From contig CAVUSO010000001.1 in assembly GCA_963744145.1 (NCBI GenBank), forward strand, positions 4,832,001 to 4,896,000: 64,000 nt of DNA, read 5' to 3'. The translations under genes and the position numbers were made by a program. This stretch comes from an uncultured cyanobacterium (GTDB lineage: Bacteria; Cyanobacteriota; Cyanobacteriia; Cyanobacteriales; CAWUOF01). Of this stretch, positions 1 through 64,000 are shown piece after piece. A model generated the notes under the pieces. It worked only from the letters and a program-made list of their open reading frames with translations, was not told the DNA's origin and did not search any database. The first letter of the stretch is position 1, and each line of letters starts with the position of its first letter.

Positions 1-500
1 CTTTTGGTGTTCTTTATGCCCATGCTTATTATCCCTCTAGTGATGTGAGTATATCTGGTGGTACAGGGAGTTTATTTGCGATCGCACCCTTTGGTTCAAG
101 ACCAACTTCAGCAGATGAAGTAGGTGGACAATTACAATTAAGACCGACTCCTAAATTGTATTTAGGGGGATGGTATGGAGCTTTCTTTGCTCAAGATGCC
201 AAAATTTCTAGTCAGTCAGCAACTGTGATGACTGGATCGGTTTATATTGCTTTAAAAGATCTAGGGAAAAAGGGTGCTTTAGCGACTCTATTAGTTGGTG
301 TACCACCGAAAGTAACTGACACCACTCTTAGTGCCCGTAAAGATAAGGATACCTCAATTCATCTTGAAGGATGGTATCGTTATCCAGTCAACGATCACCT
401 TTTCCTTACTCCTGGAATGTTTGCTATTTTCAATCCTGAGCATAATAACAAGAATGATACTGAAATAGTGGGCGCACTTCGGGCTACCTTTAAGTTTTAG
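1..500 (+). CDS. Cyanobacterial porin (OprB/SomA-like), C-terminal part; 5' end outside the window
   Basis: Frame is open from the window start; motifs GVPPKVT, HLEGWYRYPVNDHLFLTPG and a terminal beta-strand GALRATFKF ending in Phe. Confidence 0.85.
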   Translation, partial: FGVLYAHAYYPSSDVSISGGTGSLFAIAPFGSRPTSADEVGGQLQLRPTPKLYLGGWYGAFFAQDAKISSQSATVMTGSVYIALKDLGKKGALATLLVGVPPKVTDTTLSARKDKDTSIHLEGWYRYPVNDHLFLTPGMFAIFNPEHNNKNDTEIVGALRATFKF

Positions 501-559
501 GGAATATCACTTAGGGGAATGGGAACAGACAAGATGTCCGTTCCACAAGAAAATGACTG

Positions 560-590
560 GGAAGGGCAAAATGCCCTTCCTATTTATTTT
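560..590 (+). terminator. Probable intrinsic terminator after the porin
   Basis: GGAAGGGCA-aaa-TGCCCTTCC hairpin followed by TATTTATTTT. Confidence 0.55.
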
Positions 591-594
591 AACA

Positions 595-927
595 TCAGTT
601 TCACGAGTATATCAGTGTTGTCTGTGATGTGAGATATAGTGAGTTCATTAAGGTGATCTGTGGGGCAGGGCGGGTTTATTAAGGTTATTTGTATGTGGCA
701 AATTAATCGGTGAACCCGCCCCTACAGGTGATCAACCAGGATCTGGGATTGTTTACCAAAAAGTCGATGAATTTATGATGACAATCAACCAGGATTTGTA
801 GGGGCAGGTTCACCAATCAATTCTGATCCAAACAGATCACGGACAGGCAAGATGCCTGTCCCACTCATAAACCTGCCCAACCAAACGAGATAACTGACTG
901 TACTTCATTAACAGGTCATCCGCTGTA
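595..927. mobile_element. MITE-like element carrying an inverted GTAG-REP doublet (copy 1; left end degenerate)
   Basis: Strong similarity to 2674-3048 and to 20445-20604 + 22849-23072; right end GTACTTCATTAACAGGTCATCCGCTG-TA; nested hairpin GGACAGGCAAGATGCCTGTCC. Confidence 0.75.
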
Positions 928-979
928 TTCTCTATCAACTATTTGTACACCTTTTGAGCTAATGGGAGATTAAATAATT

Positions 980-1168
980 ATGTGGCACGATGAAGTCTTA
1001 GCAGAAATTTACAAATACCGAGAAGAGTACGCTAAATCCTTTGATTACAATTTACACGCGATCGTTGAAGATTTAGAAAAAAAACAAGCTGCTAGTGGCA
1101 GGCAAATTATTTTCACACCGATCGTCAAACCTACTCAGCAAGAAAACAAATCTTTAGCTGAAGCTTAA
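980..1168 (+). CDS. Small conserved cyanobacterial protein, putative orphan antitoxin-like
   Basis: 62 aa, MWHDEVLAEIYKYREEYAKSFDYNLHAIVEDL pattern; GGAG upstream. Confidence 0.55.
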   Translation: MWHDEVLAEIYKYREEYAKSFDYNLHAIVEDLEKKQAASGRQIIFTPIVKPTQQENKSLAEA

Positions 1169-1256
1169 AGTTACGTCCTGTTCGGGTTGATCTATAATTT
1201 TATAGAGACGATTCAGTAACATAACTGTTGAAAAGTAAGTTGAGTTTTAACTGTCC

Positions 1257-1808
1257 ATGTCACAAACAAATCTAGAGACCGTACTGCATATTCTCCAGTC
1301 TTTGGGACACGAGCAGTATGGGGGAGAACCCGTCAGTCAATTAGAACACGCTTTACAATGTGCTAGTCTGGCTCAAGATCAGGGAGCAGATCCGGAACTT
1401 ATTACAGCTTGTTTGTTCCATGATTTGGGGCATTTAGTGTCTAAATTAGGGGAAAATGCCGCAGTACAGGGTTATGATAATCGTCATGAATATATAGTCA
1501 TTCCCTGGTTAAAAGACCTATTTTCAAGTAAGGTAATTGAACCAATTCGTCTTCATGTCCAAGCCAAACGTTATCTTTGTTTAGTAAAACCTGGTTATTA
1601 CTCAGAATTATCAGCTGCGTCTCAACAAAGTTTAGCATTGCAAGGAGGAATATTTTCTGTAGCCGAAGCTGAGGATTTTATTAAGTTACCTGATGCAGAA
1701 AATGCAATTCAACTGCGATTATGGGATGAGCAAGCTAAGGTTCCTGGAAAAATAATTCCTACTTTGCATGATTTTATTCCTATCGTTCATGGTAGTATAT
1801 TAGTGTAG
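1257..1808 (+). CDS. phnZ: HD-domain phosphonate-degradation oxygenase (PhnZ-like)
   Basis: YGGEPVSQLEHALQCA, LFHDLGH, HE, LHVQAKRYLC, SLALQGG and LRLWDEQAK motifs. Confidence 0.8.
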   Translation: MSQTNLETVLHILQSLGHEQYGGEPVSQLEHALQCASLAQDQGADPELITACLFHDLGHLVSKLGENAAVQGYDNRHEYIVIPWLKDLFSSKVIEPIRLHVQAKRYLCLVKPGYYSELSAASQQSLALQGGIFSVAEAEDFIKLPDAENAIQLRLWDEQAKVPGKIIPTLHDFIPIVHGSILV

Positions 1809-1902
1809 ATTGTCATTAATAGGTCTCGCTAATCCTCGTCAAAAATGGGCTTTCGCATTTCGGCCCAGTAGCGATCGCATTAACAAGAGAGAATTACATT
1901 AC

Positions 1903-2301
1903 CTAGGGAATAAAAAGCCTGCCAACGCCCATATAGCTATCTATATTGATGACAATCTCCACCAAACGATCAACACATTGCTCTCGATACTCAGTCTCAT
2001 CTATACGACTCATATCTCCAATCGTCACAATCGGAAAAGAACCCAAAGAATTATGATCGCGCATTACCTGCTCCAAAGAATCTTTACCCTTCATATTGCG
2101 ATTGGCAGTCAAAACCATCATTTGATTTGCTTGAGCATAATCCCAAACTACGAGATCGCTGCTATTTTTTGATAAACCAGCCTCCCTAAAAGTGACAAAC
2201 TCAATATTAATTAGATCCAGCCAACCACGCTTAATCAAAATGCCAAGCAGCACAACGGCATAGCCATCTAAATTAAAATCAACCAAAAAATTCACGCCCA
2301 A
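1903..2301 (-). CDS. DUF5615 PIN-like toxin
   Basis: N-terminal FLVDFNL, SDLVVWDYAQANQMMVLTANR, C-terminal GRLFIP; overlaps the DUF433 gene. Confidence 0.75.
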   Translation of the reverse strand: MGVNFLVDFNLDGYAVVLLGILIKRGWLDLINIEFVTFREAGLSKNSSDLVVWDYAQANQMMVLTANRNMKGKDSLEQVMRDHNSLGSFPIVTIGDMSRIDETEYREQCVDRLVEIVINIDSYMGVGRLFIP

Positions 2302-2660
2302 ATCAAACTACGCTCCTTTTTTTGCTGCTCCAATCTTGCTAAAAGCTCCAATTGTGAAGCAGTGCGTGGCTTAGTTCTAATTCGCTCAAAATGTTCACGA
2401 TTTTTATCTTGCCAATATTGATAAATCTCCTCCCGCGTTTTCAATATCTCTTGATATTCAGCTTCCACCTCAACAGGATGATCCGAAATATAAACCAAAG
2501 CCACATTGATCTCCTCATCCGTCAAATTAAAGCGATCGCGGATCAACTTCGGCGGATAATCAGCCCTGAGTAAATCCATCACATCATACAAAGAGATCCG
2601 AGAACCAGAAATAGTTAGTCCCCGCTCAGTCCGAATAATATTTAGCTCTTGATTAGTCAT
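2292..2660 (-). CDS. DUF433 antitoxin
   Basis: IIRTERGLTISGSRISLYDVMD...LTDEEINVALVY. Confidence 0.85.
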   Translation of the reverse strand: MTNQELNIIRTERGLTISGSRISLYDVMDLLRADYPPKLIRDRFNLTDEEINVALVYISDHPVEVEAEYQEILKTREEIYQYWQDKNREHFERIRTKPRTASQLELLARLEQQKKERSLIWA

Positions 2661-2673
2661 TGCGTCTCACGGT

Positions 2674-3048
2674 TATTGTCTATGACCTGTTTATGAAGTA
2701 TAGCAGTGTTATCTGTAATGCTAGATGGGTTAGGTTCATCAAGGTGATCTGTGAGGCGGGGCGGGTTCATCAAGGTTATTTGTGTGTGGCAGATTTAACG
2801 GTGAACCCGCCCCTACAGGTAATAAATATGTTTGGATCTGGGATTATTTACCAAAAAATCGATAAAATCGATGAATTGATGATGACAATCAACCAGGATT
2901 TGTAGGGGCGGGTTCACCGATCAATTTTGTGACAAATCGATCACTATCCTAAACCCGCCCAACCAACACAGATCACTCATAATCACAATAAATGATCACC
3001 ATTCATATAAAATCTTAATGTACTTCATCAACTAAGGAATATACTGTA
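2674..3048. mobile_element. MITE-like element with inverted GTAG-REP doublet (copy 2)
   Basis: Imperfect terminal inverted repeats (TA..ATGACCTGTTTATGAAGTA / TACTTCATCAACTAAGGAATATACTG-TA); internal GGTGAACCCGCCCCTAC ... GTAGGGGCGGGTTCACC. Confidence 0.8.
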
Positions 3049-3057
3049 ATCTCATCC

Positions 3058-4164
3058 TTAAGCATCTGAGCCGATCGCGATCGCCCTCTGATTAGCTATA
3101 ATTGCTTCTGACCATCGACCTAATTTTTGTAAAGCAATCCCTTTATTCACCCAAGCATCTTGGAGATCCGGTTTCAATTCTAAAGCTTGATCCCAACTTC
3201 CGATCGCTTCTTCCCATTTTTCTAACATTCCGAAGGCTAAACCCCGATTAAACCATATTTCCCAGTCCTCTGGTTTAAATTCTAGTGCTCGCTCCCAACT
3301 CTTAATCGCTTCTTCCCATTTTTCTGAATTTGCTAGAGCTAAAGCTCGGTTTGACCAAGTATCTGGTTGCTGAGATTCCAATGCTAAAGCTTGATCATAA
3401 CTCGCGATCGCTTCCTCAATCCGATGCAGATCGAATAACACATCACCGCGATTATTCCAAACTATCAAGAAATCTGGTTTAATCGATAAGGCATGATCGT
3501 AAGCAGTCACCGCTTCACTCAAACGACCACAATGAGATAATACCGTGCCTAAATTTGTCCAAGCTCGGTGATCGTAAATATTTAACTCAACTACATGATT
3601 AAATGATTCTAACGCTCCCTCATAATCTTGATGATCAAGTTGCTCTACTCCCAGCTTAAACCAATCATCAGCACTTTCTGGGGGACGATCGCTTTTTTCT
3701 GCTGGGACAGAATCTGTCGGTGGTTCTGTAACTAGGTCAGTTTCTGAAATTGGGACAACTCTTGCTAATAATTCCGTCCCCATTTTATGGACACTAACTG
3801 CGATCGCTTCGGTGGATGGTAGGGAATGGGCATTTTCACTTAATTGTAACAAGCGTCTGGCTAATTCATGATTCGGTACGGGAGAAGCCATTAATTTTTG
3901 GTCAAACCGCTCCAACCACCCTAACCAATCGGTCATGGTAGCACGATACTTCAGCTCTTGAAAAAACCGGGCAATTTGGACCCGATCCCAACCTTGATTC
4001 ACTCCTTCAAGCAGTTGTAAGAAATAATGTTCATATTCAATTTCGCTCAAGGGTGGTGCTGGTGATGCTGGTCCTGATGCTAGTTCGACTGATAGATGGT
4101 TTCTCCACATCCCTAACAATCTTTGGAAGAGCTGTTTCAACCATTGCCAAATCTGTCGAACCAT
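3058..4164 (-). CDS. Tetratricopeptide repeat protein
   Basis: Multiple TPRs (W.NRG..L..L...EEAI.S.D.AL...PD) in the C-terminal half. Confidence 0.9.
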   Translation of the reverse strand: MVRQIWQWLKQLFQRLLGMWRNHLSVELASGPASPAPPLSEIEYEHYFLQLLEGVNQGWDRVQIARFFQELKYRATMTDWLGWLERFDQKLMASPVPNHELARRLLQLSENAHSLPSTEAIAVSVHKMGTELLARVVPISETDLVTEPPTDSVPAEKSDRPPESADDWFKLGVEQLDHQDYEGALESFNHVVELNIYDHRAWTNLGTVLSHCGRLSEAVTAYDHALSIKPDFLIVWNNRGDVLFDLHRIEEAIASYDQALALESQQPDTWSNRALALANSEKWEEAIKSWERALEFKPEDWEIWFNRGLAFGMLEKWEEAIGSWDQALELKPDLQDAWVNKGIALQKLGRWSEAIIANQRAIAIGSDA

Positions 4165-4201
4165 GTATACTCCTGCATCTACCTACTTAAAATCTAAATT
4201 A

Positions 4202-4636
4202 TCAGAATTGTCCCGTTAAAGGATCACCTTTTACTGGTATTTTCGGGGGTGAAGTCTTCGGAGGAGGTGGAGTTTGAGATAACCCATGATCATTCGATGT
4301 TGGTTTGGGCACAATTTCCATATTCCGACGATATTCTTGTAGTTTAGCAAGTTCTTCTTGGTAAACTGCAAAAATTTTTGTTAAACTAACTGCAACTGCT
4401 TCCCAGCTTTCATCTTCAGCCAAACTGGTAGCAATTCCACGAAGGATTTCACTCCGCTCATTTTTTTGGACATAACTTTTTAGCCGATCGCTTGATTTAG
4501 CTAAAGCAGCTTCATATACTTCTCCATCTGACCACCATAATCCTGGTTGAGTTAGCAACCATGTTAATATATACTCTTCTGCGTGTTGTTGTTTGACCCA
4601 GGTAGCAAGCTGCTTTAATTCTTCCATTATCTGCAC
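4202..4636 (-). CDS. Hypothetical protein with Pro-rich tail
   Basis: 144-aa ORF co-oriented between the PP2C regulator and the TPR gene. Confidence 0.65.
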   Translation of the reverse strand: MQIMEELKQLATWVKQQHAEEYILTWLLTQPGLWWSDGEVYEAALAKSSDRLKSYVQKNERSEILRGIATSLAEDESWEAVAVSLTKIFAVYQEELAKLQEYRRNMEIVPKPTSNDHGLSQTPPPPKTSPPKIPVKGDPLTGQF

Positions 4637-4679
4637 ATCCTAATTTTTCCATTAACTTTATTATTCATGTTCCCATTAG

Positions 4680-5807
4680 TCAAATAAAATTGACTTCTAA
4701 TAATGACAAATCATCATCAAAAAATTCCTTGCCATTTTTGATTTGCACAAATTGTAAAATTTCGGCTAAGTTACATTTATTTTGCTGACTGAATTCTACC
4801 AGTAAATTAATGAAAGCATCTAGACCCCACACATTTCCATCTGGTTGATGTAATTCGTAAATCCCATCACTAAAAACATACAGAGTGCTACCAGTTTCTA
4901 CGTGACAAGTATCCTCCACAAAATTAGTATCAGGAAACATTCCCACTGCTAAACAAGGTGTTTTTAACCGTTTTGCAGCTTTAGCATTTTTCGATAGTAG
5001 CACCGCTGGAGGGTGTCCAGCACTAGCATAAACAAGTTGTTTTTTATGACGGTGATAGACCCCATACCAAATGGTAAAATAAGTATCATTCCTGACACTG
5101 GTTTGGAAGGTTTGGTTTAAAGCTCTCAGCACATCGCTGGGTTGATGGTAATTAATATTCCGTAGCGATCGCGATCGCAACAGATTTAAAACCGAAATGG
5201 AAGGTAATGCTGCTTTTAACCCATGTCCAGCCACATCAAGCAAATAAATTGCTAAAGAATCATGATCTAACCAAAAATAATCAAACCCATCCCCACCTAA
5301 ACGACTCGAAGGAATAAAACGAGCATCAGTTTTCACTATTTTCGTTAAAGGGTCGGGGAGCAGCGATCGCACATATTCAGCTGCTTCACTAAATTCGGCT
5401 TCCATGATTTCTTTTTGGGTTTGCAGATCCAAAGCTAATTGATGCAATCTTAATCCAGCTCGGACCCTTGCCTGCAATTCATTCATTTCAATCGGTTTAG
5501 AAATAAAATCATCGGCACCAGCATCCAGACCATTAACTCGATCTGCTACAGAATCAAGAGAAGTTAGTAAAATAAAGAAAGTAGTTGATAAATCCGGTTC
5601 TGATTTAACTTGCCGACAAACTTCTATCCCATTCAACCTTGGCATCATCCAATCACAAATAATTAATGCAGGTTGTAATTGTCGGGCTTTAACTAAACCT
5701 TCTTCGCCATTACTAGCTACAGTAACAGCATAGCCTTGTTTTTTGAATGTTCGCTCTAGTAAAACCTGAACCATCAAGTCGTCATCAATAACCAGAATTT
5801 CAAACAT
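4680..5807 (-). CDS. Response regulator receiver + SpoIIE/PP2C phosphatase (RsbU-like)
   Basis: ILVIDDD, CDWMMP, DDFISKP receiver motifs; GGDGFD, DVAGHG, FSDGIYE, DDLSLL phosphatase motifs. Confidence 0.92.
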   Translation of the reverse strand: MFEILVIDDDLMVQVLLERTFKKQGYAVTVASNGEEGLVKARQLQPALIICDWMMPRLNGIEVCRQVKSEPDLSTTFFILLTSLDSVADRVNGLDAGADDFISKPIEMNELQARVRAGLRLHQLALDLQTQKEIMEAEFSEAAEYVRSLLPDPLTKIVKTDARFIPSSRLGGDGFDYFWLDHDSLAIYLLDVAGHGLKAALPSISVLNLLRSRSLRNINYHQPSDVLRALNQTFQTSVRNDTYFTIWYGVYHRHKKQLVYASAGHPPAVLLSKNAKAAKRLKTPCLAVGMFPDTNFVEDTCHVETGSTLYVFSDGIYELHQPDGNVWGLDAFINLLVEFSQQNKCNLAEILQFVQIKNGKEFFDDDLSLLEVNFI

Positions 5808-6492
5808 GGGATCGAGTTACTACAAATCCTTATAAGTTGGAAGGGCTAAACCAATCTAGTTCCAGCTAGTCTGAATTTAGATTCGTTGGCAATCACCAGT
5901 GCTAAAAATACCTTTTAGAGAGAAATATGTTAGATGGCAATACTCCATTAGATTCATTTTAACTAAATAACATTAAACTTTGGTCATCGCGTCTACCTGG
6001 TGCCGATGGTCGGGACATCGGTCGTCGTCAGCATCTGTCCAGTCCCAGCTCAACCTAGAAGCGAGTTATTCAGGGACAACCTGGGTGGGTACATCTTTGC
6101 CAAACCGTTTAAAATTACTATTGGTAATCATCCTGTGCTAATTTTTACTAACCTGATAATGCAATTTTAAAACGGTTACTAGGATTTTGTCTGGTAAGTT
6201 CCTCACATTAACATCAGAAACATTCTACTCAATTATTATCAAGGTTTTTCAGGATGTGCCCTAGGCGACAGAATGGACTAAAAAGATAGTGCTAGTATTA
6301 CTTAGTAACTTCAATTCAGCTAGTCCCACATTAATTTTTTATTTTTTTTTCTAGTTTATTTGCCACTTGTAATTTAATTATAATGTTTGGCCCAAAATAA
6401 AAGAGAAAGAGGGACGAAGATGAGCATCACTTTAATACAGGCTGACTCAATCTCAATTTTAATTTAATGCTGTTTGGGAGGATATAAAACAA

Positions 6493-6660
6493 ATGACTCA
6501 AGAAAGCAAGATTTGCCCATGCTGTGGAGGTTCCCAATTACTCCGTCATGCTCGTCCGGGAGGTTTATATTGGTTATGTATGTCCTGTCGAGAGGAAGTG
6601 TTACCCTTCATTATCAGTCAAGAACATCGTCCCACTTTGGTGAATATGGTGCCTGATTAA
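6493..6660 (+). CDS. Small zinc-ribbon-like protein (55 aa), absent from the ORF track
   Basis: Manual translation MTQESKICPCCGGSQLLRHARPGGLYWLCMSCREEVLPFIISQEHRPTLVNMVPD; CPCC and CxxC motifs; GGAGG upstream. Confidence 0.75.
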   Translation: MTQESKICPCCGGSQLLRHARPGGLYWLCMSCREEVLPFIISQEHRPTLVNMVPD

Positions 6661-6744
6661 ATTAATCCCATGGTGTAAGGATTTTCTACCAATGTTCGAT
6701 CCCTAGTTCATAATAATAGGGATCGTATTTTCGTTTAATCGCTT

Positions 6745-7809
6745 GTGTTAGCAGCATTACTGTACGGACAAAAAGATTTACGTCTAGAAATTGTCGCTGA
6801 CCCCACTCCCGATGTTGGAGAAGTGGTGATCCAAGTAGCAACAGCTACCACCTGTGGGACAGATTTAAAAGTTTGGCGTCGTGGGGGTCATGCGAAAATG
6901 TTGCGTCCACCGACGCTATTTGGTCATGAAGCTTCAGGCAAAATTGTAGCATTGGGAGCGAGTGTAACTGGTTGGCAAATTGGCGATCGCGTAGTAGCAA
7001 ATAATTCAGCTCCTTGTCTGAATTGTTTTTTTTGTCGTCATCAAGAATATTCCCTCTGTTCTCAGTTAACCTGGAATAATGGTACTTTCGCCGAATATCT
7101 TAAAATCCCTGCACCAATCGTCCAACAGAATTTATTACCAATTCCTGACCATTTACCTGATCCGATCGCCGCTCTCACCGAACCTTTAGCTTGTGTACTA
7201 CATGGAATCGCTCGCTCCCACATTCGGTCTGGAGATCGGGTAGTAGTGATCGGGGATGGTGCGATTGGACTAATGTTTGTGGCGGTACTAGCGGCTCAAG
7301 CAGTTGAGCATATAGGAGAGCAGGGGAATAAGCAAGTATTTTTATTTGGTGGCAATCATCAACGTCTAGAAATTGGGAAACATCTGGGTGCAACTCAAGT
7401 CTTCAATTATCATCAAATTGAGGATATCCCCATGATCGTTAAAGAATTAACAGAAGGTTGGGGAGCAGATGTCACCATTGAAGCAACCGGGATACCAACA
7501 GTCTGGGAAACCGCGATCGCGACAGTTCGTCCTGGTGGAACCGTAAATTTATTTGGTGGTTGTCCCAGGGATACTACCATTACCATCAATACTGAACTGC
7601 TTCACTATAGTGAACTTACCCTGAAAGGTGTGTTTCACAATACTCCTCAATATGTCAGAACCGCATTAAATCTGCTCGCTAGTCGCCAAATTCCCTTTGA
7701 ATTATTAATTAGTGAACAGAGACATTTAACCGATTTAGAACAGGTGTTTCAGGATATGAGCGATCGGAAAATTATTAAAGCTGCCATTATCCCGCAATCA
7801 ACGGTCTAA
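6745..7809 (+). CDS. Zinc-dependent alcohol dehydrogenase (MDR family)
   Basis: CGTD, GHE, C..C..C...C zinc cluster, GDGAIG Rossmann motif. Confidence 0.92.
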   Translation: MLAALLYGQKDLRLEIVADPTPDVGEVVIQVATATTCGTDLKVWRRGGHAKMLRPPTLFGHEASGKIVALGASVTGWQIGDRVVANNSAPCLNCFFCRHQEYSLCSQLTWNNGTFAEYLKIPAPIVQQNLLPIPDHLPDPIAALTEPLACVLHGIARSHIRSGDRVVVIGDGAIGLMFVAVLAAQAVEHIGEQGNKQVFLFGGNHQRLEIGKHLGATQVFNYHQIEDIPMIVKELTEGWGADVTIEATGIPTVWETAIATVRPGGTVNLFGGCPRDTTITINTELLHYSELTLKGVFHNTPQYVRTALNLLASRQIPFELLISEQRHLTDLEQVFQDMSDRKIIKAAIIPQSTV

Positions 7810-7861
7810 TCTTACTAGGAATATGGCATCTTAATTTTTCTCGCCAAACAGGAAAATCAAC

Positions 7862-8449
7862 ATGACTAAAAGTAGACAATGGTTAATCCTATCGGGAATA
7901 ATTTTATCGGAACTAACTGCTGGGAGTGTGTGGGCACTACCGGGTCAAAGTTCAAATGAGGTGGCAAGTTGGATTAAGAGTAACCCAAATTTAACACCTA
8001 ATGGTAATGAACGATTACAAATCCAGAAAAGAAATACTGCGGCCCAAGTATTCCAGTTTACCGCAGATTTATTCCCACCTGGGTATTTAACCGCATCAAA
8101 GGGTGATGTAATTCGGGCAGAACGGATGGAACTGTTTGATCAGATCAATGGAGTAGATCGTGATGGTCTAGAAGAAATCCTGAGAGAAATTTATGGTCAA
8201 GATATTTATCAAGATTATTATAATGCCCAGGTAGTTTATACTTATCCGAGTGCAGCCACAATTACACAAGCCATTAATCGACATACTCCACTATTAGCAG
8301 CAAGACAAGGAGAATTGCGTTCAGGAATCCGATATGCTTATTGGATTGAAATCGCTAAACCAGAGAAGGCTCAGGCAGTTACCGGAAAAATTGTGGTGTT
8401 TTTAAAAGAAGACCTCAACGATTTAGAAAGCTATCTACGCAATCGTTAA
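7862..8449 (+). CDS. Conserved secreted hypothetical protein
   Basis: Signal peptide ending VWA-LPGQ; RQGELR..YAYWIEIA. Confidence 0.75.
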   Translation: MTKSRQWLILSGIILSELTAGSVWALPGQSSNEVASWIKSNPNLTPNGNERLQIQKRNTAAQVFQFTADLFPPGYLTASKGDVIRAERMELFDQINGVDRDGLEEILREIYGQDIYQDYYNAQVVYTYPSAATITQAINRHTPLLAARQGELRSGIRYAYWIEIAKPEKAQAVTGKIVVFLKEDLNDLESYLRNR

Positions 8450-8796
8450 CTATGGTGAGAACTACCGACAAAAACATTTTGAACCGCGATCGAGATCCGA
8501 GTTAAATCTTCATTTAAAAGCGGGGGCCAATCAATGCCAGTTAAACGACCAAGCTCAAATAGTTGACGACTCTCATAAGCAAGGTTATGTAGGGCACAAA
8601 CTATGCGTCGATCTAAAGTAGGTTGTTCTCTGGTAGCTTCAAGCAAAAGTTTCAACGCTAACAATATTGATGTTACTTGACCAGGTATCGGCGCTTTTCC
8701 ACATTTAAGACGTGGGAGGAAATCGTCTGGATTTCGTTCCGTTAACAAAGCTGTTCCTTGGGTAATTAAAAAATTGCGGGCAGTTTCGTAGTTCAT
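8446..8796 (-). CDS. Conserved cyanobacterial hypothetical protein
   Basis: PIPGQVTSILLALK...WPPLL.EDL.RI motif. Confidence 0.75.
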   Translation of the reverse strand: MNYETARNFLITQGTALLTERNPDDFLPRLKCGKAPIPGQVTSILLALKLLLEATREQPTLDRRIVCALHNLAYESRQLFELGRLTGIDWPPLLNEDLTRISIAVQNVFVGSSHHS

Positions 8797-8978
8797 AGAT
8801 TTAAAAATTTAATTCTAGTCTTTTTCAACTTTTTTCTCTATAGAACCAATTTGACATCTTTTAAAAAGGGGTGGTTCTATAGCTGGATCAAGCTTAATTA
8901 TTTCAGAGCGATCGCTCCGGTGGCTTGATTAAACCGGAAATTTGGTCAGTTTCAGCGATCGCCAGGGGGGAAATTGGC

Positions 8979-9833
8979 TTAATTATGATGGGGAGTAAAT
9001 CTGGCCAAAAGTTCAGTCTGAGATAATTGATAGAGTAAGGGAACTAACTCATCGGTTGATAACTGAATCATTGGTTCAATCATCTGAGCCAGTTCTGGTT
9101 CTAAAGAGCCAAACCGAATCCGCAGCAAATTCTCTACCAATAAGCGTCGTTCCTGCAAACATCCTTCCAGTCGTCCTTCTTGTCGTCCTTCTTCTCGACC
9201 GACCTGCAAAATCTCCTGATAAATTACTGATTCTCGCATGGCATTCTCCTGAAATAATCGATGCAAAATTTGTTGATTAAACTTTAATCCCGCCAAGATT
9301 TGGATGTATGCGGATACTTCTCGTTGCTCTGTAACTGATTCTATTCTATCCACTTGTTGTGCCACTTGTGCTAGCAACTGTTCTGGTTGAGATGTGGCGG
9401 TTAATGCTGCTAAGGGTAGTAACGCTAGATCAGACAGAAATATCTTCGGGTCTTCTTCCCACAGTCGAATTACCCGATACTCATGGTAAGTTGTTCCGAA
9501 CACAAATGCCGTTTCAATTACTGTTCCTTCCCTGGGTGGTAGTAATAAAATTATGACTTGGATGATTGGTTTGCGGTATAACCGATATAGCCTGACCCAA
9601 TAATCTAGCATTCTTAATGGTAATGGTGGCTCTGATTCTAGTCTCACCTGGAATTCTAGATGTAAGATCCGGTCTGTGGTTTCCAGCAAGATCACGGAAT
9701 CGGCTCGAATTGGTTCGATACTCAGTTCGGTTTTTAAGACTTGCACGCTCGGTTGGGGTTCACCTAAAATCCAAGTGGCAAAAGCAGCTGGATATTTTTC
9801 GGCGATGAGTTTACATAGGTTATCAATGGACAT
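8979..9833 (-). CDS. Rpn-family recombination-promoting nuclease / PD-(D/E)XK putative transposase
   Basis: DNLCK, TELSIEPIRADS, HLEFQ, RMLDY, MRESVIYQEI..EGRQEG. Confidence 0.88.
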   Translation of the reverse strand: MSIDNLCKLIAEKYPAAFATWILGEPQPSVQVLKTELSIEPIRADSVILLETTDRILHLEFQVRLESEPPLPLRMLDYWVRLYRLYRKPIIQVIILLLPPREGTVIETAFVFGTTYHEYRVIRLWEEDPKIFLSDLALLPLAALTATSQPEQLLAQVAQQVDRIESVTEQREVSAYIQILAGLKFNQQILHRLFQENAMRESVIYQEILQVGREEGRQEGRLEGCLQERRLLVENLLRIRFGSLEPELAQMIEPMIQLSTDELVPLLYQLSQTELLARFTPHHN

Positions 9834-9986
9834 GATCGATGATGCTCTACTTGAGGAGCAGGCATTTTAGTCGATCGCTGCTGCTTCACGCAACTAGTTT
9901 GAGCGATCGCTTTCCCAGTTTCTCCCATATTTGTGAATCGCGATCGCCTCCTAGTTCGAGTTGATCGCGATCGGATGGGTGAGTTG

Positions 9987-12461
9987 TTAGTGACATGGAA
10001 ACTGTTGGACGTTAAATTGGGGGACGGCTTGGGCTTGACTGATTAATTCAATTTGGCCATTTTGATTGACTTGCCAACCCGTAGCTTCAATGATGGGTAG
10101 TGGTTCTGGTTTGGTTATTTGAGCCTGATTTCTACTCTGATTCGCCGGATGGAGTCGGCTAGTATAATTAGTGTGGTCTTGCCAGATGTCATCACTGGCA
10201 AAAGCTTTCAATGGATCTTCGGACAAACCACCCCGACCGACTAGGGTGAGTTTACCCTCTTTGTTGTTAGTACAAGTTTGGGTGATTTGTGTGCTAGCGT
10301 CGAGGAGGTTTTGCGGTAGTTGGATGAGACTGAGGTTAGACTGATTGGTGGGATCATTGATGGCGATCGTACCTGATATTCCTAGTTGGGAACTAGCTGT
10401 GATTTGGCGATCGGGAGTATAGGGAGCGGTAAATAAGCCTTGGGTGTTGATGAGGATGTTACCACCATTACCTTTGAAGGCGTTAGCATTGATTTTACTG
10501 TTTTCTAGGAGGGCGAGGGTGTTGGCCTTGAGGGTGATGTTGCCACCGTTACCTGTACCTTGTGCTTGGGTGGAGATTTGGCTGGCTTGGCGTAGTTGGA
10601 GGGCGTTGGTGGTGATGTTGAGGTTGCCCCCTTCACCGGATGCGCTAGCTGCGCTGATCCCTTGGTTGGCGTTGAGGAGAGCGATCGAGCCTGCGTTGAT
10701 ATTGAGGTTGCCTGCGTTGCCTGTGCCTTGATTTCCAACACTAATACTAGCATCATCGGAGACTGTGAGGTGGGGGGTGTTGATAGTCACTGTGCCGGAG
10801 TTTCCTGAAGGGCGATCGGGTAGTCCGAAACGTTTTCGGAAGACTGCTGTCTGAATAAGAGCAGCCGATAGTATTCTAGAGGGCAGTCCCCCTCCTTCTC
10901 CCTGGCCACTGACTTCTACAGAATCAGAGGCATTAATTGTAATTATTCCTGCTGAACCTTGTGCAAGAGTTGAGGTAGTAACAGTTGCTCCATCGCTTAC
11001 TACCAATCTCGATGTATTGATAGTAACAATGCCACTATTTCCTAAAGTGACGGTTGCACTGCCAATAGAAGTAGGTTGAAGAATCGAAGGAATACTTCCA
11101 CTCACTATTACAGAGTCAGAAGCGTTGATGGTTAAATCTCCTGCTTTGCTAGTAGCACTAGCACCAGAAATAGGAGTGTTTACACTTCCCCCATCCAAAA
11201 TGGTTAGCTGTTGAGTTAATAGTGTAGTATTTCCTCCATTTCCTGAGCCAAAAGTCAAAGTACCAAGGAAACTAAAAATACTGGGATTAATACTATAAAA
11301 ACCACTGATCTCGATTGAATCAGAAGCGTTTACATATAAATCACCACCTGTGCCGCTGCCAAAGGTTCTAGTCCATATTACCGCCCCGTTAAGTAGTTGC
11401 AATATTCCCGTTGAAACTTTAATTTGACCACTATTACCTGCTCCTAGAGTCTCATTAACCAAGCTGCTGCGGAAGCTATTTGGGTCAGTTCCAGTCAATT
11501 CCAATAAATCAGAAGCATTAACCGTTATGTTTCCAGATGGTTGTTTACCTTGGTTTTGAATTAAAGCGATGGAACCCTCTGTTAACTTGACCTGTCGACC
11601 CACAATTTGGATCGAGCCACCCCCCAAACCACTAGCATCAAGAGCTGCTTTTCCAGATAAGTTAATATCTAGAAAATTTTGCACTTTATTGTAGCTAAAA
11701 GTCCAACCCAAGGTCGTTGGATTCAATCCAATTTGACCTTCACCAATGCTACCTAGCTCAATATGTCCGCTATCTGCAGTTAGCAGACCTCCAGATAAGC
11801 TAATATTACCGCCAACCAAAGCTAAGGTGTTTCCTGGTTTTACCTGCAAGCCACTGGTACTTTCACCCCGATTAATTGGGGCAAAGGTTGGCTGTAGAAA
11901 CGTAAACCCATGACCGATCCCGTTGACCGAAATTGTTCCTGAATTTTGCCCAATTTGCAAGCCAATCGGTACACTAACTGTTAGTAATGGTGTAATTTGT
12001 GGATTAGTGGCATTGAATGTAAACCCATCATTGAATATAATACTATTAGCTGTAGATGCTAGAAATGAACCACCAATATTTAAACGTGCATTAAGACCAA
12101 AAATAAAACCATTAGGATTAATTAAAAATAAATTAGCTCCCCCATTATTAGTAATTGTCCCATCAATATTAGAGACTTTTCCTCCTGTAACACGACTAAA
12201 AATATTTTGAATATTATTAGTATTATTAAACAAAACTGTTGAATTCGTAGGAATAGAAAATTCTTGAAAACTTTGGAATAGATTGCTACCGGCTGTTGTC
12301 CCACCGTTAATCGTGAATGTATTACCGTTAGGCACGACAACCGAATTATTAGGTAAAGTTCTATCGGGAATAATTTGGGCATCAACGCGAATATAAACTA
12401 AAGAAAATGGGATAACTAATAAAATTTGGCATAACACTTTTCGGCAAAACTTTTTCTTCAT
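9987..12461 (-). CDS. Filamentous-haemagglutinin N-terminal domain (TpsA-like) exoprotein
   Basis: NLFQSFQEFS, SRVTGG, NPNG secretion domain; G-rich beta-helix repeats; C-terminal GRGGL and EATGW; probable start ATG 12461. Confidence 0.9.
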   Translation of the reverse strand: MKKKFCRKVLCQILLVIPFSLVYIRVDAQIIPDRTLPNNSVVVPNGNTFTINGGTTAGSNLFQSFQEFSIPTNSTVLFNNTNNIQNIFSRVTGGKVSNIDGTITNNGGANLFLINPNGFIFGLNARLNIGGSFLASTANSIIFNDGFTFNATNPQITPLLTVSVPIGLQIGQNSGTISVNGIGHGFTFLQPTFAPINRGESTSGLQVKPGNTLALVGGNISLSGGLLTADSGHIELGSIGEGQIGLNPTTLGWTFSYNKVQNFLDINLSGKAALDASGLGGGSIQIVGRQVKLTEGSIALIQNQGKQPSGNITVNASDLLELTGTDPNSFRSSLVNETLGAGNSGQIKVSTGILQLLNGAVIWTRTFGSGTGGDLYVNASDSIEISGFYSINPSIFSFLGTLTFGSGNGGNTTLLTQQLTILDGGSVNTPISGASATSKAGDLTINASDSVIVSGSIPSILQPTSIGSATVTLGNSGIVTINTSRLVVSDGATVTTSTLAQGSAGIITINASDSVEVSGQGEGGGLPSRILSAALIQTAVFRKRFGLPDRPSGNSGTVTINTPHLTVSDDASISVGNQGTGNAGNLNINAGSIALLNANQGISAASASGEGGNLNITTNALQLRQASQISTQAQGTGNGGNITLKANTLALLENSKINANAFKGNGGNILINTQGLFTAPYTPDRQITASSQLGISGTIAINDPTNQSNLSLIQLPQNLLDASTQITQTCTNNKEGKLTLVGRGGLSEDPLKAFASDDIWQDHTNYTSRLHPANQSRNQAQITKPEPLPIIEATGWQVNQNGQIELISQAQAVPQFNVQQFPCH

Positions 12462-12684
12462 TTTGATAAAAAACCTTGGATATAATTGGTTAATTTTTAT
12501 AAATAAACAAGTTACCTTATTATACAACAATACTACTAGATATAAATTTTTGATTAATTTTAGGTTAATTTTAGGTAAAATTGCAACAATTTTAGGGTTT
12601 TGAGCTAATACCAGCAATTCTCATTTAAAAAAAAATAGAGTATTAACCCCGATTTGGAAATTGAAAATATAGTACAAAATAACC

Positions 12685-13076
12685 AAAGAAGTAAGATAAT
12701 ATTGAGTCTCGCCAGTAGTTTTGTTCCAAAGATGACGGATACGATGAACGATGACAATACTTTTTAAACCTGCCCATAATTTGGGTTGGTAAAGGTCAGG
12801 AATAGCCGTAATAGGGATCACCCAAACTTCACGAATTTCCACCCGATGATGCCCTTTCTCAATCCGTTGATCATGAGTGAAATCAATTCCTAAAAAATTA
12901 TTTTCTGTGCAGTTTGGAAGAATTGTTGTACCTGATTATGTAAAGTTGGATGATTGGCTTTAAGTGTCAGAATATAATCAGCTTTTTTATCAATGATCTT
13001 TTGCACAATTTCAGTTTGAGTACCCATGGCATCAATTGTAATAATCGAGCCAGCGATATCAAGTAACTCTAGTAAT
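12685..13076 (-). pseudogene. ISAs1-family transposase internal fragment (frameshifted, both ends missing)
   Basis: LLELLDIAGSIITIDAMGTQTEI...ADYILTLKANHPTL and EKGHHRVEIR...WAGLKS...ETQYYLTSL in different frames. Confidence 0.85.
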
Positions 13077-13477
13077 CAGGGTTAGCGCATCTAATTGTGT
13101 AACCGCAAATACATAATATTTTCATAAAATATGATATCTAGCCATCGAGATCAGAACATCACAAATCTGGTATAGAAAATAGTTGACAAAAGAGCATAGA
13201 GCGTGGTAGGTGAAAAACTATACCGTCCAACTCATAATCTCGCTAGATATTAAAATGTCTCAAGGGTTCGATATCAATATAGCCAATGCTAAACAAAACT
13301 CCCATCCTGCTAGGAAAAACCAAGTAGTAGCTGACTTGATGAAAATACAACAGAGTTTAGTCAAGCATTTTGAAGATGTTGAAGACCCGAGAGTAGACCG
13401 AACAAAAAAAACACTTATTGATAGACATTTTAGTGATTGCAATTCTTGTCAAGCCTAATTGAGATGCTCTTACCCTG
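13077..13477 (+). mobile_element. Internally deleted ISAs1 mini-element
   Basis: Inverted ends CAGGGTTAGCGCATCTA (13077) and GAGATGCTCTTACCCTG (13461-13477); contains the transposase N-terminus HFEDVEDPRVDRTK. Confidence 0.8.
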
Positions 13478-13811
13478 GAAATTTACGCCTTTGTTCAGGT
13501 GTAATGCTTGCCAACCGTTCTTTTTCAATCCAAGCTGCATCAGGAGAGCGATCTCCACCATTAGGTAAATTAAATACAGTTGAAGAACTGAAGGTAAAAC
13601 CTAATCCAGTGCGCCGATTCCAGTTACCTAAATCAATAATTAAGTCAGCTTCTCGATTACCACTATGGCCACCAACTGGTGACATAATAATTAGTTCTCC
13701 GGTAGCACTGCGTTCAAATTGTAACTCTCGGTTATTTTGACATAATTGATAGAACTGTTCGTCGGTGAGGTGAACAGTGTCTAGTTTTAGGTTTAATGGA
13801 CTTGTTACCAT
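13478..13811 (-). pseudogene. Uma2-family endonuclease, 3'-truncated by the ISAs1 end
   Basis: ERSATGELIIMSP, FSSSTVFNLPNGGDRSPDAAW, breaks at RRKF; the CPDFVIEL half is missing. Confidence 0.85.
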
Positions 13812-13886
13812 ATAGTTGAGTCTGAATAGTTGTTTTGACTCAAAAATTGATAATTGATAATCAGTAATTATCAATTATCAATCATC

Positions 13887-15044
13887 TTATTTAACTCGAT
13901 GGGGCGATCGATAAAAAGGTTTTTTGACAACTACTGCTGGGTAAGCTTTACCACGAATTTCTATTTCTAGCTGTTCACCTGGTCGATCTAGATAAGCAGG
14001 AACGTAAGCAAAAGCAATCCCACATTCTAACGTAGGAGACCAAGAGCCGCTAGTAACTTCCCCTACTACTATTCCCCCTGTTAACACTGGATAACCGTGA
14101 CGAGCAATATGACGTCCTTCCATACGCATGGCAACTAATTTTAAGGTTAAACCTTCTTGTTGTTGTCGTTCTAAAGCAGTACGTCCAATAAAATCACCCT
14201 TACTCTTGAGGTGAACTAACCAGTTTAATCCCGATTCTAACGGAGTAGTAGTATCAAGTAAGTCCTGACCATAAAGCATCATTCCTGCTTCTAAACGTAA
14301 GGTATCTCTAGCACCTAATCCACAAGGAGTCACTCCTGCATTTAGAAGCGATCGCCACAATTCGATTCCTACTTCTGGATCTACCATCACCTCAAAGCCA
14401 TCTTCACCAGTATAACCAGTTCTGGCGATAAAACCCTGCTTCCCTAGCACCAGGGTTTCTAAATGTCCAAAAGCTTTAATCGGGGTTAAATTTGCTGCGA
14501 CAAATGGTTGTAGATAATTAACTGCTTGGGGACCTTGAACCGCGAGCAAAACTTTGTCTTTTGACAGATCCTGGAAATTGAGGGTAGTTTTTTCTAAATA
14601 AGTCAAGATCCACGCTTTATCTCTGACTTTAGTAGCTGCGTTGACAATTAGTAAACCTTGTTCCTCGTCAGGGTTAACTAGACCTTGATAATAAAAAATG
14701 AAATCATCTAAGATCCCAGCTTGTCGGTTGAGTAACACGGTATATTGTGCTTCCCCTGGTTTTAACCTTTCTAAATCTGAAGGTACTAAAGCTTGAAGTT
14801 GAGTTCTTAGTTGCTGTCCTTTAATTACAAATTTTCCCATGTGCGAAACATCAAACATTCCCGCACCATTGCGGACAGCTTGATGTTCTTGATTAATCCC
14901 AACATACTGGATGGGCATCTCCCATCCAGCAAAATCGGTCATTTTTGCTTTTAATTCTACAGAAATATCATATAAAGGTGTTTTGGCAAGAGGTTGCCTT
15001 GGTCTTGACTGCTGTTCTTCACTAGCTGGTTGTGTTTTGGCCAC
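13887..15044 (-). CDS. gcvT: Glycine cleavage system aminomethyltransferase T
   Basis: FAGWEMP, FDVSHMG, RTGYTGEDGFE, GLGARDTLRLEAG. Confidence 0.97.
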   Translation of the reverse strand: MAKTQPASEEQQSRPRQPLAKTPLYDISVELKAKMTDFAGWEMPIQYVGINQEHQAVRNGAGMFDVSHMGKFVIKGQQLRTQLQALVPSDLERLKPGEAQYTVLLNRQAGILDDFIFYYQGLVNPDEEQGLLIVNAATKVRDKAWILTYLEKTTLNFQDLSKDKVLLAVQGPQAVNYLQPFVAANLTPIKAFGHLETLVLGKQGFIARTGYTGEDGFEVMVDPEVGIELWRSLLNAGVTPCGLGARDTLRLEAGMMLYGQDLLDTTTPLESGLNWLVHLKSKGDFIGRTALERQQQEGLTLKLVAMRMEGRHIARHGYPVLTGGIVVGEVTSGSWSPTLECGIAFAYVPAYLDRPGEQLEIEIRGKAYPAVVVKKPFYRSPHRVK

Positions 15045-15502
15045 AAATATTGCTTTTTTTCCAAATAAACATCTTCATATATTAAGACGCATATTGCGTA
15101 GCAAAAAAATTCTTACTATTGCTTTAGGTTGGTATATTTACCATTAAATATAATTTTTGTCAATAGCTATAGCGAGCCTAAATAATTTGTGAAGCTTAAA
15201 TACTGTGACGTTTATGTCGTTGTTTGCTGTCTGGGGTTGGGGTGCTGTTGGGAGAGGGTGCGATCGCCAACTTAAAGAAATCGCAAACAATCGGATTGCC
15301 GAATTCTTCAACGTTTGCATGCTGAATGTTACCATATATCATAGTTTTGCTGTCCTAGTGTCGTATAGGATGGCCATGCTCTCGGATGCTTCAACATCGC
15401 GAGGGCAATTTTTGCGTGGTCGTAGTTTAGCGCAAAGTTGGCAAGTTTCCCCCCTAATAGTGAAAAAGTAGAAAATAAATAATCGCAAGGAAATTTAAGA
15501 AA

Positions 15503-16027
15503 ATGGTAGTGTCACTTAATGATTATAAGAAGGTCTGGGGACAGAGAGGGTTTGTATTTCAGCGAGTGCAAGAATATGAAACTAGTTTTGGATACAGTAG
15601 CAGTCGATATGAAGAAAGGATAAATATTCTTTTTCCGACAAGTATGATAGCTGTACAATTTATTCAAAAGCTGCATGAGATTTCAAAAAAGAATCAACAA
15701 CAGGTAGATATTGATATTGAAAAATATCTACAAAACGGTTCGGGTATTGAAAAATGGAACTTACCTTATAAAGAACCTTATAGCTGTCCTTATAGCTTTT
15801 GTAAAAATGCAGTAATATTTAAGCCTTTGTCTTATGTACCTTTTAATTCACCGATACAGATTGCCATTGCTCCATTAGAAGATGTTGTATGGCAAACAAA
15901 ACTTATAATAGATGCAATGGCAGTACATGGATGGGAATATTATAATCCAGCGCGGCAATTTGAGTTATTAAATAAATGGTCAATACGTCCATTAACTGAT
16001 AATGAGTTAGAACAAAATAGGAAATAG
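15503..16027 (+). CDS. Hypothetical protein
   Basis: 174-aa AT-rich ORF with AAGGA upstream; no recognised motif. Confidence 0.55.
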   Translation: MVVSLNDYKKVWGQRGFVFQRVQEYETSFGYSSSRYEERINILFPTSMIAVQFIQKLHEISKKNQQQVDIDIEKYLQNGSGIEKWNLPYKEPYSCPYSFCKNAVIFKPLSYVPFNSPIQIAIAPLEDVVWQTKLIIDAMAVHGWEYYNPARQFELLNKWSIRPLTDNELEQNRK

Positions 16028-16302
16028 TTAGTAGGCGCTAAAATATGTCTTATCTGGATATGCTGTTAAATAAGATAATTTGACTATGGAAATACGTTTT
16101 GACATACTTCTTGAGATCCAAAAAGCGGCCATTTAATTAAAAGCGATCGCACTACTCCCAGCACCATCTCTTATAAATGCGATCGCCCCAAATCCCCATC
16201 AATCACAGAACCCATTATTATATTGGGGCGATCTATCAAACTCGTGGTTCAAGTCAGTTAAACCAAACCCTTGCCTAAATCCCAATCCTCTAGACGATCA
16301 CC

Positions 16303-16914
16303 ATGGCACAAACACTACCCCAATCAAAAAAACTCTTCATTGAACTGCCAGATACCCTCTTATTGCAGGTGACCCAAGCGCAATTTCAAACACTAGCACT
16401 GGTAAATCGCGATTTGAGACTAGAAAGAACCGCCACAGGAGACTTGATGATGAATCCACCAACAGGTTGGGAAACCGGAGAGCGCAACCGCAGTCTGACT
16501 GGTCAACTCGATCGCTGGTATGAAGACCATGAAGATCTCGGAAAAGCCTTTGATTCGTCTACCGGCTTCACTCTGCCCAATGGGGCGATCCGTTCACCCG
16601 ATGTATCCTGGGTGAGCCGAGACGGTTGGGAGGCGTTAACGTCTGAACAAAGAGGAACCTTTGCCAATATTTGCCCCGATTTTGTGGTGGAGTTACGCTT
16701 CGCATCCGATACCCTCCAGTCTTTGCAAGCAAAGATGCAAGAGTACATCGACAACGACGCTAGATTAGGCTGGTTAATTGATCCTCAAAATCGACTGGTA
16801 GAGATTTATCGGCAGGGAAAGGAAGTGGAGATATGGGAAAACCCCACTGAACTATCTGGCGAAGACCTGTTGCCTGGGTTTGTACTGAATTTGCGATCGC
16901 ATAATTTAAAGTAA
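16303..16914 (+). CDS. Uma2-family endonuclease (DUF820)
   Basis: LERTATGDLMMNPP, FDSSTGFTLPNGAIRSPDVSW, CPDFVVEL, LGWLIDP, LSGEDLLPGF. Confidence 0.92.
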   Translation: MAQTLPQSKKLFIELPDTLLLQVTQAQFQTLALVNRDLRLERTATGDLMMNPPTGWETGERNRSLTGQLDRWYEDHEDLGKAFDSSTGFTLPNGAIRSPDVSWVSRDGWEALTSEQRGTFANICPDFVVELRFASDTLQSLQAKMQEYIDNDARLGWLIDPQNRLVEIYRQGKEVEIWENPTELSGEDLLPGFVLNLRSHNLK

Positions 16915-16916
16915 TT

Positions 16917-17369
16917 TTAATTAATTTGTAGTCCTATAACTCCATTAAGCTCGGCTGTATCAAAATTAGCTTCAGTAATATTAGCCCCAGTCACATTTGC
17001 ATAACTAAGATTAGCAGAATTAAAGTCAGCTTTACTAAGGTCTGCTCCAGAAAGATTTGCATAACTAAGGTCGGCATAGTTAAGGTTGGCAGAACGCAGA
17101 CACGCATTACTAAGATTGGCTAAACTCAGATTAGCAGAGCGCAGACAGGCAGAACGTAGATTAGCAGAGTGCAAATTGGCAGAACTTAAATCAGCTCTGC
17201 TCAAGAAAACCCCATGCAGATTAGCTTCAGCTAAATTAGCGCGACTAAGGTTGGATTCACTCAGATAAGCCCCGTTAAGATCAATTTCAGTTTCAGGTTG
17301 ATCTGTTCGCCATTGATTCAAAACTTCGACGCCTTGTTTAAGTAAATCTAAATGTTTAGAGTTCGCCAT
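16917..17369 (-). CDS. Pentapeptide repeat protein
   Basis: MANSKHLDLLKQGV N-cap followed by A(N/D)L repeats. Confidence 0.9.
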   Translation of the reverse strand: MANSKHLDLLKQGVEVLNQWRTDQPETEIDLNGAYLSESNLSRANLAEANLHGVFLSRADLSSANLHSANLRSACLRSANLSLANLSNACLRSANLNYADLSYANLSGADLSKADFNSANLSYANVTGANITEANFDTAELNGVIGLQIN

Positions 17370-17759
17370 AGATCAGAATAGTGCTAAGTAAAAATTCAGA
17401 GTCTTTAGACTATTCTACAACGTAGTATTTGAGTGTAGTCGCCTCCTAGAGCCTAATTTCCTGAGAACTGCGATCGCCCTAATTCGTTCAACCAACTCAT
17501 CACCCCTATTGGCCATTCAGATCAAAGTGATCGCAATCACCAAGAAATTCATCACCAGTCACAGATTGCTACAAGCATATATGTGTAAATGTAAATAGAT
17601 AAATTTCCAGTTAAATATAAAAATAACTCACTCGTAATTCCCCAAAGAGTGGGATTAGAAATAATTGGGCTGGATGTTACGGATATTTGCGAGAATGGGC
17701 TCGCTATAAACATTTTCGAGGATTGATTTAATTATCGAAAAACAGGAGTTAGAAATAAT

Positions 17760-18020
17760 ATGTATAATTGCAAATATTCTATTTCAGATAGGAAGAAGGT
17801 TTCAGATTCAGGGTTGCCTAAAAAGTATACTCTAATTAATTTTCTGGTTGCTCTTTTGATCATGACGCTTTTGGCCGCTGTTAAATTGCCTTCTTTCCCT
17901 AACCAAATAGCAAAAGATCAACGAGCCAAAGGTAGAAATACATTTGGTGCTGTTAACCAAGTAAAGCCAGCTTATAGAACCAATTCGGCATCTTTTAGGA
18001 AAGGGTGGCGAGTCTCTTAA
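17760..18020 (+). pseudogene. Degenerate type IV pilin-like gene fragment
   Basis: YTLINFLVALLIMTLLAAVKLPSFPNQ resembles GFTLIELLVV..I..LAAIALPSFLNQ but lacks the G|F cleavage site and Glu5, and is short. Confidence 0.5.
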
Positions 18021-18217
18021 TCTTGAGCCTAATCAAACAAAGATTGAGCTTAGTGGGATGAGTCAGGGTTGGGAAAAGCGATCGCATTTAAACTAAACTT
18101 CAGGATAGCGATCGCTCACCACCGGTCTAGACTGCGATCGCACCAATTATTTTCCTTTCATGTTGCCCCTATTTCTTCCACACATCAATCTCCAAGGAAG
18201 TGAATTTTCTCTCTTCT

Positions 18218-18545
18218 TCAACGATAAGCAATCAGAAAAAATCGGCGAAACGGGAATAAGATGTGACCATCTTTTTGCTGTGGATAAGCCAACGTATAGC
18301 CGTCGAGCAGCTGTTGCTCAAAGCGTTGTTTTTGGACTTCGTTCGCCAGTGCTTCCAAAAAAGGGCGTAACCCAGTACCGCGAAACCAAGCGAGGATCGC
18401 CTGTGGATTTTCCATCACATGATAGTATTCGGTTTCCCAAATCTCAAGCCGAGTGGCGAGCGATTGCATGATGTCATAATAAAATGACGGAGTTTCTCTT
18501 GTCAGTGCGTTGCGGGCTGCATCCATGAAATGAAATACTGGAAAC
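18218..18545 (-). pseudogene. tam: Trans-aconitate 2-methyltransferase C-terminal fragment
   Basis: YYD...EIWETEYYH, WFRGTGLRPFL, YPQQKDGHILFPFRRFFLIA; SAM-binding N-terminal half replaced by a repeat. Confidence 0.8.
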
Positions 18546-18731
18546 CTTCGGCACAAAGCCCATCGGGTTAATTTTTTCATTTAATGCCCGCTTTTTTTTG
18601 GGAGGCGATCGCACTAACCAATAATCAATCAACACAGTTCCCTGTATTTCCCTGTAGGGGCGAAGCATTCGGGCGAAAAATTATCGCTTATAACGGCTAA
18701 TATTATACCCGAATGCTTCGCCCTTCTTCGC
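18546..18731. repeat. ~190-bp dispersed repeat with GTAG-REP stem-loop (copy A)
   Basis: Near-identical to 23097-23292; contains GTAGGGGCGAAGCATTCGGG...CCCGAATGCTTCGCCCT. Confidence 0.9.
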
Positions 18732-18755
18732 TAAAAAAGGAACCCACACTGAATA

Positions 18756-18965
18756 ATGTTACCATTGAAACTAGACCAAGAAAACGTTCATGCTGCGACC
18801 AGTCCCAAAAAATGTTTTGAGATGGAACAACGGTATGGATGGAAACTCAAAGATATCCGTAAAACTACAGACAGTATCCTAAAAGTAGATTGCGTTTTTT
18901 ATGGAAAGCAAACCAGTTTCGAGGATGAACGATATGAGACAGACTTGGATTATCTACAAAAGTAA
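18756..18965 (+). CDS. Small hypothetical protein
   Basis: 69 aa with RYGWKL and LKVDCVF; overlaps the next gene. Confidence 0.6.
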   Translation: MLPLKLDQENVHAATSPKKCFEMEQRYGWKLKDIRKTTDSILKVDCVFYGKQTSFEDERYETDLDYLQK

Positions 18966-19308
18966 CGATCCAGATGATTTTGGATGGGAAGATCGTCAGC
19001 TTTTACCATCGGGAAGTTTGACAAGTATTCTGTCTGAGGAATGGCATTATTCTAGTAATCCTGAAATTCCCACGGTAGGCGATCGGGTGAGGGAATATGC
19101 TAATCTCAACGATCCTGGTAATGGAGTGACTCACGGACGCGATGGTGAATGGGAGGTTGTGCGTGTTTGCCAGTTCGCCAGCTTTGATACTGACGAAAGA
19201 ATTGTAGTGTGTTACTGCCAGTATCAACCAATTGATGCCCAATGGGAAAAATTAGAGCGGGGTATCCCTGTGGATGAAATCCTAGAAACATCACATCAGA
19301 CAGCATAA
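18934..19308 (+). CDS. Hypothetical protein
   Basis: GWEDRQL.P, P.VGDRV, W.V..V..F, IVVCYC.YQPI; probable start ATG 18934 (ORF track starts at 18901). Confidence 0.65.
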   Translation: MRQTWIIYKSNDPDDFGWEDRQLLPSGSLTSILSEEWHYSSNPEIPTVGDRVREYANLNDPGNGVTHGRDGEWEVVRVCQFASFDTDERIVVCYCQYQPIDAQWEKLERGIPVDEILETSHQTA

Positions 19309-19429
19309 TTTTGTGCAAACACCCAACCTCTAGGTTGTAGAAAGAGAGCGATCGTGTATAATCATTCTAGTTATTCGAGAGCCTGGAGTAACTGTTCTAT
19401 CAAAGTCTTTTCATCAGTCAGTTGGAGCG

Positions 19430-19678
19430 TCAATGGTCAATTTTTTCAGCATAGTTAGTAGATAATTCTGAATTTTGCTCACTCACAATAAATCCTGGTT
19501 CAGGATGAGGAATTTCTAAACTTCCACAAAGTTCCCAAGTTTGAGTTTTAGTAATATCTAAAGATTCCTTGGCTAAATAATCCTCTAATGCTTTGAGTAA
19601 AATAGATTCGATCGATTCTGATTTGTTTCGGATTAGATTCATTAATTTCTCAGGAATTTCTAAGGTAATTTTGCTCAT
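19430..19678 (-). CDS. Putative orphan antitoxin (RHH-like N-terminus)
   Basis: MSKITLEIPE...TQTWELCGSLEI...STNYAE; GGAG upstream. Confidence 0.6.
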   Translation of the reverse strand: MSKITLEIPEKLMNLIRNKSESIESILLKALEDYLAKESLDITKTQTWELCGSLEIPHPEPGFIVSEQNSELSTNYAEKIDH

Positions 19679-19821
19679 CTAATTAACTCCATTATATTCT
19701 AAAATATTATAGCTAAAACTAACCACACAATCTGTAAGAGTAATCTCCCTGTGATTGCCCCAAACACCGATCGCATCAGCAACACAACAAAGCAACTATA
19801 GAACATTCGGACATCGTATTT

Positions 19822-19893
19822 GTAGGGGCAAAGCATTTCGGCAGATCAATAATTGCTTAGAACCAGAGAAATATGACCGAAATGCTTTGCCCT
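19822..19893. repeat. GTAG-REP stem-loop (GTAGGGGCAAAGCATTTCGG family)
   Basis: Arms GGGCAAAGCATTTCGG / CCGAAATGCTTTGCCC; inverted homologue at 28010-28080. Confidence 0.85.
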
Positions 19894-20055
19894 CGGCTAT
19901 TTATGAATCAAATAGATCAGTAAAAAATTCTTGCCCAAAGTGTTAAAAGTGGACGATCGCCAAAAACATTCCCCTGGACAAAGGAGATTACCCTTGGACC
20001 AATGGGAAAGAACAGACCCGGAAATTAGACGAGTAGCAGAAAAATTTGTTATGGC

Positions 20056-20264
20056 TATGACACGAACCGATTTAAAAACTCTTGTTAGTTCGCCAAGTTT
20101 CGGGCTGGATTATTACTCCTTAGCGCCCCATAAAATAACTCTGCTTTTACTACCGAACAAACAGTAATATCTTCTGGCGATATTGTTTGTATCCTTTCTC
20201 TGATTGCCGCCGAACGACCGTTTAAGTATCTCGCACAAACATTAGTATCTAATAAATAAATCAC
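20056..20264 (-). pseudogene. vapC: VapC PIN toxin remnant (not in the ORF track)
   Basis: Manual translation MIYLLDTNVCARYLNGRS...VCSVVKAELFYGALRSNNPARNLAN*QEFLNRFVS*; internal stop and 3' truncation. Confidence 0.8.
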
Positions 20265-20277
20265 AAAATACTATTCC

Positions 20278-20444
20278 TACTCGTCAAATACTCCTACCAA
20301 ATTATCATCCAGTTCTGCTGATATTCCGTCATGATCAATGACAATGGGATCAGTAGCACAACTCCCATAGGTTCTCTCCAAGAACCCCGGTTCCCAGCCT
20401 AATTCCTCTGGTGTTTTCTTCCCTGTTGTAACCTTCTTAAACGT
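20278..20444 (-). pseudogene. Cognate antitoxin, C-terminal fragment cut by a MITE
   Basis: TFKKV...KTPEELGWEPGFLERTYGSCATDP...FDE* directly upstream of vapC. Confidence 0.65.
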
Positions 20445-20604
20445 TACAGCCTATTCCAGATTTATGAAGTTCATCAAGGTGATCTGTGGGGCAGGGCGGG
20501 TTCGTTAATACCTCGACTACGCTCGGCACAAGGGTTATTTGTGTGTGGCAAATTCATCGGTGAACCCGCCCCTACAGAGATTCACCAAAAAATCTGACAT
20601 TCAA

Positions 20605-22848
20605 CCCACATTCCGCACCCTGAACTGTCACAATTCGTAATTACTGAAATAAACCTCTATCAAAGCTGAAATTTTGGCCCACTATCGTCAAAAAAGAGGT
20701 TTTTAAACCTTGATGGTCAGGTCATCAATCTCTAGTTTATTAATAATTATTAGCAATAAGTAGAAAATGAGGATTTCGGCCCGTTTTTTCAATAAATTTT
20801 GGTGTTGACTAGCTCTCTTAACTCAGTTTTGTTAGTTAATAACTGAACAATCTCTAGTTAAGATAGGTTAATTCTTAGCTCTTAATTAAATTCAAGAACT
20901 CATTCAAGCTAAATATATTTATGCTATATTAGCAAGAGGATTAAGTGATAAATTTATAGTAGCGCCGACAATCTTCTGGTAGCAGGGTCAGGATAAATTC
21001 ACGTTCATTACTCCAATTAGATACTTGTTGTTGTTGTTGAAATGTGACCAGGTGAATTGCTTGAAAGCATTGAAATATCCATTTAGCTGTTGGACGGTCT
21101 GTTGCTTTCCCTAACTGATTTTTTATGGTTGATTTTGCTGCTGATAAAGCGGCTCGTATTTGTCTTTGTGCTAGGGTATAAACCAGTAAACCTAGCCCCA
21201 TAATTGCTGCTAATGATTCGATGCGTTCGGGACTTTTCAGATAAACACTATCTGCAAAAAATGTGGGATCTTTAAGAAAACCAAATCCTCTTTCACAGGA
21301 TTGCTGTGCCTTATACTCAGTCAGCATTGCCTCATTACTAATTTCGCTTTCTGCTAAAACGTTCGTCGCAATTATGAATCTACCTGCACTGTTAGTTTCT
21401 TGTTCAATTTGGCTTTTATCCTCGGTAAAACTGCCGAGAATTTGATAACACTTTTTTTGACTTTTATCTAATTTATCTGGTCTGATTTCCCTTACTTCTT
21501 TTGGTTCAATTTGATGATATTTAAAGGATTTCGATAGGTGAGTTAATGCCTTGACTGCATCAGCTTTACAGGCAAATCTATCTTGGGATAATTTTCCTAA
21601 TTCGCTGTTCAGTTTGGTGGCGGATTTACTAATTTTCTGTGATAATTTCCGTAAATCTGATTCTCTTCTTTCTTGACTTTCCACAACTAGCCATCTTTGC
21701 TTTATCCCACCATAAGTCTGCTCTTTTGCCGCCCATGAATATCCAACTAATTTGCTTTTAGTAAATTCTGAATCTGGCAAATTTGCTACTAATTCTTGGG
21801 CTAATTTTATCTTTAACGGTACTCGGCTTAACCACTTAATTTCCGACATTAATTTGAGATTATCTTCTGTATATAAGGCACAATCAGCTACGATTAAACT
21901 ATCTACTTTTATTTGATTTTTATAATCAATTGCTATCTTCGCAAAGCATGATGAGTCGGCTTGATTTCCTGACGCTGCTTTTAAAAATATTGGGATATCT
22001 CCATCCCCGGTACATACTAATTCTATTAAAAATTGTTTTAAATCAGGTCTATGGTCACGGGAATAACCGTAATTTATTTTGATTGGTTGTCGCGATTTTA
22101 TTTGGGGCTCTCCTTGGTATGACAATTCTGGCTGACTAAATATTATCTCTGGTAATTCTTGATGATATTCCCCATGTACGTGAATTGACGATGAGTCTAG
22201 ATGGGATGTATTTAAAGATATATCAAACTTTTTAACTGCATTTAAAGTAATTGCTAAAAATATTGTATCCAGTCCTTTACTATATAGTTTATCCATCACT
22301 CTTCCCAGTTTATCGTCATTTAAATATTCGGGCTTTACCCCGGCTCCTATTAAATGTTCACAGGGAATTGATTCAAAAAATTTCGGAAACATATATAATG
22401 GTTTAGAAATAAATCCTAACCCATTGATAATCATTGCTTTAACTGCTTGTCCAGCAGTAACTTTTTCTCCCGATTCTATCCCGATTAAATTATTAATTAT
22501 TTCTACTATTCCAATCGTATCTACTATTCCTGCTACTAACCCCAGATGGTCGATATTCTGAATTTTAATATCGTTTATGTCTACCATAGTTACCCAATTT
22601 AACGAGCCAATTTTTGGTTCAATTATCGCATTTTTAGGCTCGATTGCAATTAATTTTTTTACTCTTTCATTTTCCGGACTTCTGCTACGGTTAATCTCTC
22701 AATAACCCAGGACCTCTTTCTGCTCATAAATCTAGTTTAATAAAATTTATTCTCATTAATCTCATTTATGATCTTTTTGAGCCAACTTTCTTCGTCCCCA
22801 ATTTTTACCCTTTTATTAAGATGTGCCAGTGAGGGTGCGGAATGTGGG
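20605..22848 (-). mobile_element. Complete IS1634-family insertion sequence
   Basis: 17-bp perfect TIR CCCACATTCCGCACCCT / AGGGTGCGGAATGTGGG; 5-bp direct repeat TTCAA at 20600-20604 and 22849-22853. Confidence 0.92.
20941..22587 (-). CDS. IS1634-family DDE transposase
   Basis: DHLGLVAG, LNDDKLGR, HLDSSS, GYSRDHRPDLKQ, VADCALY, YKAQQSCERGFGFLKDP. Confidence 0.95.
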   Translation of the reverse strand: MVDINDIKIQNIDHLGLVAGIVDTIGIVEIINNLIGIESGEKVTAGQAVKAMIINGLGFISKPLYMFPKFFESIPCEHLIGAGVKPEYLNDDKLGRVMDKLYSKGLDTIFLAITLNAVKKFDISLNTSHLDSSSIHVHGEYHQELPEIIFSQPELSYQGEPQIKSRQPIKINYGYSRDHRPDLKQFLIELVCTGDGDIPIFLKAASGNQADSSCFAKIAIDYKNQIKVDSLIVADCALYTEDNLKLMSEIKWLSRVPLKIKLAQELVANLPDSEFTKSKLVGYSWAAKEQTYGGIKQRWLVVESQERRESDLRKLSQKISKSATKLNSELGKLSQDRFACKADAVKALTHLSKSFKYHQIEPKEVREIRPDKLDKSQKKCYQILGSFTEDKSQIEQETNSAGRFIIATNVLAESEISNEAMLTEYKAQQSCERGFGFLKDPTFFADSVYLKSPERIESLAAIMGLGLLVYTLAQRQIRAALSAAKSTIKNQLGKATDRPTAKWIFQCFQAIHLVTFQQQQQVSNWSNEREFILTLLPEDCRRYYKFIT

Positions 22849-23096
22849 TTCAAGATCAAATTAGCTCATAAAAATGTCTGGTCGATGAATTGATGATCAC
22901 AATCAACCAGGATTTGTAGGGGCAGGTTCACCAATCAATTCTGCTCCAAACAGATAACTATCATAAACCTGCCCAACCAACACAGATCACTCACAATCTC
23001 GGACAGGCAAGATGCCTGTCCCACCATTCATGCCAAATCTTACTGTACTGCATCAACCTAGAATCCGCTGTATTGTTACTCGATTTTCTCTTACCT

Positions 23097-23292
23097 CTTC
23101 GGCACAAAGCCCATCTGGTTAATTTTTTCATTTAATGCCCGCTTTTTTTTGGGAGGCGATTGCACGAACCAATAATCAATCAACACAACTCCCTGTATTT
23201 CCCTGTATTTCCCTGTAGGGGCGAAGCATTCGGGCGAAAAATTATCGCTGACAACGAATAATATTATACCCGAATGCTTCGCCCTTCTTCGC
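23097..23292. repeat. ~190-bp dispersed repeat with GTAG-REP stem-loop (copy B)
   Basis: Direct repeat of 18546-18731 with an extra CCCTGTATTT duplication. Confidence 0.9.
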
Positions 23293-23340
23293 CCGTATCT
23301 CCCAAAAAAAATCTTAATTGATCCGGATTGAATTATCACC

Positions 23341-23520
23341 CAACGCGATCGCCCGAATTATGTTCAATCAACGCGATCGCCCGAATTATGTTCAATCAAC
23401 GCGATCGCCCGAATTATCCTCAATTAACGCGATCGTACTAATTATCCTCAATCAACGCGATCACCCGAATTATGTTCAATTAACACGATCGCCCGAATTA
23501 TGTTCAATCAACGCGATCGC
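23341..23520. repeat. Tandem array of ~6.4 x 28-bp units built on HIP1
   Basis: Unit CAACGCGATCGCCCGAATTATGTTCAAT, head-to-tail with no spacers. Confidence 0.92.
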
Positions 23521-23766
23521 ATCAATCAAATAAACAAAACCAAAATAAAGAGATTATGGCTAATTGCTATGATCCAAAAGTAGCAGCTCAATTTTTTAGT
23601 GATTAAAAACCCTTTTATTTAACCTGGCGAGGAGATGATTAACCGATTATTTCCTTGGTGGACTCTTTTCTCCCATTGCCAGGTATAGAATTTGGAAAAA
23701 GCCTATGATTTCGTAAAAAAAGTCCTCAAAAAAATAGCTTGACAAACTGCCTGAAGTTGTTATATG

Positions 23767-25947
23767 TTACAGGTTACAGGTCTTTGCACGAGAGAAGAGG
23801 TCACCAACAAATCCCTTACTCTTTACCCAAATTCCAAACACTCTTCCACCACCCTCGTCCCTTATCAAAACACCTCCCGAGTACGTGCCGCCGTATGCGG
23901 AGTAATGGGTCATGGCATCACAGGGTAGATATCCCTTTTGTTCTGTTTGTCTATCGAATGTCAAATCTTTTTCGTACAACCATTTTCCTTCGCTCCTCCA
24001 ACCTATTTTATCACAATATTTTTCATAAGTATAATAATCTGCATTTGGTGTTCCACCTAATTCTTCCCATATTCGTTTTTGGACACTAAACCCAAAATGG
24101 TTATCAGAGTATATTAACCATAAATCATCTATAGTGCGAAGGTCTGTACAAGGAAATTCCAGCCAATCACTCCCATTGAGATAGCATTGTTCTTCCAAAT
24201 TAGCAGCCTGAAGAACAAGAAGACGAGTAGTTTTATCAGCTTCATGCCATTTTTCTTCGGCTAAAAGCTCACGTAAAGGAGTATAATCTACATCTACTTC
24301 ACTAAACTCATCACCCACTAATCTTTCTGTGTAACAAATTTTAAATTTTCGGGCATAACGAGCATACTCTCCCCCTAATTTCTGGAGAATAGAAGGTGCT
24401 ATTTCCGCAAAAGGACGTGAATGTCCATAAAATTCACCCTTCGACCCTGGTTTTTCATATCTTAGATAACCAATAAATTCATCCAGGGTCTGACTCTCTT
24501 TTCCAGTTATATATTGGGAAACAATCACAAACACATTAGCTGATTCTGTTCTCCGGGAAGATGCTAATAATTCATCTCGTACTCCCTCAACAAAATCATA
24601 TTCAATGCGATCCGGATTAGTATCTACATTAATCTCAAATGCCAGTTTCAGTAGTCCACCTAGAAACACCTCAGCGACATGAACCTGTCTAGATTTAGGT
24701 AACTTTTTCGCTTGGATAATCCTCACTACTGGCATAGTAATAATTGGAGCTGCTGCGAGCAAACATACCAATTTCCATGCAAGGGGAGACGCAGAATTAT
24801 AAAAACGTCTAACTTTCTGTGCTGGAGAGAGATCATCATTTAAACTTGGCTCATCTTCATCGGGTTCAAACAACTCTGGCTCAAACACAAAACCAGGTGC
24901 CCACACTCTCCCATGACCAGCAACTAACCGAGACCAAACTGTCACCATTTCTGGTTCTAAGGTGACGATCGGTACTTTAACCCCCGTATCCAAATCAATC
25001 TCATCCCAAGCTGACAAAGGTTTTGTTTTGAGACTATGACTAGGAAGTCCAGGAAATAATGCCTGAAATCGTACTGGTGCAGCTAGATCCAGAGCTGTTC
25101 TTGACCAGAGCCATTCGGGGAACATTTGGATAATCGCGATCGAACTATGTTCAGACCACTGTGAAAGAGCTGATAGTACCGTACCATTGTGCCAGTGATC
25201 AGCTATACAATCGGTCGCAATTAAAACTAACCTACGCCCTTGGGGATCAAATAGTTCATTAGGTTTATAAGTCAATTGATTATGGGTAGTTTTTCCCATT
25301 CCTGGACTAAGATAAACCTGTTGATTTGCAATATTTATCCTCCAAATCCGCACATCCCGGAAAATTCCGTATCGTTCTAGCAATATTTTTAGTTCCTGAA
25401 TTGTCTTGTGCCACAGCAACATTGATTTACTTTGATCTACAACTAAAGCTACTTCTAACCAAGGTTCCATCTCTGGTTGTAAAACTGGTATCCAAAGTTG
25501 AGTTTGGGCAATCTGTTCAATTGTCGCTGTTACATCCAGCACCATATTGACACCTGGTACTTGATGAAACAGATAACGAAGGGCACGAGCTAAAGGTAAA
25601 GGTTCTGGTAATGAGCGAGCATCTTTCAGCTTAATCCCTAAATTTCCACTCCCACCAGCTGATTTATGCTCGATCGGTTGAGCATAAATTTCAATTTTTT
25701 CTTGAGGTTGATGCGAACCTGAAGGATGACCATGACGAACGAGCGGATCAGTTGGGGAAAGAGAAGTTTCAGCATCAGGTAGTGGTAACTGCTGAGATGA
25801 TTCTTTAATTACAGGAGGAGCATATACTACTGAGCTATATTGCTGTACTTGCAACGCGAGCCAAATTGTATCGGCAATTTCTTCTGGTCTTAGTCCGATG
25901 GTGCCGAGATTTTCAATCAATTTTTTTGAGCGATCGCGCATAATCAT
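23767..25947 (-). CDS. vWA-like (SAV_2336 N-terminal type) protein with C-terminal GUN4 domain
   Basis: EEIADTIWLA, LARALR, LDVTAT, LVVDQSKSMLLW, RLVLIATDC, VHVAEVFLGGLL, YDFVEGVRDELL; GUN4 motifs DYTPLRELLA..KWHEAD..T, FPCTDLRTIDDLW...S..HFGFSVQKRIW, GYLP. Confidence 0.88.
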   Translation of the reverse strand: MIMRDRSKKLIENLGTIGLRPEEIADTIWLALQVQQYSSVVYAPPVIKESSQQLPLPDAETSLSPTDPLVRHGHPSGSHQPQEKIEIYAQPIEHKSAGGSGNLGIKLKDARSLPEPLPLARALRYLFHQVPGVNMVLDVTATIEQIAQTQLWIPVLQPEMEPWLEVALVVDQSKSMLLWHKTIQELKILLERYGIFRDVRIWRINIANQQVYLSPGMGKTTHNQLTYKPNELFDPQGRRLVLIATDCIADHWHNGTVLSALSQWSEHSSIAIIQMFPEWLWSRTALDLAAPVRFQALFPGLPSHSLKTKPLSAWDEIDLDTGVKVPIVTLEPEMVTVWSRLVAGHGRVWAPGFVFEPELFEPDEDEPSLNDDLSPAQKVRRFYNSASPLAWKLVCLLAAAPIITMPVVRIIQAKKLPKSRQVHVAEVFLGGLLKLAFEINVDTNPDRIEYDFVEGVRDELLASSRRTESANVFVIVSQYITGKESQTLDEFIGYLRYEKPGSKGEFYGHSRPFAEIAPSILQKLGGEYARYARKFKICYTERLVGDEFSEVDVDYTPLRELLAEEKWHEADKTTRLLVLQAANLEEQCYLNGSDWLEFPCTDLRTIDDLWLIYSDNHFGFSVQKRIWEELGGTPNADYYTYEKYCDKIGWRSEGKWLYEKDLTFDRQTEQKGYLPCDAMTHYSAYGGTYSGGVLIRDEGGGRVFGIWVKSKGFVGDLFSRAKTCNL

Positions 25948-25952
25948 TCCGG

Positions 25953-27044
25953 TTATTCGAGAGATTGGAGTAACTGGTCTAGCAAAGTCTTTTTATCAGT
26001 CTCCGCGATCGCAAATTGACGAGCAAGTAAATAAACTACATTAAGTAATTGGTCAGTAGCTACTTTACCAGTTTCTCTGCGTGCAATAAACTCATTAACC
26101 AACTCCTGAATCTGATCTTGTTTAGTATCTTGTTCGAGATAAGCATTAACGATCGCAATCAAAGTATCTTTTTCTGGATTTTCTAGAGTAATCCGTAAAC
26201 ATCTTCTTAAAAAAGCTGGGGGGAAATCCCGTTCACCATTACTGGTCAAAATAGTGATCGGAAATTCGTAACAGCGCACTTTCCCATTGGTAATTTTAGC
26301 GGTACTATTATCATGAGTTTGGACTTCCACCACAGATTTTTGCTCAGGATTAGATTGACCATCATTAAATCTAGCGAAGCGAACTAATTCGGGAATTTTA
26401 TACTCACCTTCCTCAAACAAATTAAGTAAATCATTAGGTAGATTAATATCACTCTTATCGATTTCATCAATTAATAAAACTCGTGGTTTTTTGAAGGGAA
26501 GAAAAGCCGTACCAAGCGGTCCCAAAGTAAAGTAACGACCAATCGAAATCGGCTCAACTTGCTTTAACTCTCCTTTAAGTAGATTATTATTTTGGAACTG
26601 TTGTGCTTGAGCATCTTGGAGACGAGCGATCGCATCATATTGATACAGCCCGTCTTTTAAGGTAGAGCGGGAATTAATGGGCCAAGATAAGACAGATCCA
26701 AGTTTAAGTTCATACGCGATCGCATAAGCGATCGAAGTTTTTCCAGTACCAGGATTACCTTCAACCAGCAAAGGACGACGTAAATAAATAGCAGCATTAA
26801 CTAGATTTAGAAGTTTTTCACCTTCTTTACCTTCGTCATCTTTAGGTATTTGGAAAGTCTTTCCCCGCTTATCATTATTTTCTAATGTATCTACATCAAC
26901 ACATTCTTTTTCGAGATTCTCAGTTTGCTCAAAATTTCGCCATGTCGGAGGAGGAGGGAGTCTGGTAATCCCATCATGGGGGTCAGAATTGCCCCTAAAA
27001 ATCTTCCAATCTTCATCAGGTTTTTGCTCTTGATTACTACTCAT
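25953..27044 (-). CDS. MoxR-family AAA+ ATPase of a ternary conflict system
   Basis: LPPPPTWR, NAAIYLRRPLLVEGNPGTGKTS, VLLIDEIDKSD, TSNGERDFPPAFLRRC, ATDQLLN. Confidence 0.93.
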   Translation of the reverse strand: MSSNQEQKPDEDWKIFRGNSDPHDGITRLPPPPTWRNFEQTENLEKECVDVDTLENNDKRGKTFQIPKDDEGKEGEKLLNLVNAAIYLRRPLLVEGNPGTGKTSIAYAIAYELKLGSVLSWPINSRSTLKDGLYQYDAIARLQDAQAQQFQNNNLLKGELKQVEPISIGRYFTLGPLGTAFLPFKKPRVLLIDEIDKSDINLPNDLLNLFEEGEYKIPELVRFARFNDGQSNPEQKSVVEVQTHDNSTAKITNGKVRCYEFPITILTSNGERDFPPAFLRRCLRITLENPEKDTLIAIVNAYLEQDTKQDQIQELVNEFIARRETGKVATDQLLNVVYLLARQFAIAETDKKTLLDQLLQSLE

Positions 27045-27053
27045 AGGTCACTC

Positions 27054-27950
27054 CTAAGATAATGTGGGAAACTTCCACTTTGGATTTTGGACAGTAGACG
27101 GTAAAAAACAATTAGCATCATCCCATAGCAATACCAAATGATATCCTAAATCTTCTCGTAGTCTATTCTCCCTATGTGCTTGTTTACGCCTAGTAAAGAC
27201 ACGATTTGGAAGATCAATTACACGACCAGCACAAACTAATTTTTCCTGTATTTCAACGCAATGATTTACCTCTGAACTATCGTACCTAGTCCAAATCACT
27301 ATAGGTATACCATCATCCTCTATAATCGACTTAAGAAATTTATCCCTTTGAAAAGGTTTTTCTAAGACTACTCCTAGCTTATTTTCTAGATAAATCGGTT
27401 GAGAGATAATAGGAAAATCATCAGATGTCGGTGAATCTTGGTATCTTTTTATTACTAAATTCCAATTTACTTTCCAGGGTTTATCTTGAACCAATTTTTT
27501 GACTATAGCGTTTTTCTTATCCTTTCTCTTTTCCCTTTCTGTGATGATAAATCTACCTAAATAATGTAATAAAACATTGAACTTTGCTCCAATAGGGTAA
27601 ATTTTGGTTTGATACAAATCAAAAAAATCCCATTTATCAATATCAAAATCCTTAGAATATAACAGATGTTCTGGTATAAAAAAATCAATCGTTATATTAT
27701 TTAAGCTTTTTTCTGTATTCAAGATCCATTGTGATTCATTTAAAAAAAGGTTTATGGCAACTTTCAATTCTGGCAATGATAAAGATAAATTCGCAATATG
27801 GGTACGTTTATCATAATATTCTATATCTTTAATTTTCGCTAAGATTTTTGGTGATATATGTGATATATATTCTGAAGTCTCATCTTCCCAATCTGCAAAT
27901 AAAATACTAGATCCGAATGCTTCGCCCTTTTCTACGCCGAGATCCCTCAA
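27054..27950 (-). CDS. vWA-MoxR-associated protein (VMAP) C-terminal domain; probably 5'-truncated
   Basis: IDFFIPEHLL, GIPIVIWTR, LPNRV..RR, HLVLLWDD motifs; the first ~13 codons overlap a REP half-arm. Confidence 0.75.
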   Translation of the reverse strand: MRDLGVEKGEAFGSSILFADWEDETSEYISHISPKILAKIKDIEYYDKRTHIANLSLSLPELKVAINLFLNESQWILNTEKSLNNITIDFFIPEHLLYSKDFDIDKWDFFDLYQTKIYPIGAKFNVLLHYLGRFIITEREKRKDKKNAIVKKLVQDKPWKVNWNLVIKRYQDSPTSDDFPIISQPIYLENKLGVVLEKPFQRDKFLKSIIEDDGIPIVIWTRYDSSEVNHCVEIQEKLVCAGRVIDLPNRVFTRRKQAHRENRLREDLGYHLVLLWDDANCFLPSTVQNPKWKFPTLS

Positions 27951-28009
27951 AACATTCTTAACTGAATCTTATTGTGCTATAGTCGATCGCTTTGATGCGT
28001 AAATGGCCG

Positions 28010-28080
28010 AGGGCAAAGCATTTCGGTCATGATTCTCTGGTTTTAGGCAATTCTGATCTGCCGAAATGCTTTGCCCCTAC
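28010..28080. repeat. GTAG-REP stem-loop, inverted copy of 19822-19893
   Basis: AGGGCAAAGCATTTCGG...CCGAAATGCTTTGCCCCTAC. Confidence 0.85.
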
Positions 28081-28194
28081 AAATCTGGACAAAATTCTGT
28101 TTTGGTTTATTTTTAGTTCGCTATATTTAATGTATCTTTATTGGTAGTAGTGTCGATCGCGAACCCTCCGATCCTAAGAGCTAGCGATTTAATT

Positions 28195-29595
28195 TTACTG
28201 TTTTCTTTCCCGCTTATCTACGCCCATTTGTTCAACTCTTGCAGCTAAATCAATTCCAACTACTACGGTAATATCTGACCAAATATCTCCGGTTGATTCT
28301 ACTTTTATTTGACCAATTCCGAGCTCATCTTTCAGAGCTTGTGCTACTTGCTGATTACCATTTTGAACAATTATTTGACTTTCGGATAAAGGCATTTTGG
28401 CTGAATCAACTTCGTGGTCGCTAATATAAGCATTTTCAAAACCTTGATTTTGAAAAAATACTAAAGTCTTTATTCCTGACTCTTCTCGACCAGTAGCATT
28501 TAAAATCGCGATTTTTGTTGACTTGAGAGCAGCAGCATAATCTGTCTTTTCATTGACTTTTTTATCTTCAGCAATTTGGGTGTGAAAATCAAAATATTGC
28601 TCTAAAATTGGACTAGCTTTTTCCGGATCTTCAATCCAATAACTCAGGGGATATTCATGGGGACGACTAAACCGACCCGGCAGCATGACCATATTCATTT
28701 TTTCTTTACCACTACTAACTAAAAACTGTCCGATCGCTAACATTTCGCTAATTTCTAAATTAGTATCAATATTATTTTTTGCTACTTGCAATATTTCCGG
28801 TAGTTTCACAATCGTTCTGGGTTGTAATACTGACTGTAATAATGCTTTTAAAACTTGTTGCTGACGCTGAACTCTACCAATATCTCCTAATTCATCATGA
28901 CGAAAGCGCACATATTCTTGTAAATGCTGACCATTAAGTCTTTGTTCCCCAGCTTTAAAGCTAATTTTTAGTTTTTGGGAGTGATCTTCATAGTGCATAT
29001 CCTTGGGAATATTAATTTCCACGCCCCCTAAAGAATCGACGATCCGAGCAAATGCTTCAGTATCAATTCTGACGTAACGGTGAATGGGAATATTTGACAA
29101 CGCATTACTAACGATTTTTACAGCTAGTTGCGCTCCACCTACGACGTTAGCATCGTTAATTTTATCAATTCCAACACCTGCAATTTGCACCAGTGTATCC
29201 CTGGGGATCGATAAAATATTAATTTGGTGTGTAGCTGGAATTAAGCGCACCAATAACATGGTATCACTATTACCTGCTAGTCCTTCTGCCACAGTATATT
29301 TATCTACATCATCATGTCCAGAGTTATCAATTCCTAAAAGTAAAATATTGACTGGTTGCCCTAATGTGGCGGGTATAATTGAACTTAAGCTTTCAGATAT
29401 CTGTGGTGTTTGTACTGTTTTTTTATCGATTTTGAGCGGAGTTGCTGCTAGTAATAAAGCAGACAGAGCCCCAAAAGCACAGGAAACTCCAGCCACACCT
29501 ACTAAAAATAGCTTAGGCCAAATTTTTTTCATGCCACCGACCAATTGATTTTGATTCATATTGCGATGGTTTTGACCCATTGATTTTTTGTTCAT
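28195..29595 (-). CDS. LCP (LytR-CpsA-Psr) family protein with C-terminal LytR_C domain
   Basis: NILLLGID, SDTMLL, LSIPRDT, VRFRHDELGDIGRVQRQQ, ILNATG, DITVVVG. Confidence 0.93.
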   Translation of the reverse strand: MNKKSMGQNHRNMNQNQLVGGMKKIWPKLFLVGVAGVSCAFGALSALLLAATPLKIDKKTVQTPQISESLSSIIPATLGQPVNILLLGIDNSGHDDVDKYTVAEGLAGNSDTMLLVRLIPATHQINILSIPRDTLVQIAGVGIDKINDANVVGGAQLAVKIVSNALSNIPIHRYVRIDTEAFARIVDSLGGVEINIPKDMHYEDHSQKLKISFKAGEQRLNGQHLQEYVRFRHDELGDIGRVQRQQQVLKALLQSVLQPRTIVKLPEILQVAKNNIDTNLEISEMLAIGQFLVSSGKEKMNMVMLPGRFSRPHEYPLSYWIEDPEKASPILEQYFDFHTQIAEDKKVNEKTDYAAALKSTKIAILNATGREESGIKTLVFFQNQGFENAYISDHEVDSAKMPLSESQIIVQNGNQQVAQALKDELGIGQIKVESTGDIWSDITVVVGIDLAARVEQMGVDKRERKQ

Positions 29596-30878
29596 TTTTT
29601 ACTCTCCTCATCCACACCTTTTCTAAAATTTCTGTAAGCTAATAAAGCCATACCATAAGCTGCTGCTGTTTGAGTCGATTTGAACACTGATACCTGTAAG
29701 TAACGTCTCCGAATCGCAGTCCAAACCGAGTTTTTTGCACCTCCTCCCGCAGTATAAACCCGAATTAGTCGGGTAGCACCCAATTCTTGCAATAGATGAT
29801 AACCCTGTGCTTCGATCCGAGCAATACTTTCGAGCAAACCATGCAAAAATTCAACGGGATCAGCGGGACGTGGCTCTAGTCTTGGTGGTAGTTTGGGATC
29901 ATTAATGGGAAACCGATCGCCTGGCTTAATCAAAGGATAATACTCTAAATAACTTTGTTGGTCAGGATCGATTTTTATACTGAGGTTTTCTATTTCCGCA
30001 TCAGTAAAAAATTGTCTTAATACTATACCACCAGTATTAGATGCTCCTCCAGTCAACCATAAATCTCCCAGACGATGACTATAAATTCCATACCGACTAT
30101 CATCTACCCGATCGCGACTGAGTAATTTTAACACTAAGGTTGACCCCAGCGAAGTGACTGCTTCCCCTGGTACTTCAGCCCCACTTGCTAAAAATGCGGC
30201 GATGCTATCAGTTGTCCCTGCACATACAACACAATTTTTCCTGATTCCAAATTCCTTCGCAATTTTTGAGCTGATTTCACCAATAATTGTCCCTGGTTTG
30301 ACAATTTCTGGTAAATGTGGTAAGCATTTAATCTCATAAATCCAATTGGGATAGGATAAGGTTTCTGGATCATAACCAAGTTTTAAGGCATTATGATAGT
30401 CACTGATCCCGATTTTCCCATGGAGCAGAAATGCTAACCAATCTGCTTGATGCAAAAAATAGCAGTTTTCGCTAATCGATCGATAATTTTCAATTAACCA
30501 TAAAAGCTTTACTAAACTAGAAGTTGCACTTAAAACAATATGGTTTGGTGGTGCAATTTTCCTTAAATTTTCGATCAGACTTTCTCCACGACCATCATTA
30601 TATAAAATTGGCGCAGCGATCGGTTTACCTGTCTGATCACATAATAAAACCGTACCTGAAGTACCATCGATCGCGATCGCTTGAATTTCCTGACGTAAAT
30701 CCACCGGAATTTGGGCAATTAATCCAAATAAGGCTGATTCCCACATTCCGATCCAATCTTGAGCTTGACTAGGCGAATAAAAATTATAACATCCTTCTGC
30801 CTGAATAGCTCCATTTTCATCAATAACTAGCGATCGCGCTCCGGAAGTTCCAAAGTCAATTCCCAGATATAAACTCAT
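29592..30878 (-). CDS. FGGY-family carbohydrate kinase
   Basis: LGIDFGTSGAR, DGTSGT, GTTDSIAA, SLGSTL, TAGGGA. Confidence 0.92.
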   Translation of the reverse strand: MSLYLGIDFGTSGARSLVIDENGAIQAEGCYNFYSPSQAQDWIGMWESALFGLIAQIPVDLRQEIQAIAIDGTSGTVLLCDQTGKPIAAPILYNDGRGESLIENLRKIAPPNHIVLSATSSLVKLLWLIENYRSISENCYFLHQADWLAFLLHGKIGISDYHNALKLGYDPETLSYPNWIYEIKCLPHLPEIVKPGTIIGEISSKIAKEFGIRKNCVVCAGTTDSIAAFLASGAEVPGEAVTSLGSTLVLKLLSRDRVDDSRYGIYSHRLGDLWLTGGASNTGGIVLRQFFTDAEIENLSIKIDPDQQSYLEYYPLIKPGDRFPINDPKLPPRLEPRPADPVEFLHGLLESIARIEAQGYHLLQELGATRLIRVYTAGGGAKNSVWTAIRRRYLQVSVFKSTQTAAAYGMALLAYRNFRKGVDEESKK

Positions 30879-30881
30879 AAC

Positions 30882-33800
30882 CTATTTTTGGATATCTTGG
30901 CAAATATCGCGCTCATTATCGGTGAGATGAGCTGTAGAATTATCGAGATAATCATGGAGCCAATTACAACCATTTTTGAGAATTTCATTTAAATGAAAAT
31001 TCCAGATTAACATTTTGTCTTCACTCACTATAAATAACATTTTTTGATTTTTATCTGGATTAAAATTTACACTTGTTACCTCACTATTATAACCCTTCAA
31101 AGTATCTAATAAATTCCCATCACTACTCCAAATTCGGACTGTTTTATCATCACTACCAGAAGCAATTAAAGTTCCATCAGGACTAAAACTTACCCAATAT
31201 ACTTGACCAATATGACCTTCTAACGGACTACCGGTCATTTCTGTACCATCAAGATTCCACAATTTTATAGTTCTATCCTTACTCCCCGAAGCAATAATTT
31301 TGCCATCAGGACTAAAAACGACACTATTAACCGCAGCTTTATGTCCGGTGAAGGTATTGAGCAACTTACCAGCATTATTCCAGAGATTAACCGTTTTGTC
31401 ATCACTAGCCGAAGCAATTAATTTACCATCGGGACTAAAGCTCACCCAATTTACCCGATCCTTATGACCAGTCATCGTTTTTAAAACTTTACCTGTTCCC
31501 ACACTCCAAAGCTTGATCGTATGATCATCACTAGCTGAAGCAATCATCGTACCATCAGGACTAAAAGTCACCCAATTCACGGCTTGAGTATGTCCTGTAA
31601 AAGTTTGTAATAATTTACCATTACGATCCCATAATTTTATGGTTTTATCGTAACTACCACTCACAATTTGTTGACCGTTAGGACTAAAACTGACACTACT
31701 CACTACGTCTTGATGTCCGACTAGAGTATTAATTAATTTCCCTTGTAAAGACCAAATTTTTACCGTTTGATCTTTACTAGCTGTCGCGATCGCTAGTCCA
31801 TCTGGACTAAAATTAGCTCCTAACACATTAGCAGTTGCAAAAGCTGTGGATAAAATATTATTCAGTTTCCAGAGTTTAACGCTATTATCCACACTACCAG
31901 AAGCTAAGAGTTGACCATCGGGGCTAAAATTCACACTCAAAACACTATTACTATGTCCTTTCAACGTTTTCAATAAATTTCCATTTTGATCCCAGATATT
32001 AATGGTATTATCCCAATTAGCTGAAGCTAAAAGTTTACTATCCGGACTAAAACTAATACTCAAAATTGTATCACTAGCTTTAGGCAGAGACTTGAGCAAC
32101 TTCCCATCAATACTCCACAGTTTAATCTCTCCATCAGCACTAGCAGTTGCAATCTTCTTCCCATCCGGACTAAAACTGAGACTATTAATTGAACCATTAG
32201 CTGCTGGAGATGTTAACTTTGGCTTTTTTTTACTCAGATTAGATAGTTGTTCATCCCCAAGATTTTTGATAAATTGACCATCTTCATTCCACAGCTTAAC
32301 GGTTTTATCACGACTAGCAGAAGCAAGGATTTTTCCATCCGGACTAAAATGAACATCTAGAACTGGTAAAGTATGTCCTCTCAAAGTTTTTAATAAAGTT
32401 CCGTTGATATTCCATAATTTAATCGTATGATCAAAACTAGCCGAAACAATGATCTGACCATCCGGACTGAAATTAACACTAGAAACACTATCTGTATGTC
32501 CGATGAAAGTTTGAGTAGGATTTGGATTAAATTCACTATTAACATCTTGGCGTTGCCAGAGTTTAATCGTCTTATCTGCACTAGCAACAGCAATAGTTTT
32601 CCCATTCGGACTGAAACTCACACTATAAAAACCAGTCGCATTGTCCGGAGGATTTTTGCCCTTATTATTAGCTTGACTATCACTTAAACTTTGCACCCAC
32701 TGTCCATTACTATGCCAAATTTGCACGGTGCCATCTTTACCAGCAGAAGCGATCGTTTTACCATCGGGTGAAAAGGTCACACTACTCACCCAATCGCTAT
32801 GTTTTTCTAAGCGGTTGTATTCTTGCACTCCCAAGGTTACTTGCTGCAATTTATCAACTGTTTGAATTTGTAGATCAGCTGGTACTTGAGTATTTTGTAA
32901 TTTTTGACCAGCATCAACACTAGCAACTAGCGATCCTAGTTGATCATTAGAAAGCAGCAGTGCATCTGACTTAGAATTAGTCATGGCAATTTCTGCCAAT
33001 TTCTTTTGTGCATCTGCATGCCATGCGAAGAATCCTGCAAATGCAGCCAAAACTGCTAGGGTTAATCCCGCAAAAACTGCGAACCGCAATCGCCAATGTA
33101 AAATTTTATTTAATCGCTGTTGGGTGATTTTTCGTTTCTCTTTTTCATCTGCTAATTCGGCTAAGATTTTTTTGTCCTGTTCCAGTTTTTCAATTTGATT
33201 CTGACTGCTTTTATATCGCTGTCGCAATTCCTCTACTTCATTTTTAACTTCAACTTCCTGTTGTTCGCGGATCAGTTCTGCTAAATAATCGTGAATTAGT
33301 TGATAGAGTTCGGTGGTATCTTCCCAGACGCGAAATAACAGCCCCGAACCTTCTAAGATTTTTAAAACTACATCTAATTTATCTGCTTCATTTAAGGATG
33401 TTAAACTTGATTCTAAATCCCCACGACTTTTGAGCGGACGGGTATCTTCCTCTGTAGTTAAAAAAGATAATACTAATTTGGCGGCACGTTTATTTTCTAA
33501 CCCACAGTCTTCAATGACTTTTTCTAAAAAACTTTCTACTAATTTTTCTTTAGGACCAATCCGTTGATATTCAGCTAGGGTAGTAATATTTTTAGATTGT
33601 AGTTGTGCTCCCACAATTTGTAATTCAATCGGACGTACTTCTCCTAAATCTCCAGCTAAATCTTGGACTAATTGATCAATTAATTCAGATTCTAAGTAAA
33701 ATTGAGCTGCTTGGGTTAAGCTTTTGATTACTTTTTTCGCATCTTCAGTAGTAAAATTGCCTAAAGGGTAGCGAATATTTTTGCTGAGAATATCGTTATT

Positions 33801-35789
33801 GATTGGTTCTAAATCTATGAATCGACTACTCTCTAATAAGTAATAAATATAATCTTCGCGCAGAGCTAAGATGATTTTTACATAAGCGGTATTTAAGCAG
33901 ATTTTTAAAAATTCAAAGAATTCACGTCGTTCTGATTGCTTTTTACAAACAAAGAAAAATTCTTCAAATTGATCAAAAATTAAAACTGTGAGTAGATTTT
34001 GTTCGGCATTTTGTTGGAGTTTTTCGGCGATCGCTTCCAGGGTATTGGTAGCAGCAATTATGGCTCGAGCTAGGGTGGTCATCCAATCTGTATAAACAGA
34101 AAGAACCACTGGGACTACATTCCGAGCGTTGATCTGCTGAAGTTTAAGTGTTGGTACTAATCCCGCGTTCACAATGGAGCTTTTACCTACTCCTGATTGA
34201 CCATGAATTATGGTTAGTTTATAATCAGCTCTTTCCATCCGTTCTAGTAAGCGATTAACATCTTGCTGACGACCAGAAACAGTAATTTCCGAGGGTAATG
34301 TGGTGGGGTAATTAACTGATTCTAAGGAAAGATTAATTGCTTGTCTTGATGGTTGAAGACGACCAGCACCAATGAATGCTCTATATCCATACTGAGCTTC
34401 AATTGTGCGTTGTTCTTGTTTAATTTCAAAAGCTTTTAAATATTCCCCTTGTTGATAGTACAGCGATCGCAATTCTCCTAAAATCCGAATATAAACTCGC
34501 GGACCATACTGGGGATCGTTTTCTTCTTTAGCGATTTCTAAATTCTTCACTGCTTCGGTAATATGACCTAATTCTCGTTGAGCTTTCGCGAGCAGTAATA
34601 AGCAACGACTTCGATGTTGGTAATAAATCGGTAAATTTAGAGGTACGCGATCGCTAATTGTCGCTAAAATCTCCAGGGATTTTTTGGCATTTTGTTGGGC
34701 TGATTCCCAATTTGAATTTTGTAAAGCTAGATCAGCTAAAAAACTATAATCTTGCGCTCGATTTATCTCTAATCCTGGATTTTTATGCAAACTCAAAGAT
34801 TTATATACTAATGCTTCTAAGGTTTCCCAATCTTTTAAAAGTTGTAAAACTTCTCCCAAATGATTAATTACTTTTGCTACGACATCTTCACGCTTTGCTT
34901 CGGTAAAAATATGAATACATTGCTCTAAATGTCTTCTGGCTTCTTCTAAGTAAATTCGATTTAATTTTCGCTCAGATTCGGCTAAATTACGATAACAAAT
35001 TGCACTCTTAAATAAGACTATCCCCCGACGTTCCAGATTGCCAATATTGGGTTCAAGACTGCGCCATAATTTCAGACTTTTTTCATAATGTTCTAAGGCG
35101 GTCTTATTTTGGTGTTTTTTATATTCATCTCGTCCTTCAATAAATTCTAAACTAGCTTCTAAAACTGGTTCTAAGGTTTCACCGCGATATTTTAATTCTT
35201 GTCGAGCTAATTTTAATTCTAATTCTAAAGCATGGTCAGCAATTGCTTTAACACCACTATTATTTTCGTAACCCTGCAAAATTGAATCAAATACCTGTTC
35301 AACATTGACCCGAATATAATCAATTAGTTCTTCTGTACTAAAGCTAAATTCATAGCTACTACTCCAACTATAAAAATCGCGAGCCAGATTTACCAGTTTT
35401 TGTTGAACTTGGTCATTAATCCATAACAATACGGGAAAGGGAAAACTTTTAGAAAATTCGTTCCGACTTAAATTAGTTGCTTGAAGCACTTGATCGATCG
35501 CTTTGACTGATTCTAACCCAAATACCATTAAAGCTGCTGGTTGCTCGTTTCCTAATTCAGCCAAAATGGTGGAATAGAGTTTAGTAACGGTATCAGACAG
35601 AACAATTTCGTGAATTTTGACCCGACATCTTTCCCGTAGTTGTTGAACAATGCGATCGCGGAGTACCCCATAATTACAGCGGACGACAATTAAGGAAAAT
35701 TCCTCAGCCCGAGCAATTGTTTTTGCTAAAATCTGTAAAGATTCCTCATTTTTGGTCACTATAGTTTGGGGTTGATCCGTTTTAAGCAT
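30882..35789 (-). CDS. Inactive-STAND / TPR / nSTAND1 NTPase / TM / 14xWD40 protein
   Basis: Walker A HGQSGVGKSS, Walker B LIFDQFEEFF, VRPIELQ, YQLIHDYL; hydrophobic helix FAVFAGLTLAVLAAFAGFFAW; 14 WD40 repeats. Confidence 0.9.
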   Translation of the reverse strand: MLKTDQPQTIVTKNEESLQILAKTIARAEEFSLIVVRCNYGVLRDRIVQQLRERCRVKIHEIVLSDTVTKLYSTILAELGNEQPAALMVFGLESVKAIDQVLQATNLSRNEFSKSFPFPVLLWINDQVQQKLVNLARDFYSWSSSYEFSFSTEELIDYIRVNVEQVFDSILQGYENNSGVKAIADHALELELKLARQELKYRGETLEPVLEASLEFIEGRDEYKKHQNKTALEHYEKSLKLWRSLEPNIGNLERRGIVLFKSAICYRNLAESERKLNRIYLEEARRHLEQCIHIFTEAKREDVVAKVINHLGEVLQLLKDWETLEALVYKSLSLHKNPGLEINRAQDYSFLADLALQNSNWESAQQNAKKSLEILATISDRVPLNLPIYYQHRSRCLLLLAKAQRELGHITEAVKNLEIAKEENDPQYGPRVYIRILGELRSLYYQQGEYLKAFEIKQEQRTIEAQYGYRAFIGAGRLQPSRQAINLSLESVNYPTTLPSEITVSGRQQDVNRLLERMERADYKLTIIHGQSGVGKSSIVNAGLVPTLKLQQINARNVVPVVLSVYTDWMTTLARAIIAATNTLEAIAEKLQQNAEQNLLTVLIFDQFEEFFFVCKKQSERREFFEFLKICLNTAYVKIILALREDYIYYLLESSRFIDLEPINNDILSKNIRYPLGNFTTEDAKKVIKSLTQAAQFYLESELIDQLVQDLAGDLGEVRPIELQIVGAQLQSKNITTLAEYQRIGPKEKLVESFLEKVIEDCGLENKRAAKLVLSFLTTEEDTRPLKSRGDLESSLTSLNEADKLDVVLKILEGSGLLFRVWEDTTELYQLIHDYLAELIREQQEVEVKNEVEELRQRYKSSQNQIEKLEQDKKILAELADEKEKRKITQQRLNKILHWRLRFAVFAGLTLAVLAAFAGFFAWHADAQKKLAEIAMTNSKSDALLLSNDQLGSLVASVDAGQKLQNTQVPADLQIQTVDKLQQVTLGVQEYNRLEKHSDWVSSVTFSPDGKTIASAGKDGTVQIWHSNGQWVQSLSDSQANNKGKNPPDNATGFYSVSFSPNGKTIAVASADKTIKLWQRQDVNSEFNPNPTQTFIGHTDSVSSVNFSPDGQIIVSASFDHTIKLWNINGTLLKTLRGHTLPVLDVHFSPDGKILASASRDKTVKLWNEDGQFIKNLGDEQLSNLSKKKPKLTSPAANGSINSLSFSPDGKKIATASADGEIKLWSIDGKLLKSLPKASDTILSISFSPDSKLLASANWDNTINIWDQNGNLLKTLKGHSNSVLSVNFSPDGQLLASGSVDNSVKLWKLNNILSTAFATANVLGANFSPDGLAIATASKDQTVKIWSLQGKLINTLVGHQDVVSSVSFSPNGQQIVSGSYDKTIKLWDRNGKLLQTFTGHTQAVNWVTFSPDGTMIASASDDHTIKLWSVGTGKVLKTMTGHKDRVNWVSFSPDGKLIASASDDKTVNLWNNAGKLLNTFTGHKAAVNSVVFSPDGKIIASGSKDRTIKLWNLDGTEMTGSPLEGHIGQVYWVSFSPDGTLIASGSDDKTVRIWSSDGNLLDTLKGYNSEVTSVNFNPDKNQKMLFIVSEDKMLIWNFHLNEILKNGCNWLHDYLDNSTAHLTDNERDICQDIQK

Positions 35790-37092
35790 GATTTTGGTAT
35801 TCCTGAGCTTCGGTCAGAATTGGGTTAATATCAAACCAAGAATTATCCCGATCGCGATATTCAAAGACAAACATACTCCTTAATAGGGTTTCATACCCTA
35901 ATGACCCTCTCACATCTTTAGTTTTTGTGACTTGACGTAATGATTCCCACTGTTCAGCGGTGATCCCCCGATTTAAGTCATTACAATCTTGTTTAATCAC
36001 CATTTCTAAAGTATCCCGTGACAAGGGTGGATCTTCTCTTTGTAAACAACGATAAAGTAATCCTAACAAATTTCGCACATGACCACCACTAATTAAACAT
36101 AAACGATCTAAAGTTTCTGGAGCATCAAAAACTTCAGTAATTAATTGGAGTCTTTGTTCTGTATTTATGGTGGTAAATGCTCGTGCTAATACCATTTGTC
36201 GTAGTAGTTTCATCCCCGGTTCGTATATTTCACCCACCAGATGACGAACTGGGACCATCGGTAAGACTTTGGGGTTAACTCCCCCAAACCGAGTATTTAA
36301 TCTCCCTAAGTCATTGGAGAAAATTAATTCCAGGGGAATTGTATAAACCACATGGCAATTAAGCTGGTTTAACTGCTCACCTCGATCGACAAATAAGTAT
36401 TCCGATTGACTGCGTCCTGCTAAATTTTTCGAGGGATGAATCCGATCGAGGTTATCGACAATTACCACTAATCCTTTTTTATCTTGTTGTTTGAGTTTAG
36501 CGATCGCTGGCTCAAGTATTTCGTGATTAATTGCTTCAATAATTCCATTAGTCCGCGGTTCTAAATATTGCCTTAATAGTCCGCGAGTATCGGTACTATC
36601 TTTAGCTTTAGCCGTAATTTTGGCAATTCCGAAAGATAAGGAAAACTCTCCCTCTAAGTCATATACTTGCAACCGTTCAGATACACTTTTAATTAAGCCC
36701 TTGAATCCTTGAGGTTGGAGATGAATTTTGATTTTTTCTAAGCTTTCGCTCACCTGATGCGCGATCGCCAGTAATATATCTGTCACATCCACATCAGCCA
36801 TATCCATATCTTGACTGGATTCAAAATAGACTACATGAAACCCCTGTAATTCTAATTCATATTTGAGCCGGAGCAATTCGGTAGATTTTCCACAACCGAT
36901 ATGACCAGTAAATAATTGACAGGTTCGTTCATCCGGAGCAAGACGAGTAATTGTTCGTTCCAATTCCTCAATGATTTTTCCACCTCTAACACTAGAAAAA
37001 TCAATATAATATGCCCGATCCTCGGTATTCCCAACAATTATAGTTTTTGCAGGGTTACAAGCTTTATAAAATTTCTGCAAATCTAGTTTCAT
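35782..37092 (-). CDS. P-loop ATPase (STAND/KAP-like) translationally coupled to the WD40 gene
   Basis: FTGHIGCGKST, VVIVDNLDR, SGGHVR; 8-nt overlap with the downstream gene; probable start ATG 37092. Confidence 0.88.
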   Translation of the reverse strand: MKLDLQKFYKACNPAKTIIVGNTEDRAYYIDFSSVRGGKIIEELERTITRLAPDERTCQLFTGHIGCGKSTELLRLKYELELQGFHVVYFESSQDMDMADVDVTDILLAIAHQVSESLEKIKIHLQPQGFKGLIKSVSERLQVYDLEGEFSLSFGIAKITAKAKDSTDTRGLLRQYLEPRTNGIIEAINHEILEPAIAKLKQQDKKGLVVIVDNLDRIHPSKNLAGRSQSEYLFVDRGEQLNQLNCHVVYTIPLELIFSNDLGRLNTRFGGVNPKVLPMVPVRHLVGEIYEPGMKLLRQMVLARAFTTINTEQRLQLITEVFDAPETLDRLCLISGGHVRNLLGLLYRCLQREDPPLSRDTLEMVIKQDCNDLNRGITAEQWESLRQVTKTKDVRGSLGYETLLRSMFVFEYRDRDNSWFDINPILTEAQEYQNHA

Positions 37093-37210
37093 AATGAGCA
37101 ACTTTTCCTCAGTAAGCGTGTTGCGTTGATCCTTAATATAGAAAGCGTAGCAACAAGAGCAATTATAACAGGGTTATTTTTCTTTAAGTAGGGGGAGATC
37201 CGTCTCCTAC

Positions 37211-37462
37211 TTACCCCAAACATTTTCCTAACCAGCGACATTTTTCATCATCATCATCACCTCGAGCAGCTAATACATAGTTTATCTGGTTTGGTTGAAG
37301 GTTGGCGATCGAAGTCAATCCGGGGATATTTACCCCCAAATTTACCGTGGGTGGGGTCAATTTAGGTGTAATCGGGTTCATGTCCCAATTAGCTAGACTG
37401 GAATGAACACTAACTGCTAATATGGGCACTAATAGGATTACATTCCAGATGCTATTTTTCAT
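37211..37462 (-). CDS. Small secreted protein with acidic and CxxxxC C-terminus
   Basis: AAGGAG 9 nt before ATG 37462; signal-peptide-like N-terminus; ends AARGDDDDEKCRWLGKCLG. Confidence 0.6.
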   Translation of the reverse strand: MKNSIWNVILLVPILAVSVHSSLANWDMNPITPKLTPPTVNLGVNIPGLTSIANLQPNQINYVLAARGDDDDEKCRWLGKCLG

Positions 37463-37916
37463 TTTTACCATCTCCTTGTCAGCAAGGGAGACATCCCAAT
37501 TGGATCGATGTTTGAGCATTTCTCTGTTGTAATTAAAGACAGTGTTTGGTTGACAATTGTTTCAATGCTTCGGGATGTTACTTTGGTAGCAAGTTAGCTA
37601 CCGAGTAGTCACATCGATCTAGCAATGAACCGCTAAGATAATCTTCACGTTGATTTTCCTTAATTTCGCTTATTTGGGCAATCAGCGCAAATATCTTGAT
37701 CTATCTTAATTATCCCCCGTTCCTAATCCAGGTGAGTAAAAACTAGGACACTATTGTCAATGGTTGGGAAAATCAAAAAAAAAATTGCCAATTATCGGGT
37801 TTCCCATGAAAATAGTCATGTGTCAGTTGCGTAGGTGACCCAAGTGGCATATCTTAGTACGATTAACTTATATTAGTGAACCTCACCAAACACTAATATA
37901 ATTATATGCTGAGTAA

Positions 37917-38016
37917 TACCAATTTAATGTGAAGTTGCACAGTTCTAGATCCCCCTAAATCCCCCTTAACAAGGGGGACTTTGACTTTTAATTCTGGCTC
38001 CCCATTGTTAAGGGGT
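37917..38016. repeat. MITE end (TACCAATTTAATGTGAAGTTGCAC) plus CCCCCTT/AAGGGGG short dispersed repeat
   Basis: End resembles that at 59130; ATCCCCCTAAATCCCCCTTAACAAGGGGGACTTT hairpin. Confidence 0.6.
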
Positions 38017-39121
38017 CTACGGTTTACACACAAGTTGAGATAGAGTAAGGAGGGAAGGGAAGTAAGGAGAAAAAAGTAGTGGAAAATCCAATTTTAATTC
38101 ATGTGCAACAATGTCAGGGAACAGCATTCCCAGACCCAAGACTGGGAAAAAGAGGGGCTTCATTGTATACAGCGATGGCACAACATCAATCAATAAATAT
38201 TCGGAAAATCAGTAAAAATAGAGCCGAGCAAGTTGGATATTACCGATTTTTAGGGAATAAGAATGTAAAAACTGTAAAATTAGTCGTAAGTTTAGGAGAG
38301 CATTGCGCCTTACAGGTAGATGGAAAACACCAGGTCTTAGCGATAGCGTGATAGTAGTGAAATTAACTTACAGTCTCACAAAGGAAGATTGAAATCCGAG
38401 GGAATTGGAGTAGTAGGAAACAATCAAGATGTCGGATTTTATCTGCATCCAACCCTGGTATTAGATGCAGAAAATGGATGCCCACTAGGAGAAGGGGCGT
38501 ATTGCAATACGCCCCTACAACGCAGTGGAAGCTGTAGAAATCAATCCCCCAAAAGGTCAACAACCGATTCACTGGCGATTACTCACTACACATAGAGTAG
38601 TTTGTATTGAACAAGCGCTACAAGTAATTGAATGGTACAAATGGCGCTGGCGGATTGAACAATTGTTTGCTACCCTGAAATCCGTTGGCTTAGATATCGA
38701 AGCAACTCAATTAGAGTCAATTAAATCTATTCAAAAATTGAGTGTTTTAGCTCTATCGGTAGCTGTCAGAATTTTGCAGTTAATTGTCGGGTGTGACCAG
38801 CCTGAATTACCTGCAACCTACGCATTCAATGATGAACAACAGCAATGTTTATCCCAGATTGCTCCGACGGTTTCCGGGCAAACTTTGGCACAGCAAAATT
38901 CTGCTCCACCTCATTCTTTACCTTGGGCAGTACGGGCGTATTGCAGTAGGGGCGTATTGCAATACGCCCCTACCGATTATTGCTCGACTGGGTGGTTGGC
39001 CTGGCTATCGGTCTCAAAAACCGCCGGGAATTACTACCTTAGTGCGCGGACGCGAGCCAATTTCAATCCTTTTTTTTATGGCTGGAAACTCGCTCTAGGT
39101 ATGGTTGTGTGTACACCGTAG
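38017..39121 (+). mobile_element. Degenerate IS4-family element (internal deletion, frameshifts, REP insertions)
   Basis: TIRs CTACGGTTTACACACAA / TTGTGTGTACACCGTAG; fragments DPRLGKRG, YYRFLGN, LHPTL, WRLLTT, YKWRWRIEQLFATLKS, IIARLGGW. Confidence 0.88.
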
Positions 39122-39478
39122 CCCTTGCAGGGAAGGGGGTTGGGGGGTTAGGTCAGATCTTATGAGAATCGAGCATTAAACAGTCCTGCTTGATGGGGGG
39201 AAACTTTAATATTAGTAAAATCATTTCACTAGAAAAAATATTCTGCAAATTTAGATAACTTTTCTCTCAAAAAAAAACCTGATTATATGGAATTTTAACT
39301 GCATAAAGAAATCGTTTTCCGATTTTTTTTCTGAGATGAGTTTAGTGTGATGGAAGTTTAATCCCTTCTCACCATTTTCAATGATTGGAAAAAAATAAGT
39401 TTTAGTCGTTACTAAATAGAAATTTCGATCGCTAAAACGAAAAGGAAAAAAGCCGCAAATATTACCCGAGTAAAAAAT

Positions 39479-40292
39479 ATGGTTGGAAATAATCTACACA
39501 TCAAACGGTTGCTAGAAACTAAACAATGTCAGGGTGGTGACTTGAGAGAAGCACACCTAGCCCGACTTAATCTCAATGGTGCTAATTTAAGTGGGGCTAA
39601 ATTACTGTTAGCGAATATGAATGGGACTCTATTAAACAGAGCAAATTTAAGTGGAGCAGATTCTCAGTTTTGCTAATCTAGTCGGAGCAGAGTTAGGAGA
39701 AGCAATCCTGAGCGGAGCTGATGCTAAAGGAGTTAATCTCTTGGAAGCTCAATTAATTAAGGCTAATTTAAGTGGGGCAGACTTGGGGTTTGCCAATTTG
39801 GTCAAAACTAATCTCAACGAAACCAATCTTAGTGGTGCTATTTTAGACGGAGCAAATCTGATTGGGGCTCAGCTAAGTGGTGCTAATTTGACTGGTGCAG
39901 ATTTAGGTGGTGCGAATCTCGGCTATGCTCAATTAGCAATGGCCAACTTATCCAATGCTGATTTAAACGATACTCGGTTGGTTGGTGCAGATCTGCGAGA
40001 AGCAAATTTAAGTGGTGCTAATCTAAGTAGTGCTAATCTTTTACACGCTAATTTGATGGGAGCTAATTTAACTGGGGCTAATCTGCATGGTGCTAATCTA
40101 ACTAATGCCCAACTTGATGGTGTAATTGGGCTGGGAAGGGTAGAGCCAATCCCCAGTATGCCACAACCAGTGCCCAAAGCAACTATTGCGTCATCTAATT
40201 ATGGTGGTTTAAGTTTTTCAGAATCAACCTTAACCTCTAATGTTTTCCCGGCTGTGGTGTTACCAGATTTTAGTGCGATTGAGAAAAAATAA
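39479..40292 (+). pseudogene. Pentapeptide repeat protein split by a +1 frameshift
   Basis: Removing one T at 39661-39662 gives a continuous ANLSGADLSFANLVGA. Confidence 0.8.
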
Positions 40293-40327
40293 AAAGTGAA
40301 AAGCTGGAATAGATACTTTTCACTTTT
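40292..40327. terminator. Inverted repeat between convergent genes
   Basis: AAAAGTGAAAAG ... CTTTTCACTTTT. Confidence 0.45.
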
Positions 40328-40484
40328 GGTGGAGAGTTCTAAGGACCTGGGAAATATCGCGATTTCTGATTACCTCCACTGTTTTCCAGGGACTACCACC
40401 CAGCACTCATAACTGATCAACTGCTTAAATTGAAGGCGATCGCTATCAAAATGAAAAATATAGATAATTTGGAAATAAATAATA

Positions 40485-41117
40485 TTAGACTTTCAGCTTA
40501 TTTTTTTGATATAATTCTACAGCAATCACATAAGGATAAAAAGGTTTTGGTCTTTTTGTTACTACTTCCCAATCAAGATTAGTAGGAGGATTTAAAAAAT
40601 TTTGATAAGCCAAAGCCATTTGTTGTGCTGCTTCAGAAAAAGACATTTTTCCAGTAGAGGTTCCCAATCCAGGACAAGCAATAATTTCGATCAATTTAGA
40701 ATTTTGTTGATTATGCTTTCTAACTGTTAATAACATCGCCCACATTGCCCAATAAACATTATCTGTATGAGCGATAGGTTGAGGTACACGCATGGTAGGA
40801 GTATGGGCAATAAAAGGATGTTTAATATGTCCAGTTTCTACTATTAAAGATGTTCCAATCGGTTGTTCTCCTAAATATTCTTCCAGTATTTGTTTTTGCA
40901 CTTTGTTAACTAAATCCTGACCGAAAAAATTAGCGATCGCTAAGTCAACCCCACCATCCATTAACCCAAAAGAGTTAGCAGCAGAAACCATACAATCAAA
41001 TTGGGACAATTTTTCAAACTTACCTTGGATAATTTCTACATTAGGCAAATGTTGGAAAGCTTTTTCCCAACATTGACATAATTCTAATTTTGGATCAACT
41101 AAAATTAATCTTTTCAT
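40485..41117 (-). CDS. Macro domain (ADP-ribose-binding/processing) protein
   Basis: VSAANSFGLMDGGVDLAI, HTPTMRVP, CPGLGTSTG; probable start ATG 41117. Confidence 0.9.
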   Translation of the reverse strand: MKRLILVDPKLELCQCWEKAFQHLPNVEIIQGKFEKLSQFDCMVSAANSFGLMDGGVDLAIANFFGQDLVNKVQKQILEEYLGEQPIGTSLIVETGHIKHPFIAHTPTMRVPQPIAHTDNVYWAMWAMLLTVRKHNQQNSKLIEIIACPGLGTSTGKMSFSEAAQQMALAYQNFLNPPTNLDWEVVTKRPKPFYPYVIAVELYQKNKLKV

Positions 41118-41190
41118 AACTAATTTTAAATACTTTTTTGTTATCATAATCGGACTGTGGGAATTCAATTTTGCCATCGAATCCACAATC

Positions 41191-41222
41191 TACAGGTAGG
41201 ATATTGATTTTTCCTACCTGTA
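41191..41222 (-). terminator. Hairpin downstream of argD
   Basis: TACAGGTAGGA ... TCCTACCTGTA, 11-bp stem. Confidence 0.5.
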
Positions 41223-41236
41223 AGATAGTACAGTTA

Positions 41237-42517
41237 CTAATCAGTTACGGTAAGCATTGCTTGATCAACTGCTTGTAAAGCCAAATCGATTTCCTGGGCA
41301 GAAACTATTAATGGTGGCACAAATCGGATCACTTTTGGACCAGCAGGTACTAATAATAAACCTTGAGCGATCGCTGCTTTAACCACATCGGCTGAAGTTA
41401 ATTTCACTTCTTCTTTAATTTCCATTCCATTCATTAAGCCCCAACCGCGTACTTCCGCGATCAGCTCTGGATATTTAGCCGCGATCGCTTTTAATCCATT
41501 TCTCAATTGTTCTCCTCTTGCTAAAACATTAGCTAGCAAGTCTTCCTGTTCAATGGTTTGACAGACAGACAAACTTACTGCACAAGCAAAAGGATTACCA
41601 CCAAAAGTGCTAGCATGATCTCCTGGTTGAAAAATAGCACAGAAAGACTTAGCCAACATTGCACCAATGGGAATTCCACCAGCTAAACCTTTAGCACTGG
41701 TGAAAATATCTGGCTCAATCCCCAAATTTTCATAACCCCAATATTTACCAGTACGTCCCATTCCGACTTGCACTTCATCCAAAATTAATAAAATACCTGT
41801 TTGATCACAGATTTCCCGAATTCTTTGAAAATAAGCTTTATCTCCGGGTCGAACTCCACCTTCTCCTTGGAGAGCTTCTAACAGAATTCCACCAACCCGA
41901 CGTTTATCTTGATTTAGTGTAGCGATCGTTGTTTCGAGTGCAGCAATATCATTGTAAGGAACATAAGCAAATCCTGGCATTAAAGGATCAAAATTTTTCT
42001 GATATTTGGGTTGACCAGTTGCTGTAATCATGGCTAGAGTACGTCCGTGAAAACTAGCATGAGCGGTTAAAATTACTGGCTCATCTATATTTAATACTGT
42101 ATGAGCATATTTACGAGCTAACTTAACTGCTCCTTCGTTTGCTTCAGCACCCGAATTACAGAAAAAAACTTGGTCAGCACAGGAATGTTCTACTAACCAT
42201 TTGGCCAGATGATATTGTTCGGGAATATAATAAAGATTAGAAACGTGATGGAGTTTTTGAATTTGATGAGTTACTGCTGCAACTAAGGTAGGGTGCGCGT
42301 GACCCAAGGTACAAGTAGCAATTCCAGCTACAAAATCTAAGTATTCTTTTCCTTCCATATCCCAGACCCGACAACCTGCACCCCGTTCGAGGGTGATCGG
42401 ATATCGTCCGTAGGTTGACATGATATAATGGTCATAATCAGTTGGGTTAAATTGATCAGATTTTGGTGATGATGCGTCAGCGATCGCTGAGGATGGAGTT
42501 AAGGTTTCTGGACTCAC
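41237..42517 (-). CDS. argD: Acetylornithine aminotransferase
   Basis: DFVAGIA, NSGAEANE, SFHGRT, QGEGG, DEVQVG, AKGLAGG, HASTFGGNP. Confidence 0.93.
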   Translation of the reverse strand: MSPETLTPSSAIADASSPKSDQFNPTDYDHYIMSTYGRYPITLERGAGCRVWDMEGKEYLDFVAGIATCTLGHAHPTLVAAVTHQIQKLHHVSNLYYIPEQYHLAKWLVEHSCADQVFFCNSGAEANEGAVKLARKYAHTVLNIDEPVILTAHASFHGRTLAMITATGQPKYQKNFDPLMPGFAYVPYNDIAALETTIATLNQDKRRVGGILLEALQGEGGVRPGDKAYFQRIREICDQTGILLILDEVQVGMGRTGKYWGYENLGIEPDIFTSAKGLAGGIPIGAMLAKSFCAIFQPGDHASTFGGNPFACAVSLSVCQTIEQEDLLANVLARGEQLRNGLKAIAAKYPELIAEVRGWGLMNGMEIKEEVKLTSADVVKAAIAQGLLLVPAGPKVIRFVPPLIVSAQEIDLALQAVDQAMLTVTD

Positions 42518-42688
42518 GATGTAGTTTCCTTTTAGGCTGAATGTTTCTAATTTTAGGTTAGCCCACTTCTAATTTGCTTAAACTTGGGAAAGTTAGAAGT
42601 TGTTGACATATATTGAGTCATAGTCCCGCTTCTATTCTTCAATTTGTAGCATAAAAGTTGCAGAAAATGAGTATAATTACTTAAAACA

Positions 42689-44953
42689 ATGCAAATGGTA
42701 AAAATTGTTACTATTCTGACGAAAATATTATTAAGATTTTGGCGGGGAATAAATTTCCAGGCATCTAGGCGATTAAAATTAATTTTGATTGTAGTTTTTT
42801 TATGTTTAACCTTGCGAACTATTCCCGAATTTGTCCCGATTCGAGCAGCAGATTTGGCTCAAGATGGACAAGCAGTTGAATTTAGCGATCGCGATGGATT
42901 ACCTTTAGGAACCTTACTTACTCGTGATCAAAACCATACCATATTTGTTCCATTAAGTCAAGTTTCACCTGATTTTATTCATGCAATTATCGCGGCTGAA
43001 GATCAAAGATTTTATCATCATGGGGCACTAGATTTATCAGCGATCGCTCGAGCAATTTTAGAAGCAATCCAAGCTAAAAAAATTATGTCTGGTGCTTCTA
43101 CTATTACTATGCAATTAGCACGTATTTTATCTCCCCATCCTAGCAATTTATTAGGCAAAATCCAAGAAATATGGCTAGCTTGGAGACTAACAGCAGGAAT
43201 GAGCAAAGATGAAATTCTTTTTGCTTATATTAATCGACTACCAATGGGTGGTAATATTTATGGAATAGAAGCAGCAGCTAGAACTTATTTTGGAATGTCC
43301 GCAGCGGAACTAAATCTAGCCCGATCAACTATCTTAGCAGCAATTCCTAATGATCCTAATTATTTTAATCCTAATTATATCTGGACTCCGCTAAAAAAAC
43401 GCCAAAAATATATCCTCGATCGCATGGTTCAGGATCAATATATTACCAAAGTTGCTGCTGAACAAGCAGAGAAAGAAACAATTTTAACCTTATCTCCCAA
43501 TCAGGGAATAATTGCTGCACCTCACTTTCTATTTTGGTTAGCAAATCAACTTCCCCAAGCACATTCAGCTCAAATTAGAACTACTATCGATCGTCCACTT
43601 CAGCAATTTATCGAAGCTCAAGTTAAGCAATTAGTGCAGAGTTTAACTCCTAATAATGTCCATCATGCTGCTGCTTTAGTAATTGATAATCATACCAGTG
43701 AAGTTTTAGCTTATGTTGGTTCTCCAGATTATTTTAATCAAACCGAAATGGGTCGGAATGATGGTGTACAAGCTTTACGTCAACCGGGATCTACTCTGAA
43801 ACCTTTTTTATATGAATTAGCTTTAGCAAATCATATTATTTATCCCCAAAGTATTCTCGCAGATATCCCCACATATTATGCAATTCCCGATGCTAAACTT
43901 TATACTCCGATCGATTATAATGAAACTTTTCAAGGTGCAGTCAGAGTCAGAATTGCCCTAGCTAATTCTCTGAATATTCCAGCGGTTAGACTGTTAGAAA
44001 AAGTCGGAGTAGAAACATTTTTAACTCGGTTACAGCAACTCGGATTTGAACACTTAAATTATCCTCCAGAATACTATGGTTTAGGTTTAACTTTGGGGAG
44101 TGGTGAAGTGAGCTTGTGGGAATTAGCTCATGCTTATTTAATTTTAGCTAAATTGGGAACTGTTACACCACTGGTAACTACTATAAATGAAAATCAACCA
44201 CAGCTAAAAATAACTCAAATTGATCCACCAACTAATTGGGCTTTAATTACAGATATTTTAAGCGATCGCTATGCTCGTTCTACAGCTTTTGGAGTTGATT
44301 CAGTATTAAGTTTACCATTTCCTACCGCAGTCAAAACTGGTACATCTTCAGATTTTCGCGATACTTGGACGGTGGGATTTACTACAGATTATACTGTTGC
44401 TACCTGGGTTGGTAATTTTAATGGTGAGCGGATGGAACAAGTCTCAGGAGTGATGGGAGCAGCACCATTATGGAATCGAATTATGTTACACTTACATGAA
44501 GATCACGAACCGGGAAAATTTCCCCCTCCTGAAGGTTTAATTAAATTACCAATTTGCGCTCAAACTGGTTTACCTCCACAAGCAGATTGTACTTCTCTTG
44601 TGCAAGAATATATTAATCCTGAAGATCAGAAAAATGTCAAGATCGAGCCGAAATTAGTAACCAGACGATCGCTAAAAATAGCTTTTCCGAAAAATGACGA
44701 TTATTTTCTTATTTATCCAAATGAATCACAAAAATTAGAATTTCAGCTATCCACAAAACCTCCCCAACCAGTAGAATGGCAATTAAATGGTAAAAAATTA
44801 GCACTCCAATCTACAAATTCTTTATTTTGGCAACTTCAACCGGGTGAATGGACATTACAAATCAAGATGGGAGATTTAATAGATCAGGTAAATTTTCAAG
44901 TCCAATTAGCTGAAAATAAACATATCCAACGAGGATTTTCTCTGGGAAATTAA
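42689..44953 (+). CDS. pbpC: Penicillin-binding protein 1C
   Basis: EDQRF, GASTITMQLAR, RQPGSTLKPF, SLN, KTGTS; C-terminal Ig-like WQLNG...PGEW segment. Confidence 0.9.
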   Translation: MQMVKIVTILTKILLRFWRGINFQASRRLKLILIVVFLCLTLRTIPEFVPIRAADLAQDGQAVEFSDRDGLPLGTLLTRDQNHTIFVPLSQVSPDFIHAIIAAEDQRFYHHGALDLSAIARAILEAIQAKKIMSGASTITMQLARILSPHPSNLLGKIQEIWLAWRLTAGMSKDEILFAYINRLPMGGNIYGIEAAARTYFGMSAAELNLARSTILAAIPNDPNYFNPNYIWTPLKKRQKYILDRMVQDQYITKVAAEQAEKETILTLSPNQGIIAAPHFLFWLANQLPQAHSAQIRTTIDRPLQQFIEAQVKQLVQSLTPNNVHHAAALVIDNHTSEVLAYVGSPDYFNQTEMGRNDGVQALRQPGSTLKPFLYELALANHIIYPQSILADIPTYYAIPDAKLYTPIDYNETFQGAVRVRIALANSLNIPAVRLLEKVGVETFLTRLQQLGFEHLNYPPEYYGLGLTLGSGEVSLWELAHAYLILAKLGTVTPLVTTINENQPQLKITQIDPPTNWALITDILSDRYARSTAFGVDSVLSLPFPTAVKTGTSSDFRDTWTVGFTTDYTVATWVGNFNGERMEQVSGVMGAAPLWNRIMLHLHEDHEPGKFPPPEGLIKLPICAQTGLPPQADCTSLVQEYINPEDQKNVKIEPKLVTRRSLKIAFPKNDDYFLIYPNESQKLEFQLSTKPPQPVEWQLNGKKLALQSTNSLFWQLQPGEWTLQIKMGDLIDQVNFQVQLAENKHIQRGFSLGN

Positions 44954-44956
44954 AAC

Positions 44957-45865
44957 ATGAAATTAATGATATTCTTGTTTCTATTGGTTAGTGTAATTAC
45001 TAGCTGTCAAGCAAATTATCCGATGCTCAAGGATACGGAAATTCCAAAAATGGCGCTTAATTCCCCGAAAGTAAGTCTGGATGACGATCGCGGTAACTTG
45101 ATCGATCAAGGACAAACAAGAACATACTATATATATACTCCTAAATCTTATCGACCTAATCATCCCTTACCTTTAGTATTAGCTTTTCATGGTTATGGTT
45201 CCCAAGGTAAAGATTTGGCAAAAAATACTGGTTTTAACGAGTTAGCAGAACAAAAAGGTTTTATTATTGTTTATCCCGATGGTATTGATAGAAGTTGGAA
45301 TTTAGGAGGAAGGTTTTTTAATCGACCTGATGATGTTGATTTTGTCAAGGGATTGATTACACATATTAGTCAGGTTCGGGCGATCGATCAACGCAAAATT
45401 TACGCAGTCGGGGTCTCAAATGGTGGGTTTTTGGTGCAAAGTTTAGCTTGTCAAATTAATAGTCCTATAGTTGCTTTTGCTTCTGTAGCTGCAACTTTGC
45501 CCGGTTATTTGCGATCGCAATGTCATCCCGAAAAACCCGTTTCTATCCTAATGATTAATGGTACAGAAGATCGGAAAGTTCCCTGGAGTGGTGGTCAACT
45601 TTCCTATGGGGAGATTGTCTCAGTTCCGGATACAATCAATGGGTGGATTGAGCATAATGCTTGTGCTAATACTTCCGGAATTAAGCAGGTGATTAATCCG
45701 CGGGTTGAGATTACTCATTATCCTCAATGTCGTCTTAATTCGGAGGTGGAATTAGTTACTTTAGTGGGAGCAGGTCATATTTGGCCCAGAGGTGGTTCTG
45801 GCCCGAATGCACTGATTAATGGTAGTCAGGAAATTTGGAATTTTTTTCAACGTCATAGTTTTTAA
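44957..45865 (+). CDS. PHB-depolymerase/LpqC-type esterase, probable lipoprotein
   Basis: ITSC lipobox-like, FHGYG, GVSNGG, GTED, GAGHIWP. Confidence 0.88.
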   Translation: MKLMIFLFLLVSVITSCQANYPMLKDTEIPKMALNSPKVSLDDDRGNLIDQGQTRTYYIYTPKSYRPNHPLPLVLAFHGYGSQGKDLAKNTGFNELAEQKGFIIVYPDGIDRSWNLGGRFFNRPDDVDFVKGLITHISQVRAIDQRKIYAVGVSNGGFLVQSLACQINSPIVAFASVAATLPGYLRSQCHPEKPVSILMINGTEDRKVPWSGGQLSYGEIVSVPDTINGWIEHNACANTSGIKQVINPRVEITHYPQCRLNSEVELVTLVGAGHIWPRGGSGPNALINGSQEIWNFFQRHSF

Positions 45866-45914
45866 GCCAAACTTGTGGTAAATATGATTAATGGCATAAC
45901 TCAGGTATTCCACT

Positions 45915-46673
45915 TTGCCAGCACCCCTACTACAACTAAAACAAGTTAATTTATCAGCTTTAGTCGGAGGGAAATTGACAGCAATACCCCTACTAAAGGA
46001 TATTTCATTTCAAGTTTTCCCAGGCGATCGCGTGGCGATCATTGGTCCATCTGGTGCCGGAAAAACTGCTCTCTTACGTTTATTAAATAAACTCAATTCT
46101 CCCCAGCAAGGATCGATTTATCTAGAAAATCAAGATTATCAGACAATTCCTGTGATCCAACTGCGTCAAATGGTAAGCTTAGTCTTACAAGAGTCTAAAC
46201 TTTTAGGGATGTCAGTCAGAGCAGCGATCGCTTATCCTTTAAAGTTGCGACGCTTATCAGAAAAAGTAATTAGCGATCGCCTTGATTTTTGGCTAGAAAA
46301 ATTGCATATTCCCTCCAAATGGTTAGAAAAAACCGAGTTAGAGCTTTCGGTCGGACAGCGTCAAATAGTAGCGATCGCGCGTGCTTTAGTGATCCAACCA
46401 AAACTTTTACTACTGGATGAACCTACTTCGGCTCTTGATGCGGGTAGAGGAGAACAAGTAATCGAAGTTTTAACTAATTTAGCCGATCAGGGTGAGACTA
46501 CGATTTTAATGGTTAACCACCAACTTGAGCTAGCGGAACAATTTTGTAATCGGATGCTCTACCTAGATAATGGGGAACTGAGAGAAGATACTCAAGCAAC
46601 CCAAGTAAATTGGGTTGCATTAAGAGAATCTTTAATCGCAGCAGAAGCAAAAGCCGCAGCTGAATGGGATTAA
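45915..46673 (+). CDS. ABC transporter ATP-binding protein
   Basis: GPSGAGKT, LSVGQRQ, LLLDEPTSALD. Confidence 0.92.
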   Translation: MPAPLLQLKQVNLSALVGGKLTAIPLLKDISFQVFPGDRVAIIGPSGAGKTALLRLLNKLNSPQQGSIYLENQDYQTIPVIQLRQMVSLVLQESKLLGMSVRAAIAYPLKLRRLSEKVISDRLDFWLEKLHIPSKWLEKTELELSVGQRQIVAIARALVIQPKLLLLDEPTSALDAGRGEQVIEVLTNLADQGETTILMVNHQLELAEQFCNRMLYLDNGELREDTQATQVNWVALRESLIAAEAKAAAEWD

Positions 46674-46680
46674 ACAGAAT

Positions 46681-47892
46681 TTAAACGCTCTTATTCGCGG
46701 GAGAATCAGCAGCAGTAAATAAACGGAAATACATAGAATTGAAAAATTCTTTGGTGGGAAACATCAAATAAGTAATCGGATTAATGGTGACAATAATGTC
46801 ACGAAAATCACGCTTGGCTAAAGCTACGATCGCCCAAGATATCCAACCAGCAGACATGACACCGTAGGGATTTAGTTGACTATGAAACGGACCGAGTACC
46901 AACTTCCGGATCACACAGGGAGCATCTAAGCGACGCAGAGTAATTAAGTCTCCTAGAGTCCGCTTAGATAATTCATACAGCGGACTAAACGCTGGATTTA
47001 CTTCTGCTTCTGAGGTATTAATCCAGAGTTCTTTAATGGCTTTATGATCCGATTTGGTAATGGTATTGAGAAATAAATCAGTTAGTTTTAAAGTCGAGAA
47101 AGTGTTCACTTCATAGGAATTTTGGATGGCTAAAGAGGAGCGATCGTGATGAACATTAACCCCATGATTGAGGATTAAAATATCAACATTTTGCAAACGG
47201 GTGATCAAGTCTGATTCATTACCTAAGTGCCAGTGCCAAACTTCTATTTCTGGATTAAACTCCGCATCAGTGCTAGTAGTTAGTGCCACCACCTTAGCAC
47301 CTTGGCTAGACAATTCCTCAATCAAAGCACGTCCCAAAGTTCCTGATGCTCCAGTAATCGCCACCACTTTACCTTTGAGGGATAGACTTGTACCCAAAAT
47401 TTTATCGATTAGGGTAAAGTAACCACAAAAATAAGCATTACCCTGATCAAAATGATGACGCCAGTGATAGGTACGATTTACTGTCCACTGGGAGGGAATT
47501 TCGAGCAGATCACCTGGTTTATGAGTTAGATCAGTTTGGAGAAGACATCCCTGAGAACGAGCTAACGCTGGAATTAAAAAGTTAAGAGCATAAAGACAAC
47601 CAATCCACATCCCATAATTTTGGGTTACGATTGCGAGTAAAGCTGTTGCTCCGAGCATGAGGATCGATTCAGGGACATCATTATACAACTGTGCTTTCTG
47701 ATACATCTCTAAGCTGGTCATCGATAAATCACGTCGATAAGCTTTGTGGTGCAAAGTATGGAAACTCTGTAAGGGTTTACAGTAATGTCCAGCTAGGTGA
47801 TATATATCTCGCACAAATTCAGCCAAGAGGATGGAAAAGAGTCCCAACGGCAATTGGATGAGTAGTTGAGTAGATAGGAAATTGAAGTCCAT
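46681..47892 (-). CDS. Bifunctional sterol-desaturase-like / short-chain dehydrogenase
   Basis: His boxes HTLHH and HWRHH; TGASGTLG; YELSK. Confidence 0.88.
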   Translation of the reverse strand: MDFNFLSTQLLIQLPLGLFSILLAEFVRDIYHLAGHYCKPLQSFHTLHHKAYRRDLSMTSLEMYQKAQLYNDVPESILMLGATALLAIVTQNYGMWIGCLYALNFLIPALARSQGCLLQTDLTHKPGDLLEIPSQWTVNRTYHWRHHFDQGNAYFCGYFTLIDKILGTSLSLKGKVVAITGASGTLGRALIEELSSQGAKVVALTTSTDAEFNPEIEVWHWHLGNESDLITRLQNVDILILNHGVNVHHDRSSLAIQNSYEVNTFSTLKLTDLFLNTITKSDHKAIKELWINTSEAEVNPAFSPLYELSKRTLGDLITLRRLDAPCVIRKLVLGPFHSQLNPYGVMSAGWISWAIVALAKRDFRDIIVTINPITYLMFPTKEFFNSMYFRLFTAADSPANKSV

Positions 47893-48351
47893 CTGGTTTA
47901 GTAGCTTTTTTTTAAAAATATCCGTAAGTTTACCGTGTTATCAAGTTTTGTAGAAGATTTCACCATTTTTTTTTATTTTTTCATTGCCATTCCAGCTTGT
48001 GACTAAAAATTTGGCAATAACTCCGAGCTGGATCAGCCAGATGGTAAAATTTCGCCCATTACCATGATCAACCTGTCCTAGTCTAACGGATCAAACTCAG
48101 ATTAAGTGCAATTTCATGGGTTATTGGTATTATTCAAATTATTAGGGAAAATAGCAATCACTCCTAATTTATGCTAAATTTAGCCGAGAAAGTCGAAGAT
48201 AACTAGTTAATAAATATTCCAATAAATGTATCAGTAAATACTTGTTAATAACCTGGGTTCAACTTACATCATTTCCATGAAAAAAAATCTCTTTGTGGTG
48301 TTCAAACCCCAGAAAGAGATTTTGATTTGTGAGAGCAATTAAAATGGCTTA

Positions 48352-48777
48352 CTAGATTTGACAGACAAGCTTATTATTGGCATTACGGACGATAGTGCCT
48401 GGTTTGCCATTAAATTTCACTAGACTATTAGTGCTGGTTCTGACCAGTTTCGGCAATTGCTTCGTAAGACAGTAGTTGATTTTGTCTGACCAAGCGTTTA
48501 GGTGAGTATTATATGATTGTTGATTCAAGGCAAATTTTTCTAAGCTTTTGCCATCCGATGAGGAATCATTATTAAATGAATCCGTGATCGGGGTGTCAGT
48601 TGTGATCGAAGAATCTTGAGCAACAGATGTATCAATTGGATATTTAAAACTCGCTGGTAAAACGGATGGGGATGGGATAGTATTTTGGTCAACCTCTATG
48701 GTATCTTGAGACCAAGCAGGCCAAGGTAGACTAATGATAACTAGGGCAAATAATCCCAAGCAGATTTTTGATTTCAT
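48352..48777 (-). CDS. Secreted hypothetical protein
   Basis: Signal peptide ending AWS; two Cys in the C-terminal part; downstream hairpin near 48284-48323. Confidence 0.65.
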   Translation of the reverse strand: MKSKICLGLFALVIISLPWPAWSQDTIEVDQNTIPSPSVLPASFKYPIDTSVAQDSSITTDTPITDSFNNDSSSDGKSLEKFALNQQSYNTHLNAWSDKINYCLTKQLPKLVRTSTNSLVKFNGKPGTIVRNANNKLVCQI

Positions 48778-48939
48778 GTAGATACTTTCTCCGTGATCTT
48801 CTGCAATTTATAGATTAGGCGTAAAGAAACAGAAAGCTATTCCTTAGCGATCGCCACCAGGGAAAGAGGATTTCGGCTCATAAAATCATCAAGCTTACGA
48901 ATCCTCTACTCAGGTTTCACATTTATGATATCAGTTAAA

Positions 48940-51900
48940 TCATAAGCTTGATCGACGGTTGATATCATCGCAAATATGCCTCTCCCTCTCGCTCGCACCA
49001 GAATCCGGGTTGTGCAAATAAGCATTCAACCAATTGCAACCCTGTTTTAGTACATGGTTTAAATCAAAGTCTAAATTCCACAAGATTATAGTATTGTCCA
49101 TACTACCAGAAGCCAAGGTTTTCCCATCAGGGCTGAAACTCACGCTCAAGACCATATCCTTATGCCCACTCAGAGTCCGGAGTTCCTGACCTGTACTTAT
49201 ATCCCAGAGTTTGATAGTCCTGTCCTGACTAGCAGAAGCCAAGGTTTTCCCATCAGGGCTGAAACTCACACTCATAACTGACGCACTATGTCCTCCAGGT
49301 AGAGGCGATGCCTGACCTGTACTTATATCCCAGAGTATAATTGTTTTGTCATCACTAGCAGAAGCCAAGGTTTTCCCATCAGGGCTGAAACTGACGCTAA
49401 AGACGACCCCATTATGCCCAGTGAGGGTCTGGAGTTCCTGTCCTGTATTTACATCCCAGAGTTTGATGGTATGGTCAAAACTACCAGAAGCCAAGGTTTT
49501 CCCGTCAGGGCTGAATCTGACGCTCGTGACTATACCCTTATGTCCAGTGAGAGTCAATCCTGGCTGTCCTGTACTTATATCCCAGAGTTTGATGGTAGTG
49601 TCCTGGCTACTAGAAGCCAAGGTTTTCCCATCAGGGCTGAAACTGACGCTCAAGACCTCACCCTTATGCCCAGTCAGAGTCGGTCCTGGCTGTCCTGTAT
49701 TTACATCCCAGAGTTTGATGGTACTGTCCTGGCTACTAGAAGCCAAGGTTTTCCCATCAGGGCTGAAACTGACGCTCAAGACCTCACCCTTATGCCCAGT
49801 CAGAGTCGGTCCTAGCTGACCTGTAGTCGCATTCCAAAGTTTGATGGTATGGTCAAAACTAGCAGAAGCCAAAATTTTCCCATCAGGACTGAAACTGACT
49901 TTACTAACCCAACCACCATGCTTAGTGAGAGTAAGGAATTGCTGATCCGCACTTAAATCCCATAATTTAATAGTCTTGTCATTACTAGCAGAAGCCAAAG
50001 TTTTCCCATCAGGGCTGAAAAAAACGCTATTAACAAGACTACTATGCCCACTAAGAGTATCGAGTTCTTGACCTGTATTGACATCCCAAAGCTTGATAGT
50101 CTTGTCCAAACTACCAGAAGCCAAGGTTTTCCCATCAGGGCTGAAATTGACAATCAAGACCGAATTACTATGTCCATTAATAGTCTTCCTGATCTGACCT
50201 GTATTGACATTCCAGAGTTTGATAGTCTTGTCATTACTACCAGAAGCCAAGGTTTTTCCATCGGGGCTGAAATTCACACTATTGACCACATCCTCATGTC
50301 CAGTGAAAGTCAGTCCTGGCTGACCTGTATTGACATCCCAAAGTTTGATGGTATGGTCAAAACTACCAGAAGCCAAGGTTTTTCCATCAGGGCTGAATCT
50401 GACGCTCATGACCCAACCACTATGTCCATTGAGAGTATTGAGTAGCTGACCTGTATTGACATCCCAGAGTTTGATGGTATGGTCAAAACTACCAGAAGCT
50501 AAGGTTTGACCATTAGGGCTGAAAACGACGCTTAAGATCCCACCATTATGTCCAGTGAGAGTACGAATTTTCTTGCCTGTATTTACATCCCAGAGGTTGA
50601 TCTTGTTGTCCATATTACCAGAAGCCAAGGTTTGACCATCAGGGCTGAATCTGATGCTCATGACCGCACTAGTATTCTCAGTGAAAAGACGGATTTGCTC
50701 ACCTGTACTGACATTCCAAAGTATAATTCTTTTGTCAAAACTACTAGAAGCCAAGATTTTACCATCGGGACTAAAAGCAAGACCACGGACTCCAAGTTTA
50801 TGCTTGACTAAGCGATTGCGTTCTTTAACATCAAAAACTGATTGTTGCAAAGCTTCTTTCACTATTGAGTCAGCTTCTGGGTCATTCGTTTTGTTTTGCT
50901 GCAATTTATTTGCAGCCTGAATTGCGGGGATTAAAGCATCAAATGTTTGTCCATTATTCAGTAGTGATAAAGCTTCTTGCCCCTGAGCTTTGATCGAATT
51001 AACGTTAGCTTCTTCCCTCTTTTGTACAGCGTAGATAGTAGCCCCAATCGCGACGATCGCCACTACTGTCATCACTCCTAGCCCCAACCGTAACCGCACC
51101 AGGCGCATTTTTTCTTCTTTAGCAGCAGCCTCAATCCCATTGCGGCTAGACTGGATAAACTTAGTTTGCAGTTCCGTGACCGCAGGTTGCTTTTTGCCTT
51201 GATGTGCTTCTTGGAACCAGTTGTCTGCGATCGCAAATTCACTCCCCCGTAGCAGTAAATCATTGCTGTTACCGTAGTTTTTCCATTCAATCGCCCGACG
51301 CAGCCATTTAGTATGATTGCGGATATATTCCCGGTCTGTGTCTAGTGTTCTGAGTAATTGATTTAGATGGGCATAAAACTCCCCTTCCTTTTGCCTAAAA
51401 TCAATCCACTGCACCTTGGCCAACTCAGGATGTAACTGGGCCGTGTTTACTTCTTGATACAAGATCGTAATAAAACGCTTGTTGAGTTTGGCTGCATATT
51501 CCACTTCATCAGCACAATAGGGAGAATTAATTGATCTTGGTGAGATAATAAATAAAAAGTTGTCAGCACTCTCAATCCCCCGATTAATTTCTTGCTGAAA
51601 ATCTGCTCCTGAAGCGATACTCTCTTGGTCAAACCAAGTTGTCTTCCCTCGCATCTGCAATTCATCATTTAACTGACGGGCTAGATCAGAATCAGCTCTG
51701 GAGTAGGAGATAAAGACATCTAGAGAAGCGGCTGGTGGTTGGTGCAAACTTTCTGTAATAAATGCTTTCTGTAAAGGAGTCGGTTGATAGTGAGTTTTCT
51801 GTTCCGCCCCTTTTAACCAGACTTCCGCATGGCGCAAATTGTAGCCCCGTAATAAAATACTCGGGTTGCGGTTCTGTCGTTCCCACTTCAGTGCTTTACT

Positions 51901-53106
51901 CAACAACACCTTATGATCATCGTAATAGCTAGCTTCTTCTTGTAACGTATTGAGCAACTGAGCTAAATCGCGATGTAAGTCTGCCTCGGTCTGATTATTG
52001 GTCAAGTCGATAAATTGCAATGCTCGGATTACTGGCGGAATTTCCTCCAAATCTATTGTTCGGATTAACAGGGGAATAATCCGTTTATTGAGACTCAGCG
52101 CATAGTCAATCTCTTGCTGACAGTAATGTGATGTTAGTGCATCGGGAGAGATTAAGTAGACTATGTTATCTGCTTGTTCAATACCTCGATTTATTGCCTC
52201 CTCAAATACTTCCCCCGTTTGAATATCTGTTTTATTTGTCCAAACCGTGATCCCCGATCGCAACAATATCCCCCGCACTTGGTGCATCGTAGCAATATCC
52301 ACTTCCGAATAGGAGAAAAACGCCTGGGTCATCAAGTTATTGGCATTTTTGATGCTCTCGCAAATTAACTCACAATGCAACAAGATCGGTTCACAGGGTG
52401 GTTGTTCTTCCTGAAACCGATATTTTAGCCATGCTTCTGCGGTTTCCCGTTCTTCCCCAACTAATAAATAGCGAGTTTGTTTCTGCTGCTGTTCCCATTC
52501 GATCGCTCGATTTAATAAAACTGTATGTTGCCGCACATAGTCCTGATGACGATGAAATATTTCGATTAATCCGCTCAATCCTTTCTCAAAATCATCAATC
52601 CCTTCCTGAACATAGATCCAGTTGATTTTGCTGATGATGGGGTGCATATTCGGGAAACTGGAATGTAATCCCTTTTCCTGATAGATTTGCCATTCTACTT
52701 CTGATTTACCAGGGTGACGCTGGTGCCAAGTCTCCTGACTGATTTGTCCGACGTGCAGGAGTGGAATAATTCGTTTTTTTAGTTGGATGGCTAGTTCAAT
52801 TTCTTTGCGACAATAGGGAGAGTTAACCGAATGAGGCGAAATCAGAAACAGAAAGTTATCGGCTTTGGTGATCCCATCATCAATTTGATTTTGATAATCA
52901 ACCCCCAAGGGAATATCATTGAAATCAAACCACACTTTGAATCCAGCCTGATCAAGTCGGTTTTGGAGTTGAGCTGCAAAGGCTTTACTATCAGCTCGAC
53001 CATAGGAAATAAAAGCATCATAGAAACTGGTGTTGCCACTGGTGTTGGGCAGAGTCGAAACAGGAGTCTCAATATGGTTATTTAGAGATTGAGAGGTATC
53101 TATCAT
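48940..53106 (-). CDS. Triple-TIR, transmembrane, 14xWD40 protein
   Basis: Three TIR units (FISYGRAD..CRKEIELA; FFSYSE..CQQEIDYA; FISYSRAD..CADEVEYA), helix LGLGVMTVVAIVAIGATIYAV, 14 WD40 repeats. Confidence 0.92.
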   Translation of the reverse strand: MIDTSQSLNNHIETPVSTLPNTSGNTSFYDAFISYGRADSKAFAAQLQNRLDQAGFKVWFDFNDIPLGVDYQNQIDDGITKADNFLFLISPHSVNSPYCRKEIELAIQLKKRIIPLLHVGQISQETWHQRHPGKSEVEWQIYQEKGLHSSFPNMHPIISKINWIYVQEGIDDFEKGLSGLIEIFHRHQDYVRQHTVLLNRAIEWEQQQKQTRYLLVGEERETAEAWLKYRFQEEQPPCEPILLHCELICESIKNANNLMTQAFFSYSEVDIATMHQVRGILLRSGITVWTNKTDIQTGEVFEEAINRGIEQADNIVYLISPDALTSHYCQQEIDYALSLNKRIIPLLIRTIDLEEIPPVIRALQFIDLTNNQTEADLHRDLAQLLNTLQEEASYYDDHKVLLSKALKWERQNRNPSILLRGYNLRHAEVWLKGAEQKTHYQPTPLQKAFITESLHQPPAASLDVFISYSRADSDLARQLNDELQMRGKTTWFDQESIASGADFQQEINRGIESADNFLFIISPRSINSPYCADEVEYAAKLNKRFITILYQEVNTAQLHPELAKVQWIDFRQKEGEFYAHLNQLLRTLDTDREYIRNHTKWLRRAIEWKNYGNSNDLLLRGSEFAIADNWFQEAHQGKKQPAVTELQTKFIQSSRNGIEAAAKEEKMRLVRLRLGLGVMTVVAIVAIGATIYAVQKREEANVNSIKAQGQEALSLLNNGQTFDALIPAIQAANKLQQNKTNDPEADSIVKEALQQSVFDVKERNRLVKHKLGVRGLAFSPDGKILASSSFDKRIILWNVSTGEQIRLFTENTSAVMSIRFSPDGQTLASGNMDNKINLWDVNTGKKIRTLTGHNGGILSVVFSPNGQTLASGSFDHTIKLWDVNTGQLLNTLNGHSGWVMSVRFSPDGKTLASGSFDHTIKLWDVNTGQPGLTFTGHEDVVNSVNFSPDGKTLASGSNDKTIKLWNVNTGQIRKTINGHSNSVLIVNFSPDGKTLASGSLDKTIKLWDVNTGQELDTLSGHSSLVNSVFFSPDGKTLASASNDKTIKLWDLSADQQFLTLTKHGGWVSKVSFSPDGKILASASFDHTIKLWNATTGQLGPTLTGHKGEVLSVSFSPDGKTLASSSQDSTIKLWDVNTGQPGPTLTGHKGEVLSVSFSPDGKTLASSSQDTTIKLWDISTGQPGLTLTGHKGIVTSVRFSPDGKTLASGSFDHTIKLWDVNTGQELQTLTGHNGVVFSVSFSPDGKTLASASDDKTIILWDISTGQASPLPGGHSASVMSVSFSPDGKTLASASQDRTIKLWDISTGQELRTLSGHKDMVLSVSFSPDGKTLASGSMDNTIILWNLDFDLNHVLKQGCNWLNAYLHNPDSGASERERHICDDINRRSSL

Positions 53107-53338
53107 AAATTTTTCCAATGGCTAGAGAAATTCATTCTAAAATAGATTATGCCCCCTCAAACTAAAAATTAGAAAAATAGTGCGATTTTGATGATGGACA
53201 GATCCGAGATCCGGACAAAATTATCGCCAAGGTAAAGTTTTGTAAAAGGGTGGTAATAAACTCTTTCACAAATTTTGAGGATTGATATCACACTATTTCA
53301 GATGTTGATCAGCTAGAATCTTGATTAGATTCATATCT

Positions 53339-54298
53339 TTATGGTGAATTGGGATGAAAAGCAGTTTGGAAGTCCATATGTTTTAATGCCCACTGCCAAA
53401 TATTATAACCGCGAGAAGTAAGATGAATGCCATCTGTAGTTAAATCTGGACGTAAATTCCCATCCCGATCGCTTAAATAGGAATAAAGATCCAAATAGGT
53501 AACATTTTCTGTCCGAGCAATCCTGGCAATTTGTTGATTCAGAGCGCGAATTCTGCGGTTAGAGATAGCACTAAAATTAGTTGGCATAATTGATTGAACT
53601 ATGATAGTTGCTTCGGGGTGATAGTAACGTAAATCTTGCATAATTTCGCGGAGGTTATAGAGAATATGCTGATCGCTCATCCCACGACGAATATCGTTAA
53701 TCCCAGCCATAAGATAAATGTGATCTGGTCGAGTTTGATCTAGCGCAGACAAACGGTTTAAAATCCCATCAGTAGTATCTCCAGAAATTCCTTGATTTAG
53801 CCATAATTGACCCCCTGGAAGTGCCTGGGGAGGAAACCATAAACTGAGAGAATCACCAATTAAGACCGCCAGACGATTAGATCCTTGTCCAGTCGCGATC
53901 GCTCGAGCTTCCTGTTCTAAAAGCAATTTCCATTCCTGATAAGTCGGTTGATTAATTGCTCCCGACCAATCATCAAAAAAACTATCTGAAGGTAAACGAG
54001 TATAAATTTTTCCAGCTTTAATTGCTGCTAATCGTTGCTGATATAATTGAGATCCAGAAACTGGTTTGAGAGTTGTATTTCTAGAAAAAGCCTGTAAATT
54101 AGAGGTAAGTTTCAGATCTGGCTGATTAAATTCTGGCGGTGTTACTACTAAATGGGGTAAACTTTGATCAATGGTAGATGCTGGGGAATTAACTAATTTA
54201 GATAGCGTCTCCAATGTGGGCTCGAACTGAGGTGGAATTGACACCGAAATTTGTCCCTTAGTTAATAAACTAAGGGTTAATAGACAAGGATCACTCAT
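53339..54298 (-). CDS. SGNH/GDSL hydrolase
   Basis: GDSLS, NQGISGD, AGIND, DGIH. Confidence 0.9.
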   Translation of the reverse strand: MSDPCLLTLSLLTKGQISVSIPPQFEPTLETLSKLVNSPASTIDQSLPHLVVTPPEFNQPDLKLTSNLQAFSRNTTLKPVSGSQLYQQRLAAIKAGKIYTRLPSDSFFDDWSGAINQPTYQEWKLLLEQEARAIATGQGSNRLAVLIGDSLSLWFPPQALPGGQLWLNQGISGDTTDGILNRLSALDQTRPDHIYLMAGINDIRRGMSDQHILYNLREIMQDLRYYHPEATIIVQSIMPTNFSAISNRRIRALNQQIARIARTENVTYLDLYSYLSDRDGNLRPDLTTDGIHLTSRGYNIWQWALKHMDFQTAFHPNSP

Positions 54299-54522
54299 TC
54301 AGCATGACTCCGGAAAACTCTTCCTTACCTTTAACGGACAGAATTGCCAAATTCAGGAAAGTTTATCAATCAGCCACTCAAATTTGTCTATTGTTTGACT
54401 TATCCTATTTAATGATTAAATTTTCCTGGATTTAGTCCAGCCTAACTAACAATAGCAGAGATCAGGATGAATAGCTAGAATTCATCCCTTACCGCGATCG
54501 CTGATTTGAGTTGATTTAGAGA

Positions 54523-55104
54523 TTAGCTATGCAACTTTTTGAGAATCGTCGCTAACTTTTTGCCGAGATTTTCTACCGATTCCTGCTTTTGCGGATCTTC
54601 TAACTTACCATGAGCATTAAAAGCTGTCTGAGCATGGGGAATGGCAATCTGATCAGGTAGGACAGTCACCTTAATATTTCCCAGGATCGATCGCAAAGTA
54701 ACCAAACCACGTAAACCTCCTAATCCACCTGGAGAAGTGCTCATCAGTACAGCAACTTTATCAGCAAAACAAGCTAAAGGAGCTTCACCAGGAGCTGGAC
54801 GAGATGCCCAATCAATCGCATTTTTTAAAACTGGTGTCACCGAACTATTATATTCTGGAGAAGCAATTAAAAGACCTTGATGTCCATTCATCAGCTCTTT
54901 CAACTTGAGGACATTAGATGGAAGTCCATCTTTCGCTTCTAAATCTTCATCAAATAGAGGTAGAGGAATATTACGCAGATCTAGATATGTCACCTCAATA
55001 CCTGCTGATCTTGCTCCCCCAGCCGCAATTTGGACGAGCTTTTTGTTATAAGATTCAATGCGTGTGCTACCAGCAAAGGCTAGGATTCGGGGTGGAGTTG
55101 TCAT
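54523..55104 (-). CDS. NADPH-dependent FMN reductase
   Basis: AGSTRIESYN, ASPEYNSS, LKNAIDWASR, SPGGLGGLRG. Confidence 0.92.
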   Translation of the reverse strand: MTTPPRILAFAGSTRIESYNKKLVQIAAGGARSAGIEVTYLDLRNIPLPLFDEDLEAKDGLPSNVLKLKELMNGHQGLLIASPEYNSSVTPVLKNAIDWASRPAPGEAPLACFADKVAVLMSTSPGGLGGLRGLVTLRSILGNIKVTVLPDQIAIPHAQTAFNAHGKLEDPQKQESVENLGKKLATILKKLHS

Positions 55105-55261
55105 AGGTTCTAGTGCGGAGCAAATTTGTAGGAATAGTTTTCATCAGTATGACACTAATGAGACATATTTTGGTATGGTTTTCCCCACCCAGCGGTATCC
55201 CTAGTCCTCAATCTGATTAGGGACTTATACCCAAACATCTCACTCAATCTAGATGATCATC

Positions 55262-56305
55262 TCAAATTGAAGTAGAATATTTTTTAGCTGATGTAATGAA
55301 GGCATATATATCTTCTACTTTGGTGTTAAAAGCTGTCACTAAACGGATGACGTTTTCACCGTTTTCTGGCCAGTTATAAAATTGAAATCCATCGGCTAAC
55401 AGACCTTGAATTATTTTTTCTGGCAATTGAACAAAAATTTCATTTGCTTCGACAGGATAACAAAGTTTTACCTCTGGTAATGATATTAATCCTGCGGCTA
55501 ATTGGGTGGCCATTTGATTAGCATGACTAGCATTGTTTAGCCATAAATTATCAGTAAGATAAGCTTCTAATTGAGCTGAGAAAAATCGCATTTTGGCAAA
55601 TAAATGTCCACCCCGCTTCCGACGATATTTAACAGTTTCGGTTAACGAACGATCAAAAAATACTATAGCTTCAGCAGCGATCGCCCCATTTTTGCTCGCT
55701 CCAAAAGATAGCACATCCACACCAGCTTTCCAGGTAAGATCTGCCGGAGTACAGCCTAAACTTACCACAGCATTAGCGAAACGAGCGCCATCAAGATGTA
55801 ATTTGAGATGATGAGCATGGGTGAGTTCAGCAATTTGGCGAATTTCTGCTAAGGTATAAACTGTTCCTGCTTCTGTTGCTTGAGTGATAGAAACCGCAGC
55901 TGGTTGAACGTGATGGGGAACACCTGACCCGGCTTGGTTTAACACTTCTGCTAAATCAGTTACTTGAATTTTCTGCTGTTCTCCAGGAATTGATACTAAT
56001 TTAGCCCCACCAGTATAAAATTCTGGGGCACCACATTCATCAAGATTAATATGGGATTTTGCATGACAATAAATGGCACCAAAGGAAGGAGAAATTACCG
56101 ATAAAGCGATCGCATTAGCTGCTGTACCAGTACCAACAGGAAAAACTGTCACCTGAGTTTCAAATAATTCTGATAATTTTGTTTCTAGTCTCTGGGTATA
56201 TTCATCATTACCATAGGGCATAGCTGTCCCATGATTTGCCGCTACTAGTGCAGCGATTATTTCTGGGGATGCTCCAGTCACATTATCACTAGAGAAATTG
56301 ATCAT
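55262..56305 (-). CDS. ltaE: Low-specificity L-threonine aldolase
   Basis: FSSDN, GTAAN, DECGAPE, TEAGTVY, HLDGAR, GASKNG. Confidence 0.9.
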   Translation of the reverse strand: MINFSSDNVTGASPEIIAALVAANHGTAMPYGNDEYTQRLETKLSELFETQVTVFPVGTGTAANAIALSVISPSFGAIYCHAKSHINLDECGAPEFYTGGAKLVSIPGEQQKIQVTDLAEVLNQAGSGVPHHVQPAAVSITQATEAGTVYTLAEIRQIAELTHAHHLKLHLDGARFANAVVSLGCTPADLTWKAGVDVLSFGASKNGAIAAEAIVFFDRSLTETVKYRRKRGGHLFAKMRFFSAQLEAYLTDNLWLNNASHANQMATQLAAGLISLPEVKLCYPVEANEIFVQLPEKIIQGLLADGFQFYNWPENGENVIRLVTAFNTKVEDIYAFITSAKKYSTSI

Positions 56306-56410
56306 TTGCTGATTATCAAAACCTACAGTTAAAATTATATGACGGAATCATGTAGGATTACTATAGTCATCTATACTTGAGAAATTATTAAACCAAAAGG
56401 AGTTAATCTA

Positions 56411-58081
56411 ATGAAGCAATGGCAACAATTTCTGGGGATATTTTCCTCAAGCAAGTTTCTGATCCTTGTGATAGTTTATACCTTGACAATCGGACTGTCA
56501 AGTTGTCAAGTTGCTTCCCACTCCAACAATACTCAAAATCCGAATAGTCCAGCAAACCCATCCACAGTGCTAGTTTACGGTTCCGGTGGGCAACCAGTCA
56601 ATCTCGAATCGGGCAATGTCGTAGATGGAAATTCTCTAACTGTCCAAGAGCAAATCTATGATCATTTGATTAGATTTAAGCCCGGTACGACGGAAATTGA
56701 ACCAAGTTTAGCTACATCTTGGGATGGTTCTGCTGATAGTAAAGTTTGGACGTTTAAATTACGTCAAGGGGTGAAGTTTCAAGACGGTAGTAATTTTGAT
56801 GCAGCAGCAGTTAAATTTAATGTTGACCGATGGTGGGATGCAACAGATCAGTACGGGTATCGCAATGCTGGGAAAACTTATGAAATTTGGCCAGAATTAT
56901 TTGGTGGTTATAAAGGTGATAAAAAATCTTTAGTTAAAGATGTCATAGTTGTCGATCAATATACTATTCAATTTGTGCTTAATCAATCTTTTGCTGTTTT
57001 TCCAATGGTGATTGGTTCGGGTAACTTTGGCATTGCTAGTCCTACGGCAATTAAACAAGCTGGTGCTAATTACGGAACTGGAAATTCTTTAGCAGTAGGA
57101 ACGGGACCTTTTATATTTAAAGAATGGCGTACTGGCGATCGAATTATTTTAGAAAAAAATCCAAATTATTGGCAAAAAGTCAACTCTCCAATTCAACAAT
57201 TAATCATTCGCTTTATTACCGATCCCGCAGCAAGACTTGCCCAACTCCGAGCTAATCAGATTGATCTGACCGTAGATTTAGCACCAGATCAAATGTCAGA
57301 AATTCAAAGCGATCGCAATTTAGAAGCACTGGCACGTCCTTCTTTGAATGTCGGTTATTTAAGCCTCAATCCTAGTTATAAACCCCTAACAAATATCAAA
57401 ATTAGACAAGCGATCGCCATGGCAATCAATAAAAAAGAGATCGTGAAAGCATTTTGGGGAAAATTAGGAATTAGTGATAGTCATTTTACTCCTCCTTCCT
57501 TAGCTTGGTCACAATCGCCAAAATTAACTGACTACGAATATAATCCCCAGCAAGCTAAACAACTATTAACTGAAGCTGGTTATCCCAATGGATTTGATTT
57601 AGACCTCTGGTATATGCCCGTTTCTCGTCCCTATTTTCCCACTCCCAAACCAATTGCAGAAGCTTTCGCAGCAGATTTAAGCAATATTGGGATTAGAGTT
57701 AAACTAAAAACCAAAGACTGGGCTGCATATTTAAGCGATCGGCAAAAATCACCTGGATATCAATCATTTATGCTAGGTTGGACTGCGGATTATGGAGATC
57801 CTGATAACTTCTATTATGCCCACTTCGGTCCAGGTTCTACCCAAGACTTAGGGGACTGGAAAAATGATCAAGTTATTCAGCTTTTACAGCAAGGAAGAGC
57901 AACAGTAGATCCAGCAATTAGAGCTAAAATTTACAGTGAAATTGACGAAATTCTCTTTAAAGAATTAGTCAGAATCCCAATTGTCCATTCCCAACCCCTT
58001 TTAGGAAAACGGAAAAATATTACTGGTTGGATTCCCAGTCCATCAGGTATAGAACCTTTGATCGGAATTGAAAAAAACTAA
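56411..58081 (+). CDS. Peptide ABC transporter substrate-binding lipoprotein (DppA-like)
   Basis: LSSC lipobox, PSLATSW, LRQGVKFQDG, GTGPF, GWTADYGDPDNF. Confidence 0.92.
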   Translation: MKQWQQFLGIFSSSKFLILVIVYTLTIGLSSCQVASHSNNTQNPNSPANPSTVLVYGSGGQPVNLESGNVVDGNSLTVQEQIYDHLIRFKPGTTEIEPSLATSWDGSADSKVWTFKLRQGVKFQDGSNFDAAAVKFNVDRWWDATDQYGYRNAGKTYEIWPELFGGYKGDKKSLVKDVIVVDQYTIQFVLNQSFAVFPMVIGSGNFGIASPTAIKQAGANYGTGNSLAVGTGPFIFKEWRTGDRIILEKNPNYWQKVNSPIQQLIIRFITDPAARLAQLRANQIDLTVDLAPDQMSEIQSDRNLEALARPSLNVGYLSLNPSYKPLTNIKIRQAIAMAINKKEIVKAFWGKLGISDSHFTPPSLAWSQSPKLTDYEYNPQQAKQLLTEAGYPNGFDLDLWYMPVSRPYFPTPKPIAEAFAADLSNIGIRVKLKTKDWAAYLSDRQKSPGYQSFMLGWTADYGDPDNFYYAHFGPGSTQDLGDWKNDQVIQLLQQGRATVDPAIRAKIYSEIDEILFKELVRIPIVHSQPLLGKRKNITGWIPSPSGIEPLIGIEKN

Positions 58082-58113
58082 CCTACCCACCATCAACCAT
58101 TAATTAAAGAAGA

Positions 58114-59124
58114 ATGTGGAAATATATCACCAAAAGACTACTAACTTTATTACCCGTTCTAATTGGTATTACCCTATTAGTATTCAGCTTTTTGCATCTA
58201 ATTCCTGGAGATCCTGCTGTATTCCTCTTAGGAGAAAGAGCCACTCCAGAACAAACCGAATTTTTAAGAGAGCAACTAGGATTAAATCAACCGCTACCAT
58301 TACAGTATTTGACTTTTCTAAGTAACTTACTACAGGGAAACTTCGGAACTAGCATCATTAGTGGCAAAAGCATTGCTGAAGAAATTAGCTTTCGTTTTCC
58401 CGCTACCTTTGAATTATCAATTGCAGCCATATTAATCGCATTAATCCTAGGAATTCCCGCTGGAATTTTGGCAGCAGTTTGGAAAAATAGCTGGATCGAT
58501 AATTTATTAATGAGCGGCTCTTTAATCGGTGTTTCTCTACCAGTATATTGGCTAGGATTACTCCTGATTTATTTATTTGCAGTTAATTTACAATGGCTTC
58601 CTCCGAGTGGGAGAATTAGTATTGATGTCGGTTTGACTTTTAAATCAATAACTGGGTTTTATTTGCTTGATACCTTAGTAACATTCAACTTCAAAGGATT
58701 CAGTGATGCGATCGCCCATTTAATTTTACCAGCTTGTACATTAGGGACTATTCCCCTCGCGATCATTGCGAGAATTACCCGTAGTGCGATGTTAGAAGTG
58801 CTATCTCAAGACTATATTCGGACAGCTAGAGCCAAAGGACTATCTGAATATATCGTAATTTTCCATCATGCCTTAAAAAACGCTTTTTTACCAATCAGCA
58901 CAATCATTGGATTACAATTTGGTACACTTTTAGGTGGTGCAATTCTGACCGAAACTATTTTTTCATGGCCCGGAATCGGTTCATGGATCTATGAGGGAAT
59001 TTTAGCTAGAGATTATCCAGTCGTTCAAGGTGGAGTAGTTTTTGTATCGACAACTTTTGTAATCATTAATTTACTGGTTGATATTGGTTATGTTTTTATT
59101 GATCCGCGCATTGAGTATAAATAA
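58114..59124 (+). CDS. Peptide ABC transporter permease (DppB-like)
   Basis: IPGDPA, DYIRTARAKGL, TETIFSWPGIG, RDYPVVQG. Confidence 0.93.
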   Translation: MWKYITKRLLTLLPVLIGITLLVFSFLHLIPGDPAVFLLGERATPEQTEFLREQLGLNQPLPLQYLTFLSNLLQGNFGTSIISGKSIAEEISFRFPATFELSIAAILIALILGIPAGILAAVWKNSWIDNLLMSGSLIGVSLPVYWLGLLLIYLFAVNLQWLPPSGRISIDVGLTFKSITGFYLLDTLVTFNFKGFSDAIAHLILPACTLGTIPLAIIARITRSAMLEVLSQDYIRTARAKGLSEYIVIFHHALKNAFLPISTIIGLQFGTLLGGAILTETIFSWPGIGSWIYEGILARDYPVVQGGVVFVSTTFVIINLLVDIGYVFIDPRIEYK

Positions 59125-59129
59125 ACTTA

Positions 59130-59373
59130 TACCAATAACCCATGAAATTGCACTTAATCTGAGGTTGATCTGTTAGGCTAGGGCAGGTTTATAATGGTGA
59201 TCTGTTGGTGACAGAATTGATTGGTGAACCTGCCCCTACCAATTTTATCCTCTATTTGCAGGTTTTTGTAGGGGTGGGTTCACCGAGATTTTTGAGATTT
59301 ACCTACTAATCATAAAAACCCACCCTCACCCACAGATCAATCTTATCAACGTATCTTTAAGCGTAAATTGGTA
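59130..59373. mobile_element. MITE-like element (TACCAAT..ATTGGTA ends) carrying the same REP doublet family
   Basis: GGTGAACCTGCCCCTAC ... GTAGGGGTGGGTTCACC between inverted TACCAAT ends. Confidence 0.7.
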
Positions 59374-59686
59374 TTACTTAATTATAGTTATAAAATAAAA
59401 AACTAGGCTAAATGCCTAGTAATTTTCGGGTGTTTGTTAAATAGGATGTGTTTGAGCTGCTAAGATTAGTTCGGATATCACTTAGCAGTTTTTTGTCGAT
59501 TAGGTGTTTTAGACTAGCTTTATATATAATATTCATTAAATTTATTAATTAATAGATAAAAAAGTAATTCTTCTGAGTATGATAAATTTACTAACCTGAC
59601 TATGCTAAAAGTCATGGTAGGGCCACAAAATACCAAAAATAATCCTTAGAAATACCCTACCAATAAAAAACTGGTCTAGTTTTTCG

Positions 59687-59857
59687 TCACCTTTTTTCTA
59701 AAAACTGTGCAATCCATTGATAAAAAAAAGCCCCTAATGTTAAACCAGCAAGACCAACCAGTCCTAATGGGGGTGGTGCTGGGAGTGGCAATTTTAGCCA
59801 ACTAAAAATAATCCCAATGATCCAACCAGCAAATAGGGAAATTATGACTTCTTTCAT
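59687..59857 (-). CDS. XapX/DUF1427-family small membrane protein
   Basis: SLFAGWIIGIIF..LKLPLPAPP..GLVG; probable start ATG 59857. Confidence 0.8.
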   Translation of the reverse strand: MKEVIISLFAGWIIGIIFSWLKLPLPAPPPLGLVGLAGLTLGAFFYQWIAQFLEKR

Positions 59858-59927
59858 AATGTTTTGATTCCATGACATAAGGATATTATTAGTTAATTGA
59901 GGATGTTTAGTTTATTTCCTTGAGCAA

Positions 59928-62900
59928 TCACGTCATAATAATTCGAGAACCTTCTGGAAACTTCTCTATTTTGATTTGCGTTCCTAATTCTTCTCCCAAA
60001 GCTAGAACATGAGTGATTACACCCACTAATTTATCTTGCTGACCCAAAGATTGTAGGATATTTGAGACACTTTGCAGAGTTTCACTATCTAATGTCCCAA
60101 ATCCCTCATCGATAAACAGACTACCTAATTTAGCTCCTCTTGACAGCTTTTCTGAGAGTGCTAAAGCTAGGGATAAAGAAGTAGCAAAGGTTTCACCACC
60201 AGATAGAGTCTGTACCCGTCTTGGTTCACCACCATTCCAGTTATCTTCTACATAATATTCCTTATCGTCATATTTTAAAGCATATCGCTGTTCTGTAAGT
60301 TCTCGCAGAAACACTGTTGCTTGCGCTACTAACTCCTGCTCAAAATGCTTGAGAATATAAGCTTGAAAGCGATCGGATTTTAACTCTTTAGCTAAGATCC
60401 GATAAGTTTCTAAATCTTGTTCTTTGCTGGATAGTTGAGCTTGTAATTTTTGCGAGCGATCGCGATCATCTTTAGCTCTAGTAATCCAAAGTTTTAAATC
60501 GTTGGATTCTTTTTGTGCTTGCTGATATTTTTCTTCAGCAACAGCAACAGCATTTTGATACTGGATAATTATTTCTGCATTTGTACTTTTATCCCCAATT
60601 TCGCTAGTGTTTTGGGTGACAAGAGTTTCTAGTTTAAGTTTTTCATTATCGTGTTGTGTAATTTCCTGCTGCCATTTATTTTGTGATGCTGATGATGCTT
60701 TTCTTTCCTCAAATATTGCTTCTGTAAAATTTTCTGATGACAAACGAGTTTGCCATTCAGTTTCTACTTTTACTTTCTCAGTTGAAGCTAAATTAAAGTC
60801 TTCTCCTGCTTTTAAATTATTTTGATCAGCTTGGCGAAATTGATCACGAGCAGTTTGATAAAGCTGATTTGCTTGCTGAAGACAATCAGCTAAATTGCGT
60901 TTATCTTGCTCTAGCTTTTGGGATAAATTATCATAAGACTCCCCACCAGTAAGTTCTAATAATTTGTCTAATATTTCCTGACGTTGTGTTTTTTGGTGTT
61001 CTACTTCATCGATCGCATCTTGATGCTGGGATTGCATATCTGATAACTTATCTTTAGCAAATTGCAACTTTTGTTCACTTGCTTTTACTTCTCCATCTGC
61101 TTTTTCTTGCTGAATTAAAGCTTCTTTATGTTTACGATCACTTTCCTGTAGTGTTTGCAATTCCTGCTGAAGTTCCTGAACTTCCCATTTATCTATTGTT
61201 AATATAGCAATAATCTGTTGTTTCTCTATCTGAAGATCAGCTTCTTTTTGCGCTAATACTTGGTGGCTTTCATTTTCTTGATTTTTGAGATTATCCCTAT
61301 TTGCTTCAGCTTTAGTTTTGGCTTCAGCATCTTTTTGACGGTTTTTGTCAGCAGTATTAGCGCGTTTTTCCAGTGCTTTAAGATCGGAGGAAGATTCTAG
61401 TTGTGGTAATAAGTGAGCTTCGGGATAAACTCCACCACAAACTGAACAATTATCACCAGGATGTAGGAATGATCGTAAAGCTAACGCATGATTTTGTTTT
61501 CTGCTAGTATCTAATTCAACCTGAGCTTTTTCATACTGTTCTGTAGATTTTTGCCATTTTAAAATAGCAGAATTCAAATCATTTTCAGCGGTGATTAACT
61601 GTTGGGTAATTTTTTGTAACTTAGAACGTTCACTTTCAACTTGCTTGTGAATACCTTCCCATTTAATTAGGAGTGGACTAACTTGATTAAGCTGCTCTAG
61701 TCTGGGGCGATCGGGAGCATATTGAGAAACTTCATTCTTAGCTTTAGTCAAACTCTGATTTTTTTTGTTTAATTCAGTTTCAGCCGTTTTTACAGCTTGA
61801 TTGGATTCAGTGACAAGTTTAACTTTTTCTGCTAATATTTTCTCTAACCGCTCTACTTTATCATTAATTCTGCGTCTCTGCTCTTCATAGATTTTAGCAG
61901 CATTAAGAGCTTCTTCTTGCTGTTTTAGCTGTGGTGCAATTTGATCGTGATTAGCTTGTACTTGACTTAAATTGTCCTCCTGAATTTTCAAAGCTGATTT
62001 TTGAGCAATCAAAGTTTTAGCAGCTTTTTCAACAGCAATTTTGCTATTATTATAACGAGTACGAGCAGAATTTACTGATGTCCAAATAGCTGATAAGCGA
62101 TCGCAAACTCGCGCTTGTTCTAAATTCAGTCTTAACACACTTATGTTTGCAGATTTTTGATTTAATTGCTCAAGTTGCTGTTTCCACTCTGCTAAAGTTT
62201 TCAGACGCTGAAACAATTGATTTTCTGTAGCTAATGCTGTTTGTGCATTCGCTACTGCTTTACTTAAGTGAGGTAATTCTTGTTCGAGCAAATTAGAGCG
62301 ATCGCATCGAGAATTAAATTCTATATCTGAGATCACATCAATTATACTTAGCTCATGTTGAATAGCTTTATATTCACCTCCCAGAGAATTAGCTTTATTT
62401 TCAGCTTCTTGACGCATAGCTGGAAAGATTTTTTCATATCCAGCTAATTGACTTAATATCTTCCGGCGATCGACACCTTTACCTTTAAGGAACTCATCAA
62501 ACTGTCCTTGAGGTAAGAGGATAACCTTGGTAAAAGTCTCAAAATTCATCCTCAAAATATTCTCAATAGTCGCATTAATATCTGCTTCCTTCTGTTCTCC
62601 TAAAGTTTGCCAATCATCTTGAATCCGCTTTTCTAACTTGAAGTTATTCTGGGTTGTTTTAGTCCGGTATAACCACGATCGTAAAACTTGATACTCAATC
62701 TCATCTACCAAAAAACGTAACGATACCTGTAATTTTGAACTACCCTGACTCAATAATTCCTTGGGTTGCGTTTTACCACTAAATCTTGCTACCTTTCCAT
62801 AAAGTGCCAAAGTCATAGCATCAAGCAAAGATGATTTACCCGCACCAGTTGGACCAGTAATTGCAAATAACTCCAGTTTCTCAAAATTAATCTTGGTTTG

Positions 62901-62948
62901 ATTGCGAAAACTGGTAAAACCTTCTAGATTCAGTTCAAGTGGTCGCAT
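59928..62948 (-). CDS. sbcC: SbcC (Rad50-like) ATPase
   Basis: GPTGAGKSS, LPQGQF, coiled coil with CSVCG hook, LSGGETF, FIDEGFGTLD. Confidence 0.95.
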   Translation of the reverse strand: MRPLELNLEGFTSFRNQTKINFEKLELFAITGPTGAGKSSLLDAMTLALYGKVARFSGKTQPKELLSQGSSKLQVSLRFLVDEIEYQVLRSWLYRTKTTQNNFKLEKRIQDDWQTLGEQKEADINATIENILRMNFETFTKVILLPQGQFDEFLKGKGVDRRKILSQLAGYEKIFPAMRQEAENKANSLGGEYKAIQHELSIIDVISDIEFNSRCDRSNLLEQELPHLSKAVANAQTALATENQLFQRLKTLAEWKQQLEQLNQKSANISVLRLNLEQARVCDRLSAIWTSVNSARTRYNNSKIAVEKAAKTLIAQKSALKIQEDNLSQVQANHDQIAPQLKQQEEALNAAKIYEEQRRRINDKVERLEKILAEKVKLVTESNQAVKTAETELNKKNQSLTKAKNEVSQYAPDRPRLEQLNQVSPLLIKWEGIHKQVESERSKLQKITQQLITAENDLNSAILKWQKSTEQYEKAQVELDTSRKQNHALALRSFLHPGDNCSVCGGVYPEAHLLPQLESSSDLKALEKRANTADKNRQKDAEAKTKAEANRDNLKNQENESHQVLAQKEADLQIEKQQIIAILTIDKWEVQELQQELQTLQESDRKHKEALIQQEKADGEVKASEQKLQFAKDKLSDMQSQHQDAIDEVEHQKTQRQEILDKLLELTGGESYDNLSQKLEQDKRNLADCLQQANQLYQTARDQFRQADQNNLKAGEDFNLASTEKVKVETEWQTRLSSENFTEAIFEERKASSASQNKWQQEITQHDNEKLKLETLVTQNTSEIGDKSTNAEIIIQYQNAVAVAEEKYQQAQKESNDLKLWITRAKDDRDRSQKLQAQLSSKEQDLETYRILAKELKSDRFQAYILKHFEQELVAQATVFLRELTEQRYALKYDDKEYYVEDNWNGGEPRRVQTLSGGETFATSLSLALALSEKLSRGAKLGSLFIDEGFGTLDSETLQSVSNILQSLGQQDKLVGVITHVLALGEELGTQIKIEKFPEGSRIIMT

Positions 62949-64000
62949 CTTGATTTTCCTTCATTTCATTGTATAGTTCTGCAAACTTCGTTACAACAGC
63001 AGGAGTTGGTGTTGTGTTTAATTCTTCTTGAAAATAGCGTTTAAATTCTTCTACTGGATCAAACTCCTCCCAATGCACAGATTTTTCTGGATTTGACTTA
63101 AATTCTGGATAACGCGGCTCAATTTGCAGCACTTTATCACCACAAATTTTGCGAATTTTGTCAGCTAATCCCATTTGAGGTGATTGCAGATTGATAATTA
63201 CCTTGAGATAACCAGAATAATCACGAAGAGGTTCTAGCTTTTCTTCATAATTGCTCAATTCACATTTAACGATCTGCAAAGGTTTTTGACAGGGAATAGG
63301 TTTAAACTCTGGTTTTTTTGCCGGAGAACCTGGTTCAACATCAATTAAATAAAACCCCTTATCTTCTCCGGATTCATCAAAGTCTATTTGAATCAAAGAA
63401 CCGGAATAGTAAGCAGGAGCAGCAACAGGAATTTGTTGAGGTTTATGGATATGCCCAAGAGCAATATACTGAGCTTCAGCAGGTAAACTTTGTCCAGCTA
63501 ATGCGTAGTTTTCTTGGCTGTGATGACGAGCTTCTGAATTGGCTAATCTAGCACCATTAATAGTAAGGTGAGCCATGAGGATATTTACACCGTCATCTTG
63601 AAAACCAGTGGCTAAGTCTTTGAGCAAGTAGCTTACTCTGTCTCTGTAGTGGTTGATTTGCTGTAATTCGTCCATTCTCCACAAATTCTCAACTGTAAAC
63701 AGTCGTCGTTCTGAAGCAAAAGGCATAGCTGCTACTAACAGTTTACCATTAGGCGTTTCAAGGGTGATTAAACCCCCTTGGTTAACCCGACGAGGTTTCC
63801 CTAAAATCTGCACACCAGCTAAAGATAAAAGATGAGCTATCCCATCAAAACGGACAGCAGAATCGTGATTACCAGCGATCGCTATAGCAGGAATTTTAGC
63901 AATTTGCAACCCTTCAAAAAATTTATAAGCTACTCTCTCAGCATCTGCGATCGGATTAGCAGTTTCAAAAATATCACCTGCAATTAACACCGCATCAACT
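62935..64000 (-). CDS. sbcD: SbcD (Mre11-like) nuclease; 5' end outside the window
   Basis: IAGDIF, AGNHD, YIALGHIH, YSGS; overlaps the sbcC start. Confidence 0.93.
   Translation of the reverse strand, partial: VDAVLIAGDIFETANPIADAERVAYKFFEGLQIAKIPAIAIAGNHDSAVRFDGIAHLLSLAGVQILGKPRRVNQGGLITLETPNGKLLVAAMPFASERRLFTVENLWRMDELQQINHYRDRVSYLLKDLATGFQDDGVNILMAHLTINGARLANSEARHHSQENYALAGQSLPAEAQYIALGHIHKPQQIPVAAPAYYSGSLIQIDFDESGEDKGFYLIDVEPGSPAKKPEFKPIPCQKPLQIVKCELSNYEEKLEPLRDYSGYLKVIINLQSPQMGLADKIRKICGDKVLQIEPRYPEFKSNPEKSVHWEEFDPVEEFKRYFQEELNTTPTPAVVTKFAELYNEMKENQDATT

Follow-up and report, generated by a model that had tools for sequence, protein, structure and literature searches.

The 64,000-nt stretch of cyanobacterial DNA analysed in this study (the window) carries on its minus strand, at 23767..25947, a gene for a 726-aa protein that combines a vWA-type region (SAV_2336 N-terminal domain) with a GUN4 domain, and that is the final gene of a VMAP-C/MoxR/vWA operon. 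The product of this open reading frame was matched by NCBIfam NF041121 over residues 21-483 (E 8e-124) and by Pfam GUN4 (PF05419) over residues 549-676 (E 4.7e-33, 114.8 bits against a cut-off of 29.2; model positions 2-124 of 141). The GUN4 domain, placed by Pfam and by alignment to Gun4 (23920..24303, minus strand), runs up to a GYLP motif (23923-23934), which aligns with GHLP, residues 205-208 of Synechocystis Gun4. In true Gun4, as described in the parts of the literature used here (PMC10156173, PMC1084334), GHLP is followed by LxNxLR, with Asn211 and Arg214, and then by helices alpha7-8. The alignment of the window domain to 1y6i stops at GHLP, and the variable stretch found thereafter stands in for Gun4 residues 209-233, comprising the LxNxLR motif, Arg214/Arg217 and helices alpha7-alpha8. 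On these grounds, identification of the gene as a true Gun4 orthologue, the Mg-chelatase cofactor, was rejected.

The variable stretch, delimited by paralogue comparison and composition, spans 123 nt or 41 codons (23800..23922, minus strand), and the tail of the protein consists of GYLP, 41 residues and LFSRAKTCNL. The first ~36 nt of the stretch (CDAMTHYSAYGG) are common to a few paralogues and the remainder is G/T-rich and C-poor. Indeed, the G-skewed, Gly-rich loop of about 41 codons that the preliminary description had reported after GYLP was confirmed, since positions 23801-23880 contain 35 G, 24 T, 19 A and 2 C on the coding (minus) strand. This is the highest G-over-C skew of any 80-nt stretch in the gene, and the values of at least 35 G and at most 2 C were reached by only 1 of the 12,784 80-nt segments taken from the 64-kb window (step 10, both strands). 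Window DNA was found in one sequencing run, a soil metagenome (X1, Logan contigs), where a contig spans 23819-24546 with one difference and ends inside the stretch, a contig-level record in which variants would be invisible; no RNA run was listed among the holders of window DNA. The genome library held no relatives of the same genus, the metagenome scan gave one distant match only, and neither of them yielded a near-identical relative.

Directly 3' of the stretch lies a constant element of ~124-125 nt with sharp edges (23676..23799, minus strand; alignment of 28 copies). Its near edge is a CT-rich run and its far edge is the motif RATACCTGGCAC, which was located through motif counts and takes the form TATACCTGGCAA in the window (23676-23688, plus strand). 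The translated start of the element (23753..23799, minus strand) consists of the CT-rich run followed by three heptamers, each with a terminal TAA. The three TAAs (23774-23776, 23767-23769 and 23760-23762) are spaced 7 nt apart and thus provide one stop per frame, as claimed beforehand for a stop cassette at this position; the window gene uses the one at 23767-23769. Similar Leu/Phe/Ser-Arg peptides are obtained from the CT-rich run in every frame, run and stops together occupying the first ~45 nt of the element, and all three frames terminate no more than 38 nt from its start. The frame of entry decides which end is encoded by the element: LFSRAKTCNL, a ..SRKDL-type or a ..C(N/K)I-type terminus.

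In the 7.7-Mb genome, which contains 54 GUN4 matches, all 24 copies of the element detected with nhmmer lie directly 3' of a GUN4 match and on the same strand. Paralogues do use all three tail types, as stated in the preliminary description: ..SRKDL in nine copies, ..TCNL in seven and ..C(N/K)I in three, the other five copies being read through, deleted or without an ORF. Frame use is similarly spread in other genomes (14, 12 and 10 among 36 distinct elements), and the element was found in other families of the order with 72-83% identity. Conservation 3' of the gene holds for the whole ~124-nt element, which continues past the stops to 23676, so that the conserved DNA unit extends ~80 nt beyond the stop. 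The pattern stop-N4-stop-N4-stop is present in 13 of the 24 copies of this genome and, elsewhere, in 27 of 34 distinct copies, as opposed to 0.67% of 20,000 random 60-mers of the genome; the triple stop is thus conserved at the nucleotide level. Moreover, each stop position may be occupied by TAA, TAG or TGA, suggesting that the ability to stop is under selection in every frame.

This non-coding element shows ~93% identity between two genera in which fourfold-degenerate sites of the adjoining Y1 transposase gene (see below) are 66% identical. A promoter-like site directed into the 3' end of the gene (TTGACA, 18 nt, TATGTT; 10/12 matches; 23739..23768, plus strand) was recognised in the sequence, although its count, one found versus 0.8 expected from shuffles, is not significant; as judged by eye, both hexamers and the spacing between them are retained in diverged copies. 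No consensus pairing of the element was detected on either strand (RNAalifold, 21 copies), nor was a terminator-like site or an Rfam match found on it. An antisense ORF across the element was considered and rejected, as it is open in some copies and broken by indels and non-synonymous changes. Separately, Rfam matches at 23214-23289 correspond to a hairpin repeat distinct from the element.

Alignment of paralogue 3' ends revealed constant flanks enclosing an unalignable stretch of variable length, with all three stops in use, just as the preliminary description had anticipated. Paralogue flanks are 92-98% identical, and the stretches between them are unalignable and unequal in length. In a recent duplicate pair on contig 1 (near 3.279 Mb and 4.710 Mb), identity amounts to 86-96% per 120-nt block over more than 1 kb upstream and to 78-96% downstream; from ~8 codons before GHLP to the element, the two copies are unalignable and of unequal length. 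A second family of six copies shows upstream identities of 0.90-0.96 and downstream identities of 0.88-0.98, save for comparisons of a terminal copy with a read-through internal copy, around stretches of 51-85 nt with sharp edges. Across all 190 pairs, the mean stretch-versus-stretch identity was 0.488, compared with 0.493 for shuffled sequences. The same holds for orthologous loci in two species of one genus, with flanks 80-97% identical and ~45% identity over ~180 nt beside the element. In a genome search, each of 20 stretches (30-158 nt) matched itself only, so that the search for a template copy suggested earlier gave none, and the absence of a second genomic copy of any stretch argues that this is not a DGR. 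Hence, of the length-changing, non-DGR rewriting postulated previously, the unequal lengths and the lack of a template copy were borne out; that it is still ongoing is something we infer from the sequences. Tandem duplications or snap-back copies of the left edge were observed in 4 of 48 stretches, and flank-templated pieces were not enriched overall (longest match 6.90 versus 6.68 shuffled, n=48).

The composition of the stretches is as particular as their variability. The frequencies of G at codon positions 1, 2 and 3 are 0.50, 0.44 and 0.43 in the stretch versus 0.30, 0.21 and 0.18 in the domain, and G/T richness peaks beside the element. Since G-richness is equal at all codon positions, it is a property of the DNA, and the Gly/Val/Trp/Cys-rich peptide would be a by-product of a composition that is G/T-rich at every codon position. 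The preliminary description had tied the loop to MoxR-vWA systems. This did not hold, as the same tail was found on GUN4 fused to caspase, kinase, TIR and STAND proteins; the MoxR-vWA link is incidental.

Beyond the element and facing the GUN4 gene, tblastn identified the last ~24 codons of a Y1 transposase gene (IS200-like, TnpA_REP-like; 23532..23606, plus strand), ending in ..MANCYDPKVAAQFFSD and a stop. An upstream piece of the same remnant (..RRVAEKFVMA) was found in the ORF list and by tblastn at 19925..20056 on the plus strand. The two pieces of this C-terminal remnant are separated by a ~3.5-kb insertion, an inserted IS outside the module whose transposase gene (DUF4277; ORF list, Pfam) occupies 20941..22587 on the minus strand. 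The earlier suggestion that the machinery acts wholly in trans has to be qualified: the ORFs around the gene include no RT, but the window does contain remnants of the likely machinery in the form of the split Y1 gene. Intact facing genes at other loci match Pfam Y1_Tnp (E about 1e-18 to 1e-19, 4/4 copies), and intact relatives of this IS200-like HUH protein carry NH[VI]H (NHVH/NHIH) and YIHANP; searched by sequence against solved structures, Y1 gave no match. In other genomes, 10 of 11 Y1 loci have an adjoining element and a facing GUN4 ORF. In this genome, which has 24 elements, Y1 remnants with differing truncations adjoin several copies and only one Y1 is near-intact (contig 1:6188688-6189446), being C-terminally cut and not adjoining a GUN4 gene. 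Nothing conserved was found upstream of Y1 at nine loci, and no conserved hairpin of the kind usually recognised by Y1 was detected in the element on either strand, which counts against Y1 action.

Co-occurrence of element, motif and Y1 was surveyed by BLAST among five candidates per genome. Across 151 genomes of the order, 155 motif matches were obtained versus 16 for the control, and the motif was present in 35 of the 42 Y1-positive genomes and in 52 of the 109 others. In at least 11 of 27 element-positive genomes, the C-terminal query gave no Y1 match, which counts against a role for Y1. A comparable arrangement has been described in marine picocyanobacteria, where procA (prochlorosin precursor) genes face tnpA_REP (Laurenceau et al., bioRxiv 10.1101/2020.03.09.984088). 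The Y1 family facing procA in a 2.7-Mb picocyanobacterium (G317) was found to be 50-55% identical to the one described here (E 1e-75 to 1e-80). The 13-nt motif occurs 24 times in the procA-bearing picocyanobacterium, versus once for the reversed control, and lies 3' of procA-type genes at 7 of the 9 sites examined.

The explanation that we favour, and that we regard as evenly poised between right and wrong, is that the GUN4 tail represents one copy of a conserved cyanobacterial module in which local, indel-type rewriting would be tied to Y1. According to this proposal, the stretch after GHLP/GYLP would be rewritten locally by insertions, duplications and deletions, resulting in genes that are nearly identical except for stretches bearing no relation to one another in sequence or length. 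Owing to the CT-rich run and the three heptamer-spaced stops, any stretch length would give a complete protein with one of three tails. The motif RATACCTGGCAC would mark the 3' side of the TnpA_REP-like Y1 (HUH) transposase family, and the protein, made in cis or in trans, may bind the single-stranded element and nick at or near the junction between stretch and element. Such an HUH nick would leave a free 3'-OH and, before resealing, the stretch could be altered by extension (error-prone or untemplated), by template switching or by resection. As the stretch takes the place of helices alpha7-8 and of the end of the GUN4 alpha6/alpha7 loop that would contact the ligand, the putative net effect is that immune-type proteins carry a sensor domain with a varied pocket. 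In the window, the cis Y1 is destroyed, and this copy may be served in trans (e.g., by contig 1:6188688-6189446) or may no longer be changing.

Passive instability would require no dedicated diversifier at all, a possibility that we consider unlikely but worth serious attention: a G/T-rich, G4-prone, low-complexity tract would be a hotspot for slippage, template switching and break repair, the element would be kept for other reasons (3' UTR, antisense promoter), and Y1 would hitch-hike by using the motif as its own site. Under this hypothesis, the three stops would persist because frameshifts are frequent. It is in keeping with the G7-G8 runs that adjoin the element in many copies, with the tandem duplications and the snap-back copy, which resemble ordinary template switching, with the promoter-like site at a fixed place in the element, and with the persistence of elements in genomes without a detected Y1. 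Furthermore, stretch events broke several copies (L047 and the G011 orthologue), a result that plain instability would give equally and that counts against dedicated rewriting. G3-type G4 motifs were found in 7 of 20 stretches and in none of 20 controls; however, this number is not above what composition predicts (shuffles: mean 3.6, maximum 8). Slippage alone does not remove every similarity between copies whose flanks are 2-8% apart, and it leaves unexplained how many gene lineages came to have a G/T-rich tract at an identical position; both edges, moreover, are sharp and fixed. The recurrence of the association between Y1, motif and variable gene end with the unrelated family procA speaks against passive instability as well.

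Many insertion sequence ends carry stops in all frames, and it is conceivable, if improbable, that element and Y1 form an IS-like unit that repeatedly landed at GUN4 ends, with ORFs reading into its end and the stretch being a junction scar. A block that is 85-95% identical in two genera does extend from the near edge of the element through Y1 to ~260 nt beyond, with lower values on both sides, fourfold sites are 0.66 identical in Y1 versus 0.42 in the neighbouring gene, and variously truncated Y1 remnants lie beside several copies. Nevertheless, no conserved second end was found upstream of Y1 at nine loci, hairpins are lacking, copies per genome are few and diverged, and the location of 24 of 24 elements at GUN4 ends is beyond what a 4-5-nt IS200-type target can give. 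Besides, duplicated paralogues share the element together with more than 1 kb of their own upstream sequence, indicating co-duplication rather than new insertion. Old divergence of the stretches, with gene conversion among paralogues keeping only the flanks alike, appears decidedly improbable. Four near-identical copies are tandem repeats within one gene, for which concerted evolution is expected, but the 3.279/4.710-Mb pair shares more than 1 kb of upstream sequence absent from other paralogues and is therefore a plain recent duplication; orthologues from two species show the same pattern, and the G/T bias at all codon positions would not be accounted for. Selection of the tail as a peptide, that is, as a C-terminal anchor or sorting signal, is very unlikely: hydrophobic residues followed by Arg/Lys do recall such signals, but conservation concerns a DNA unit that extends ~80 nt downstream of the stop and is used in all three frames, third codon positions are equally G-rich, and charged residues occur throughout many stretches, including that of the window. 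A DGR or another templated system (template-repeat retrohoming, silent-cassette conversion) is scarcely credible. The part of the literature consulted for this comparison (PMC7517822) describes cyanobacterial DGR targets with N-terminal domains of similar types, some of these targets having IS200/IS605 transposases nearby. Three RVT_1 genes are present elsewhere in the genome; none of the loci examined has an adjoining RT, and the 20 stretches, different in length and unalignable, lack any second copy.

To our knowledge, bacteria have few ways of varying one chosen piece of a gene, namely DGRs, invertase shufflons, silent-cassette conversion and slipped-strand switches. What is described here looks like a way of varying a protein's binding loop that has been undescribed so far. 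If true, the module would add a length-changing route without template or RT and would provide a role for domesticated, subclass 2.1-like Y1 transposases, a large class without a known REP partner. A broader generalisation, which we offer tentatively and hold to be somewhat doubtful, is that of an RT-independent diversifier in which a domesticated TnpA_REP-like Y1 would nick at the RATACCTGGCAC-marked element and untemplated or template-switch synthesis would rewrite the adjoining coding stretch; this one machinery would serve no fewer than two unrelated gene families, with GUN4 ligand loops of immune-type proteins and prochlorosin cores as its targets, the coding end of the GUN4 element having evolved to tolerate any frame. 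This would link the unexplained prochlorosin radiation with the large families of GUN4 paralogues present on caspase, kinase, TIR, STAND and vWA-MoxR proteins. The common 13-nt motif and the ~125-nt element offer concrete biochemical substrates, and the frame-proof coding end is an unusual sequence design by itself.

If true, such a diversifier would give bacteria an equivalent of junctional diversity. In the N regions of V(D)J recombination, G-rich DNA of variable length is added without a template between fixed borders on either side; the resemblance to the proposed GUN4 rewriting is a functional analogy without homology, and no sign of terminal transferase or of a double-strand break was found here. 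With contingency loci, which undergo slipped-strand phase variation, the GUN4 tails share G runs in some copies and the frame changes to be expected from them. However, GUN4 copies differ in sequence and not just in repeat number, and a frameshift leaves the gene on because all three frames end properly. DGR sensors, according to the portion of the study cited here (PMC7517822), also combine proteins of the kinase, caspase or TIR type with a C-terminal part that binds ligands and varies, and have constant DNA 3' of the variable region, whereas the GUN4 tail has neither RT nor template repeat, changes in length instead of by A-to-N substitution, and belongs to a GUN4 fold rather than a C-type lectin.

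Closer parallels are found among Y1 systems. REP/RAYT (TnpA_REP) proteins are class 2 Y1 transposases in the sections drawn on here (PMC6006769, PMC5581495), and both systems involve a low-copy, apparently domesticated Y1 HUH gene beside a short, conserved, dispersed DNA element. The motifs NH[VI]H, WE and YIHxNP and a length of 257-320 aa fit Y1 subclass 2.1, an assignment based on motifs and not on a tree; for this subclass, the cited part of the survey reports a C-terminal extension and no REP (PMC6006769). Unlike REP, the GUN4 element is neither palindromic nor extragenic, and it is restricted to a single side of the gene and to the ends of a single gene family. A standard IS200/IS605 insertion sequence was considered and rejected, as two defined ends, subterminal hairpins and multiple near-identical copies are lacking. 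The procA-tnpA_REP mechanism is itself a proposal, its authors having later stated that there is no strong evidence for or against causality. GUN4 differs from procA in its partner, a domain on large signalling or immune-type proteins instead of a Nif11-leader lanthipeptide precursor, in the entry of the ORF into a constant element that has three stops at heptamer spacing and a coding run tolerant of any frame, and in a stretch that is strongly G/T-rich, with no terminator hairpin found. Nevertheless, the GUN4 loci resemble procA-tnpA_REP in the facing orientation, in the indel-rich variability between a conserved 5' part and conserved intergenic DNA, in the scattered C-terminal transposase fragments and in the G-rich border, and the two systems have in common the Y1 family and the motif RATACCTGGCAC, with which the 3' element ends on its far side.

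The three-gene operon VMAP-C/MoxR-like AAA/vWA (window 25953-27950; VMAP-C at 27054-27950, MoxR-like AAA at 25953-27044) ends with a vWA-GUN4 gene (23767-25947, minus strand, 726 aa), whose product carries a SAV_2336-type vWA region in its N-terminal part (NCBIfam, E 8e-124) and a GUN4 domain at residues 549-676 (Pfam, E 4.7e-33). VMAP-C, MoxR and vWA proteins constitute a ternary conflict-type system (PMC7159879), and the accessible part of that source names GUN4 merely as a tetrapyrrole sensor. Past the GYLP codons, the protein continues for 41 residues and ends with LFSRAKTCNL. The coding strand over 23801-23880 contains 35 G, 24 T, 19 A and 2 C, being the only one among 12,784 80-nt windows of the 64 kb with at least 35 G and at most 2 C, and TAA triplets at 23774-76, 23767-69 and 23760-62, spaced by 7 nt, place one stop in each frame. 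The preliminary description of a G-skewed loop followed by a three-frame TAA cassette was exact.

When the 54 GUN4 matches of this genome (7.7 Mb, 4 contigs) were each extended to their stop, many of the ORF ends were found to share one nucleotide block read in differing frames. With the block and 100 nt downstream as query, iterated nhmmer searching located it at 24 places in the genome, all of them directly 3' of a GUN4 match and on the same strand. The first stop (SRKDL-type tail) is used in nine copies, the second (TCNL-type), which is that of the window gene, in seven, and the third (C(N/K)I-type) in three, in agreement with the preliminary description, according to which GUN4 paralogues use all three tails; of the remaining five, some are read through and others have a deletion or no ORF. 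One copy (contig 1:4710400-4710430) has a 5-nt deletion that moves TAA forward, so that its tail, LFSRAK, is shorter and of a fourth kind. About ten further GUN4 ends bear a second type of block, diverged from the first, which is also read in more than one frame and is read through within a four-GUN4 protein. In this protein (1066 aa, contig 1:7458283-7460436), the stretch after each of the four tandem domains is G/T-rich and unrelated to the others, and is followed by the read-through second-type block (LLFSSLDSNMVPTP).

Aligning 28 copies, drawn from this genome and others, delimited a constant element of about 125 nt (23676-23799 in the window) with two sharp edges, namely a CT-rich run immediately following the variable stretch and the motif RATACCTGGCAC; conservation extends about 80 nt beyond the stops. 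The CT-rich run encodes similar peptides in every frame (SLLSR, LFSRA, SSLAQR). The block is a DNA element rather than a peptide motif, and a role as a peptide signal was excluded, since what is conserved is DNA read in three frames. RNAalifold, run on 21 of these copies (seven truncated or poorly aligned ones being left out), gave no consensus secondary structure for either strand, nor was there any Rfam match or terminator-like site in the element.

The genomes compared included none of the same genus; in those from other families of the order the element retains 72-83% identity, always at the ends of GUN4 ORFs, which carry fused caspase, kinase, TIR, STAND/FGE-sulfatase or vWA parts. The variable tail is not restricted to the ternary system. 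The stop used lies 24, 31 or 38 nt from the element start in 14, 12 and 10, respectively, of the 36 distinct elements taken from other genomes, a near-uniform use as expected from random stretch length modulo 3. The arrangement stop-N4-stop-N4-stop occurs in 13 of 24 copies of this genome and 27 of 34 in relatives, versus 0.67% of random genome 60-mers, and stops in all frames within about 60 nt are found in 15/24 and 29/34, versus 20.8%. Because TAA, TAG and TGA interchange at each of the three positions, selection acts for a stop in every frame and not for particular letters. In one relative (L092, from G072), 13 nt of the block start are duplicated in tandem and a piece of about 36 nt near the far end is duplicated too; thus, the element's own edges also undergo duplications.

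The stretch between the GHLP/GYLP codons and the element differs completely even between near-identical genes. In a recent duplicate pair (at about 3.279 and 4.710 Mb of contig 1), identity is 86-96% per 120-nt block over more than 1 kb upstream and 78-96% downstream, yet between a point some 8 codons ahead of GHLP and the element the two copies are unalignable and differ in length. In a second family of six copies, stretches of 51-85 nt are bordered exactly by the GHLP codons and the CT-rich run, with identities of 0.90-0.96 over 240 nt upstream and 0.88-0.98 over 110 nt downstream (about 0.6 between a terminal copy and an internal, read-through one). Mean identity over all 190 pairwise comparisons among 20 stretches was 0.488 (sd 0.095), versus 0.493 (sd 0.098) after shuffling. 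Between two species of one genus (G072 and G011), flanks are 80-97% identical but about 180 nt beside the element only about 45%; one copy of this orthologue pair, that of G011 (L093), has been broken by events in the stretch, with the latter half of its GUN4 domain lost and a stop present in the gene. None of the 20 stretches has a match elsewhere in the genome beyond low-complexity hits of at most 25 nt, so there is neither a template repeat nor a silent donor, and a DGR-type origin was excluded. The constant flanks around an unalignable loop of variable length, the 3' conservation and the departure from classical DGRs that had been put forward, or proposed for testing, from the window alone were all supported. 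We are highly confident that the module and its hypervariability are real.

Composition of the stretches is strongly biased: G 0.457, T 0.319, A 0.141 and C 0.083 in 25 stretches, three of them duplicates from a multi-domain gene. G frequencies at codon positions 1/2/3 are 0.50/0.44/0.43, versus 0.30/0.21/0.18 in the domain, with a similar bias in relatives (0.44/0.37/0.40), and the G/T bias peaks within 50 nt of the element and is absent by 81-90 nt. Gly, Val, Leu and Cys are among the highly ranked residues whichever frame is read, and Trp is third in the real frame and fourth and tenth in the two alternatives. The bias resides in the DNA. As for what the stretch replaces, the GUN4 domain aligns with Synechocystis Gun4 only as far as GHLP (residues 205-208), and the stretch therefore occupies the place expected for the ligand-contacting end. 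Gun4 continues there with an LxNxLR motif containing Asn211, required for bilin binding and lost in all paralogues (PMC10156173), the essential Arg214, the contributing Arg217, and Leu210 with helices alpha7-8 of the porphyrin pocket (PMC1084334).

Downstream of several element copies lies the 3' end of a decayed convergent gene, terminating in VAEKFVMANCYDPKVAAQFFNDS, which belongs to an IS200-like (Y1) transposase family. In the window its remnant (19925-20056 and 23532-23606) is split by an inserted IS, with a DUF4277 transposase gene at 20941-22587 (minus strand), and by tandem repeats. The insertion of about 3.5 kb (20057-23531) includes a perfect-looking hairpin repeat of about 70 nt (23214-23289), where Rfam microRNA matches are spurious, and a tandem array of units of about 28 nt with GCGATCGC at about 23320-23530. 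Intact relatives (257-321 aa) bear NH[VI]H and YIHANP and match Pfam Y1_Tnp in 4/4 cases (E 6e-19 to 2.5e-18); judged by motifs and length, the family would fit subclass 2.1, for which PMC6006769 reports that no REP was found. The C-terminal piece has matches in 42 of 151 genomes of the order, and, of 11 loci retrieved from the surroundings of these matches, 10 have the element with its facing GUN4 ORF next to the Y1 stop. A single near-intact Y1 gene is present in this genome (contig 1:6188688-6189446, 252 aa, truncated at its C-terminus by a stop), with no GUN4 gene beside it. In four loci of relatives (L047, L048, L050, L051) the Y1 ORF runs through the motif (VPGIG or CQVSE), which can therefore fall within the transposase's own C-terminal codons.

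We propose that a dedicated process would generate the stretch changes, with the Y1 protein initiating them by nicking single-stranded DNA at the element, and that the G/T bias may arise from biased untemplated or slippage synthesis. The role of Y1 as the driver is put forward tentatively, at somewhat less than even probability, and its main rival holds that a G/T-rich tract is plainly unstable and Y1 a hitch-hiker. Marks of template switching are present in 4 of 48 stretches, either as tandem duplications of about 24, 31 and 57 nt or as a snap-back copy derived from the left border; flank-derived matches are not enriched overall in these 48 (6.90 versus 6.68). The duplication of about 57 nt, in L047 (G070), terminates the ORF early.

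Two further explanations are weaker than plain instability. The adjacency of element and Y1 gene could denote the end of an IS, but nothing is conserved upstream of Y1 in nine loci, so this is no two-ended IS. The other invokes homogenisation of the flanks. In two syntenic loci of different genera (L050 and L051), the stretches, of 72 and 53 nt, use differing tail frames. Identity there is 85-95% from the element's near edge through Y1 and 55-80% on the GUN4 gene side; 4-fold sites show an identity of 0.66 for Y1 (n = 92) and of 0.42 for the kinase-GUN4 gene (n = 96). Since the non-coding element is about 93% identical, above the Y1 4-fold sites, it is constrained.

The literature searched contained no account of this GUN4 tail, of the element or of a link between the element and Y1 genes; the supplements of 10.1101/2020.03.09.984088, outside the scope of that search, could bear on the motif. 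That study describes prochlorosin precursor (procA) genes with a conserved leader, conserved intergenic DNA, an indel-rich core, a G-rich border and transposase C-terminal fragments, and proposes diversifying recombination; in a later note, its authors left causality open and stated that the closest relatives of the procA-linked transposases in other cyanobacteria lack a lanthipeptide partner. The Y1 family matches genes at 50-55% identity (E 1e-75 to 1e-80) in two genomes of 2.7 Mb from another order; in one, the picocyanobacterium G317, the matching genes are positioned facing procA-type ORFs. Counted as the pattern TGCCAGGTATYGR against its reversed control, the motif occurs 24 versus 1 times in G317, 7 versus 0 in G274, 6 (4 within elements) versus 1 in this genome and 155 versus 16 in the 151 genomes of the order. 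It is found in 35 of the 42 genomes with a Y1 match and in 52 of the other 109, counts given without a P value as kin genomes are not independent, and many sites lie, as compared by eye, within a few hundred nt of Y1 C-terminal matches. A non-procA family in this picocyanobacterium (L109, G317:C1:452300-455900) has RATACCTGGCAC 66-73 nt past the stop and C-termini of the form HCTGG..WVGWQRI; the family of about 300 aa facing tnpA_REP genes and ending in HCNPGAPKATPAGWEPA may be the same. Of nine motif sites examined in G317, seven follow procA-type genes and two another gene family. The DNA lying 3' of the transposase gene there, like that following each procA gene, ends in the motif of the GUN4 element.
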